From Phoronis australis (Eukaryota; Animalia; Phoronida): a DNA stretch of 64,000 nt. Shown here piece after piece: positions 1-64,000 of this stretch. Below the pieces are notes generated by a model, which worked only from the letters and a program-made list of their open reading frames with translations, made no database searches and was not told the DNA's origin. Both the position numbers and the translations under genes were made by a program. The stretch is from assembly GCA_002633005.1 (NCBI GenBank), contig NMRA01000555.1, forward strand, positions 33,774-97,773, written 5' to 3'. How positions within the stretch are numbered: position 1 is the first letter of the stretch; the number at the start of each line of letters is the position of its first letter.

Positions 1-327
1 GGCCCATGCGACCATACCTGAAACATAATCTAATGCATAAGAGTCATATCAGTAGAAAACCCTTCACCAGTTCTTGATAGTGTCCGATTATAGAGGAAGA
101 AAACGACAAATGATTTAATTAATAAATTCATAATAACAGGGTGTAATAATAACATGAAAAGGAAATGAATCAGAGAGGTCATGTAAATGACCAATTAAAC
201 AAGCGGGTAAATAATTATAATGATTCAAAATATTTCTACCCTAGCAAAACTAAGATTTTAGAAAATGGCTCCTTCACAGTTGTTGTGAAGAATCGAGTCA
301 GGCATTTACCAAAAAATTATGCATCTC

Positions 328-437
328 TATACATATATATATGTGTGTGTGTGTGCGTGCATGTGTGTGTGTGTGTGTGTTTGCGTGTGTGTACGTGTGT
401 CTGAGCGTGCATGCGTGTATGCGTGCCTGTGTATGTG
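328..437. repeat. (TA)n/(TG)n microsatellite
   Basis: tatacatatatatatgtgtgtgtgtgtgcgtgc... seen directly; explains the CV/HT-repeat ORFs. Confidence 0.95.
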
Positions 438-464
438 CAGTGCTGTGCATCAAATTGCACAGAT

Positions 465-1395
465 CCCTTAAATAATGATGAGTCCTTCAAACTAGGTTTT
501 TCATACATAATTAGAAGCGACTCTAATGTTCATAACCTGTTTATATCTTTCCCATTGTAGTGAATGACTATATTGTCAACATTCTCCTGACGAGTTATCT
601 TGCAACCATGAACGTTTTGAAAGTGGTCTTTTAGAGAGCCATTTTGCAAATGTATTGAAATTCGTGGCGACAAGGAGCAGTCTGTGTGCCCAATGTACTT
701 TTTTTCTCAGTCAAGAGGACGGAAACGTTCGAGCGCGGGGCAAGTGAACTCATAAACAATATTTCATCTAGCAACAGTGTGGACTCTCTGACGACTAATA
801 TTATTTTTCATCACTGAATTAGAAGTCTTCATCTTTTTGTAATAAATAATAACAGCTAGATTAAAAACTCTTCGATATTATGCTCTTTAGAATTTGATCA
901 TCTTGTACATAATTTTGGGACATAGTTTTTGTTGTATAGTCTTTTAACATTACCAGTAAATGTTTGTACATGATAATGGTGTTCAATTTTTGAGACAAAC
1001 GGAGTAATGTGCTTATCCATGAATGAATTTGTGTAACCATTATTTATTAGTAGTTTCTTTACATGCTGAGCTTCCCTAATAAACAGGTTTCAGTTCGACG
1101 ATACAATGCGAGCCCTCTTTAAGAGATTGACTAAAAAACTCAGGACAGTCACTGTAAGCATGTAGACAAATTCCTTTGTCCGTAGGCTCGTGATATACTC
1201 ATGTGTTCAATCTTGTGTCTGGGCTACATAGAAGAAAATCTAGAAAAGGTATCTTATCATTCAGAGATGTTTCATGAGTGAATTTTAGCACTGAATGGTT
1301 CTTAAGCATAGTCTTAAGCTATAACATTTCATCAAAATTACAATAGATGAAAATATCAACATTCCGAACATATATACGAATGTGGTCTATGCTGC
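465..1395 (-). mobile_element. Decayed Penelope-like element (Naiad-type), RT thumb plus GIY-YIG endonuclease fragment
   Basis: Colinear homology to 60300-61265; minus-strand remnants KFTHE..NDKIPFLD, NNGYTNSF.DKHI, YEFTCP, LESLLIMYEKPSL; stops and indels. Confidence 0.85.
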
Positions 1396-2059
1396 ATGAA
1401 ACACTCCCTATTAGGAGCTCAACTAAGTTCCCTAAATGTTTTGCATATTTGTTTCGTTCATAACTCACACCTGTAATATTTTACTATCATTTTACCTTTG
1501 TTACAAGCTCCTCTTTAACTAATGACATTTTCTAACAATATAACTAAAAACTGGACCCTTAATTCAAGCAAAGCAATCGGGGATTTAGGTCTTAAATTAG
1601 GGGTGTTGCACGAAAAGATCCCTACTTATTTTCTATAATACTGCGAAATCGACGTATATTGCAGAGTTCACTCTCGATTTGCATCAACGCCAATAATCGG
1701 CCTAGTAATAATACTCAAAGAGCACAAGAAAAGACAATCAGAGTTTTCACAAGCCCTCGAATACACAGTAGATTTAGGAAACTTGCAACAGGGCACTGGA
1801 TCCCTGGCAGGAGCAGTACAACACGACATATTGAAATAAATATGTGGCGTTTAGGTTCCATGGAAATGATTCCTGTGCGTGCTAAGAGTTGCCGCGGTGC
1901 GTGATAACTCTTTGTGGATACTTGGGATTCCTCTTCCGTGGTCACCCACGGGAACCTGGTCGCATGGAGATCGATATAGGTTAGCATATCCATTGTTCTC
2001 ATTGAAGAAGACAAGAAAATAAGATTAATGGTCACCAGATTTACAGTTTGGAGAGAAAT

Positions 2060-2650
2060 NNNNNNNNNNNNNNNNNNNNNNNNNNNNNNNNNNNNNNNNN
2101 NNNNNNNNNNNNNNNNNNNNNNNNNNNNNNNNNNNNNNNNNNNNNNNNNNNNNNNNNNNNNNNNNNNNNNNNNNNNNNNNNNNNNNNNNNNNNNNNNNNN
2201 NNNNNNNNNNNNNNNNNNNNNNNNNNNNNNNNNNNNNNNNNNNNNNNNNNNNNNNNNNNNNNNNNNNNNNNNNNNNNNNNNNNNNNNNNNNNNNNNNNNN
2301 NNNNNNNNNNNNNNNNNNNNNNNNNNNNNNNNNNNNNNNNNNNNNNNNNNNNNNNNNNNNNNNNNNNNNNNNNNNNNNNNNNNNNNNNNNNNNNNNNNNN
2401 NNNNNNNNNNNNNNNNNNNNNNNNNNNNNNNNNNNNNNNNNNNNNNNNNNNNNNNNNNNNNNNNNNNNNNNNNNNNNNNNNNNNNNNNNNNNNNNNNNNN
2501 NNNNNNNNNNNNNNNNNNNNNNNNNNNNNNNNNNNNNNNNNNNNNNNNNNNNNNNNNNNNNNNNNNNNNNNNNNNNNNNNNNNNNNNNNNNNNNNNNNNN
2601 NNNNNNNNNNNNNNNNNNNNNNNNNNNNNNNNNNNNNNNNNNNNNNNNNN
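2060..2650. other. Assembly gap (N run)
   Basis: Run of n. Confidence 1.
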
Positions 2651-2720
2651 GTGAAATTTTGTGGTACCCCGGGTAGGGAGGGCGGGAGAGGTATAAACTT
2701 GTCTAATTAGGAAAACTTAC

Positions 2721-2831
2721 GAGTGAATGTACTGTTGCTTGAGGCTGGGCCAACAGGAAGCTGGAGAGAAAGAACAAAAAGCGCAACCATCGGACTTGGT
2801 AGGAACTAACCAGCAGTTGGATATGAAGCAT
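2721..2831 (-). CDS. Putative signal-peptide first exon, copy 1 (MLHIQLLVSSYQVRWLRFLFFLSSFLLAQPQATVHSL)
   Basis: ATG at 2831-2829, 37 open codons with a hydrophobic core, then a GTAAGT donor; near-identical inverted copy at 47859-47969. Confidence 0.45.
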
Positions 2832-2898
2832 GAAGGGCTCTATAATGGTATTTGCCCAAATAATAGGATTTATGTCAGAGTGCCATAAATCTCATTAT

Positions 2899-3090
2899 GT
2901 GAAGATTGCGTCGAGTAGACAGTTTGGGCCACTTGAGACTATTCAAAACCTGATCACTATTGGAATCCCTGTAAGCTCCCGTTATGGGTAAGGCAGCTTG
3001 ATACTGTAACTTTATCAAATGTTGGAGTGCACCTGTATTGGAAGACTGATATATAATATCACAATAATCGATGTGTGGAAGTATAAAGAA
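2899..3090 (-). mobile_element. CR1/L2-group (Crack/Daphne-like) LINE, RT C-terminal fragment
   Basis: ILPHIDYCDIIY...LQYQAALPITGA...LKWPKLSTRR; diverged inverted homolog of about 4840-5035. Confidence 0.75.
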
Positions 3091-3094
3091 CCAC

Positions 3095-3570
3095 AAGAAC
3101 ACGAACCAGTACTATTACGACACCGCCAAGGCGGCGATCTGTAGAGCGACACGAGGAGGACCGGTGTCTCGCGAGAGAACCCGACGAGAGTACGGTACCC
3201 GAGGGGTCAAGATCAACCGCATCGCAGAGAAGACGTTGAGTCAGAAGGAGCAGGTCACCCTCAGTCGACTGCGTAGCAGCCACCACGCGGAGTTGTTATA
3301 TTGACTTGCCAAACTCGGCCGAGCGGGGGACACGGTGTGCAGAAAATGCGGTCTGCTTGACGAAACAGCTGAACACGTTATGCATGAATGCCAGAGGGTG
3401 CACATCACCCCCATCAACTCCAACCCCTGTTGACACCCTCTTCAAAGATCCCCACCTTACGCTTAAATTATGGGAGGAATGGACTTCAACTCCGGATCTG
3501 GAGACCGTCTCCCAACCCACTCCCAAGTATCTCGTTGCTCAAACAACAACAACAACAAAAACAACAACAG
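3095..3570 (+). mobile_element. 5'-truncated I/Nimb/Ingi-like LINE 3' end with CCHC knuckle and (CAA)n tail
   Basis: EQVTLSRLRSSHH followed by CRKCGLLDETAEHVMHEC (CX2CX8HX4C); ends in aaacaacaacaacaac at 3541-3569. Confidence 0.7.
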
Positions 3571-3579
3571 ATTCAAGGA

Positions 3580-5660
3580 GCATTCACGCCTGGTAGAGAC
3601 TTTAGTTAATTAAACCAAAGTTGATCACCTCCAAAAGGTTTTTTCACAAATTAACAGTGTAAGCAAGAACTTCAAAGAATACTGGAATCTTATCATTAAA
3701 ATTCTCGGCAGTCAGCAACAATCCTCTTGCCCAGTCATCAACCACAATGGTAACCTAGCCTCAAGTAGCAGTCACAAGTGTGGCCTATTTCTCAAAATTT
3801 TCACGAACAAAAGCCAAAATACCCCAAATGATGTGGGTAATTATCCATTTCTTCATGCACGTTGTCCCAATCAACTATTTGATATCCTGATAACATATTT
3901 AACAAACTTTTTCAGCTAGGTATATATCCGTCTCCTTGGAAACATAGAATTATGGTTCCTAGACACAAAAATGACTCCAAAACTGAAATTTTTAATCATC
4001 GCCCAATATATTTACTTAACATCCTATCCAAAATCTTCGAGAAGACCATTGCTCAAAATATTCTTATATTTCTCAAACAAAACAACATCGTCAATTTTGA
4101 TTATTGCCTGGAAAGTACATCGTGGCACAACATATTGAAATATTTTATGAGATTCATTTACATTTTGAGAAGGGCGAGAGTGTCAGGTCCATCTTTCTAG
4201 ATATAGCCTATGCTTTCGACTGTGTCCCTCATGACTTTCTACTCCACAAACTTCAATCTTTTGAAAGTACTGGGAATCTTATAAATATATGTATGATCAC
4301 CTCATATCTCTCTGATCGTACATACAGTGTTCGTGTCGACGGTGCTCTTTCAACACCCTCTCCTGACTTTGTAAACGCAGGTGTACAGCAGGGTAGCGTA
4401 GTAGGCCTTCTTCTCTTCTTGGTATATATTAATGACATTCCTGATAACTGTCATGTAGCACATACCTTTATGCAGATGACACGGCAAGTTTTAACCCCTT
4501 TTCAGAGAGCAGCCCTGAGAGTTTTTATAGCTACAACACGACTTGAATAAGCTATTGGTCCCAAGATTGGAGAATAATTTTAACCCAGAAAAAGCATTGA
4601 CCGCACTTTTTACAAATCTAATAATTCTCTCTTCTTTGTGGACCCATTCTATTACCTTAAACGTAATGATGAAATAATTCCTAGAAAACAGTCGGACAGT
4701 TTGGTATACTGTTAGATGAAAAACATTCGTTGACACCTAATGTTCTGGAGTTCGTACAGAAATTCAGAAATTAATTAACTTAAGCTTGTCTATCATTATC
4801 GGTATTCTACGCATTTAGAAGCCCTGTTCAAAAACTTTATACTTCCACACATAGATTATTGTGATATTATATATCAACACTGGTGCAATCCTGCATTTAG
4901 AAAAAGTAGAGTATGAAGTTGCCTTACTCGACTGGAGCTTACAGAGGATTCAATGGTGTTAAGGTTTTTTAAAACCTCAACTATTTAAAAATAGTCTCAA
5001 GTGGCCCAAACTGTCTACTCGAAAAAATCTTCACGTGACTACATTTACTTTCAAAGTACTTAACAATTTCAGCAATGCCTCTGTCAAAAATTATTTGGTC
5101 TATGTACTAAACAAAGTCATGGCACTGGTTTGAGGTCTTCCGCCCCATGTGCAAGCCCTCCGTCGTTAGTTAGGCATTCAGAAGGATAACATTTAGGATA
5201 TACATCAACAACTGAAATTCTCTTCCAGTGTCTGTACAGGAAAGCAAATCTTTTACGAGTATAAAAAAATTAGAACTGATTTTTCATAATTTTGACAATT
5301 CAATAGCCCTGGCACAATTCTCGCTTTCCCGTGACAACGAAATAACAATGTACCGATCGTGATGCGGTCTTTTACTCAACTCCGACAAGTTTAGGCACAA
5401 CTTTAGTAATGCCTCTTCAAACTGTAATTGTCCCGACCATCAATCTTAACCTCACGTTTTCTTTAAATTGACTCTCGTCGAATACCCGATAAAGTTACTC
5501 TTTCGTGCACTCAATAAAAACCAATTAATTGCTAATACTTTCAATTCCTGTAATATCTCTACTAAAGTTACATTATTATTAAATGATAGTCCAAATTTCG
5601 ACATTTTTTCTCAATGAATTCCTCTTAAGCAATGTTGGTAAATTTCAATGCATCACTTAT
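3580..5660 (+). mobile_element. Decayed CR1/L2-group LINE ORF2 (reverse transcriptase)
   Basis: HRPIYLLNILSKIFEK, IFLDIAYAFDCVPHDFLLHKL, GVQQGSVVGLLLFLVYIND, frameshifted YADDT (tatgcagatgacacg), LPHIDYCDIIY. Confidence 0.9.
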
Positions 5661-7724
5661 AAATCTTGTTGCATCTGATATCTATATGTCTAGGCGCTTT
5701 TGTTTTCAATACGGTCGTCGTAGCGTATCTAGATATTTGAGAACTTAAGTTAAATACTACTTACAGGAAGATAGTTCTATGCTTACTACTTATATTAATG
5801 TACTGTCTACAACCCAGATGTATTGCTTTGCCATTTTTCTTGTATGTTCTGTGTATTCTTCAATAATTTATACATCTTTGAAACAACACTTATTGGTTAC
5901 CATCTGGTGCACGCCCAAGGTACGATATCCATGCGACATGTATTGTTATGTCAATCTAAGACGCAATAAAGGAAAACAAATATGCGACCGATCGGCGACA
6001 ACCATACCTCCAGTTGCTTTGGCTAGTGGTGGACTTAGCCTCTGTATATCTTGTCGTCCGAATGTTTTAGAGACTTACGAAGAAAGTATGTTGTCACGAA
6101 AACAAATGATTTCTGTGCCTTTTGCCATTGAAAAATTGTGGTTATACCTCAAAACTAATCATTCATTTGATATGACAATGCATTACATAAGAATTTGACC
6201 GACAGAAAATTTCATTTGAATATGTGTAAAGAAATCCTCATAAGAAAAATGCAAGGTATTAGCTACGGTACAATCAAAATAACGTTCATTTGTCGAGTTC
6301 ATGTCTGTAATCCCGTTCACCAGGGAGGACATAATCGACCTTTTACTAAAAACGGAGTCAGGTATGTTATTTCGTCGTCTTTTTGTCCTAGATGCTGTGC
6401 AGTGAAACATTCCGGAGGAACAAACCCGATTGCCAAATATCAAAAAATATTAAAGACAGATTAATTGTACTTGCTGTCTCAGCGATCCCAGATATTGGAA
6501 AATTTTTCATTTTAGTACATTTGAGGTGTAGAAAATATAACTAATAGACTAGATGACAATGTTCTTATTTTAGGCGATGAAAGTTAAATACTTTGTCAAT
6601 ACTTGAGTCAAGTTTCATTCTCATAGCAGTGTGGGCAGATTTGGTACAGCAGTGGACACAATATAACCTCAAAATGGCATAACGGGGTAGTGTAGTAAAA
6701 CTACTAAACGAGGATGGTAAATCAGTATCTTTTTACAAGACATCTATATAGCAATCCATTGGCATCACGAAGCAATGCCAAGTGAAATGTGATTCAATGC
6801 TTTTCATTCAAAAGACATGGCTGCGAAGCCGTCGAATGTTTTTGAGCCTATACCTTTGGTAGAACATGTTTTTGGGAAATATTTTACCACTGTTTGTAGA
6901 CCCCATAGCACTACCTAGGTGTCAAATTTGGTGGAAATCGGCTGACCCCCACCTTGCCGCTGGATGACTGGTGCTGCCTTGGATTAGGATCTAGTTGTCG
7001 TTCCACGAGTGCACCAAAAGGTCGATTCTAGGGTGGCCGACTCAGATTTTGAAAACAAAATTGTGCGTACTTACATCCTGGTGGGATATGCTCAAAATGT
7101 TTACTAGAATTTGCCATTACATTTTAAGTTAGAGCAACATGAATATTTTGGCTCGAAAGGGATCATTTTTTCCAAAGAGGATCAGTTAGTGAAGTTGCTT
7201 TAAAACGGCTTGAAAGAACAGAGAAGAAAACTTTTAAAAATATTGAAGTAGACATTGAACCTCTTTATCAGAAGACGGTCTTTGAATTTTCAAAGGAGTT
7301 TTCGCTAATCTTCAAAGGAGTGCCAAAATTCGGTTAATTTTGCCCAATTTTGTGTTTTTGATTTTAGCCATTTTTGAGGTGCTCTAGGGGCCTGTGTGTT
7401 GGATGCTGGTGATTTCCAATGATATATTTCATCAGTTTGCTGTCTGACTTAGACAATAAAAAAATGAAATATGGACTTTTTGTTTTGTTTAAGCAACAGA
7501 CGAAAGAAAAGGCATACCATCGCGTATTTTTTGGCTTCAAAACGGAATTGATTTGTCATGCATTGCACTTGCCATGCTGTATTCATTCATTGTATACGAG
7601 CTTTATGGCGAATGTTGGTTCGAGCTTTGACCCTTTATTTTTGTTCGGAAGATTAGAAGCATTCTACCAATAAAATTGTCTGGCATGTAATAGTTGTTGC
7701 CCGTGGGCTGTTGTGGAACACGTT

Positions 7725-8095
7725 GTTCTTGGTTTCAGTCGGTTACTTGACAGGTTTATCTACATCGTAGCTCAACTCTGAGATTTGGGCGTGTCAGGTG
7801 GCGTTAAACCATCATTATCTTTGCCTGGAAGTGTTCATGCACGATACCTTTTATTTTAAATATTTTCAACCGATTTTATGGTGTTACCTTTTGATTGATC
7901 TAGCTCAATTTTTGGTGCCCATTATTTTCGTCTAGTAGTGGCATCCCACCACTTAAAATTTCTGCTGTACAACTGTTGGGTCGCGTGGAGTGATGCTGGA
8001 TATTATGCAGTTGGTCTCAAGCGGTTACCTGGTTGGTTGACCTATCTCAACTCGGACAGTTGGGCGTGTCTGGCGAGGGTAATCCACCACCGTAT
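7725..8095 (+). repeat. Two diverged copies (~7725-7815 and ~8008-8095) of a ~90-bp interspersed repeat, possibly a SINE tail
   Basis: Shared ggt(t/c)tca..cggttac..g..ctcaactc.ga...ttgggcgtgtc.gg..g...aa.cc pattern. Confidence 0.5.
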
Positions 8096-8129
8096 TTGTC
8101 AGGCAGTTTTCATTCATGGTACATTGGTC

Positions 8130-10490
8130 TATTTTGTCCCTTACAGACGATGTTCTAAGTCGAAGACATAGTCACAAGTGTTTCGTACTTCTGGAGTTTC
8201 GAAGCCTGTCCACAATTCTTAAAGCACCTGCCTGTGCACATTTCTCCCATACAACTGTTCATATGGTGCGAAACCTGTGCTCATTTGTACCTCTCGATAG
8301 ACAAACAATACTTCAAGCATATGCCGGTTCCAGTATGGTTGACGCTCTTGGCACATGTTCTTAAACACAATCTTTAATACACCCTTAATACAGTGACATA
8401 ATCCATTGCATGTCGGATTGTATGGAGCGGTGAAAACTTGCGTCGTGGATATTAGCCGAGGAACTTCTTCCAGCAGAGGTAAACTGTGTATCATAGTTAC
8501 TAAGCACCTCTCGTGGAAAGCCTACTCTACAGAAGGTTTCAAACATTGCTTCCGTGGTTCGCTCAACGTCCATTCGGGGTAGAGATACTACCTTTCAGTG
8601 TCTTGTGAATAGTCCACGATGGTGGAAATGTATCGGTTGTCTCTGTCCGTGATTGACGACATAAGACCAATCCAATCAACAGTGATACACTAGAGTGGTT
8701 CTTCAATAAGTGACATCTAACCCAAAGGCACTTAAGTGATCTTGCTCATGGGAGTTGTCCGCTGGCAGATGTCACATGATCTGCAAAAACGATTTACGGC
8801 ATTTCCAACTCTTGTTCAATAAAAGTTACTCCTTCAAACCAAGACGCCCATCAACAATTGACTTGTGAGCTAGCGTCATGACCTGTTGTCGAAATTTAGC
8901 AGGAACAACTATCTGATTCCACTCAATGGTGATATCAGCATACACACGGAACAGGGCCTCCTTTACCTTATCTTACCAGTATTGACCTCTTCCACGTGTT
9001 CTTGCTGGCTTGTCTTTCTCAACCAGTCCCATGAGGTCACGTAAGGAAGGACTGCGTTGTTGCTCGTATTCGAACTTCTTGAAGTCGAGACTTTCCACGC
9101 CAGATGTTGTAACCTCCAAAAGCTTAATGTTTTTTCTCTATTAGCCTGTGCTCTGGTAATGACTGCAGACATGACACCACCTTTTGGCTGTCGGTTGGGA
9201 ACATGATCTTTGTTGACGCCAACAGCATTCCCTATGATGAGCTCGTAAACCGGTGTGTGCGTATACATTACCTCGACTTCACCCACAAAGTACGGTGTGT
9301 TAACCTCAATCTTCGCTATGGGAAAGGATTGGGCTGTCTTATCTACTACCACGGGGATGTGTTGTTTCCCCGTCAGTTGATTTTCTATGACAAGGGACTT
9401 ATTCAGCGCCACACTACTACAACCGGTGCGTACCTTGATCTCGTTGACGTAACTTTCACAAACGAGTATATTGTGTGCGTATTACAGGAACCTGTCTCAA
9501 CGTTATCAATGTAGCATCATCTAACTTCGGGCATCCTTCAACTATGAGCTGCTCTACCGGACTACCCGTCGCTACCACAGCTTGATACCTTTCCGCCTTC
9601 TTGGTGTTTGTCCATTCTTGTTGCGAGACCGACGACTGGTCACCTGCAGCGGACCTTCTGGACTAGGAGTGTTTTATCCTGCAGTCCTTGTCTAAATGAC
9701 CCTTTCTATGACACGTGCAAAAATCTATTTCACCCTTGTTTCTGGTCGTGGACAAAGGAGGATTCTCTGCTGCTCTCTGTTCCTCTGTGTTGCTTGGCGA
9801 TGCCTAACTATTGGCCACCTGGCCCAAGTCTTTCTTTGCGATCCCCATGTCCAATAAACCAGTGCAGTGGGTTTCCTTGTGCTGTTGAACAATGGCCGAC
9901 ATCTTCTCGAAGGTGTTCGGTTTCCGTTCCCTCAGGAATACAGAACTCTCAAAATGGCACACCGCCAGAAACTGCTCTGGAATATGCAAGTTTCTGAGTC
10001 CATCATATGTCTCTTCGACCTCCGCCGGTTATGTCCATCGGTCAAAGAACCGTTTCAGTCTTGCCCCGTATTGGAACACGTTTTTAATCCTTTTCAGGAT
10101 TGGACACTCTGAATTTCCGTCGGTACTATCTTCCGCTCTGCTTATTCCCGTTCAAGCTCTGTCTTTTCCAGATCTTTTTTATGAACACACTCTGCTTATT
10201 CCGGCATGTGTAAGCTTTGCCTGTTCGAAATCTTGTTTATGAACACGCTCTGCTCGTTCCTGTGCAAGCTTTGAAGCTTTGTTCGTTCCAGCTAGCATTT
10301 ATGTGTACAATCTTCACGCTCCAAGGCCTGCCGGTATAACCAAACTGTTTTCCTTGCGCAATATACTTTCCAAAATCGATTTTGAAGTAAGGGTATTATT
10401 CGCAGAATGTACTTTATTAATTGATAATGAAATGGTAATTCCTGGATTCATAACAATTCAGCACAGTCACGTAAACCTTAATTTAAAACT
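8130..10490 (-). mobile_element. Decayed Ty3/Gypsy LTR retrotransposon, Gmr1-like (gag with SCAN-like domain, protease, integrase)
   Basis: EQFLAVC...FLRERKP (SCAN-like capsid); protease region ..TGCSSVALNKSLV..IAKIEVNTPYF..LIIGN; integrase zinc finger CRSCDICQR and core VGFPREVLS..TQFTS, APYNPTCNGL, STGFAPYEQLYGRNV. Integrase follows protease with no RT between. Confidence 0.85.
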
Positions 10491-10508
10491 CTTCCGGACT
10501 GGCCCCCA
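10491..10508 (-). promoter_or_regulatory. Primer-binding site, tRNA-Pro type
   Basis: Minus strand TGGGGGCCAGTCCGGAAG versus canonical Pro PBS TGGGGGCTCGTCCGGGAT, 2 nt after an ...ACA LTR end. Confidence 0.75.
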
Positions 10509-10510
10509 AA

Positions 10511-10976
10511 TGTCGAAGTTGATTATGAGTTTAGTTCAAAAGGTATTTATGCTGCATGGTTGCGTGCGTATGGAGAGAGAATGACTAAATCCAGTCATTA
10601 ATTTATCTATTAACGACTAATTAATAGAAGTGAAGCACTAATTCAGTACTCTAACAAGGAAGAACCTCGTTGAAAACACCGAATAGAACTATTGGAATAA
10701 ATACCAATTCGTGTAATTCATTCTAGTTTTTTCACAGGACAATGTTCAGCTAACTGCGTAGTATCATATCATCAAGGAGTGGAAACGGTCCCGGAACAGC
10801 ACGCAAATCCCCAGTTTTGCATCCCTAAACTCGACACAGGCATTGAAATTATGCGCGGCAGACGCCAGTCGGGTTAATCATTCTTTGTTTTGATGTGTGT
10901 TACGATACTTGACGTAGCATTCAGGATCTTTTCGTACGTCAAAAAGTATTATTAATGTTTGGAATGATTTGTAACA
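10511..10976 (-). repeat. 5' LTR of the Gypsy element
   Basis: Minus strand reads TGTTACA...TCGACA and abuts the PBS; the distal boundary is inferred from the TG..CA rule only. Confidence 0.55.
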
Positions 10977-11239
10977 GGTTTAGCAATGGCAATTACACCA
11001 ATGAATGCTGAATGTTTATGCTGTTACTTTGATATTGGTTATTAGTGAGGTAATATTACATTCCAAGCTCAAAGGGTTCGGGACAAATCAGAGTATTTGT
11101 TTACTCCCTATCCTATGTCTTCGGGAAATATATTACACGCCGACATGGAAATATATCAGGTATGTTTTCACCTGATCTTTGGTTTTTAGGCTTGAGGGCT
11201 AGTACTGTGCAGGGGAGATATGCATCGCTTCTTCAACAG

Positions 11240-12430
11240 TTCCTGAATGGACAAAAATTAGTTTTAAGCTTCTGACTGCAGCTAACCAGCAAGATCTTCC
11301 TATCCAGTGCAGATCTATTGTCAAAACCTGTTTTCTATATCGGAGACAAAGAAAAAAGCCATTGAGAAGGGGTAGCTATTTTTAAAGACATGTATGTAAG
11401 TGTTTTGTTAATGTCCTTATTCAGGCTGACATACATGTACGGGTTGTGGTTGTAAAATTTGGTGCAACTGAATGTGTGGAAACAACAGGTAATAGCGTTC
11501 GTGGGAAAGAGCATGGTGAGGTAATTTTGAGCGTTCATGAAGTTCTTCCACATTTCATGAAAAGGTTTTGCTATCTATTGAAAACCCACAAAAATATATA
11601 CCAGTTCTTGAATTCTGAATGACTGACCAGTCTTAACTAATACATTGAAAAGCTGCAAGTCATTTATAAATTCATGTGACTGCCATTTTTGTGAAAACTG
11701 CATTTTTGCTGTGAAAATAAGTGAGGTCGTATTTGAACATATTATTCTTACTGCCAACATACAGGCAATGGTGCCTCTGGATTTTTAATTACTCTTAAAC
11801 AACAGAAAGATTATCCATCATTTTTAAATAAGCCAAGTCTTCATATCTTCTATTAGATGAAGAATAAAAAATCTGAGGAACGGTTCCTTCAGCCATAGAC
11901 CTTAAGTGTGCTTAACAGACTCGTGAATCTGTAGTTGGCGTTTAAAGTTGCTGAAAGTATCAGAAATCAAAAGGCTTGAAAATGGGTGCCAAAGGTTTGA
12001 AATTGTCTCAGAAAACTTGCACATGTTGCAGACAAGTGATGCGTTTGAAGAATTGTCATGCCTCGGAATGAAAACTAAAGACGCAGTTCTATACGCTACT
12101 TAATATATATACCCTTGGTTTATGGAAATAGTAATTCTCTAATTTTTTGTGAAATTGAAGAGCAATTGCCATATCATATTTTTGAAAAAATAGGGGCAAC
12201 ATTTTTATCCAACCTGAAGTACTTAATTATTCATGTTTCAGTTTTTGTTCCAGGTTCAGCGACATTGTTAAGGTCACTTCAAGCCACAACATATACAACC
12301 TTTGTTACTCTTTTCTCTTCCCACATTATGCCCACACACCAGCAGTGCTACGTGGCACAATATACAAGCCAGTGGCCTTTGAGAAATGTGAACAGCAGTA
12401 ATAAGTTACCATAATGAAATGTGCCAGTGG
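11240..12430 (-). pseudogene. Decayed ubiquitin-specific protease (peptidase C19)-like domains, repeated at +2472
   Basis: Ordered minus-strand remnants: LNNV..T*..VLQV (Cys box), FHSEA*QFF (QDA.EF-like), LVCNMC, FILHL, FKYDL..FH..., DWSVIQNS; second Cys-box-like GFDN...SCWLAAVRSL near 11260-11330. Many stops. Confidence 0.4.
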
Positions 12431-15400
12431 ATTGTTTGTGAGTGAAGAGGTACTGTATCTGACTGCTACACCAATCGGCCTCCTTGGTGAAGATGACCTT
12501 TCTATAGGCAATGAGTTATGTGTGAACAATGGCTTATTTCCTGTCCTCTAAGAATCACAAGGGACTCTAGCTCAAGAAGACCTGCATATATTAACACTCT
12601 GGTCTAGTCTAGGGTCAGATTATGGACACAAAGCGAGTCAAGTGATATGCTGTTGTGTTTACCTTTAAGGATCCAATTTTGGATGTTGTTGAGGCTGAAT
12701 GAGGCTCCATTAAGGAAAGCCACGTGCCGAAAGTGAACCTTTCCTAAAAGCGCTTCTTGAGGCTATTGAACCTACGTCCCAGTGAAATGAAAACCAAAAG
12801 CATCTGACATTCTTTTCCTTTCTCAATGAGTGACATTAACTTTTCCTTTAAGAGGAAAGGATTTATACTGATGGTAAAAACTTTTCAATTCCATATGATG
12901 ATGCTAAAATGACTGCATCGTTTGCCTTATTGTCAGTGGAAAACCCGTTTGTGTTTCACTTTGATGATGGAATAAATTTTTCATCAAAATGCAAGTTTGT
13001 CAATAATTATTCAAACCACATTATTTCTTCAGTTTTAAAGCCATATGCAGTACAATTTTGCTGTTTCTTTATAAAGTTGAAACGATTGCCGATTACGCTT
13101 GCGAATTGTCATTCTCCTGTTGAGTTAGAGAAATGTGCGACGACCAAAACGTAGTATTCCCTTTCGTTTGCATTTGATTTGTTTATGTGTGTAACTATTT
13201 TTAGAGCATTCTTAAGAAGGCCATTGAACAGTTTTAAGTTTTGTGTTAACATGTCTGTGAAAAATGTTCCACAGCCAGGCAAAGTATGTTTTCAATCGTA
13301 GCTAGCTGGCTACAGTTCTGCTATGCACAAGATTCGAGAATAAACAATAATCAGTGTTAGTATTTAAAAACAAAATGGCCATCTTTTCAACCACTTACAG
13401 ACAAAAGAACAACACTGTTAAAAATGTAGTTTTCCTGATGCATAATCAGGCATATCAAGGCCTGAATTTCTGAATTAGGTTCAATTCTCTCACGTTATTG
13501 CTTAAGGACTGCTTTTCACTTTGTCGAAAGGTAAAATTGACGGTAAGGCGGCTGGTTTCAGTTGTTTTCTTTCACATGTAATAGAACATTCAGGGAAATA
13601 TTAGCAAATTATAAAAGAAAACACAAGACAAAACTGCTTTTGTAAGGCAGAATATAATTTATTTTTCAACTTCATTTTTATAGGTAGAAACTAATAATGT
13701 TATTTAAGATCTAAATTAAACATGNAAAATTAGTTTTAAGCTTCTGACTGCAGCTAACCAGCAAGATCTTCCTATCCAGTGCAGATCTATTGTCAAAACC
13801 TATTTTCTATATCGGAGACAAAGAAAAAAGCCATTGAGAAGGGGTAGCTATTTTTAAAGACATGTATGTAAGTGTTTTGTTAATGTCCTTATTCAGGCTG
13901 ACATACATGTACGGGTTGTGCTTGTAAAATTTGGTGCAACTGAATGTGTGGAAACAACAGGTAATAGCGTTCGTGGGAAAGAGCATGGTGGGGTAATTTT
14001 GAGCGTTCATGAAGTTCTTCCACATTTCATGAAAAGGTTTTGCTATCTATTGAAAACCCACAAAAATATATACCAGTTCTTGAATTCTGAATGACTGAAC
14101 AGTCTTAACTAATACATTGAAAAGCTGCAAGTCATTTATAAATTCATGTGACTGCCATTTTTGTGAAAACTGCATTTTTGCTGTGAAAATAAGTGAGGTC
14201 GTATTTGAACATATTATTCTTACTGCCAACATACAGGCAATGGTGCCTTTGGATTTTTAATTACTCTTAAACAACAGAAAGATTATCCATCATTTTTAAA
14301 TAAGCCAAGTCTTCATATCTTCTATTAGATGAAGAATAAAAAATCTGAGGAACGGTTCCTTCAGCCATAGACCTTAAGTGTGCTTAACAGACTCGTGAAT
14401 ATGTAGTTGGCGTTTAAAGTTGCTGAAAGTATCAGAAATCAAAAGGCTTGAAAATGGGTGCCAAAGGTTTGAAATTGTCTCAGAAAACTTGCACATGTTG
14501 CAGACAAGTGATGCGTTTGAAGAATTGTCATGCCTCGGAATGAAAACTAAAGACGCAGTTCTATACGCTACTTAATATATATACCCTTGGTTTCTGGAAA
14601 TAGTAATTCTCTAATTTTTTGTGAAATTGAAGAGCAATTGCCATGTCATATTTTTGAAAAAATAGGGGCAACATTTTTATCCAACCTGAAGTACTTAATT
14701 ATTCATGTTTCAGTTTTTGTTCCAGGTTCAGCGACATTGTTGAGGTCACTTCAAGTCACAACATATACAAGCTTTGTTACTCTTTTCTCTTCCCACATTA
14801 TGCCCACACACCAGCAGTGCTACGTGGCACAATATACAAGCCAGTGGCCCTTGAGAAATGTGAACAGCAGTAATAAGTTACCATAATGAAATGTGCCAGT
14901 GGATTGTTTGTGAGTGAAGAGGTACTGTATCTGACTGCTACACCAATCGGCCTCCTTGGTGAAGATGACCTTTCTATAGGCAATGAGTTATGTGTGAACA
15001 ATGGCTTATTTCCTGTCCTCTAAGAAACACAAGGGACTCTAGCTCAAGAAGACCTGCATACATTAACACTCTGGTCTAGTCTAGGGTCAGATTATGGACA
15101 CAAAGCGAGTCAAGTGATATGCTGTTGTGTTTACCTTTAAGGATCCAATTTTGAATGTTGTTGAGGCTGAATGAGGCTCCATTAAGGAAAGCCACGTGCC
15201 GAAAGTGAACCTTTCCTAAAAGCGCTTCTTGAGGCTATTGAACCTACGTCCCAGTGAAATGAAAACCAAAAGCATCTGACATTCTTGTCCTTTCTCAATG
15301 AGTGACATTAACTTTTCCTTTAAGAGGAAAGGATTTATACTGATGGTAAAAACTTTTCAATTCCATATGATGATGCTAAAATGACTGTATCGTTTGCCTT

Positions 15401-16196
15401 ATTGTCAGTGGAAAACCCGTTTGTGTTTCACTTTGATGATGGAATAAATTTTTCATCAAAATGCAAGTTTGTCAATAATTATTCAAACCACATTATTTCT
15501 TCAGTTTTAAAGCCATATGCAGTACAGTTTTGCTGTTTCTTTATAAAGTTGAAACGATTGCCGATTACGCTTGCGAATTGTTATTCTCCTGTTGAGTTAG
15601 AGAAATGTGCGACGACCAAAACGTAGTATTCCCTTTCGTTTGCATTTGATTTGTTTATGTGTGTAACTATTTCTAGAGCATTCTTAAGAAGGCCATTGAA
15701 CAGTTTTAAGTTTTGTGTTAACATGTCTGTGAAAAATGTTCCACAGCCAGGCAAAGTATGTTTTCAATCGTAGCTAGCTGGCTACAGTTCTGCTATGCAC
15801 AAGATTCGAGAATAAACAATAATCAGTGTTAGTATTTAAAAACAAAATGGCCATCTTTTCAACCACTTACAGACAAAAGAACAACACTGTTAAAAATGTA
15901 GTTTTCCTGATGCATAATCAGGCATATCAAGGCCTGAATTTCTGAATTAGGTTCAATTCTCTCACGTTATTGCTTAAGGACTGCTTTTCACTTTGTCGAA
16001 AGGTAAAATTGACGGTAAGGCGGCTGGTTTCAGTTGTTTTCTTTCACATGTAATAGAACATTCAGGGAAATATTAGCAAATTATAAAAGAAAACACAAGA
16101 CAAAACTGCTTTTGTAAGGCAGAATATAATTTATTTTTCAACTTCATTTTTATAGGTAGAAACTAATAATGTTATTTAAGATCTAAATTAAACATG
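11254..16196. repeat. Direct tandem duplication, period 2472 bp (11254-13724 / 13726-16196), joined by a single n
   Basis: Copies differ only by scattered substitutions; all ORFs repeat at offset 2472; n at 13725. Confidence 0.97.
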
Positions 16197-19100
16197 TGAA
16201 ACAGGCTAAAAGTGATCATTGAGGAATTTATCATTACACCTAAAATGTGTTTCTGATCTCAACAAACAATTTTCATTCTAGGTGCCAATATTTATTCCAA
16301 TGCAATAATACGAAATAACTGAATAGCCCATTCATGTTAATTTAGCATTTAATCTGGTAGTCCTGGGGGTGAGGTCCGCAATAAAATCAGGACACTCACT
16401 CATCTAGAGACTTTTACTGGATATGTTATAGCTTTGAAGAGTAATTGCTGTCAAAAGGTCACCTTTGACTTCTGAGCCGCACGTCCCATACTCCTCTTAT
16501 AGTAGGAACACTCCCACCCAGAACAATATGTGTTGCTAGCCTACCATCCGGGTCCCGTCATTCAGTCAGGTACCTTGTGGGAATATCATAACTGAACGAT
16601 GTGGGATAGAAACTAATCGTTAAAAACTTACCAAGTAATGTGATTATGTAGTCTTTTAATGGAAATGCATAGAGCACACACGGGTCGTGTCACTTGGTTG
16701 ACTTTTTTGACCGCAATTCTCCACGCCGGTAGTAACCTTAATTTTTTTTGGGAATTTGTGACCACCTGTGGAAGATTTACACCCGGGAAAATAGCAATGA
16801 AAAGACTTAGCGCAACTACGCACGTTGATATCAATTCTGTTTTTTTACCAGCTGTTTACATGCAGACAGCGACGAATGCGCAATTTAGTCACCGTTAGCA
16901 CAGCAGTGACGTCGCGAGGAGAATTCGTCGAACAGCCCCAATTGGAAGCGTGGTGGCGCAGGGATAGAGCACGCGCAACCTGGAAGACACGTCGTTATTT
17001 GGAATCCGTGGCATTTACCGGTTTTTTCCGTAGTTAACCTCATGGACGTGCATTCGAAAAATGGAAATTTACAGGTGTTTTAGTAGAACAAAGAACCGCC
17101 CGGGCGATTATTCGGAAAAGGGGGAGTGTAAACAGAAAGTTATAATTTTGCTGACTTTGACATGTTTTACCTAAAACTGTTTTTAAATTTTATTTTGATA
17201 AATGCAGAAGTCGCCAACACTTTTTTCGTTTTGATAAAGGATAAATCCTCCACAAAACTGAATTGATGTCAATGCTTAGTGGGCATTTGAGCAGCAATTT
17301 TCCGAATAAACATGCCCACTATCTAGGCAATTGACACCAGGAGTTGTAATACTTGCGTCATAATTTTCCGAATAACCGCCCGAGGGCGTTTCATCGGATG
17401 GCCATATCTACGGAAAATCTCGATGCGAATTTTCCAATTTTACATTCGTTCTCAGTGTATTTTTTTGTATTTGTTAATACTTCAGAAATCAAGGAAAATA
17501 CTGTTTTCAGAAACAAAAACAACATTTTCTCAAACATTCGGCGCTGCTCTCCTTTATAATTGTGCTTTTCGCGATTTTTTGCGAGGCAAATTGTTGGACC
17601 CCGTTCATGTTATCCTAGATCCGCCACTGAGACACTCAGCAATGCAACTGACAAGATGCACGGCAGCCAGAACGAACAAATACAGACATCTGTTTTTGGG
17701 TCTTAATGACAAGTATCACAACTTTCGAGGGCAACATCCCCACAGGCAGATGTGTGCTAAACTGACGAAAAATCAAAATGAAGTCTTAACTATGCCACGT
17801 TGGATACATGTAACAGTTTTTGGATTTTGAAGCTTTCATGAGTTATACAAATTCATGATGCAATCACCTACAAACTGATTTCATTCTACTCATTGACAGC
17901 AAAAACTCAGGTCCAAATGTCATTTAGTTCCCTGTAAGCAAGTTTTGAGCAGAAACGGAATTTTAAATCATGGCGTCCTTTTTTGCATAAATTAGGCAAA
18001 TTTATCATGCAGCAGCGTGTAAATTTATTTCATTCAACTTATTGATCACTGAAGCATGGGAGCAGATATTAGTATGAATTTACTTGTAGTGTCTGATAAC
18101 ATTTACAGTATAAGCACAAGTAGAATTTTCAATAATGAAATTTTGAATAATTGATACAAATTATATAAGTATCCACGCCAAACTAGCTCCATTATATTCA
18201 CTGTCCATGGAAATATGTGTGGAAACACCAATCTAATCCACCTGCAATGCTTGATGTAGTAGTAATAAGAAAAAAAAAGAATTTTGCATAATTACAGACT
18301 TAATTTGCTTATTTAAAAATGGTCACGATTTTCAAGATTGCAACCCATCTAAAATGCTCCAGGAGGGGCACCTAGACATGAAACAACCGAAAAACCTTAT
18401 ATTGACAAGAATTTCTAGTTACCCATTTTTGGCTACTAGACTATTGGGCGCAAGTCGCAAACAGTTCTCAAGGAATGAATTTAACCACCATGGCTGGATG
18501 TTCCATAATTTGTTCTTCTGGTCTTCATCTGTCAATGATAAGTTGTCAGTGAGGTGTGCGTTGTTCAAAATTTCGGAAAGCAAAGCATCATATCGTTAAC
18601 CGGATCACACCCAGAATCAGACTCCCAATATTCTTGTTTATTTGGCATTTTACGACCTCTCTTCGACGGTATATCCCCATCATTTTCTCTAGCTGCTTTG
18701 ATAGGATCTTTGCTGGCACACCTTTTTGTGCGTGGCATACAGTGGCAATCAATAGTTGATTGGAAACCAGCCAATTATTGCTACAAGTTAAATCCAGAGT
18801 TGCAGTTTTGCAACAAAAGCAAGCCAAGAAAAGAAATTATTAATAAAAAGCTCGAATCATCCAAAGAAAGTTTTGAATAAAGTTTCTAAATTAGCTTTAT
18901 TTCAAAGATAATCCTACATGTTTAGTGTTTACAGTATCCTTTTTGCATCACATTCACAGGTCACAACACCGGCCACTCATCTTGACTTTTATGTCTTATG
19001 TATTTTGTCCATTTATCCATAAATGGCGTTAGTCTATAGTTGTATATGTGGGCTTAGTCGAATGTGTATTGATTGAGATAATTACGGTCGTAAAACAACG

Positions 19101-20025
19101 CACCTGCTTAGCCTACAGTGTATTAGTTCAAAAGTAAAAAAAACGAAAAATGAGTAACTTAACCGATCAGCACGGCTGTAATTTTTAATTGAACATTAAT
19201 TATTAGCCCACAATCGATCAATTATAAGAGAAACTAGCAAATAGGATGTCTTCAGCAACACAGATAAGCCACACTCGTTAATTTGTGAATCGATTATGAC
19301 TTGCTAGTCATAGTCCGGCTTAAGCTCTCGTCGGCGTTGGGGGTAACAAAGCCTCAAATGTTACAGTTGCGTCATGAAAGGACATTTATTCCACAGGTGA
19401 TTTAGTTTTCAAAATGCAACTCATTGTGTTTTAACGCTAGACATTGCGAGTTTAGTGCTCATGTGTGACTTGTCTTGCAAATCAACTTTTCATATCTTAT
19501 TATTCTATGGCCTATTTCACTTACTTGAAAAAGACCGTTTCAATATAAACATTTTTTCATGAACGTGAAACTCATTTAACATGTTATATTCTGAAACCGA
19601 AATTGAACATTGGCAAAAACCCGAAAGACAATAATCTTGTCAAACGGGTTCCTAGTGAGCAAATTTATGGAGTAAGTTCCTTTAAAAGTAAAGCAAATTT
19701 TAATTAGATAATACAAGTAATTATTATTGCAAATGAAATTCATGCAATCTGCTATGTCATGCCATACAGTAACTGTGCAATTGTTAGCAATTTTCTGTTT
19801 AGTTCACATGAATGTCCAATGATCTCATTGACGTTAGCAGTCCATGATTGTCCCATCTTTTCAGTTTAAGTCATGATATCCCTTGTTTGTAACAGATGAC
19901 ATTCTTTATAGACTGTCTCAATGCTCTGGTCGCAGGAAATTTTTATCTTGATGTGGGAGCAAAACTGACTCATTTGTTGAATAATGTCTATCAATACACT
20001 CAATAGTGCTAATTCCGTCTGAATA

Positions 20026-20326
20026 TGTGTCGTTGGGCAACTAGGTGAACGTTACGCCGTTAAAATAAGTGCATAATTTAATTACTATTAGATGCGTAAC
20101 GTAATTATTTAGAGGAGTGAAGGAATTATTTGCTACGCAAACTAAGTTTACTTTTCGTCGCCAATAATTACTTTGCGCCGCAAATAATTGCTTTACCCCG
20201 TTAAAAGTAACTTTACGCCGCAAGTAATTACTTGAAGCCGCGCATACTTACTTTACACCTTCAACAAGAACTAACTTTCGCATGTAATTTAACGGCGTAC
20301 CGCTCATCTAGTTGCCCAACGACACA
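20026..20326. mobile_element. MITE with ~40-bp terminal inverted repeats and internal ~20-bp subrepeats
   Basis: tgtgtcgttgggcaactaggtgaacgttacgccgttaaa ... tttaacggcgtaccgctcatctagttgcccaacgacaca. Confidence 0.85.
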
Positions 20327-20329
20327 ACG

Positions 20330-20570
20330 ATCAATATGCAACGCCTTTGGCGGGGCTCTCTCTATTAATATAGAAGGCCACAAGGCGGCCGACGAGCGTG
20401 GCAACCTATATGAACAAAGAGCGCCCCCGCATTCCTACCGCCTTTCAGTGAGACCCCCTATAATAATATAAGGAGCCTCGCCGAAAGGCAGCCAGAGATT
20501 GGGGCCACCGAGATTAATATAGAAGCCCCGCCAGAAGGCGGCCTATGAGCTAGGCGCTTATATTAATATA
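20330..20570. repeat. Degenerate ~48-bp minisatellite (TATTAATATA plus GC hairpin CCGCC-GAAA-GGCGG)
   Basis: Units such as attaatatagaagccccgccagaaggcggcc; same family at 23850-24160. Confidence 0.7.
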
Positions 20571-20574
20571 GTTG

Positions 20575-21780
20575 GAAAGTGACTGACAAGCGAGAATTCA
20601 TATGCAAAAATTCAGGTCATTCCCTCTTCTCGTTGTGGCACCCTAGCATTGCTGAAAAGTGATGAAAATGCGTCAGATCCACCGTTTTGAAAACAACTTC
20701 CCGTTAAGCAGCACTCGATATTAGCATTCTACAAAAATATTACAGAAAAAATTTCGAAGCATTTGAGCACCGCAAACGGCGTGCTTTTCACAATCTCTTT
20801 TTGTATCATAAAAATGCCACCAGAGTGCGCACAATACGTCAAATCCACCCTAAATGTGAAACGTACCATCGTTTCTTTAGAAGAAAGTATATACCAATTT
20901 TCATAAAAGTCTGTCAAGAAACAAAGGAAGACCGGAAAAATGAAATGGTCACTAGGGGGCAATGCGTCTGAAAGTTGTCACTGTCTGTTCTCAACTTGAT
21001 ATGAATACACTTGCTAAATTTAATAAAATCCTGCAGTGGGCTTGGAACAAACAGTTGCAGGTGCAAAAAAGCTGCCACTAGGAGACACCACCGTAGTCAA
21101 AGTCGTCATCGTCAATCGTACACTTCATACTGAGAACAGATAAACCAATTTTCACAATCCATAGACTGGTTTGGTTGACAGAGGAGTGTCTGCAAAAAAC
21201 GATTTGAAAAACCATAAATGGCCACTAGGAGGCGCAAAATGACTCAAATACTTCCGAAAATAGGTAGGCAGCGTCATGTCACCAAAATACTGCCACTAGG
21301 AATCGCCACAGTAGCCGGAGTAATCAGAAAATCATCGCCAGACTTTCTCTTCATAGTAAGAACATAGATGCCAAGTTTCGCAATCATCTTTATGGGCGAC
21401 GTGGTTCATAGAAGGACGGACGCCAAAAACAGACTCGAAATGGTCATTAAGTGGCGCAAAATACCTCGAATACTTCCGAAAACAGGATAGCATCATCCGC
21501 TAACAGATGCCTATATTCCAAGTTTCACAAAAATCCGTTAACGACCTTTAACGATAAAGAGGTAAATTTCAAATATAAATTGCCACTACAGGGCACACCG
21601 GTGGTCATATCCGTCCGAAATTCGTCGTCTTCTGTCGTCATCTTCATATGAACCCATCTGACATTTTTCATCAACTTTGAGGGGTTCAGGAAATACAGCT
21701 GTGGAAGCTGGACGCCCAGACAGAGATGTCAAAGCAACATACTTGGTGAAATTTCAATTAATGGCAGAGCAACATACAAT
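20575..21780. mobile_element. Non-autonomous repeat (Helentron/HINE-like) with internal subrepeats carrying GCCACTAGGRGGCGC
   Basis: Recurrent (t/g)ccactagg(a/g)ggcgc and (t)ccaagtttc(a/g)c subrepeats; no coding signal. Confidence 0.45.
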
Positions 21781-21809
21781 AATTCGCCAAGTAATTAGGC
21801 AAATTAACA

Positions 21810-22460
21810 AAAACCGGACCATCGCCGCACAAATAAAAAAGTTCATGTTCAATTCAACGTTTCGTCTTTTCATTAGACATCATCAGGATAATATTTACAA
21901 TTTAGGACAACAAGTGCCAACATACAGTTCAGGTAACATCCATAGTGTGAAGTGAGAGATACATAGATTATGGTCAGTAGCTGGCATCACCATAGCTGCA
22001 GGGTCACAGAGCTCTGCATGTTATTCAGAGAATCAGTGGCATGCTGGTTCTGAATGGCCAATGACTCTTTAATGTACAGTAACTCGAAAATGTGAAACAC
22101 CTGGCCAAATTAACTTGAACAAGATTGGAACATTATGAGACATGAGTACATCAGTTGTGAGCAGGAATAGTACATTATCAACCACAAGTTTTTTTGTTCT
22201 CAGTTTAAACAAATACTCTTGCAATCCTGTTTTTCGAATACTCCGTCATTCAGTTGCCCAAATCAACAATGTTTGCGCCACGGGATAATGAGAAGGCACT
22301 ATACTGTGGGTATGGTTTTAAGCACTTAAAGTCAAAATTTGTTGAGAAGGTTAAATGGAGTAGCTGGTTGCAATCAACATGCCCAAGTGGCCGTCTTCCC
22401 TTGCTGTAATCCTGGGACAAGGGAACCTCTTCTCAATTTCTTGTAAACTTTAATTACTTA
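21810..22460 (-). mobile_element. Highly decayed Penelope-like element 3' end with pLTR
   Basis: Minus remnants LKFT, DCNQLLH and GIY-YIG tail LYIKESLAIQ...LNN..SSVTLQL, followed by a hammerhead-like motif; the end segment aaaaccggac.atcgccgcacaaat recurs at ~41508-41550. Confidence 0.55.
21851..21893 (-). ncRNA. Minimal type-I hammerhead-like motif of the Penelope pLTR class
   Basis: Minus strand CTGATGA-t-GTCT-aatgaaa-AGAC-GAAACGTT; core and stem II intact, stem I weak. Confidence 0.6.
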
Positions 22461-23849
22461 GGTTGCTGCAATGGTAATTAAATTGAAGTGCCTAACTGGC
22501 CAGCGCCCCCGTCGGAATTTGACAAATGTTGAATACCTTAAGTGTAGATCGATTTACTATAGTATGAGCATCTGATTAAAAAAGTTAATTTCAATCACTG
22601 CACTGGTATATCAGCTGACTTAGTTTCAGTTGCATCAACTAATCTAATTGTTAGACGGTCCACATTTTTAGGCGACAGATCAGACGGCATGTAAATTTGT
22701 TAGGCTGGTGGTGGATCAATTCCTGAAAAATCCGTCTGAAAAATTGCATGCCAACTCACTCATAGTTAAATGTTAAGTTAGTGTTAACAGTTGACCTTTT
22801 TTGCAGTTGGACTTGTATCGCAAGCAACAGCTCAGTCCGGAGACCTGAATATGCAAATGAAATTCAAAGATAAAGACCTTGTGGCTTAAGAAGTTCAGTA
22901 CCAGAGATCATCACGCTATAAAAAATAGAAAGACAAAGATTGTGAAGAGTGAAGAATACATAGTTTTCAGATATGTTTTCTACAGTTTTGTTTGGAGTTC
23001 AGTAAATCAAAGCTTCTAACACATGGAGATGTCATTTGCTTTTCAAAACTAAATCACGATTTTGAAGCTGTTCTTCAGAAAGCTAGTGTGCAGAAAGTTA
23101 TTTGGACAGGCAATCTTAAGAAATGACTGTTGAAGTTACTCACTGTTGCAGTTGTCGTCCAACTAAGAGAGACGAAAGGGAATTGAGGCTAGTGTTCAAT
23201 AATTCACTTGCTGACACACTAATTAACGCCGCCCATTATAACATGTTTTGAATCAATATTGTGCACAAATACTGCCTGCTTCCAAATAAGTACTCAGTGT
23301 TTGACCATCATTGCACGCTGGCCAAACTCCTGTGTGCAGGACAGTACCCTCTCTAATCGGCCATAGTTTCATGGTTTCTTGATGGTGGAACTTTGAAGTT
23401 ATTGGATGCATCACTGGACAATAATCATTTGTCTTTCAAACAAGATACTTTGTACAACAATTCATGATTGAGACAACTTTCAACAAGCTGATTGATAAGT
23501 GATATTTTGCAAAATTTAATACATGTTTTGTCGCCTTGTGTGGCATTTTATCATCACAGTGCTAGCTATTACCAATCCACCTCATTAGCTCAGATCTACT
23601 TCAATACAAAAGGCGTGCTGCATAGGTATCATAAAAGTTGTCTGGGTCATAGGGAATCAGAGGGGTGACCAGTGTAAGCGAGAAATTCTCCACGTGAAGT
23701 CTTATCTGACTTGAAGACTTTGGCTATGATTTACGTGAAGATTCATGTTCTGTCATGTGATTGAAGGGGGCCAATTATGTACTTTTACGAAACCCAACGA
23801 TAAGATGGATGAACATTGGGGCCGTGACCAATGGCAGACAAATAATGTC

Positions 23850-24160
23850 GCCCCTATAATAATGTTGGGTATCCTAATAATGCAACGCGCTTTCCTCATA
23901 GGCGGCCTTAAAGCAGGCTTACTATGGAAAACACTGCTTTGTGCCCCCCTTCAAGCGGGCTGCCTATATTAAAATTGACGGCATCGCTCTTCGGGCGGGG
24001 TAATCCATATTAATGTAGGAAACCTCGCCGGAAGATGGCCACAGAGCAGGGCCGTCAAACATAATATAGGCGCCCCGCCAAAAGGCGGCCAGAGAGCGGG
24101 GCCACGTATATTTATAAAGACGTCCCCGCTGTTTGACCGCCTATATTAATAGAAGTATAC
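23850..24160. repeat. Second block of the ~48-bp TATTAATATA / GC-hairpin minisatellite
   Basis: ataatataggcgccccgccaaaaggcggcc, tattaatgtaggaaacctcgccggaagatggcc and similar units. Confidence 0.7.
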
Positions 24161-24224
24161 TCGCTCTTGGCGCCGGAAATTCAATTTTGCCTTCGTCATT
24201 TTAATAAGAATAAGTCATTCTAAA

Positions 24225-24285
24225 TAATAAGCTCTTGTTCCTTTAAACGCGAGTCCAATCTTATCAATTACGAGTAGCTTGGGGT
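24225..24285 (-). pseudogene. Decayed start of a fifth kringle exon
   Basis: tcttatcaattacgagtagcttggggttgtaaaac aligns to the intact exon starts; acceptor CAG mutated to CAA; PSYS..IDKIGLAFKGT; preceded by a diverged copy of the repeat intron (24286-24735). Confidence 0.55.
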
Positions 24286-24735
24286 TGTAAAACATTTCAT
24301 ATTGAACATGTATAATATAGGTATAGACAGAATTTCAAAGGAACAGCATTTTTCTACAGCAGGCTCCAGTTTACGCTAAAAACTGCCAAATCCGCGATCA
24401 CTTTAAGAGAATGAATGTGTGTAACCAGCTTGTTGGGTGGCAGCTGAGCATTTGTTTGCGAATCAATCTCATACTTTAAAAACCTTTGGGCTGCTAAGTA
24501 GAGGTGAGGTTTTAATGAGCTAGGTTCGCTTTTTTCCTAAATATGCATCTGTTTAACTTGGAAGCCCCAGTAACGGAAAAAAAATTAGGTGACCTCCCAA
24601 ATATAAACGAGAACCACCAGTTTTCGAAGCGCTAATGTCTTAGAGTGTTTCAAGGACTCTTGTTTTTGAGTGGAGCTCAAAATGACAGCATGAACGGTCA
24701 AGGAGTAGCTACTTCTTTCAATAATGTTTACTTAC

Positions 24736-25020
24736 TCTTACAGATTTTTATGTCACAAACTTGGAATGCCGGTATTGTTTGTTCTTCTATGTAGCACCAG
24801 GGACCGCGGTAGTAAGCGTCCGGATTCCGGCAATACCTGGAATCCTGGACACTCCTGTCCCAAGTGTCGTACACATCCTTTATGACTCGATTGTTGGTTA
24901 TAATATGGTTCTGGACATTCCTACTGGACCACTGTCTGCATGTGTCTCCCGCAACTGTCTTTGAAGAGGTACCGGCGTACATGAGACCTTTCTTATCAAC
25001 TTTACACGAGTAGTTTGGCC
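24736..25020 (-). CDS. Kringle-domain exon A (last intact in transcript order) of a secreted multi-kringle protein
   Basis: 285 nt, tttacag acceptor and gtaagt donor, phase 1-1; six Cys; YAGTSSKT..GDTC.QW, YCRNPD..RGPWCY, CDIKIC. Confidence 0.92.
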
Positions 25021-25463
25021 CTGTAAACCAAATCACACTGAACATGTACAATGTATAAATAAAAAGAATTTCAAAGGATCAACGTTTTTCTACAACAGGG
25101 ACACATTTACGCTAAAAACTGTTAAATCCGTGATCACGTTAAGAGAACCGATATGTGATACCAGCTTTTCGTGTTCCTGCTGGTCATTTGTTTGTGAAAA
25201 TAAGCCGTTTTTCAATTGTCCAGCTGTTAATTATATGTGGAGTTTAAGTGAGCCACGTTCGCTTTTCCCTAAAGGTGGAGCTGTTTAACTCCGCTGTAAC
25301 GGGAAAAACAAATTCTGTGACATCCGAAATATCGACGTGAACCACCAATTTTTGGAGTGCTTTTGCCTTAGGGTGTTTCAGGGACTTTTGTTTTTGAGTT
25401 GAGCTCAAAATGACAGCATGAGCGGTCATGGAGTAGCCACTTCGTTCAATAATGTTTACTTAC

Positions 25464-25748
25464 CGTCACAGATTTTTATATCACAGAGTCGGTATGACGG
25501 CATTTGTTGTTCTTCTATGTAGCACCAGGGACCGCGAGACTCACCGTCCGGATTTCGGCAATACCTGGAATTCTGGACACTCCTGTCCCAAGTGTCGTAC
25601 CCATCCTTTATGACTCGATTGTTGGTTATAATATGGTTCTGGACACTCCTACTGGACCACTGTCTGCATGTTTCTCCCGTAACTGTGTTTGAAGAGGTAC
25701 CCCGCATGTACTCTGGAAAGAATAGTTGAAATGTGCTCATCAAACCCC
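25464..25748 (-). CDS. Kringle-domain exon B; first Cys lost within a base-complemented 45-nt segment
   Basis: 285 nt, same splice sites, open frame; N-terminus GLMSTFQLFFPEYMR replaces PNYSCKVDKKGLMYA. Confidence 0.85.
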
Positions 25749-26190
25749 CTGTAAACCAAATCACACTGAACATGTACGATGTATAAATGGAAAGAATTTC
25801 AAAGGATCAACGTTTTTTTCAACAGGGACACATTTACGCTAAAAACTGTTAAATCCGTGATCACGTTAAGAGAACCGATATGTGATACCAGCTTTTCGTG
25901 TTCCTGCTGGAAATTTGTTTGTGAAAATAAACCGTTTTTCAATTGTCCAGCTGTTAATTATATGTTCAGTTGAAGTGAGCCACGTTCGCTTTTCCCTAAA
26001 AGTGGAGCTGTTTAACTCCGCTGTATCGGGAAAAACAAATTCTGTGACCTCCGAAATATCGACGTGAACCACCAATTTTTGGAATGCTTTTGCCTTAGGG
26101 TGTTTCAGGGACTTTTGTTTTTGAGTTGAGCTCAAAATGACAGCATGAGCGGTCATGGAGTAGCCACTTCGTTCAATAATGTTTACTTAC

Positions 26191-26475
26191 CGTCACAGAT
26201 TTTTATATCACAAATTCGGTATGTCGGCATTGGTTGTTCTTCTATGTAGCACCAGGGACCGCGAGAGTAATCGTCCGGATTCCGGCAATACCTGGAATTC
26301 TGGACTCTCCTGTCCCAAGTGTCGTACACATCCTTTATGACTCGATTGTTGGTGATAATATGGTTCTGGACATTCCTACTGGACCACTGTCTGCATGTAT
26401 CCCCCGAATTTGTCTTTGAAGAGGTACCGGCGTACATGAGACCTTTCGTATCAACTTTACACGAGTAGTTTGGCC
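26191..26475 (-). CDS. Kringle-domain exon C
   Basis: 285 nt, canonical splice sites, six Cys, YCRNPDDYSRGPWCY. Confidence 0.92.
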
Positions 26476-27034
26476 CTGTAAACCAAATCACACTGAACAT
26501 GCACAATTGTACACTGTAGGTATAGAAATAATTTCACAGGATCAACGTTTTTTTACAACAGGGACACATTTACGCTAAAAACTGTTAAATCCGTGATCAC
26601 GTTAAGAGAACAAATATGTGATACCAGCTTTTTGTGTTCCTGCCGAGCATTCGTTTGTGAAAATAATCCGTTTTTTAATTGTTCAGATGTTAATTATATA
26701 TGGAGTTTTAGTGAGCCAGGCTCGTTTTTTCCCTAAAGGTGCATCTCTTTAACTCGATGACACCGTAACGAAAAAACAAAGTCGGTGACCTCGCAAAAAA
26801 TAACGAGAATCACCAATTTTTGAGTAGACGTTAAAGGCAGAAAGCTGTCCTCAGAGTGCACGTTGTTTACAAACTGATGTCTTGTTTCTACAAAAGGTAG
26901 TGTACAAACACNCCACCAATTTTTGGAATGCTTTTGCCTTAGGGTGTTTCAGGGACTTTTGTTTTTGAGTTGAGCTCAAAATGACAGCGTGAGCGGTCAT
27001 GGAGTAGCCTTTTCGTTCAATAATGTTTACTTAC

Positions 27035-27319
27035 CGTCACAGATTTTTATATTACAAAATCGGTATGTCGGCATTGGTTGTTCTTCTATGTAGCACCAGG
27101 GACCGCGAGAGTCATCGTCCGGATTCCGGCAATACCTGGAATTCTGGACACTCCTGTCCCAAGTGTCGTACACATCCTTTATGACTCGTTTGAGGGTTAT
27201 AATATGGTTCTGGACATTCTTACTGGACCACTGTCTGCATGTATCCCCCGAAGTTGTATTTGAAGAGATACCGGCGTACATGAGACCTTTTGTATCAACT
27301 TTACACGCGTAGTTTGGCT
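27035..27319 (-). CDS. Kringle-domain exon D (paralog or allele of C)
   Basis: 285 nt, canonical splice sites, six Cys, YCRNPDDDSRGPWCY; lies just beyond the n at 26912. Confidence 0.9.
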
Positions 27320-27911
27320 CTGTAAACCAAATCACACTGAACATGCACAATTGTACACTGTAGGTATAGAAATAATTTCACAGGATCAACGTTTTTTTAC
27401 AACAGGGACCCATTTATGCTAAAATTGTTAAATCCGTGATCACGTTAAGAGAACCGATATGTGATACCAGCTTTTCGTGTTCCTGCCGAGCATTCGTTTG
27501 TGAAAATGATCCGTTTTTTAATTGTTCAGATGTTAATTATATATGGAGTTTTAGTGAGCCAGGCTCGCTTTTTCCCTAAAGGTGCATCTCTTTAACTCGA
27601 TGACACCGTAACGAAAAAACAAAGTCGGTGACCTCGCAAAAAATAACGAGAACNGAAAATAATCCGTTTTTTAATTGTTCAGATGTTAATTATATATGGA
27701 GTTTTAGTGAGCCAGGCTCGTTTTTTCCCTAAAGGTGCATCTCTTTAACTCGATGACACCGTAACGAAAAAACAAAGTCGGTGACCTCGCAAAAAATAAC
27801 GAGAATCACCAATTTTTGAGTAGACGTTAAAGGCAGAAAGCTGTCCTCAGAGTGCACGTTGTTTACAAACTGATGTCTTGTTTCTACAAAAGGTAGTGTA
27901 CAAACACTTAC

Positions 27912-27975
27912 TTTCTGCTGTCGCAAATGCGAAAGAGACTAGGCAGATTAGACGCACGGTCAAGAATGGTTCCAT
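27912..27975 (-). CDS. Signal-peptide exon of the kringle gene (MEPFLTVRLICLVSFAFATAE)
   Basis: ATG 27975-27973, hydrophobic core with an A-T-A cleavage-like motif, 64 nt ending in phase 1 at GTAAGT, compatible with the kringle exons. Confidence 0.85.
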
Positions 27976-30900
27976 AAGGTTTGTAGAGTCTTCAAAGTGG
28001 TATATCCCACCGTCGTAGTCCGAAGGTTGTCTTCCTCTAAAGAGGAAACAATTTAGTATAAACAAGTATGCCCAAGCATTTGTCATGGATTTAAAACCAT
28101 TTATTTTTCGTACGCAATTTTAATGTTTAATAATATACGTTGGAGCACAGAATTTCCAGATGAAACTTTAAGTACATGTAGGTTATCACATGTTCCCAGT
28201 CAATATCCCCCGTATTCTAGAGCCCGAGTGGATTTTGGAGAATTATCGCCCATACTGAAAGAGAAATATTGCAACGAATCGATCTACCTTTGTCGACGTT
28301 AAGAATTGTTTTATAATGACTCACTTCTGCAATAGGGGTCAATCAAAAAGAATTAAATACACAGAGATAGATGGTTGTTCTCCACGGCCAACTGCAATCA
28401 TCAGCTGAGCGCCATGCTTTCTCAAGACTTCGGCCCATTGAACTCAGGATCTCTCCACACGGTGGACCCGCAAAAGCTGGTCGATATAGCTGGTTTGCAG
28501 TTGGCCATCAAGTCTTAACTTCCACAGCCTTATTGATTTTTGTGAAAAAATGAGTTGCGTAAACGAGCACGAAATAATAACTTAGAATAATGTTACAGTG
28601 TTTTTGAAACTTCCTGCTAAACTTTTTTATCAAAACAAATCTGGCCATATTGTTGACGACATTATGCTCTTACAGTTCCTTTCTACTTTCAGAAAAGACA
28701 TTGTGCCGAGACCCAAACTATGCCAGGTTAATGTAAAGTCAAACGACACAATCACTTTATAAAGTTTTTCAAAATTCAGAAACTATGTACTTTACTGAGT
28801 TGAATCTGATTGATTTTTAGATATTTGGCTGACTGGTGCAAAGCCTTGGCAACAGAGTCTCATATATCGTCATTGCGCCGAGACTGTAGGGCAAACAAAG
28901 CATTACATGTGTCAGCTCGTGTACATGTACTGTACGTTCGCTGTTGTGGACAGCAAGTGAGGCACTGCGCAAAACAGTGAGTAAATAACATTTCTTATTG
29001 TTCCTTGTCGGATATCCAAATACTGAAGCACTCAGTATAAGTTGCAATTCATTCGTTCAAGTTTGAAGTAAGATTCAAGCAATGCATTTTGAGTTTAGGC
29101 TCAAGGTTATGCGTTGACATTCAAAATTCTAGCATAAGCCTAATGTCATCTTGTGGACTTCCAACCGCATTAAGTTCGAACTTTCATGGGTACCCCAAGC
29201 CGGAGTCGGATGCAACAATGCGGTCACACAAGGCAGTCTGCAACTACGTGCCTAACCCCCCCCCCCTTAGATGCAATCGGACTGCTCGGGTCTTGTAATT
29301 TTAGCAAAAACAGCGAGGGTAGAACCTGGTTCACAAATGCGTCACGCAAAAACCAACGATTTTGGGAAAAGCTAATGACTTTCCCCCTTGCTGAAATAAT
29401 GAGAGTCGCCATCACATGGAGACGAAGTTTATAAGAGTAAGATGTATTTCAGCGTTTCCTGTAGTCAAATTGGGATTTAGGTCAGAGAATTACTTGGTGA
29501 AGATCAAATTTAAAAATCAATAAATTGTACTCAATTGTGATTGTTTTTGATTTACAAAACTTTCATGTATTTGACGTTGTGCAGAGTCAATCGGTAAGTC
29601 AGTCAGTATAACCCGACTGACTCACCGTGGGGCTAGTTTCCAGTTTCTTATCTCCACTTATCGTAGATGGTGATGGATTTCGTTGTAAGAAGTAATAAAT
29701 CTGTGACACCACGAGAAACTGAAATCATTGAAACGGAATTTCACTTCAAAATGGCAGTGTGAAAAAAGTTCGCACGTAGGCTTACTGTTATTCGGCGATT
29801 TCCATGGGAGCATACAGCGTTCGTAGGGTTGTGTAGTCGACCCGATCGGAACCACGTTTAGACCAAACTACAATTTTCCTACGTCATGGTATGGCCCAAA
29901 ACCGATATCGACGGGTAATAATAACGAGTTTCCCATCCAGTCCTCTAAAACAGTAATGCCATGTAACCCACGACAACCCTCCAAACTCGGAGGGAAATGT
30001 CCTTTCAAAGTCTGCTATACGGGCAAGCGTGGCCTACGCTTTTAGCAAATTGCATGGCAACTGAGGGGTACAGGCCAATTACCAAGGACCATAATGTCCA
30101 ATGTGTGACATTGGGAGCTCGAGTTTTTAGATACTTTCTAGATTTACCACTCTTAACTAGGATTGATGCCAATGATGCATTAGCAATTGACGCAACGAGG
30201 ATTGGCAGATATCAGTCAAAACAGGTTTTCGTACTTTTTAAAGTAATGCGCAGGTTGACGGCTATTCATGGGCTTGTTACTGGTTCGCTCTGAAAACTGG
30301 GATGGGCGTATATTGGCCCGAGGACTTTTAAATGAAAGGTCGTGAGAGAACGCGCACTACCCGATGCCCTAGGCAGTGGTCCACAACATTGCTGTCGGTC
30401 TACATGCGCCTCTAATCTGAATTAGTTTTGGATATTATAATCATCCTGGTTGTGTACCCGGATGTACCATGGAACTCTAGTCCTAGAATGCCATCTTATT
30501 GGCTCGCAAGTTACATAAAACTTACACGATAACGGTGAGCAGCTTTTCCCTGTGGGCAGTGGAGTGAAATACAATTTTCTTTATATTAATCTGAGCAACA
30601 GGCTCCGATATGTTGGAAATAAATAGATAAATAATGCAAACTTCGATCTCACGCTAATGAGGTTGCACCGTTTGCATTCGTTTGTTGTTGACAAACAGCC
30701 AAAATTGCATATTATCATATACTACTACTGTAATATTCCACGAAACATAGCCATATTTTTCCGCTCAATTAAAGAGAAAAAACGGGCAGTTTCATCGGTT
30801 TTTGCGGCATCCCCAGTTTCCCGTTCAACTATAAAAAACAACAAAAATCGCTGTAGGTCATTTTTGGGTACTACATCTCCCGTTTGACAAAAACGCTGTC

Positions 30901-33059
30901 GGTACGTCCTTGTAAGTTGCAGCGAATATTTCACCCTAACGTTTTGGCCTAGAATAAATTATCCACAGCAAGTGTGTTGGATCCATACCCTGAAACTTTG
31001 TCTTTATGTGCAGAAATGTTTTGGGTCATTGAAATAATTTCCATAACGACTTAACTCGTCATTTTTATGACTTTTGTGGTTCATTTCCGTGTTTATGTTA
31101 CTATTACACACTGTTATTTTTCGCATTTTCGTGACATTCTTGATTTTTAGAATACAAAAACATTAGTAAATCAGTCGATTATGCGAAATGATAATAATGT
31201 ATTAATTAAATAATTTTTCATTTGCTTCTGGTATAATCATCTCGAACTGGCAAAGTGCTTCTAATGATATGGCAATTTCGTTGAGAAATGGCGGAGTTAC
31301 GAAAAGTTTTAATGACACTAAATTCCACATCTGAAACAAACGAATGTAAACAACTGTAACGCATCCGCGGCGCAACCTCAGCGGCCCCGAGATTCATGTA
31401 GAATTTGACATTTCAAAGCTGTAGCTCTATAATAAACAAACCAATTCCCATGTGAGTGGATGGTAGAGTAAGATATGTGAAAACAATCATATCCAGCAGG
31501 TTATCAAAGGCTTATGCCATTCGAAATGTATCCACTAGGATTCTCACAGACTATGTTCTTCATAAAAACTAGCTTTGGAGCACACTGTGAGATGTTCAGA
31601 TATCAGAAATAGTCCGATACTTTGAGTTTTAGATAAGACGACGATGGATTCATATTAAAACATCGCGAAATGGCCGAAACGTTTTGCTTTCGGGGTTTTT
31701 CTACTCTGTCACCGTTTCCACATTTGCACGGAACTGTGCCAAGCCAGCCGTTACGCTCAGACGACATAGTTGCTTTTTAACATCGGACACGTAACTTGAC
31801 GTCGATTTAAGAGAGGCGCACAAACAAGACAACGTCTATTTGGAGAACGAGTACTCCAGTACATAAACTGGACTAACAAAATCTACTCAGACAATAAATT
31901 GATATTAGCAGACAAAGTAGAGGACTGTGTCCGCTACCCTGTTGTTGTTTCGCACACACAAAGAGTGGCTTGTGCAAAAAGAACAGCGGTAGCCATCGAG
32001 TCACATCTGACGTTTTTAAAAGTTTTTTTCGTTCAAAAATCACATGAGTATCTCCTGATAAGGAAAAACAGCAGCAAAAATTTAAAGATGCGCAGCCATT
32101 TTGTCTCTGACTCAAGATTTTTCCTGAAAGCCAATTCGTTAACGATTTTCTCGTGTTTTTTGGTGAAAGTTCTGTTTTTCCGATGGCCGCAACAAGAGGT
32201 ATATGGTGGTTATGTACCGGCATCTGGAAAATTTTCAGACGGATTTGACTACCGTGGCATCCCCTGTTGGCAGTTTTAGTTTCCACAAAGCACATCAGTT
32301 ATTTGGATGACTATTTAACGACCTTTGCCAAAACTTCCTGCTGGAAGATTACTTGAATATTCTGTTTCCCCATTAACCACGATTTGCACGAATAGTTACA
32401 AAATGATAATTTTCATATTACTGAAGGTTCGTGAGATTTCTGGTTTTAATTGTGACAGCTTCTAGCGATGCAACTATTGCCGAAAATGATTACCACATAC
32501 ACGATCATTAATATTGTACACATGTTTGTATTTGATTAGCAGTCAAATGGATTATGCCGAATACATATACGAGTATGGTACGTTTTAGCCAGCCTGATAG
32601 CTGTATGAAGACTATCGTCAAAATAGAGCGAGGTACCACTGTGCGTTTTTCTTCCATAGCCCGCGGTAGTTCTGCTCGTCAACTAGCCATGAAACATGTA
32701 TCAGAATGTAGACCTAAAGACCGGACCGTGTGCGTGCAAAATCTTTGAAGCAAGCGACTCTCACCTTCTCCGTTACAGCCGTTTAAGTGGAAAATAATCT
32801 AATAAACGTCATTTTCTTGCGTAATCCTCCGCCTTTTTTAACAAATAAAAGTAATGACGTCGTTTTGAAAACAATACGCTCGTGACACGCGCATGCGCCA
32901 TTTCCTAAATTTTTGCGTCATCTCTTGAGAAAGATGATAGCTTGGTAGCAGCAAAATTTCTTATGAAATTCGGTTTCAAAATTCTAAAAACTTATTATGA
33001 AGTGAAACCAGTTCTGATGATTTGTTTTGACGAGTACGTATCCTCGTGAAAGAACAACA

Positions 33060-33328
33060 GTTTATTGAAGAATGAGTGCAAAGAAACTGGCCTATTGGTG
33101 ACGCAACATATCATGGCGCCGAAAGCCGACGTAGAAGATCGCTCCACAACTATAGCAGTAGAATAACGATAGAACGCCAATTTTTCCAAAACCAGAAAAT
33201 TATTTTATTTGCTCAATTAAGTGTGTAGTATTTTGATGGCACTAATTTTATGTCATATTTTATCTGTTCATTTCTTAACAAGATCGGCGCAATCTTTATA
33301 TTTCGAATACAGCTTTGTACCAAGGCTA
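33060..33328. mobile_element. One arm of the foldback MITE family also at 49221-49695
   Basis: gaaagccgacg.agaagatcg.tccacaact.tagcag.agaataacg.tagaacgcca...tacagct.tg..ccaaggcta shared. Confidence 0.8.
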
Positions 33329-36300
33329 GGTACGTTTAAAATAGGCTCTTGACTATTTTGGGATAACCAGCTTCACAGCGGAGATCAGCTACATCTACAC
33401 ACGTTTACAGAAGAGCAGAATGACACGCCACTCTGTATGACCAATGACGTCATCACACAACTGATTCATAAAACAACAGACCCAGCATGCAATTGAAGAA
33501 TAGATAAATGCAATATACTCCTGTTATTCTTTGTTTCATAACTTCTTTTAAGTTGGCGAGTTAGCGAGTGCACGATTGAGCGAGTGATTGACTAAAAATA
33601 AAACAAAAATCTTTAAAACAATAAAACAAACTACTACTTCTTACAAAACACTGTTGCAAAACATTATAACAAACGTAACACCATAGACTATAGTACATGG
33701 ACCGCCGACTCCGTATACTTTCAATGGACGAAGCCCTTACGTCATTATTCACTGGCGACACCTGCCTTCCGTTCAGTAACACTAGGACCTCGCTAAATAG
33801 CAAGACTTCGCGAGATTACGTGAGATATTGTCGTGCATTTTAGATGAGAACACGTGACTAGGTCCTAGCGCAGGTCCTAGCGTCTACTGAACGCACGCCT
33901 GGCTAAATTTTCTGGTGCAATTTCCGGCTAGTACGTCGTCTGCTAATCATGATCGGCTGCGAAATGCAAAGGAATTAGCCTTTATACCATACGAAGACCC
34001 CATAATCGGCTGTGGGAAGAAAAGCTTACCTCTTGCGTCAACGTGAATGGCAGTTGTTTCAGCAATAAGACTTTATACATTTGTTCAAGGCACTTCGAAG
34101 ATGAATGTTTTTGAGAGGCTCTGTTAGGCCTACTACTTAATCCTGTCTTCACAAATCCATTTTTGTTTTCTCCGTTTTGATGAAAACTATCTGGTGATTT
34201 TTTGACGAAAATTGTCCTCTAAATTTCTTCCAAAGGTCGTGACTCATGAACTCCTGTCCCTACAAGGAACTTCAGTCATAGTTTAGTGAGCGAAATAATC
34301 AAATTACTCTTCTCTGGCCCTGATCAGACGGTGGGTCTCAGCAGAATGCGCACATTTTGCCAGGATTTGGATCAGCAATTTCAACAAATTCACATTCGTG
34401 TACAAATAAATAGAACGCTGGTAAAACCTTTAAAGTAAATAAAGATTACATTAAAACTTCAGAAATAACCACCTGGACCAGTCAAAATCTATCTCGCAAT
34501 TCAACAACAGGTTACACACTCATTTCATGTCGATTATATGCCGCACAAAATCTCTCGACTGCAGTCTATGAAAACGCATTCAACTTTTTGAAAACATGGA
34601 ACACGAACACCAGAGGGGTGAGAAGGTTGTTTTTATTCTTCAATGTTAAATTTTTGTAAGCGGACAAATGGTTTTTAAATTTCCGCCTTAAGTCCTAACA
34701 TTTCCAAACTTAAGCCTTTCAAACGAACGTGCATGACGAAAACAAAACTCTTTAACCAGTTTTGTAAAGTCCTATGCCACATGTAGGGTACATAATGAGC
34801 CAATTCCACTCCTAAGGTAACAAAAGGGTCCCGCGCATAAAGGATGCTAAGATTTGCCCTTCTGAAATATTACCATCTTCGCCCTAATAAGCGGCCAGGG
34901 CGCGTAAAAAATCCGCTTCAGGAAGGGGGTCGCTTGTTATAGCCGAAAAGTGGTTGAAACCCGGTCTCCGCAACAGGTGAAATCGTAAGCTAGAATTCAT
35001 TAAATTTACGCTCTGTGACGCATCTGTAACCTATGACAGAGTTTCAACAAAACTTCAGTTACTGCAAGCAAATATGACAAGTCTGTCCAACTAGGGCCAT
35101 TGCTTTATGAGGGGGGTAATATTTTTCCATTATATGTCTCTGGTGTATATCGCATTAAAAAGTTTATTTTGTCACCGCCGATTTGTTTAAATTAAAATGA
35201 TGCACAAGTCCAGTCTTTTTCGCCATTTATATAACGAGGTTCCTCGTGTGAACAAAAGAAACGCAAATATCAGTCAAGCGCAAGTTATTTTTGGCCTTTC
35301 GAAATTGAAAATTGCAACATTCGTTACTGTCGTAGATAACACCATTTTAAGTAAAACAAGCTAAATTGAAACCAAAAATGGACTGCTGTTAATATTGTTT
35401 ATATTGTTTGTTAGTTATTGTATTGAATTAATATTTATTTCTGAGTTCTGCGAATTTCTTCGCTTAAAACAATGTGTATCTATTAAAAGTATCGTTGCCG
35501 CCCACATTGATATCTATAAATTGGCTTAATTACAAACGGGCCTCAAACTATGGGGTCTGATATCAAAACGTGAAAATTAATCAATATTAATCAATTGTTT
35601 CCATGACAGCTAGAAGGCCAAAGAAATGCAACATAGAAGGCACGGTGATATATTTTTAAGTCAATAAATTTTAATGTCGTTTTAACTGTGAATTTTGAAA
35701 AGTGTATGGTTAATAATGTAATGTACGATACGACTCGTTCAAAGAAAAGAATGACACCACAGCTAAATAAATCTTCTCAGGTGTACAAAGTACTAGACAA
35801 GTGCTAAGAGAAGAATTCATAACGTTTTACAGTGTTTGGAGTTTGTATTGTGCATAGAAATATCCCTGGTTGTAATGTCCGTTACTGTAATGTAGATCGG
35901 CCCATAAGAAAGCCAACTCTGTGCGACATCTTTACGCATGTGCATTTTACATCCGGCATACTAGCAGACGACGTTTTATGTTCAAAAGCACGTTCTTTTG
36001 ATGCGCTTTGATCATTGAATGGTACGTTCCATTTTTGCTTATTTTAGTCTAAAAGTTGTCATTGACGCAGTTGTTCACCGGTAATTAATTCAAAGCATTA
36101 AAAAATTAGACATTTGGCCACATTCCCTAAGATGTGTGTTGACCTAACACTAAGTGTGAAATAAGGGGAAAATTAAAAGGTAATGTGCGTTACATTTGGT
36201 AACGTACATTACACTAAAACACTGAAAATTTCTGCTTGAATCCAGAACATGTAAAACAAACCATTTGCGTTATTTTTGTTTGAGACATTGTATATCATGT

Positions 36301-36609
36301 TTGTTGTTTTTTATAAGGTAGATTTGAAGCTTTTGTGATTACAAAACGTCCGAAAACATCATAATTTGGTTTTTGCATGAATTTTTGCGAGTTATTCTTA
36401 TCAGTTTTACTGATAATATTTCATTATGAAGTTTTCAATGTTTTATGAGTTACATGTATGCTAACAACACAGTGGAAGGACTACGTTATTTTCTATTTTG
36501 TATTTATACAACCGGACAATCTTCTATAAAACATAGACAACGTAAATGACAAAATTGTAACGCGCATTACTTAAAAATGCAAATACTTATGCTGTATTTA
36601 GATAGTAGA

Positions 36610-39046
36610 ATGGCGTTGACCAAGGCGGAGATTAAAAAACGATACAGGGAGGAAAAGAAAAGAGAGATGGGGGAAAGATATTTAGAAAAAAAAGGCGGCG
36701 ACGGCTCCAGTACTACGTTCCCTCGTCACAGCTGACCGCCTCTGAACGAAAAAAACATAGCGGAAAATATAGGAAACGTGTGCGCCGCTACCGAGAGAAA
36801 AAGAAACAACAGTCAATGGCTGATGTTCCACATCAACCAGTGGGATTGAAAGCCAATCCAAAGGTTCAATGGTTGTCAAACTGAACTTCAATGGTGGTCA
36901 CAGAAACCAAGGTAAGAGGAAGAGAATCAGTCGGGCCCTGGACAAAGTGCATCGTGAAATCAGACAATTAGAAGAGAAGAAAAAACAACTGAAAACACAA
37001 GTGAAAACTTTACAAAACTAGAATCAAAGACTACAATCAAGAATCAATTCACCAAAATAACCAACGACCTCCGAAAGTAAAACTAAACGTGACATACAAG
37101 CCGCTGGTCTAACACCAAAAAGAGGGAATACAGTTAGCAGACAAATTCTGTTTGGCAACGCTCTTACAGGTATCTCTGAACTCAAAGAAGCAAGAAAAAC
37201 AGCAGGTTCATCAACAATTAAGAAGAAACATATGCTGACCCACATTGTTTCCGAGAAAATTCTGCAAAAATATTGCGGTTCGAAGAGGATGGGCTGTATT
37301 GCAGGCATTAACAGACATTCTTTAGGAAAGACGGTTAAAAAGTGGATGCCATTAAGAAGTGGATCTAGACGGCGCACCCAGCAAAACTGGAAAAAAGAAG
37401 TCTATGCTTTCTTTGAGAAGGATGACTACAGTCGGGCTCAGCCAGGCAAAGGAGACGTTATAACCGACAAAGGCGAACAAAAACAGAGGCTTGTTTTGAC
37501 AGACTACTTGGCAAACCATCACAAAAAGTTCACTGCGGAAAACCCGAGCGCCATTATTTCTTTAGCAACATTCTGCAGGATGCGCCCGAAGCATGTTCTC
37601 CTCACTAGTTTGATCTCAAGAAGCAGCTGTTTGTTTACTCGACACAAAACTATGACGCTCCTTTTGAAGACGTTGCAAAGAGAAGGCATCAGCGTTCCAC
37701 TTAATCCAGAATCATTTTTGACGACAAACAGACCATCAGAAGAACCACTGAATGACGCATTACATCACAGAGTTGCGTATAAGCAGTGGAAAAGAGTTGA
37801 AGTTACAGAAAGAGGGAAAGTGAAGAACGTGATGCGAATTGTAGACACAGAGTTGGAGAAGCAGGAATTCATCAATACGTTCCAGACTCAAATTTCAATG
37901 TTTGAAAAACGTGTACAATGTCACAAAGCAGTACAACGAAATAAGACAACTTAATGAAAACCTTCCAGAACACCACTTTATCTTACAAATGGACTTTGCA
38001 CAAAATTATACGTGCAAGACGAACGACGAACGGCGTACTGGAACAAGACAGGTGTGACAATTCACCCTATTGTGATGTACTACGAGATGGATTAATGCTG
38101 TGGTAAAACACTGAAGCACAGAAGCTTTGTAGTTGTCTCGGACGAGATGTCACGCTCGCCGTCTACTGTTCAAGCAATCCTAAATGCAATAGTTCCACGT
38201 GTAAATGAAGTCGATCCTGGCGTGCAAACGATTCATTATTGGACGGACGGACCCACTAGTCAGTACCGCAATAAACAAGTTTTCTTCACAGTGACAAATC
38301 AAACAGAGATATATGATATTGATGCCAAGTGGAATTTTTTTGAAGTAGGCCACGGCAAAGGTCCCTGTGATGGACTTGGTGGAACGACAAAGAGAATGGC
38401 TGACGACGCGGTAAGGAGCGAAAAGGCAATCATCCAAACCCTTCTGATTTTTACAAACTGGCTCTAAATTCCAGCATGAAGTGTGTGACATTCTTGTTTG
38501 TTTCTTCTGACGACTGTTATAGGGCAGACATTGTACTGAATGAAAGACGCGTTGTTCCTCTCAAGGGTACATTCAAGGTCCATTCAGTGGTTGGTCGTGG
38601 TTCTTCTTTGGTTGCCTTCAGTGATGTTAGCTATTGCTATGCGGTTTGTATTACCGGAATCGAAACTTGCACTGAGTGGAAACGCAACTAATGGAAAGCG
38701 CTTCAGGAGCGAGAGCCAAAAGTTACAGGGTGAAGTCTGTGAATTCGAAACGAAGCCTCGTTGATCGTGTTGCTTACAACGAGGGAAAATTTGTTGCTGC
38801 ACTAGTTGAAGGCAGTTGGTATTTAGATAAGATACTGCAACTTCATAGCGACGACATGGAAGCTGAAATAGAGTTCATGGAGCATAAAAACAGCTTTTGC
38901 AGTGGTCAAATCACAATGTAGTCATATGGGTTCCACAGTCCAGCATCATTACAAAAGTTAAATAACCAAGTCCAATAGGCAAGACTAAACGGATGTTTAA
39001 GCTGGACCTAGAGGACATAGACCAAATAGAACTTTTGGGAGTATAA
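36610..39046 (+). mobile_element. Sola2-like DDD transposase pseudogene
   Basis: MALTKAEIKKRYRE start; ATFCRMRPKHV; catalytic motifs QMDFAQNY, WTDGPTSQYRNK, FEVGHGKGPCDGLGGTTKR; several frameshifts and stops; GTAACG(C/T)(A/G)CATTAC-like motifs repeated in both flanks. Confidence 0.75.
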
Positions 39047-41836
39047 CGTACATTACAGCTATTCATGTTTTTTTTATTTGAGAACTGTAAGGAATTTAGC
39101 CATTTAGGTAATTAAGAGCTTCGTTTTTTGCTTAGGTGTAAGTTGTATTTGAGAATAACATCACGTTTGAGATATGCAGGCAAAATGCAGATCTGTGTAG
39201 AACATAGGAAATAGTAATAAACATGTTACAAAGTGCATTACAGTTGTATGTTATCTGTTTGGCAACTGCCAATATGTACATGTACCATCAAGTGTTGGTT
39301 GTTTCTATATTTTAATGTAGACTTAAAAGTCTTTACCTAACCTACAAATACGTTTAACAATAGTTACATTGAAACTGGACCAAGCAAAAAAAAGTGTCAT
39401 CTTAACAAAGTGTACGTTACATTCAACTTGTTTTTCTAAATGCATACTATTAAATACATGGATTGGTGTGACAAAGCATATTGATTTTATACTCACGAAT
39501 TCCTTCAAATTATGCGGAGAAGTTTTAATGCTCACAGTGTACATTGTTTGGGAAGAAACGAAAGGAGGTAGGCACTGCGCTATTTTACCTGCACATCGTT
39601 TACAAAAATGCCACATTTCAATACCACGTGTATTTTTTCCGTTTGCCTTCCGTCGTCATGAAGCAGATTGAATAAATGTTTTCACCAAACTTAATTTTTT
39701 GTTGATTTAAATGTTTTTACGTGGTTACTTACTCTAATAAAACGTTATGTTTTTATTTTTTTATGTATGTGCTTGGTATCGTACGATTCTGGTAACAGAC
39801 TTGTGCATTTAAGTACCATTATTACAAGTTCAATATAAGAGAACCCTGCGAGATCACTTGCTACTTCTTTCTTATTCATAACCCTAGAATAGCACTTTGT
39901 TTTGATGAGTCAAATTTGACAATAACGAATGAACTTTATTTTTATGAATATTCATTTCGCATTTCGTCATTCTTATTGAGATTTGATACAGTTCTTTTTG
40001 TTAACTTACCAGCATTTTTCAGAAAATCTCACTGCCAAAAAGTGCCGTGAATCAGGTTTCAAGCTCCTCAGCTTAGTTAAACTATACATTAACAAACCAT
40101 AAAAATGGTTCCAAGTGATCAGTGCAATGGGCGCTGCCTGCTCACGGCTGGTAAAACGGGTATCATGCAGCTCATGATTTAAAGAAAGGTCTCGTTTTTT
40201 TAATTTTGGTCCGGTATAAATTACGCAAAAGACCTTGAAATCCTACGAAACACTCCTACCTTACAAATCTGACAATTCTTAGTCTCAGAAAATTTGAGCA
40301 CCAGGCAAAAGATACTAATGATGAATTTCCGGTGATGATAATCACCCGCTTTGTTTATTTACTTCAAAAACACAATTTGAAATTCTTGGTAAAATGAACC
40401 CCATTCGAGTAAGCACCATGTGGGTAAAAGTACTTCCTGTTCATGGAAATATGACAGGTTTATTTCGCAATTTTAATAGGTATTTTCCATGAAAATGCTT
40501 GCAGAGGTTATCATCAAAGTGAAAAATCCGCACAAGAAGTACCACACATCATGTCTGATCTACCTGTAATGTGAGTGAGCCAGTTTTTGGATATGAACTC
40601 ACCCTGTACAGAGTGGGCGTGCTTGGTATGTTGGTTCGTGGATGTGCAGCTTATAATGATCAATTCCTTGTGTGAAATCAATGCTCACTTGGTCATCGAC
40701 AGGCACACGTGTGATACAGTGCTGCATTCGATGACAGTGCATGACAGTGTGTGTCTGTCCTGAATGCATTTGGAGCGTCGGCACTTCCATCAACATGCGC
40801 GCACCCAGTCTAAAGTATAGGGGCCCTCGAATTTTTCGGTGTGCGGACCTTTTACTGAACGAAATCAACGAGGACAAAAACGGGGCCACTAGGTTCAGTC
40901 ACACGAATTGTGCATCCGCGCCGACTTCCCGTGGGATTCTGTGGACTTTTGTCGTGTTTATTCAGACTTTTTGTTTCATTGAGGCGGACTTTTTTGCCCA
41001 ATTCGACCCCCCCCCCGGGTGCCCCATGATCAACAGGCATTCTTGACAGTCGTATCATTTACTACGTAAGCCAACACTGCGTGTATTATCTTACTCATAT
41101 ATGGAGTACATTAGCCTGCGCGAAAGTAGTTCACTTCTATCATTTTTCTCGGTAGACGGCGCTTTTGTAAACATGGTGGCTCACGATTTCTGGTTTAGGT
41201 AGTAGGGCTATCGCGTTCTTGAATCAATGTAAATGTTAGTGAACAACTGTTGCAAATGCCGACTACGATCAATCTCCGAATCGGGAATCTAACCTGGACC
41301 AGCCATGTACGACTATACGGTTGTACTTGCATAAAAAGTGAGTTAAAAGGGGTCGGAATTGAAGGTGATCACTGTAAAGTAACTATGGCCGCTTGGACTT
41401 CGACTTCAGAGTTCAGTCTTACCACACCTAACGCTATCAATATGTTGTAATAACTTCAGCGCATGTTCACAAGTTAATTAAATCATTTCTTGGCCACAGT
41501 AAGATTAAAAACCGGACGATCGCCGCACAAATGAAGACGTTCTTGGTTCACAAGTTGTACCTTACAGAATGAGACTGTTAGTACTAGCCAGATGGAACAC
41601 ACCAGTGACAGCAAACGTCTAGACATTACACGTGTTGTTGGTCACTTTATACTAGGGAAAAATGGGAAACGAACAACAGGACAAGGACATGGTCGAAAAA
41701 AGTTGATGAATGTAACAACCGAATAACATTCCTATTATTCAGTGGATTAAGCAGTGACCACCGTCTCTATCCGGTCACAGTAGAGACAATGAAGCTCATC
41801 TAGGAGTTTCATTCATTGAAAGATTTTCGGTGAAGT

Positions 41837-41908
41837 ATGCGTCACACTGATTAAAAAGGTCAAAGTCACGTTATGCGTCACACTGATTAAAAAGGTCAAA
41901 GTCACGTT
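41837..41908. repeat. Perfect 35-bp tandem duplication
   Basis: tatgcgtcacactgattaaaaaggtcaaagtcacgt occurs twice. Confidence 0.9.
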
Positions 41909-42285
41909 GTTTGAGTACCTTTTGCACATAGATGGACACCTTATGCGCCCATTGATGCCTTTAATTTCTTCCAACTCAAGTAAATACAGCTGTAATGTAA
42001 CTTTTTCTTCGATCAGTCCTTCGTTCGGTTGCCCATCAACTGGCCAGTTTTACACTGCCCGCCCACCTATTTTTACCGCGCCCGCCAGTATGAGGCATAA
42101 TTCGCCTTAAATCTTCCGGCGTATGTTACTATCACTTGATGAAACTTGTTATCTGTGTCAGAGACCATTATATCCGAGCAGAGTATTTTGTAATTATGTA
42201 AATATAGAATTTCTGCAAAAGCTTAATTAAACATATTCCCTTCTGAAGTTCTAAAATTGATCTGCTTGATTAAAATTTTACAGCT

Positions 42286-42382
42286 GTAAGTCAGCTCACT
42301 TGAACACTGATAATTCAAAGTGGCACATCAGTCTTAAGTCAGCTAACTTGAACACTGATAACTCTAGGTGGCACATCAGTCA
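42286..42382. repeat. ~48-bp tandem duplication
   Basis: taagtcagct.acttgaacactgataa..c.a.gtggcacatcagtc occurs twice. Confidence 0.85.
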
Positions 42383-42431
42383 TGCTAGTAAATATTAAAA
42401 GTCTTTGCTATTTACGTATATTTAATTTCAG

Positions 42432-43195
42432 ATGGTGAACTGTAATACTCCACTGAAAAGGGCAAGGTCAAAGACATGCATATTATGTGACAAACTCTTA
42501 TACACTCACGCACACGAAGTTAAAAAATGCTGCATTAAAGCAGAGGTACTTGGATTTTTTACATTCAATTCAACAATGATTTGCTGGACACTAGGCCTGT
42601 GTTTATCTGCATCTCATGCATTTCGTGTTGTTCAAAACTCATACAGCTGCAGATATCAGCAAGAATGGATATCAGCAATCTCATTGCTCAGTCTGAAGAT
42701 CGACAGAAACATGTACTAATTGATTCGCCGTCTGCTTCTAAGAATCCAACAGGAGAAAAGAGATTGTTAAATTATGAGTCCAAGTTAGTTAGCTATGGAT
42801 ATTCAGTATTGGAGGACTATCAACAATCCAAACCTTTCCTGTCAAACGTATCTAAAGATTCAACTGAGCAACTTGATCGAAAACTGTTGTTTAAAATCAG
42901 TACATCTTTGGATGATCTTTGCAAGACTTCAGAAAAAAGTGTGCTTAGACTTCCAATGAGGTACCTGGGTGACAAGCCGCTTCTTTGGAAAATTGTGAAA
43001 GAATTGGAAAATCGTCCACGTGGGCTACCAGTTCTGTTACTATGTGCCATTCACTACATATTGGTATGATTAAGAATGACTTCACTGTAGCCATTATGTA
43101 TGAGATACATGTGGATGGTTGCCAAAAACCCTCAAACACGTGCTGTACAGAGGCTATTGTCTGCTACGTGCATTTGTCATCATGCTGGCAATGGT
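42432..43195 (+). pseudogene. Decayed ZAD-like zinc-finger N-terminus of a transposon-type ORF (KDZ/DUF6589-like)
   Basis: Follows a tttcag acceptor; KTCILCDK ... PVFICISC (two CxxC, frameshifted), LCKTSEKSVLR, WKIVKELENR, KNPQTRAVQRLLS. Family assignment from memory of motifs only. Confidence 0.35.
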
Positions 43196-45086
43196 GTATG
43201 TTTGAAAAATTTTATGGCAAGAAATGGATCACCTATCACCTTTATAGCTTATTATTGTTTTTAAAATATAGTTTAGCTAAGGTGAGAAAGTTAATGATCG
43301 ATGATAACAATAAGATCGGTAATATATTACATTAAAAATTCTCCAGATTGAGACAGCCTCGAAATGTCAGAACACAGAAATCATTGCTGAAATTTAATTT
43401 TTTCATCCCGAAATTTGAGGCATGAGTGATTTTAATATTTTCTTACTTTTCAAATTCCTAACCCTACGTTGTAGCATAACAGGTTGCAAAAATACTCTTG
43501 CAAGTTCATAAAAAGTGACTCTCATGACAAATATTTAATAAATTGTTGCCATTTCCCTTGAATTTCTGACAGAAAATTGTGTGAATTTCTTAGAGTTGGG
43601 ACAAGCTCCGACTTTGATCAAAATAATTATTCTCTATTTCAAACTAGAGAATTTTTGCGTTATGAATTTTTGAAAATCAATGTGTAGTTAACTGCAAAAC
43701 TGATGGATGACTGTTCTTGTTTATAAGAGGATCTGCTTTAAGAAAATAGGTTGTAAATGTGATGACAATTTATTGTTTAGTTTTTGATCGTAAGTGATGG
43801 TGTGGTAGTTTACACCAGCTTTAAAAATGTCAGTGACGAAAGGTAAAATTAATGTGACAACAGATATCAATAGGCCATTTCATTTAATGACTCTGAACTT
43901 CTGAAGCAGATGATAATAGTAGCAGTACCCGTGTGGTTAAAGAGTCATGACATAATGCTTTCAATTTAAAAATCTTGAGGGACTCTCAGATTTGTAAGCT
44001 ACAAGTGATTTTCTCACAAGAAATGATGTGTGTGTGTGTGTGTATTGTTAAAATCAGTTGCCATAGTGAGTTAGCCACTGAATGATCTCTTTGCTTAACA
44101 TGCTTAAGGGGGTTTTGATCAAATAATAATATTCTTATTGGTTAGACTGATACATACCACGGGAACATGTGCCATGTGTTTTGGAAAAAAAAACTAAATA
44201 GGGTAACGAGATCATGAAACGTTACAATTGTGTCTTTAGCCTCTAATGTCAATGTATAATGCAGGATTACTTTTACATAAACATTTAACATGTTGCAGAT
44301 TTTCGATTTCCTTTATATAGTTCAGGTTATACAGAATTACACAATTCTACAGAATTACACAATTCTGTATATCCAAAAACTTGCTCCCGAAGTGCAGGCA
44401 TTGTTAAGGTTAAGAATGCAGGCCTACATGACGTTCTCTGCACATCTGTTGCTTTGTTAACACTATCAATGATGGTGTTACTCTATCAAAAATCAAAAAT
44501 TAAAGGGCAATTTTGACAGTAAAATCATCCACGAAAATCTAATTTTAATGATGTGGATTTCCGACTCTGTTTCATTTTTTGTACTTCAGGGTGACCTTAA
44601 AGGGCTGCTGGGTTCCCTGTTAATTCCAGGTTGTCGTGTCTCTTGGGAGGGATTTTTATTTAGTGCGTCTGCATTGAATAAACTTATGTTTTCGATTATT
44701 TTTTGACAACTTTCCCAGATTTCCGTTAAACTTCCAGGTTCAGATTTGGAAATTCTGGGTATTAGAAAAGGCATAAAAATTGGTGCTGTAAAACCTGTTG
44801 TGATACGAATACATATTATTGAAAGTATTTTGGTCTGCATTAAACTCCTCAATCTAACACAATGTGTACTTTGTTGATTACCACAATTCCCACGTTGGAA
44901 GCTAATTCCTTGTTTTGGAAGGTAATTCCTTGTTTTGCAAGCGTTTCACACCATCACTTGTTGACGTCAGAGCCTCATGGTGGGCATACATTACTTGATA
45001 ATTTCCTTTAATTATATCGCTACTTGGAACAGTACTACAAAATGTCACCACTAGTTTCTTCATCATCAGTATCATCATCACTAATG

Positions 45087-45399
45087 CAGTTGCCGATTTA
45101 TGGGGGGTTGGTGGCAATTGGGCCATGCCCCCCCAAAATTCTACCAGATCCCATATTGCAGTTCGGGGTGCAAATTGCTGACTGGCAAATGCGCGCACCC
45201 AGGTGACTCGGGGAGGCGAATGCACTGCATAGCCTTGAACAAATCCCGTTTACATTTCTTTTATAGTCATGAGGTCCACAAAACCAAAAGTTCAAGATCC
45301 CCTGCATCCTACATTTTAGTGTGGATGCGATTATGTGGGGAAATTCTGGCTATTCCTGTGCCTTGGCCCCCCTAACTCAAAATCTTGGATGCGCCCATG
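45087..45399 (-). mobile_element. MITE of the CAGGGGCGGATCCAG family, opposite orientation to the next copy
   Basis: Reverse complement reads catgggcgcatccaag...taaatcggcaactg; internal homology to 45506-45796. Confidence 0.65.
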
Positions 45400-45505
45400 T
45401 AATGTCTCGTAAAAAAAACTGTTGCTGTTCTGGTATTATATGTTCTTGTATTGTAATTAGTGCACGGCAGTTGTACTTAAGTGCGGTGAACTACAGGGCT
45501 AACAG

Positions 45506-45796
45506 CAGGGGCGGATCCAGCATTCTGAGTTGGGGGCAGTATGCAGGAATAACCAGAATTCCGTCTCATGCTCATGCCCAGCCTAAAATATAGGGGATGC
45601 AGATGTCTCCAATTTTTGGGTTTGTGGACCTTATTACTAATAAACGGAGATTGTTTAAGGCCTATGCATTGTGCATTCGCCCCCGAGCTCCCCTGGCTGC
45701 GTGCATATATTAGTCAGCAATTCGCACCCCAAGGCTATCTCGGAGAAATTTAGGGGGGCGTAGCCCCCTTGACCCCCTCCCCTAAATCCGCCACTG
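45506..45796 (+). mobile_element. MITE of the CAGGGGCGGATCCAG family
   Basis: caggggcggatccag...taaatccgccactg terminal inverted repeats; related pieces at ~40790-41025 and ~17595-17630. Confidence 0.75.
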
Positions 45797-47858
45797 AATA
45801 ATCAAACAAATTGCAGTTCAGTGTGGAACGTCAATAGCGCAATTAGTTGATCTGTCAAATGTGCTTTTTCTGCTAATTTTATTTTATATTATTCGCACAT
45901 TGAACCTTAGTGTTCAGTTAGTGATAACCAAACCGTTTCAATGATCTTTTCGTTTTAAAATTGCTTCAATTAATACTACAGGTAATCCAATATCGTCTGC
46001 ATTCGTCGCGATTCTACTCGGGGATTCCATTGATAGGTTATTCGCCGAGTATGCATGACAAGGGAGATAAGTCTTTATTTTGATACATAAACGAGTCGAC
46101 AAATACGGATTTTCTCAGCTACAAGGTTTATAATTACCATTTTTAAAATAGTAGTCCTAACTGCAACAAAATTCATTCGATTTACAGCAATTTAACGAAA
46201 TGTTTTTATGCGGTTTATTTGTCGCGGATACGAACCGATATGATCTCGCGTGATCCACCCTCATCACCCGTTTTTCGCCGTATTTTGTAAATGTGATGTG
46301 CCATTTGTGAAAGACTAGTCACCAACCGACTAGAGCGACGTCTTTCGGGAAAATGCAGAAAAACACGTCTTAAATGAGGCCCAAATCAGTGGCTTATTTT
46401 TCTCATGGTTGCCTTCTCTAAAGTTAAGAATGGAGGGAAAATCTATTACATGAAGTTATGGAACACGTGACGTAATACCCGCTCCGTTCTACTGGCAAAT
46501 TTTGTTAAAACCTTTTTATTGGTTGATTGTCGATGTTTATATATCCAGAATTCTTTTTTGGTGTTGTACACGTATGTTCAGTACTTGATATCGCCACACG
46601 AGGTTATTCTACCGTGAAGCAAAAACAGACAAAACAGTTTTGTTGTTCCCGCAGAAACACCATTTTCGCACAAGTCCAAGGTGGGGAGCTACATATACCG
46701 ACAACATGCTCATCAGATCTTTACATGTATTTGTGAGACATCACGATGTACAGTTTATAAAAATGCCACTTACACAAGCTTGAAAAAACACAAGGTCACT
46801 GGATTTAATAATCATATACTCCAGCATAACAAGCGCTCACCATAACATCTCGCTATAGACCTAATTCACGCCGACAGGAGACGCGTTCCAACACGAGGCT
46901 CGCTACGACAGTTCCGTTGGCTTATTGGCATACTGGTTGTATTCGCGTTGCTCGAAACGGCTAGAAAAACTACGGACACTCAACTCTCTGTTTTACAATT
47001 CCTAAAGACGTTGAGATTCGGAAGCATACGTTCGGTCCTTGCCATACGCCACGACGAAGGAAAATATGACGGTATAAAATTTATAAATGTTTTCTAAAAG
47101 TTAGATCATCTCGATTTTGTCGCACTTCGATTACCGAGCATCTTAGCAACGACCGGAAAATCTTCCGCCAGCCATGCTGTGTTCATGACTACGGGTTAGA
47201 ACATGATGCATTTTTCTTCCCAAAAAAGGACAGGGCCTTCAATTCCTTGATTTTGGGACCGGATATTGGCCCTAAACCCCTCTCAAAAATATTGAAAAAT
47301 CCCCCGAAATTCCCTCCACGAGGCTTAAAACCTACCCTAGTGATTGAAAACTTCTCCCCGAAGTTCAAATCACATGTACTGTAACCACACAGGCGACAAT
47401 TTCAAAGAGCACAACATGTTACTCACAAAACCTGTGAGAGCTTGCAACAGGACGGGGTGCTGATCTGGAGATAGGGATTTTGCCCCGCACTCGGCGAAAA
47501 AAGGCACAGGCACATTTCCCCTCGGATAAACAAGGCTCCTGAAGAAACATGATAACTTTTCTTACTCTGTCCAGTTAACTGAAATTGAGCTCTAAAACGA
47601 GGTTATGCTTTGGACGAACGAAATAGGTGTTCTAATTTTAAAATTCACTGGTCCAGATTAATAGTTGAAACCTAACATATGAAATAGACGTCAAAATTAT
47701 TAAAACCAGGATAGCCGCGCAGAATTGATGGTCAAATAATTACTTGTAAATGTGTGCAAGGGAGTGAATGAAAACCTGCATATAATGCGAAATAATGAGA
47801 TTTATGGCACTCTGACATAAATCCTATTATTTGGGCAAATACCATTATAGAGCCCTTC

Positions 47859-47969
47859 ATGCTTCATATCCAACTGCTGGTTAGTTCCTACCAAGTCCGA
47901 TGGTTGCGCTGTTTGTTCTTTCTCTCGTGCTTCCTGTTGGCCCAGCCTCAAGCAACAGTACATTCACTC
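47859..47969 (+). CDS. Putative signal-peptide first exon, copy 2 (MLHIQLLVSSYQVRWLRCLFFLSCFLLAQPQATVHSL)
   Basis: ATG 47859, 37 codons, GTAAGT donor at 47970; within a ~207-bp inverted duplicate of 2691-2898. Confidence 0.45.
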
Positions 47970-48151
47970 GTAAGTTTTCCTAATTAGTCAAGTTTATAAC
48001 TAGTAGACTCCTTCCCGTTCGTCGTTAATTGTCCTGGACAAACGATACTTCCCTTATTTATTATTTGTAGCCACAGATGGCTTTTCTAACGGCCGATTTC
48101 TTTCGATTTTAATGATCCCTCAAACCCAAACCAATTCCTCGCCATTTCACC

Positions 48152-48194
48152 NNNNNNNNNNNNNNNNNNNNNNNNNNNNNNNNNNNNNNNNNNN
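48152..48194. other. Assembly gap (N run)
   Basis: Run of n. Confidence 1.
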
Positions 48195-49220
48195 TGTTTT
48201 TTATTTTAGAAAATATATTTAATAACATCAGATATTCTTTCAGATGAATGACAACTCAACTATTAGTCCCAGTAGTCTCTACCTCACCAGGACCTAGGCT
48301 ATGCTTGATGTTAATATTCTTGATCAACAAATTAAACCTGATGTAACTAATTGCACATGACAGCAAAATGCGATGAGCCACCACTGTCGAATATATCTTC
48401 AACTCGACAACAATACAAGCAGATAACTTGTAGAAATCATTTTCATCAACAATTTACAAGAAGAAATGTAACCCTGCATTCAGCATTATACATAACCCGT
48501 AGCAATACGATCGCCGTAGTTTGGTCATATCTACTTTTCATGTTTCGAGCCTAGTTTTCCGAAAAAAACTTATACCCTTTCGTCAGACAACTTTTTGATG
48601 CATTGGATTGTTCTCTAATGTATTTTTCTACGTCTCTGAAGTTAATTATTGACACATTTTTAAGATTTAATATCCAGGTTGGGCTCTAAAGACCGGCCAT
48701 TTAACTCACGCAATGTCAACTTCAGCTTTTGTTTATCGCAGTGAGCCTCGCTTTGAATTTTAATGTCCGCCGCGTGAATTGGGTCTATATCACCAACCTT
48801 TGAAGGAAGAATTACCGTCATGTAAAGGGTGTCTTACCTACGAATGTTTAAATGCAGGCATGAGGCCTAGATGCTCGTGTACAAGAAAATAGAAGTAGGA
48901 CGTTTTATACAAAGGGATATTTTTATTTTCGCTCCAGTTTTATGAGAATTACCTAACAAAGGCAGCCTTTTGAGTGCACACTAATCCAGAAAATTCGTAT
49001 CATAAATGGCTAAATTGTTTTATGCAGTCAGGCCTCTTTCAGTGTTGCTGCTCAAGCAGAAATTGCCAACAGTGCTTTATTCAAAAATGTGTTGCCGCTG
49101 AGCTAACTAAGCAACTCTTATAAAATCACAAATAAGAGACGATTTCGTAACCCAATATCCAAGCCTGTTTAAAGGTAAAACTTATATTTTCTCTAGTTAC
49201 TGGCCAGCCAGCTACAGTGG

Positions 49221-49695
49221 TAACCTAGGTTCAAAGCTGCATACTAAATATACAGCTGTGGGTAAAAAAGTGACAAGATAAATTCTGGCACAAAATTAGC
49301 GTCATTAAAAATTACAGTCTTCCTTGAGTAAAGTAAATTATTTAACGGTGTTGAAAAAAATGGCGTTCTACCGTTATTCTGCTGCTAAAAATGGGGAGTG
49401 ATCTTTTCGCGACTACTTTCGGCGCCATGAAATATTGCGTCACCTATTGGCCAGTTTCTTTTTTCACTGATTCGTCAATCAACTGTTGAAAGCCGACGAA
49501 GAAGATCGTTCCACAACTTTAGCAGCAGAATAACGGTAGAACGCCATTTTTTTCAAATACCGTTAAATAATTAGTTTACTCAAGGGAGACTGAAGTTTTT
49601 AGTGACACCAATTTTGTGTCAGATTTTATTTTACCACTTTTTACCCATATCGGCGCAAAGCTGTATATTTTGTATACAGCTTGGTGCCAAGGCTA
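49221..49695. mobile_element. Foldback-type MITE with ~190-bp imperfect inverted arms
   Basis: aaaatggcgttctaccgttattctgctgctaaa versus tttagcagcagaataacggtagaacgccatttt; termini taacctagg / ccaaggcta. Confidence 0.88.
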
Positions 49696-49880
49696 TCTAG
49701 TTACATGCTATACTATGGTATAGCATGTTAAAGCCTAACATAAACGTAATTTTGTTATCTTAGATGCATTGGGCTAACCAGAAAGTCCTAGCAAAGCCTT
49801 AGTAAAATAAGAAAACGCGAGTTCAATTGCGTAAATGTAAGCCCGTCAAAGAATAAGTGGAGCTGCCTTTTGGTGCCATG

Positions 49881-50010
49881 TTGCGTCACCGCGAGATCCC
49901 AGCACAAAAAACAAAAGGCCGATATTGAATGGGGGTCTGAATAGAACCCCACTGCTTGCGAGCATTATTCACAGCTGATTGAATTAAAAAGTGATTCTCG
50001 CGGTGACGTA
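49881..50010. repeat. Short inverted-repeat element
   Basis: cgtcaccgcgagat ... attctcgcggtgacg. Confidence 0.55.
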
Positions 50011-52099
50011 GACAAAAGTAAGTCAATACGCCTAACAGTTCGTTACAGTTGGATGCCCTTAACATACAGTAAGAATCAAATTTACTGGTGTTACTGTTGA
50101 AGATAGGCTTGAAGGGACTGGTCTGGGCAACACTGTGCTATTTACGCTGACCTCGTTGTATGAGTATAATCGCGTTTTGTTATTTTTTACATTAGTATTG
50201 TGCCCCCCCAAACCTCTATTATCTTTTCCAATTTACATCACTTCCCGTGCCCTTCCCTGCCCCATCACTACCAATCTGAAGTGAATGTTGCCACGAGACT
50301 ACATAGGAAAATCGCTAGAGAACGACTCGTCCACACTTCTTTCACTTTCGATGGTCCCGAAATCCTCTAAGTTAGAAAAAGTACCCTCAAAGCTACTTAA
50401 CGTATACAGGTGACGTTTGCAGTGCATCTTTATTCAGGCATAACACTGATGTGTAGCCACTGCATCTGGATATTCGAATAGTTCAAGATATACTCTGTAA
50501 AAGTACATGTTGACCATTAAGCGGGCAAAAAAACAAACTTTTGACTAATCGTATGTATTACAATAGCCTATTACTACTAAATGGCACTAGTTTCATGTCC
50601 ACACGTGCTATATCCTTTGCTCGGTTGTCAATGAAAATGCCCAAATAATCCCGTTTAAAAACAAGTGGTGATCACATCAATTTTAGGGGTCACAGATGAC
50701 CCCGTGGGCCTCTGAGGGTTAACCCTCAGAGACATTTTTCCAAGTTAAAAGTACCAATTTATGAGAGCGCCTACTCATCGTTAACATCGACCAACACAGA
50801 TTTTCCTGAAACTTTATGAGGCTAGCCCTAAATATCCGCTAAATGACCTTTGACTAGACAATTGAGACATATTCAAGGTTAAGAATGGCTTTGATTTTTT
50901 CTGAGAATGTATCTGAGTTTAAGATTCAGAAACACGTTTGATATTTAAAGTACATGTAAACATTTTAGGATATTGGATATTCAAAAATTGAGAACTTTTG
51001 CAAATTTTAGTTATGTTTTCAAGTTCAGATTTACACAACTAAAAACAATTGTATCCAAGTTCATTTTCCTTACAAAACGGTCATCGTAACTTGTGACTAA
51101 CTGATTATCAAAGTTTTCAAGACACAACCATCACATCTAAATAAAAGTTTTGTGTCTGTACGATCACTGTTCAGTGTTTTGACACGTAATTTCAGGGTGT
51201 GGCGTACAACCAGATAAAGCCTCTCCAAGTCGCTTGCCAAGTAGCAGTCACGGTTGTCTCTTGGGTGGACGGTTTAAATGCTTGGCTCTCACGCGTGCAA
51301 CCCGGATTGGTGTCGGCAAAATATTCTACATCATCAAATGCAAAGTAACACACTGATGTTGTCATTTGTCCTTACCTTCAGTCACTGTTATAAACAAAAC
51401 AATCATGAAACCATCCAAATATCGGTTTTCCAAATATCCATTCCATTGCGTTGAATCATAGTGCATCGTACATGACACACAGTTACGATCACGTGAAATG
51501 CCTAGAAGTTGTCTTAACTGTAAATTAGTCAGCTAGTCAAATGATGATTAAAATTGTGCATGCGATATAATATGTCGTACGTACGCTATAATATGTTGTA
51601 CACACGAGCGACTTTATGTGAACGCATGTAGATTTTTTATAACAGGGTGGAGCAAAAAGAACATCGCGTTACACAGTTCTGGAGGAGTTTAATCCCAAAT
51701 GTACAATTGAACGTGACTTCGATGACAAGATTTTGTATCAGAAAAAAATGGAAGTCCTGTATCCCGTTTATACGAAATAGGCTTTCGACATGTTTAACCC
51801 TTGAAAGCCGACAACATCTTAAGAGCACATTACAATGAAGTTTGCTATATGCGCTTTATACATCAGGCTCCGTGAAAAGTTCCCCGGTTGACATCCTCAC
51901 TTCTTAAATGGATAAATTGGACCAAGGTTACATCGACGAATCATATACTGTAATCTTTAAAAAGGAAGCACCCAGATAAATAATAAAAAATGGTTCTATA
52001 ACGGTCCGCTTAGTTAAATTCAGGGAACTACTAAAACTACTTGTTAATTGTTTTCTCATACAGGCTGAGTTTGGCGACGTGTTGCAAAACACTTGCCTA

Positions 52100-53000
52100 A
52101 CTGGCGAGTAAAGCTCTTAAGTCTTGTTCATACAAAATGGGACCAAATAGAAATGTAGGAATTATTTGATTATATGGTGGTTCCTATGCTGTTTCATGGT
52201 GCAGCGTTGTGGGGGAACAACTTACAGGAAGAAAATAGAAACGTTTAAGCTTACGTTTTGTAAATGGTTGTCACATACAGGTGTCAAGAAAACAAAATCC
52301 TATTGCAAAAGTGAATGTCGACATTTTGATTTGTGTGTTACATATGTACGCAAACCCGAAATTGTTGAAATTGAAAGACGATAGATTGCTAAGACAATGA
52401 TACATAATGCGGCGTGAAAACGATTTGATAGGTAAAAAGAACTGGTGTCCCTTAGTAAAAATGTATTAATAACAACCTGGGTTTGACTGCGTTTGGTTGC
52501 AACAAGGAATTGGAGATGGAATGAGGTTTTTTTAATTTCTTTTAATAAAGACTTGGGGATTTAAATTTTCAATTATGGACGTGTTCACTTGAAAATACGG
52601 GTAAATGTAATTGTTTCCGTTCAATTGAATCTGAATTAAAATGTGAGAAGTATTGATGTGGTAGCATGTCTTTAAATCTAGTATTTGCAATAGCAAATTT
52701 GACATGTTTGACGCATCATCTTATGATTTAGTTGGATAGAGGAAACAATGGACCTCGACCAGAATGAATTTGTAAAACTTGTAAAACTGATGAATTTGTA
52801 ACAGAGATACACTTTTTATTTGATTGCCCTGTCCTTGCTGACCTACGAAAATATCTTTTTCCACAATGTATTGTTATATATAGAGACATTAAGACACTCT
52901 TAGGTTCAGAATCTTTAGCATAATTTGGGTGATGCAGCATCCTTAACTCAACATTTAGGAGCAAAATTATGATTGTTTGATGGGTTGGCGAGAGTATACA
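52100..53000 (+). mobile_element. Decayed RTEX-like LINE 3' portion
   Basis: IETFKLTFCKWL...GVKK; C-terminal ICKTCKTDEFVTEIHFLFDCP zinc knuckle; many stops. Confidence 0.6.
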
Positions 53001-55911
53001 CTGTACTGTTTTAATGGTAATATAATGAACTGCGGACCAACGGCCTATGCGAATTGAAATTAACGTTTTTGTCTCTTTGTTTGCTATAACATGACAGGTA
53101 CATTCAATGATGCGAGCAAGTTGGATCAACATACATCACTTGATGTGTTTGGCCACTATGGTCTGGAAAGACGAAGACAACTGATGGAATTTTTACGGTT
53201 TTGAACTATCCCTGATGTCAGGGTCGCTGAGTTTAAAGCAGTTGGTCTTTCTGGTCTGACGAGACTACCTGACGTTCTCACACGCGATGCTCTCTGAGTG
53301 GTAGATTTAACGAGCTGATTCATAAGGAAGTAAAAGAAATTCAAACATTTATTTTAATTCTGTGAGGCTAGATTCAAGAAGAGACATTAGCAGAAATGCA
53401 ACATGTAATTGCCGATAGAAAATACATCAACAGAAACACTACTAGCCTACGTTTACAGAGTTAATGTTACTTTGTTTTAATAAAACTTTCGCCAAAATCG
53501 GGTTTGCATGCCAAAGTCACAACCGTTTGGAACTACGAGTTTGTTCAGATGAGTAATTCTCGGGTTCCAATCGAAAATACAGTGATCGAGCAACGGATTA
53601 TTATTGTGATAGTTTGCATGCTTGACATCTCAGTTTTTCATGAAACCGTTTTCCGTTGTTGGCAGAAAATTAAACTAAAAACTTTTTTAGTTTCGAAAAG
53701 ATCAATAACAACTAGTGCGCTTTATTTGTATCCCAACGTTAGCCTACGCATTCCATAGAAAAAACGCACTATTTCGCATGTATGTCTTTGCGCGTAAGTT
53801 GACCTACCAAAGCTTACACCGCTCATTTAAGCATGGCTCTGTGCTTAGTGCAAATTTGGTTCAATTAAAGCAGCTACTATTGAAAAGTTAACCTGAGTTT
53901 CCGAAGAAATCTGCGTGAGTTTGTAGGCCCAAAATGCAATGCCATTAAAATTTCGTTCGACGGAATGTGGGTCGCGCGGTTAATTCCAGTTTAAACTGAG
54001 CACTCTCACTCACAGTATGATCCTGTGGTTTAAAACAGTAACAGAGGGAGTCGTTATAGAGTCTTGACTCATATAATTCTACAATCTAGCCAGAACCAAA
54101 GAAAATTACACATAACGACAGTAACTCTTCCAATGGACCCAAATTTATGATTCCCTGTTTTGCCTTCAAGTCTGGTAAACGCTGGGTAGGCAGCGACCAA
54201 AAACATGGGATATACCCGTTTTTCACTAAAGTTCGTATGAAAGGATCACTTTTGCAACTTCAAAGACATTACGCACTTAGGGAATGAATTTGAACACTTT
54301 CAATAGTGTGCCAAAGATACGTAGTGGAAAAATCACTCTTCACAAAATTGAAAACCCGGTGTAAAACAGGTATCTCGGAGTAGAAAACAGGTTCCCGCAC
54401 CTTCAAAACAACTAACCAACCCAAAAAGCACGAATCCTCAACTTTAAAACAGGAACCCCGGGGATCGGACAGGACAACCGGGAACCGGAACACTACTCAC
54501 GCACTTTCTGTCACTGAACGCTTTGAGTTCAGAAATTCAGATTTCAAATTCCGTTTTAATGATCAATTAGAAGTTGACGTACACTTTTTCGAAAGCAAGA
54601 AATTGGTGACGGTGGAGGTGAAATACGGAAATAATGTCCCCTCGACAAGTTAATTGACGAACCCTAAAATGCGGCCAGTTGTAAAGATATTCAAAGAAAT
54701 TAATGAAGAATGGCATTAAAATCGAAATAATATTTTTGCTATTCAATTTAATATCTTGAAAATACTTTTGGAGAAACTATTAAATAATGTGAAATTAACT
54801 AAATATTCACCGAGATAACAACGTGTTGAGAATGTAGATTATGTTGAAATTCGTCCAAAGACAAATTGCACGACTTATAAAACAAAATATCGGCATAATA
54901 TAAACTAGGTTTTATTATTGACAATTTTAACAAACAACTGGAAAGTACTTGAAGATGCTTTAACTCAAATTTCGAAGCTGCTGACATCGTCTCAGAAAAT
55001 TTGAAAAATTGTCCGGGTTCCTGTCTCATCCCCGGGGCTCCCGTTTCAAAGGTCGGGTTTCTTCTAACATTTCCAATTAGCTATGAATGCTGTGTGCTTT
55101 TTCTCGGATTCTTCTGTAACTAACTATTCGCTTTTCCTGTTCTTTCAACAGTGAACCATTCAAACAGCGCCCTCTGTAGTTGTGGAAAAAGAGCCCTTCG
55201 TCCGCCTCCAACTTTGCGACAGTATCGCTGACCACGGGAGGTTTCCTGAGTCAGTTCCTACAATACAACACAGAAATTGCTATTTAAAATTTGTTGAATT
55301 ATGTAACACGTTTTGCTTTCAAATATCAAAATGTTCATTCATTGGGTGGCTATGAGGAATGAAAAAATCATAAAAAATAACATTTTTGCTTCATTCAATC
55401 GCGAAGTCTGCCGGTCTATAATCAATTCCTTGTAATGTATGCCGCGCTAAGGCACCCTTGATACATGTCTTGAATTTGATAAATTATCAATACCTTGTGT
55501 TCCAAGAGGTAAGACTCTAGTTTTCCGCCATTTGCTTTTTGTATAACACAGAAACGATTTCTTCGTTTTGCCAGGATTTGCGAGATTATTGTACCTGGGG
55601 GTTACTTATTAAATTCCGTAGGGCACGCCAGGGGTCAGTCGACGGCAACTTAAAAATGCACCCAGACATTTTCATTGACAGCTTTAATTACCCATCCACA
55701 TGTATACAAGTATCTGAAAGCTTGAGTTATCTACCTATTGATCAACGAAAATGGTAAAAATATGCTCGTATGTGGTGGGGCATTTTCTATTAGAGAACCC
55801 CTGGGTTTTTATATGAACCTATAAGAAAAAACAATAGGCCTAATTATCGCTGCTAGGAAAGTGCATTTAGACAAAATGCCTCGAGTCATTCGACGCACAA
55901 CATTTCACGTT

Positions 55912-56200
55912 ATGCAAACTGAAATACGAGCATTCCATGTGTATCGTGGAAATTTGAGTCACATAGAAGGTGAAGTGCTCAAGGAGGAGCATGACGAACT
56001 ATTCCCGCTTGATCGGTGCAGCATGAAAGTAGTCAAAGACGTTTGGTCACATACAAAGACAACAATCTCGATTTTTTTAGTCTTTCACTATAAGAGGAGG
56101 AAGTATTCAAGCCGAAGTTCACAAAATTTCTGCTGACTGAGCTTGGATGCGATTTACTTTGTCACAATGAGGTCTGGAAGTGTCTTGTCCCTCTGTGCAG
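55912..56200 (+). pseudogene. Decayed HIRAN-like domain, probably transposon cargo
   Basis: IRAFHVY..GEVL..D..MKVVK, frameshift to FGHI..SRFF..RGGSIQAEV..GLEVSC; a pogo-like ttttccgaataaacgcc motif lies at ~56347. Confidence 0.5.
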
Positions 56201-59200
56201 ATAGTACAAGACCTGATAAGCTATTAAACAATTAGTGTTGTTAAGAGGTATAACGTTTTTGCAACCAATAGTCGTTTTAAGGACAACCAATCCACCCACG
56301 CTGGCATTTGCGTAGCAAAAATTTTGACTTTCCGTTTGCACGCCCCGTTTTCCGAATAAACGCCTGGGGGTTTATTTGGTGTTACTAAAGTGCAAGAATT
56401 TTTTTTATTTTTCGAATACCCGAACATGGGCCTATCTAGGAAAAGTCCCGGTACTACTGTCACAGCAACCTCTCTCTCACCTGTGGCTCATAACGTGCAG
56501 TTAGTTTCACCCTTACATACAGGCACACTGTCTTGGTGGCAGTGGTTCTAATTCTAAGCGTAGCAAACGATTAGTAAACTACACGCCGAATATTGAGACA
56601 TTGATACAAAGTCCACATTCGTCACATTACACGGAAGGGCAATTCCCTTGTTTTAAAACCAGGCACTGGCCTACTTGGTACCGAGGAACGTTTGTTGTCT
56701 GCAATTAATGTGCATATTAGTTTACGTTTCGTGTCATTCTTTTCGTTCAGATCGTCTGATCAGTTGTTTGCACTGAAATTATTGTCATTGAGATTAAGCT
56801 GGAACAAGTAGCTATCTTTTGTCTTTTTTCTGTTTATTGATTGGACAACGAAGGAACAACTTTCACAGGACCATCGGCTTCTCGGTGGCCTTATGCGAGT
56901 GTAATGGCCAGTCGGTGGTCTTGAAGCTCAGTGCCGGTGGAGAAGAGAACAGTTGGTTTGTAAAAGTTGAGGATAATGATGACAAAACAACTAGAAAAGC
57001 CGTTATTGAACCCAGCGTCTCTATGGCAGGTCTCAAGCGAGATGTGTTTGATCGTTGCCAGTAGGCCCATCAACTAACATGTACACTGTATGACGTTTAT
57101 TTTCGTCAAAACGTGAAAATGTCGACACGTGATTAACATTTCCCTTGCCATGTGTTTCATAGCTGTTAGTAACCTGCTTCCGCTTGAAAGTTTTGCTTGC
57201 TCTGCGGCCGAGTCATTTTCGCTTTTTTCGTCCACGCTCGCGCCACACTCCAGATTGTCAGCCCTGTCATGAGTACTTCGTCTTTTCCTGACGTATTGTC
57301 TATCCCAGTAGCTGACGGTATGCTGTGGTATGTTGGCGGTAGGAAAATAACTTCCATTTTTAGGCTTATTTTACAGCTGTGCTTTGTCGTCTTCGTTGGG
57401 GAAGAAATTTCACGGGGGAAGTTATTTTATGCCTTAGACATAAAATAACTTCCTCTCAATACCGCGCATGCGCAACAAGTTTGGAGTGGGAAGAAATTTC
57501 AAGGGGAAGAAATTTTACGTGACACCGGCAATGGAAATTTCTAGACAAAAATTTCAGGAAAGAGGAACCTTAGGTTTAAATGCATTTACTGACCAGATGT
57601 GCGTCCATCTTTTCCTGACATCGCTGGCACAAATGTTACATGTACATGTATTTGTCCTTTTGCTTAGCTCCAGATTATTCGTTGAATAAATTTGCTACTG
57701 AGCTAGATCTTCTTACTGGCAATCATATTTTGTAGACCAAGTTGCTTGCCCGATTTGTGCTCTTGCTATTGAATAATTGCTATGACCTTTTGCTGTATTA
57801 TTATTCCAGATAGCGTGTTGGTGCCCTTCCCTATAGTTGTGTTCTGGAGTATTTTTGTAGATATTCTTCTTTTTCTTTCATAGATATATAATAGACATGC
57901 AAGTTTCCGCATGCTGTTCTTCCTGTGGCACATAGCGTGATACACAGTCGTTAGCAACTGCATAGCAGCCCTTATATATTTAAAACAATTTTTTAAGCTG
58001 TGTGACACTCTACATTTCGGATATTGGAACCGTGTCATTTGGACTGGTTCTGCACTTTCTACAGCCTGCGAGTATTTACTTTTCTGCTCTTGTTTATGTC
58101 CGTATTTAAAAGGGATTTTAATCAGTATTACCTTTTTTCTTGGTGTATGTCCTTCCTTCACTGTGATACTCTAACTCTGTTGCCTCCTATTTGCTCCAGA
58201 GGTCTGTCATGTTTGCAAAAACGTTTTACTTTTAATAAAATATTTTAAAACTAATAACCTTGTGTCTTTCTAATCTGACTGAAAATCGCATGTCCTACCA
58301 CTTTGATTTTTACGCGGTACAGTTAAATCTAAGTTTGTATGCCCGTTAATGGTTTCGCTGTTCATGCTGTACTTAATTTCGATATTAACCTATCAAACTG
58401 TCGGTTTTCATCTTCAACGCAGCGTCAAATAAAAAGGACATTTTGAATACTGATTTTAGATCTGTTCATAAATATTTATAGGACATCTACCAAGCTGATG
58501 GTGCTTTACCTTTCCTGCACCGTTACTTCTTTGCTAACTTTAAAAAAATCCACAATCTTTTAGAAACCATGTCCAATTCCTGAGTACAATTCTGCCATTT
58601 TTCATAGTTTCCGTATGAGCACGTGCTTCCTGGCGATGTTTCTCCCCAGGCATTGTCATATCGCCTACCCTTTCTGGTACGCAAGTTTCTTTTTCCACCC
58701 CATTACCATCAGTTTTGAATAAACCTTGGCCTGAGTGCATCGGAAACTGAATGTCAGTTCTCTTCTAGCTTACACACGTTCATTAGCTTCGTAATTATAG
58801 ATGTATACTAACTTGGGATAATGAACTGTGCCCTAAAGCAGCTGAATTTCACCAGGGTTGGCTGCGATATTAGTGAGGGTGAGTTAGGTTTCGTGGGCGG
58901 CTTGGACATTGGGTGACTGCACCCTGGGATGGCCCGGCCGGGAGTGTTGGGTGGCCGTCACATGCGATGCTCGGCTGGGAGCCACCTCAGGTCCTCCAGG
59001 TATGTATGTGTCTGGACTCCACTGTAGTCAATTGCCCTTGTAGTAAAGGCATAGCAGTGTCTGGTAGGTGGGTGCAGTATGGTGTCAGTAGAGGTACGTG
59101 TCATGTACAGCGACCACAACTCTCGCTTTATCGTCGACCAGGGTTTGGCTTTGCGGGAGCGCTACTGCTCATCGTGAGGTATCCAACCGGTCCTAATATG

Positions 59201-59326
59201 CTGTGTTCCAAGTCGACCGTCGTGCCTGCACTCCGGATGGGGGGGGAGGGTTTGAGCTTCAATAAATATGGAGGCAAATCCTAGAAAGGCATCGGTTCAT
59301 TTCCCATTGGTTGCGACTACCTTTTT

Positions 59327-59422
59327 CCCACATCCCCTGCTTCTCTACCAGGGTCACGGCCTCCACGCGGGCTGTGGCGGTGGACAGGATTATTCATCCA
59401 TGAACAATCCTACCCAAGTGGC
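59327..59422 (+). ncRNA. HDV-like ribozyme remnant in a GC-rich LINE 5'UTR-like segment (~58850-59440)
   Basis: P1 cCCACA/TGTGGC, P2 GTCAC/GTGGC, P3 GCC/GGC around TCCACGC(G), GG for P1.1, P4 aggattattcat/atgaacaatcct, then C-A-A. Confidence 0.55.
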
Positions 59423-60085
59423 ACATACTGAGCCAAGACACCAAGTTCTTTACAATATTTCTTTTTATCACTCCGGCTGGTCTGCTCACTCAGCTTGTCA
59501 GGAACCTGCTTTGACGAACCCTCGCGATGAGTCAGGACTGACCTCTGTAGCCGAGCGTTGGCTTATACATGTACGGGAGACTTTGCGACGGTACTTCACA
59601 AACTTATGATTATGCATTAAGCACCATTCGTCATATGCAAAGAACAGGTAAAATTTGGACCATTAATAATCAAGTTTGTATAAAAACAACCAAAGTAGGA
59701 ATCAAAACAACCAAACAAAGTAACAACGTATTTACGCTCACGGTACGTGATGTCAATACGTTTTCAAGGACAACATGACTGGCATTCAGGAATCGTTCTT
59801 GAACTGACACACAGGGACTCAGGTCAAGGAAATCAAGTGGAATATTTTTATTTTCCGCTCTCGACCGAGGTACATAATTGTGCTAAAAGGCTTTTAGTTT
59901 GATAACGAAAACAACGTGAACTTTATGCCATGTTACATATCACGTAATTTTTGTAGTGTACATATTTGATTAAAGACACGACTTTGATATGATTTCACTA
60001 GGTTAATTTCAGTTTTTTCAAACTCTGTAAATAGAGATATTGTCTTTACATCACAACTATGCAATAAAAATCCACAAGAGATCAG

Positions 60086-60118
60086 TAGGTAACATAATTT
60101 CATAACATCTTCAGGCTA
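60086..60118 (-). ncRNA. Truncated hammerhead-like motif in the pLTR region
   Basis: Minus gtagc-CTGAAGA-tgttat-GAAA-ttat-gttac; stem I pairs, stem II is largely missing. Confidence 0.3.
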
Positions 60119-60269
60119 CTATACAACTAGTTCACAATGAAACGCACATCAGAAATGGCAAGTGCAATGTAACACGTGAAGTTTGCATGCGCAACTACAT
60201 GTACATGTATGACGATAAAACTACACATATCTTACTATACATACGTTGCTGCGCATCATAATCTACACA

Positions 60270-62040
60270 TCATCTGAATAATGATAAAGTCCTTCGAGTT
60301 CCAGTTAGCTGCTCATTCAAACTGGGTTTTTCAAACATTATTAGAAGCGACTCTAATTTCCGTAACCTGTGTGCATCATTTTCAATGTACGTGTATCTAA
60401 TGACTGTATTGTCGACAATCTCCTGGAGAGTTATCTTGCGACCATGAACGTTTTGAAAATGGTCTGTGTTGGAGCCGTTTTGTAAATGCATTGAAAGTCG
60501 TCGCGACAAGGAACACACTGTGTACCCAATGTTAATTTGTTTCTGAAGAGGTCGAAAACATTCGACCGCGGGACAAGTAAACTCATAAACAACATTACAT
60601 CTAGCAACAGTGCGGACCTTGTCACGACCAAGATTGTTTCTCGCCACTAAATTAGTGGTCTTCATACTCTTGTAATAAATAATTATATGTTGTTTGTCAT
60701 AAGGACTAACGACTTTTATTTTATTATAGATTATGTTCTTTAAGACTTGTTCATCTTGTACATAGCTTTTGTACATACAGTTTTTGTAGAACAGTTTTTT
60801 AACATTACCAGTAAATGTTTGTAAATGATAAAGTTGTTCGACTTTTGAGACAAACCAATTAATGTGCTTATCCACAAAGGAATTTGTGTAACCATTATTT
60901 ATTAGAAGTTGTTTTACATGTTGAACTTTACTAATGAACAGTTTCCAGTCTGATGAAATATTGTGAGCTCTCTTTAACAGATTGACTAAAACAGTTTTGT
61001 TTCAACGCTCAGAAAAGTCACTATCAGCATGGAGACAGATACCATTGTCAGTAGGCTTGTAATAAACTGATGTGATGAATCTTGTGTCTGATTTACATAT
61101 AAGTAGATCTAGAAAAGGTATCTTATCATTCACAGGTGTTTCATGAGTGAATTTCAATACTGAATGGTTCCCAAGCACAGTCTTAAGCGATACCATTTCA
61201 TCGAAATTACAATTAACGAAAGTATCATCAACATATCGAACGTATATGGGAATGTGGACAACTCTAGTTTTAACTTGTTTTTCCATTTTTGACATATGGA
61301 ATTCAGCGAAAGTTGGGCCTAATGGGGAACCCGTACTAACACCATCTTTCTGCAAAAATTGTTTACCATTTACATGTCGAAATGGTACCTTCGTAGTGAA
61401 AATTAATAGCATTTTTTTAAGTATGTCCTTAGAACTTTCAAGAGGTTTCAAAATTGGATGCTTATAGACATTGTTAATAATAATATCTTAAGGAAGTCAT
61501 CACGTGACTTGCTACTATACTGACTTTGAATATACGGATTTATAATCTGATCAATACATTTAGACACTTTATATGTTGGTATTAATACTTGAGAAATGAC
61601 AGGTCTCAATAGATTATTAACTTTATGCGTCTTTGCGTTGCCATAAAGAAAATCTTCAGAGAAATCACCTGCTATCTCATTGAAGATCTTCTTACGTGCT
61701 TGTCTTTTCACCTTCTTGATATGACTGTTGAGATCCCTTTTAAATCAAGTATGGGCGTACGACTAACAGACTCAAACTTACTGGAATCGTTTGTTAACTG
61801 AATAAGTTTGTCAAAATAATCACTTCTGTCCAGAATTACATATTTATTGGACTTATCAGCTCGACGAATTTCGACATTTTTGTTCTTGTTCAAACGTTCA
61901 GCAGCATCAGTAAGACGACGTGGTAAAGTGCGTTGACAACCATTACTACGACACTTAGTGTTTTCCGCTCTTAGTAAGTAATACGTTCTTCTGGGAGTTT
62001 AATTTCACCATTGTAGAGGCGTTGTAGCTTCTTAATCAAC
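60270..62040 (-). mobile_element. Penelope-like element, Naiad-type (RT plus C-terminal GIY-YIG), frameshifted and internally deleted
   Basis: RRADKSN, LYGNAKTHK..LRPVISQ, QKDGVSTGSPLGPTFA, YVRYVDD, IPFLD, YEFTCPAVEC..IGYT..LSRRLSMHLQNG..DH, LESLLIMFEKPSLNEQ. Confidence 0.93.
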
Positions 62041-64000
62041 CTTTTCAGTGAAGACAGTTGACATTTAGCCACATTTTACCAACAATTTGCCTCAAACTTT
62101 CCCATGACAAACCTGAAAACGATGAACTTACCCTAACTTTTCCCATTACAAACCTGATAACGATGAACTTACCCCAACCTTTCCCATTTTAAACCTGATA
62201 ACGATGAACATGTCTCCCTATGCTTAGGATTAAATTGTCACATCAAGCCAAAATTCAATTGCTATAGAAAAAAGTAGAACTGGGACACTTGTATAACGAC
62301 ATTTTTAAGTTGGAAAAGGATGGATTTATTCAAATAAATCCCGACATCCGTGACCAGTTAAGAGCGGAAAGTACTCGACGCACTCTACTACGTCGTCTTA
62401 CTGATTTTTCTGAAGGTTACTTAAATGGCAACCCTAAAACGCATGAAGTTATTAATCCAGTGAGACCTGTCATTTCCCAAGTATAGACACCTATATATAA
62501 AGTGTCTAAATGTATTTATCAGATTATAAAGCCGTATATTCAAAGTCAGTATGTTATCAAGACACGTGATGACTTCCTTGAGATCTTGCGTACCACTGTA
62601 CCTATTTCTGGCTGTCAACCAATGTCACTGGATGCAGAGTCGTTATTCACCAATGTCTCAGTACTTGAAACAATAGATATTATTATTAACAATGTCTAGA
62701 AGCATCCAAATTTGAAACATCCTGAAATTCTTAAGGACATGCTTAAAGAAATGCTATTAATTTGCACTACGAAGGTACCATTTCGACATGTAAATGGTAA
62801 ACTATTTTTGCAGAAAAATGTTACCGTTAGTATGGGCTCCCCATTAGACCCAACGTTCGCTGAATTTTGTGTCAGAAGTTGAAAAACGAGTTAAAACTAA
62901 CATTGACCACATTCATATACAGTATATGTTTAATATGTTGATGTAATTGTAATTTTGATGAAATGCTATCGCTTAAGACTGTGTTTGAGAACCATTGGGT
63001 ATTGAAATTCACTCATGAAACATTTGTGAATGATGAAATACCTTTTCTAGATGTACTTATATGAAACTCAGACACAAGATTCATCACATCAGTTAATCAC
63101 AGGCCTATTGACAAAGGTATTTGTCTCCATGCTGATAGTGACTTTCGTGAGCGTTATAAGATAGCTGTTTTAGTCAATCTCTTAAAGAGAGCTAACATTA
63201 TTTCTTCAGACTGGAACCTGTTCATTAGTGAAGTCCAACATATAAAACAACTTGTAATAAATAATGGTTACACACATTCATTTGTGGATAAGCACATTAG
63301 TTGGTTTGTCTCAAAAGTTGAACGACATTATCATGTACAAACATTTACTGGTAATGTTAAAAACTATTCTTCAGAAACCGTATGTCCAAAAGTTGTGTAC
63401 AAGATGACCAAGTCCTAAAGAACACAATATATAATATTGTAAATGTTGTTGGTCCTAATGACAAACTAGATGTAATTATTTATTTCACGAATATGAAGAC
63501 TCTAATTTAGTGATGAGAAATAATATTAGTCGTGAGAAGGTACGCACTGTTGCTTGATGTAATGCTGCTTATGAGTTTACTTGTCCCGCAGTCGAATGTT
63601 TTCATCCTCATCAGAAATAAAATTACATTGGGCATACAATGTGTTCCTTTTGGAAACGACTTTCAATGCATTTACAAAGCGTCACCATCAAAGGCCATTT
63701 TCCAAAGTTCATGGTCGCAAGATTATTGGTCAGGAGATTGTCGACAATACAGTAATTAGATACACGTACGTTGAAAATGATGCACACTGGTTACGAACAT
63801 TAGAGTCGCTTCTAATAATGTTTGAAAAACCCAGTTTGAATGAGCAGCTAACTGGAACTGGAAGGACACTATAATTATTTAGGTGATCTGTTGATTATGA
63901 TGCACAGCAACGTATGTACATTGGTTATGTGTTTTTATCGTCATAGTTGCGAATGCCAACTTCACGTGTTTTATCCCATACGCGTTGAAACTGTCGAGGG
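62041..64000 (+). mobile_element. Second Naiad-type Penelope-like element, head-to-head with the previous copy
   Basis: LGLNCHIKPKF, GNPKTH..RPVISQ, SLDAESLFTNV, MGSPL, IPFLD, LESLLIMFEKPSLNEQLTG; inverted homolog of 60170-61670. Confidence 0.93.
62095..62210 (+). repeat. Three ~40-bp tandem repeats in the PLE N-terminal region
   Basis: ctttcccat..caaacctga.aacgatgaac(ttaccc) occurs three times. Confidence 0.85.

What the first reader, a model, noticed from the sequence alone, without database searches (positions are those of the whole stretch)
25702..25746. 45-nt segment that is the exact non-reversed complement of its paralog, in frame inside a kringle exon
Seen: copy A 24974-25018 is ggcgtacatgagacctttcttatcaactttacacgagtagtttgg. 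Copy B 25702-25746 is ccgcatgtactctggaaagaatagttgaaatgtgctcatcaaacc. Every position is A<->T or C<->G swapped in the same order (45/45), and the immediate flanks (gaagaggtacc and ccctgtaaacc) are identical. The segment spans exactly 15 codons and stays open (PNYSCKVDKKGLMYA becomes GLMSTFQLFFPEYMR) but removes kringle Cys1. Established: inversion, template switching and recombination give reverse complements; a same-direction complement would need parallel-strand or polarity-reversed copying, which known polymerases do not perform. Inference: most likely an artefact, either a gap-filler that reversed without complementing or a colour-space error (the two versions differ by only two colour calls). 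If it is present in real DNA, it is an undescribed mutation or diversification mechanism.
Basis: partly seen in the sequence, partly recalled or inferred. Interest (0 to 1): 0.9.

Follow-up and report, generated by a model that had tools for sequence, protein, structure and literature searches.

The report
Complemented block, likely assembly software error

Summary
It lies in the second of four tandem 285-nt kringle exons and removes the first cysteine. Contigs from four public DNA runs (one sample, one study) were laid on the array. Four of the 32 listed pieces span the homologous tract, all with ordinary letters. One carries three of the five alleles private to the affected copy in its span, including the two nearest the block, and runs on through the normal 45 bases; a second run shows the same linkage for 16 bases. 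The array also sits among single-N joints with a 253-nt exact overlap, the mark of a troubled short-read scaffold. Verdict: about 95% an in-silico artefact, most likely a strand-handling slip (complement without reversal) in gap filling or editing; colour-space decoding is the runner-up. The program was not identified. The contig is similar to the affected copy, not identical, and no raw reads were examined, so a real event private to the sequenced animal (about 3%) is not excluded. Five look-ups found no earlier scan note of this on other DNA.

The parts
25702..25746 (.). The complemented 45-nt block in copy B; codons 2-16 of the kringle exon on the minus strand
24974..25018 (.). Normal homologous tract in copy A; its complement matches the block at 45 of 45
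   Evidence: spanned with ordinary letters by X2 record 10
26429..26473 (.). Normal homologous tract in copy C (1 difference from A)
   Evidence: spanned with ordinary letters by X1 record 4, X3 record 22, X4 record 31
27273..27317 (.). Normal homologous tract in copy D (3 differences from A)
24736..25020 (-). Kringle exon A, 285 nt, AG acceptor and GTAAG donor, phase 1 on both sides, six cysteines
   Evidence: PF00051, E 1.8e-15
25464..25748 (-). Kringle exon B, 285 nt, five cysteines as assembled
   Evidence: PF00051, E 9.6e-15; match starts at residue 15 instead of 9
26191..26475 (-). Kringle exon C, 285 nt
27035..27319 (-). Kringle exon D, 285 nt, on a 741-nt piece between two single Ns; possibly an allele of C rather than a further copy
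   Evidence: 714 of 740 aligned positions identical to 26069-26809
27912..27975 (-). Likely first coding exon: 21 codons plus one base, hydrophobic, ends at GTAAG in phase 1; read by eye as a signal peptide, no predictor run
26912..26912 (.). Single-N scaffold joint; the 253 nt before it (26659-26911) recur exactly after the next single N
27654..27654 (.). Single-N scaffold joint, followed by 27655-27907, identical to 26659-26911

Best explanation
The block is most likely not in the animal's DNA: a software step likely wrote 45 bases of copy B from the wrong strand, complementing them without reversing them. Shown: the block is the exact in-place complement of the tract that the other copies and the public contigs carry; a B-like copy in real DNA has the ordinary tract; the surrounding scaffold has unresolved joins. 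Inferred: the tract lies in a 90-nt stretch identical between A and B, which a short-read assembler would leave as a small gap or branch; a gap-filling, polishing or later editing step filled it from a minus-strand read or path and applied only half of the reverse-complement operation. The true copy B would then be an ordinary six-cysteine kringle in a secreted multi-kringle protein. The program is not identified.
For: (1): X2 record 10 (202 nt, laid at 24845-25046, 5 other letters in all) carries the B-private alleles at 24918, 24952 and 24959 (3 of the 5 B-private sites in its span, including the two nearest the block) and crosses 24974-25018 with no other letter. X4 record 27 shows the same three alleles and reaches 16 nt into the normal tract. 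(2) Of the 32 pieces listed (50 more not shown), 4 span the homologous tract completely (X1 record 4, X2 record 10, X3 record 22, X4 record 31), with 3, 5, 13 and 12 other letters in total, so none holds a 45-letter complement. (3) The block has 0 differences from the complement of A although A and B differ at 24 of 241 other exon positions, so nothing has mutated in it since it arose. (4) Single-N joints at 26912 and 27654 with an exact 253-nt overlap, and a 2476-nt 99.1% duplicate meeting at the single N at 13725, show unresolved joins in this scaffold. (5) Established knowledge (recalled): polymerases copy antiparallel, so inversion, template switching and conversion give direct or reverse-complement copies; complementing without reversing is a one-line programming slip. 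Gap fillers extend from both edges and merge (PMC3446322, passages) or walk between a forward and a reverse primer (PMC3158087, passages), so they must handle both strands; neither paper reports such a bug in the passages I saw.
Against: The key contig is B-like, not B-identical: it lacks B's alleles at 24873 and 24944 and has two of its own (24904, 24942), so it may be another allele or another paralog, and the assembled B haplotype itself was not tested directly. The four runs are one sample of one study and are contigs, which drop rarer variants. A graph simulation found no k from 13 to 63 that puts branch points on both block edges; 7 of 51 values hit one edge. No second such block was found among 132 anchor-flanked gaps in the window's other repeats, so a recurring bug is not demonstrated. 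I found no paper that documents such a bug. The mirror-like junctions (CC|GG and GG|CC) are not explained by this account.
Confidence: 0.8

Rival explanations
1. Colour-space (SOLiD) decoding error: two wrong colour positions apart turned the bases between them into their complements.
For: The tracts differ at only 2 of 89 colours, both a 3 read as 0 inside a 0-3-0 pattern; 29 of 63194 junction pairs 45 nt apart in the window have that pattern on both sides (noticed after the fact). PMC4569514 (passages) states that one misread colour starts a chain of translation errors.
Against: Any block complement differs by exactly two colours, so the count of two is not evidence by itself. It needs two errors that cancel. 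The two other colour-type letter swaps give no match above 16 nt in the window outside TG microsatellites. Nothing shows that the assembly used colour-space reads; the library of X1-X4 is not on record.
Confidence: 0.14
2. The block is real DNA, private to the sequenced animal or a rare allele, made by parallel-strand or polarity-reversed copying from the opposite strand or from copy A.
For: The match is perfect and in place. The junction 4-mers of the normal sequence are complements of each other, which recalls the short same-strand complementary sequences of PMC4169377 (passages and section 14). A 1992 paper by Tchurikov is titled as evidence for parallel biosynthesis (seen only as a reference-list entry). 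The exact B haplotype was not tested with reads.
Against: A B-like copy carries the normal tract in two runs. The block destroys a conserved cysteine. PMC4169377 reports ordinary duplications flanked by short complementary pairs, mechanism not understood, not a complemented copy. 1235 of 63194 junction pairs (2%) show some symmetric 4-mer relation. No known polymerase makes such a product (recalled).
Confidence: 0.03
3. Chance resemblance of a diverged or inserted 45-nt piece.
For: None.
Against: Expected count 1.5e-17; background complement-only matches stop at 15 nt; the block sits at exactly the homologous position.
Confidence: 0.001

Closest known systems
Strand-handling and gap-closing errors in short-read draft assemblies (GapFiller, PMC3446322; Meraculous, PMC3158087; passages seen)
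   Same: Short block at a repeat shared by paralogs, in a scaffold with unresolved overlapping joins; these programs build fills from both edges or strands.
   Different: The passages I read describe no complement-without-reversal bug; the assembler used here is unknown.
SOLiD colour-space translation errors (PMC4569514, passages seen)
   Same: A block of systematically swapped letters bounded by two colour differences.
   Different: Would give three swap types, needs two cancelling errors, and no colour-space data are known for this assembly.
Same-strand complementary sequences, SCS (Yi et al. 2014, PMC4169377) and Tchurikov's 'parallel biosynthesis' proposal (Genetica 1992, title only seen)
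   Same: Sequences that are complements when read in the same direction.
   Different: SCSs are short pairs flanking ordinary duplications in bacteria; here a 45-nt perfect block replaces its own homologous tract in an animal exon, and real DNA of a similar copy lacks it.
Microinversions and template-switch mutations
   Same: Short, length-preserving, in-place replacement inside otherwise aligned sequence.
   Different: They give the reverse complement (recalled); this block is the unreversed complement.
Kringle domain (Pfam PF00051), as in plasminogen, HGF and apolipoprotein(a)
   Same: All four exons pass the Pfam cut-off; best solved match plasminogen.
   Different: No close relative: at most 40% identity among the best 150 of 1621 hits; no protease exon was identified, so it is not shown to be a plasminogen-like gene.

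Membership tests
In-silico artefact | Real DNA carries the normal sequence in the same haplotype context | tested here: inconclusive
   Met for a B-like copy (3 of 5 private alleles linked to the normal tract); not tested for the exact B haplotype
In-silico artefact | No raw read carries the complemented junctions | not tested
   Only contigs were laid; raw RNA runs X5-X7 were not examined
In-silico artefact | Lies in a region with signs of unresolved assembly | tested here: met
   Single-N joints with an exact 253-nt overlap 1.2-1.9 kb away
Gap-fill strand bug | Block edges coincide with contig ends or graph branch points | tested here: inconclusive
   No k of 13-63 hits both edges; 7 of 51 hit one, k=31 the right edge; letter case is not kept in the window file
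Gap-fill strand bug | Recurs elsewhere in the same assembly | not testable with these tools
   No whole genome is held; none among 132 gaps tested in this window
Colour-space error | Two colour differences bound the block | tested here: met
   true of any block complement
Colour-space error | Assembly built from colour-space reads | not testable with these tools
   No assembly metadata; library not on record
Microinversion | Block is the reverse complement of the ancestral tract | tested here: not met
   It is the unreversed complement
Kringle (PF00051) | Score above the curated cut-off | tested here: met
   55.1-60.6 bits against 34.3 for 4 of 4 exons
Kringle (PF00051) | Six cysteines for three disulphides (pattern recalled) | tested here: not met
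   Met for A (six), not for B as assembled (five)

The most novel reading that the evidence does not exclude
A cell copied 45 bases with unreversed polarity and put them in place of the same tract, between mirror-image CCGG and GGCC junctions: a mutation class that no known polymerase can make, invisible to aligners, able to rewrite 15 codons in frame at one step.
Probability: 0.03. Interest if true: 0.95.

Novelty: not a real feature. Interest (0 to 1): 0.12.

Why it matters
As an artefact it matters modestly: such blocks are invisible to ordinary alignment, look like 45 adjacent substitutions, give a false protein segment and a false cysteine loss, and can be found genome-wide with a simple complement-only scan; I found no paper describing the error. 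If it were real it would overturn the rule that DNA is copied only antiparallel and would add a new mutation class.

Tried and rejected
No cover: the four bins from 25444 to 25795 (all of exon B, including the block) and the bin 25180-25267 had depth 0 in 4 of 4 runs (79 contigs laid), and none of the 21 loose ends shown (of 23) reads as the complemented block; contigs show presence, not absence, so I do not count this for or against. No RNA holder was listed. Depth was not used as copy number. The open 15-codon frame as a sign of selection: rejected, 135 of 239 windows stay open. Microinversion or mirror copy: rejected. De Bruijn simulation: no k explains both edges. Protein searches for an independent copy of the gene: nothing with B against longer proteins, nothing with A at similar length, at most 40% identity among the 150 listed hits. 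No whole genome held. Earlier scan notes: five answered look-ups gave nothing relevant. Literature: ten searches found no description of a complement-only block as a bug or as a mutation; the library lacks most subscription papers. PMC7303137, PMC5829575 and PMC5368935 (passages) added nothing; PMC3223364 is not held. No supplements were read.

Full report
Observation. Window 25702-25746 (copy B) is the unreversed complement of 24974-25018 (copy A) at 45 of 45 positions. The expected number of such matches in 64 kb is 1.5e-17. In a scan of the whole window the only complement-only matches longer than 15 nt are this block against the homologous tracts of copies A, C and D. It is not a reverse complement and not a mirror copy.

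Anatomy. The block lies in a tandem array of four assembled units of 727-844 nt. Each holds a 285-nt minus-strand exon with an AG acceptor and a GTAAG donor, in phase 1 on both sides, and each passes the Pfam kringle cut-off. A 64-nt hydrophobic exon at 27975-27912 ends in the same phase and probably encodes a signal peptide (read by eye). The block begins two bases after B's acceptor, replaces codons 2-16 and removes the first of six cysteines. A and B differ at 24 of 241 exon positions outside the block but share an identical 90-nt tract (14 + 45 + 31) once the block is complemented back. That the frame stays open says nothing: a complement cannot shift it, and 135 of 239 45-nt windows of exon A stay free of stops when complemented. 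No close protein relative exists in the searched collections.

State of the assembly. Single Ns stand at 13725, 26912 and 27654. The 253 nt before 26912 recur exactly after 27654, and the 741-nt piece between them, which holds copy D, is 714 of 740 identical to the region of copy C. A 2476-nt duplicate at 99.1% meets at the N at 13725. I read these as overlapping contigs and alleles placed end to end by a short-read scaffolder (inference). The array was therefore hard to assemble.

Test against real DNA. Four DNA runs of one sample and one study hold about half of the sampled words of the region; they may be the assembly's own source, and they are not four independent witnesses. Their contigs were laid on 24300-26911 at 80% likeness: 79 contigs, with 32 of 82 pieces and 40 of 109 variant rows shown. 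Four listed pieces span the homologous tract in A or C completely, with 3, 5, 13 and 12 other letters in all, so each has ordinary letters there. X2 record 10 (202 nt) has five other letters against A. Three are alleles that among the four assembled copies only B has (24918, 24952, 24959), including the two nearest the block, and the contig crosses the whole tract without a difference. X4 record 27 has the same three alleles and reaches 16 nt into the normal tract. So a B-like copy in real DNA carries the normal sequence, and that sequence equals A's, which makes the block an in-place complement of B's own expected letters with no later mutation.

Limits of that test. The contig lacks two other B alleles in its span (24873, 24944) and has two of its own (24904, 24942); other contigs also show letters found in none of the four assembled copies. 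It may be another allele or a further paralog. No contig was laid on exon B itself, which for contigs proves nothing either way. No raw reads were examined, neither DNA nor the RNA runs X5-X7. A real event private to the sequenced animal is thus improbable but not excluded.

Mechanism. Best: a base-space program applied half of a reverse-complement operation while filling or editing this tract (0.80). Gap fillers work from both edges or strands (PMC3446322 and PMC3158087, passages), but those passages report no such bug, and my graph simulation found no k from 13 to 63 that explains both edges (7 of 51 values hit one). No second block turned up among 132 anchor-flanked gaps in the window's other repeats, and the genome is not held for a wider scan. 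A later edit of the sequence file would look the same and is counted in this class. Second: colour-space decoding (0.14). The tracts differ at 2 of 89 colours, which is true of any block complement; both differences are 0-3-0 read as 0-0-0, a pattern shared by 29 of 63194 junction pairs in the window (after the fact). PMC4569514 (passages) describes chains of errors after a misread colour. No colour-space data are known for this assembly. Third: real DNA (0.03). The junction 4-mers CCGG and GGCC are complements and mirror images of each other; 2% of junction pairs show some such symmetry. I cannot explain this under any account.

Comparison with what is known. Same-direction complements have been proposed as biology: Tchurikov 1992 (title seen in the reference lists of PMC5829573 and PMC4169377; text not seen) and the short SCS pairs of Yi et al. 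2014 (passages and section 14), which flank ordinary duplications by an unknown mechanism. Neither, as far as I saw, is a long perfect in-place replacement. Microinversions and template switches give reverse complements (recalled). Ten paper searches found no description of this block type as a bug or as a mutation; most subscription papers are outside the library. Five look-ups of earlier scan notes found nothing similar.

Verdict. Novelty: not a real feature. Interest 0.12, kept above zero because the decisive raw-read test is cheap and still open, and because the error type seems undescribed. If real (0.03), interest 0.95.

Noticed in passing
window 11254-13724 and 13726-16201: A 2476-nt tandem duplicate at 99.1% identity meeting at a single N; probably two alleles placed end to end.
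   Followed up: partly
window 26913-27653: The piece holding kringle copy D lies between two single Ns and is 96% identical to the copy C region; D may be an allele of C, so the true copy number is uncertain.
   Followed up: partly
window 24970-24975 and 25017-25020: The junction 4-mers of the normal tract are CCGG and GGCC, mirror images and complements of each other; unexplained.
   Followed up: partly
window 60208-61667 and 62402-63945; related piece at 483-1391: A retroelement fragment (RVT_1 hit at 61005-61487) present as a 1.3-kb inverted duplicate at 86%; the layout recalls Penelope-like elements (recalled; the neighbouring ORF had no Pfam hit).
   Followed up: partly
window 27912-27975: Probable signal-peptide exon of the kringle gene; exons downstream of copy A were not identified by a six-frame look on the minus strand.
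   Followed up: partly
window 2689-2898 and 47792-48001: A 210-nt inverted pair at 97.6% identity, each next to a run of Ns.
   Followed up: no
window 31365-31380: A 16-nt A/G, C/T-swapped match to the kringle exons; by my rough estimate within chance.
   Followed up: no
window 37061-38467: Two long plus-strand open frames (297 and 123 aa) that look like a decayed transposon-derived gene; no Pfam hit.
   Followed up: partly
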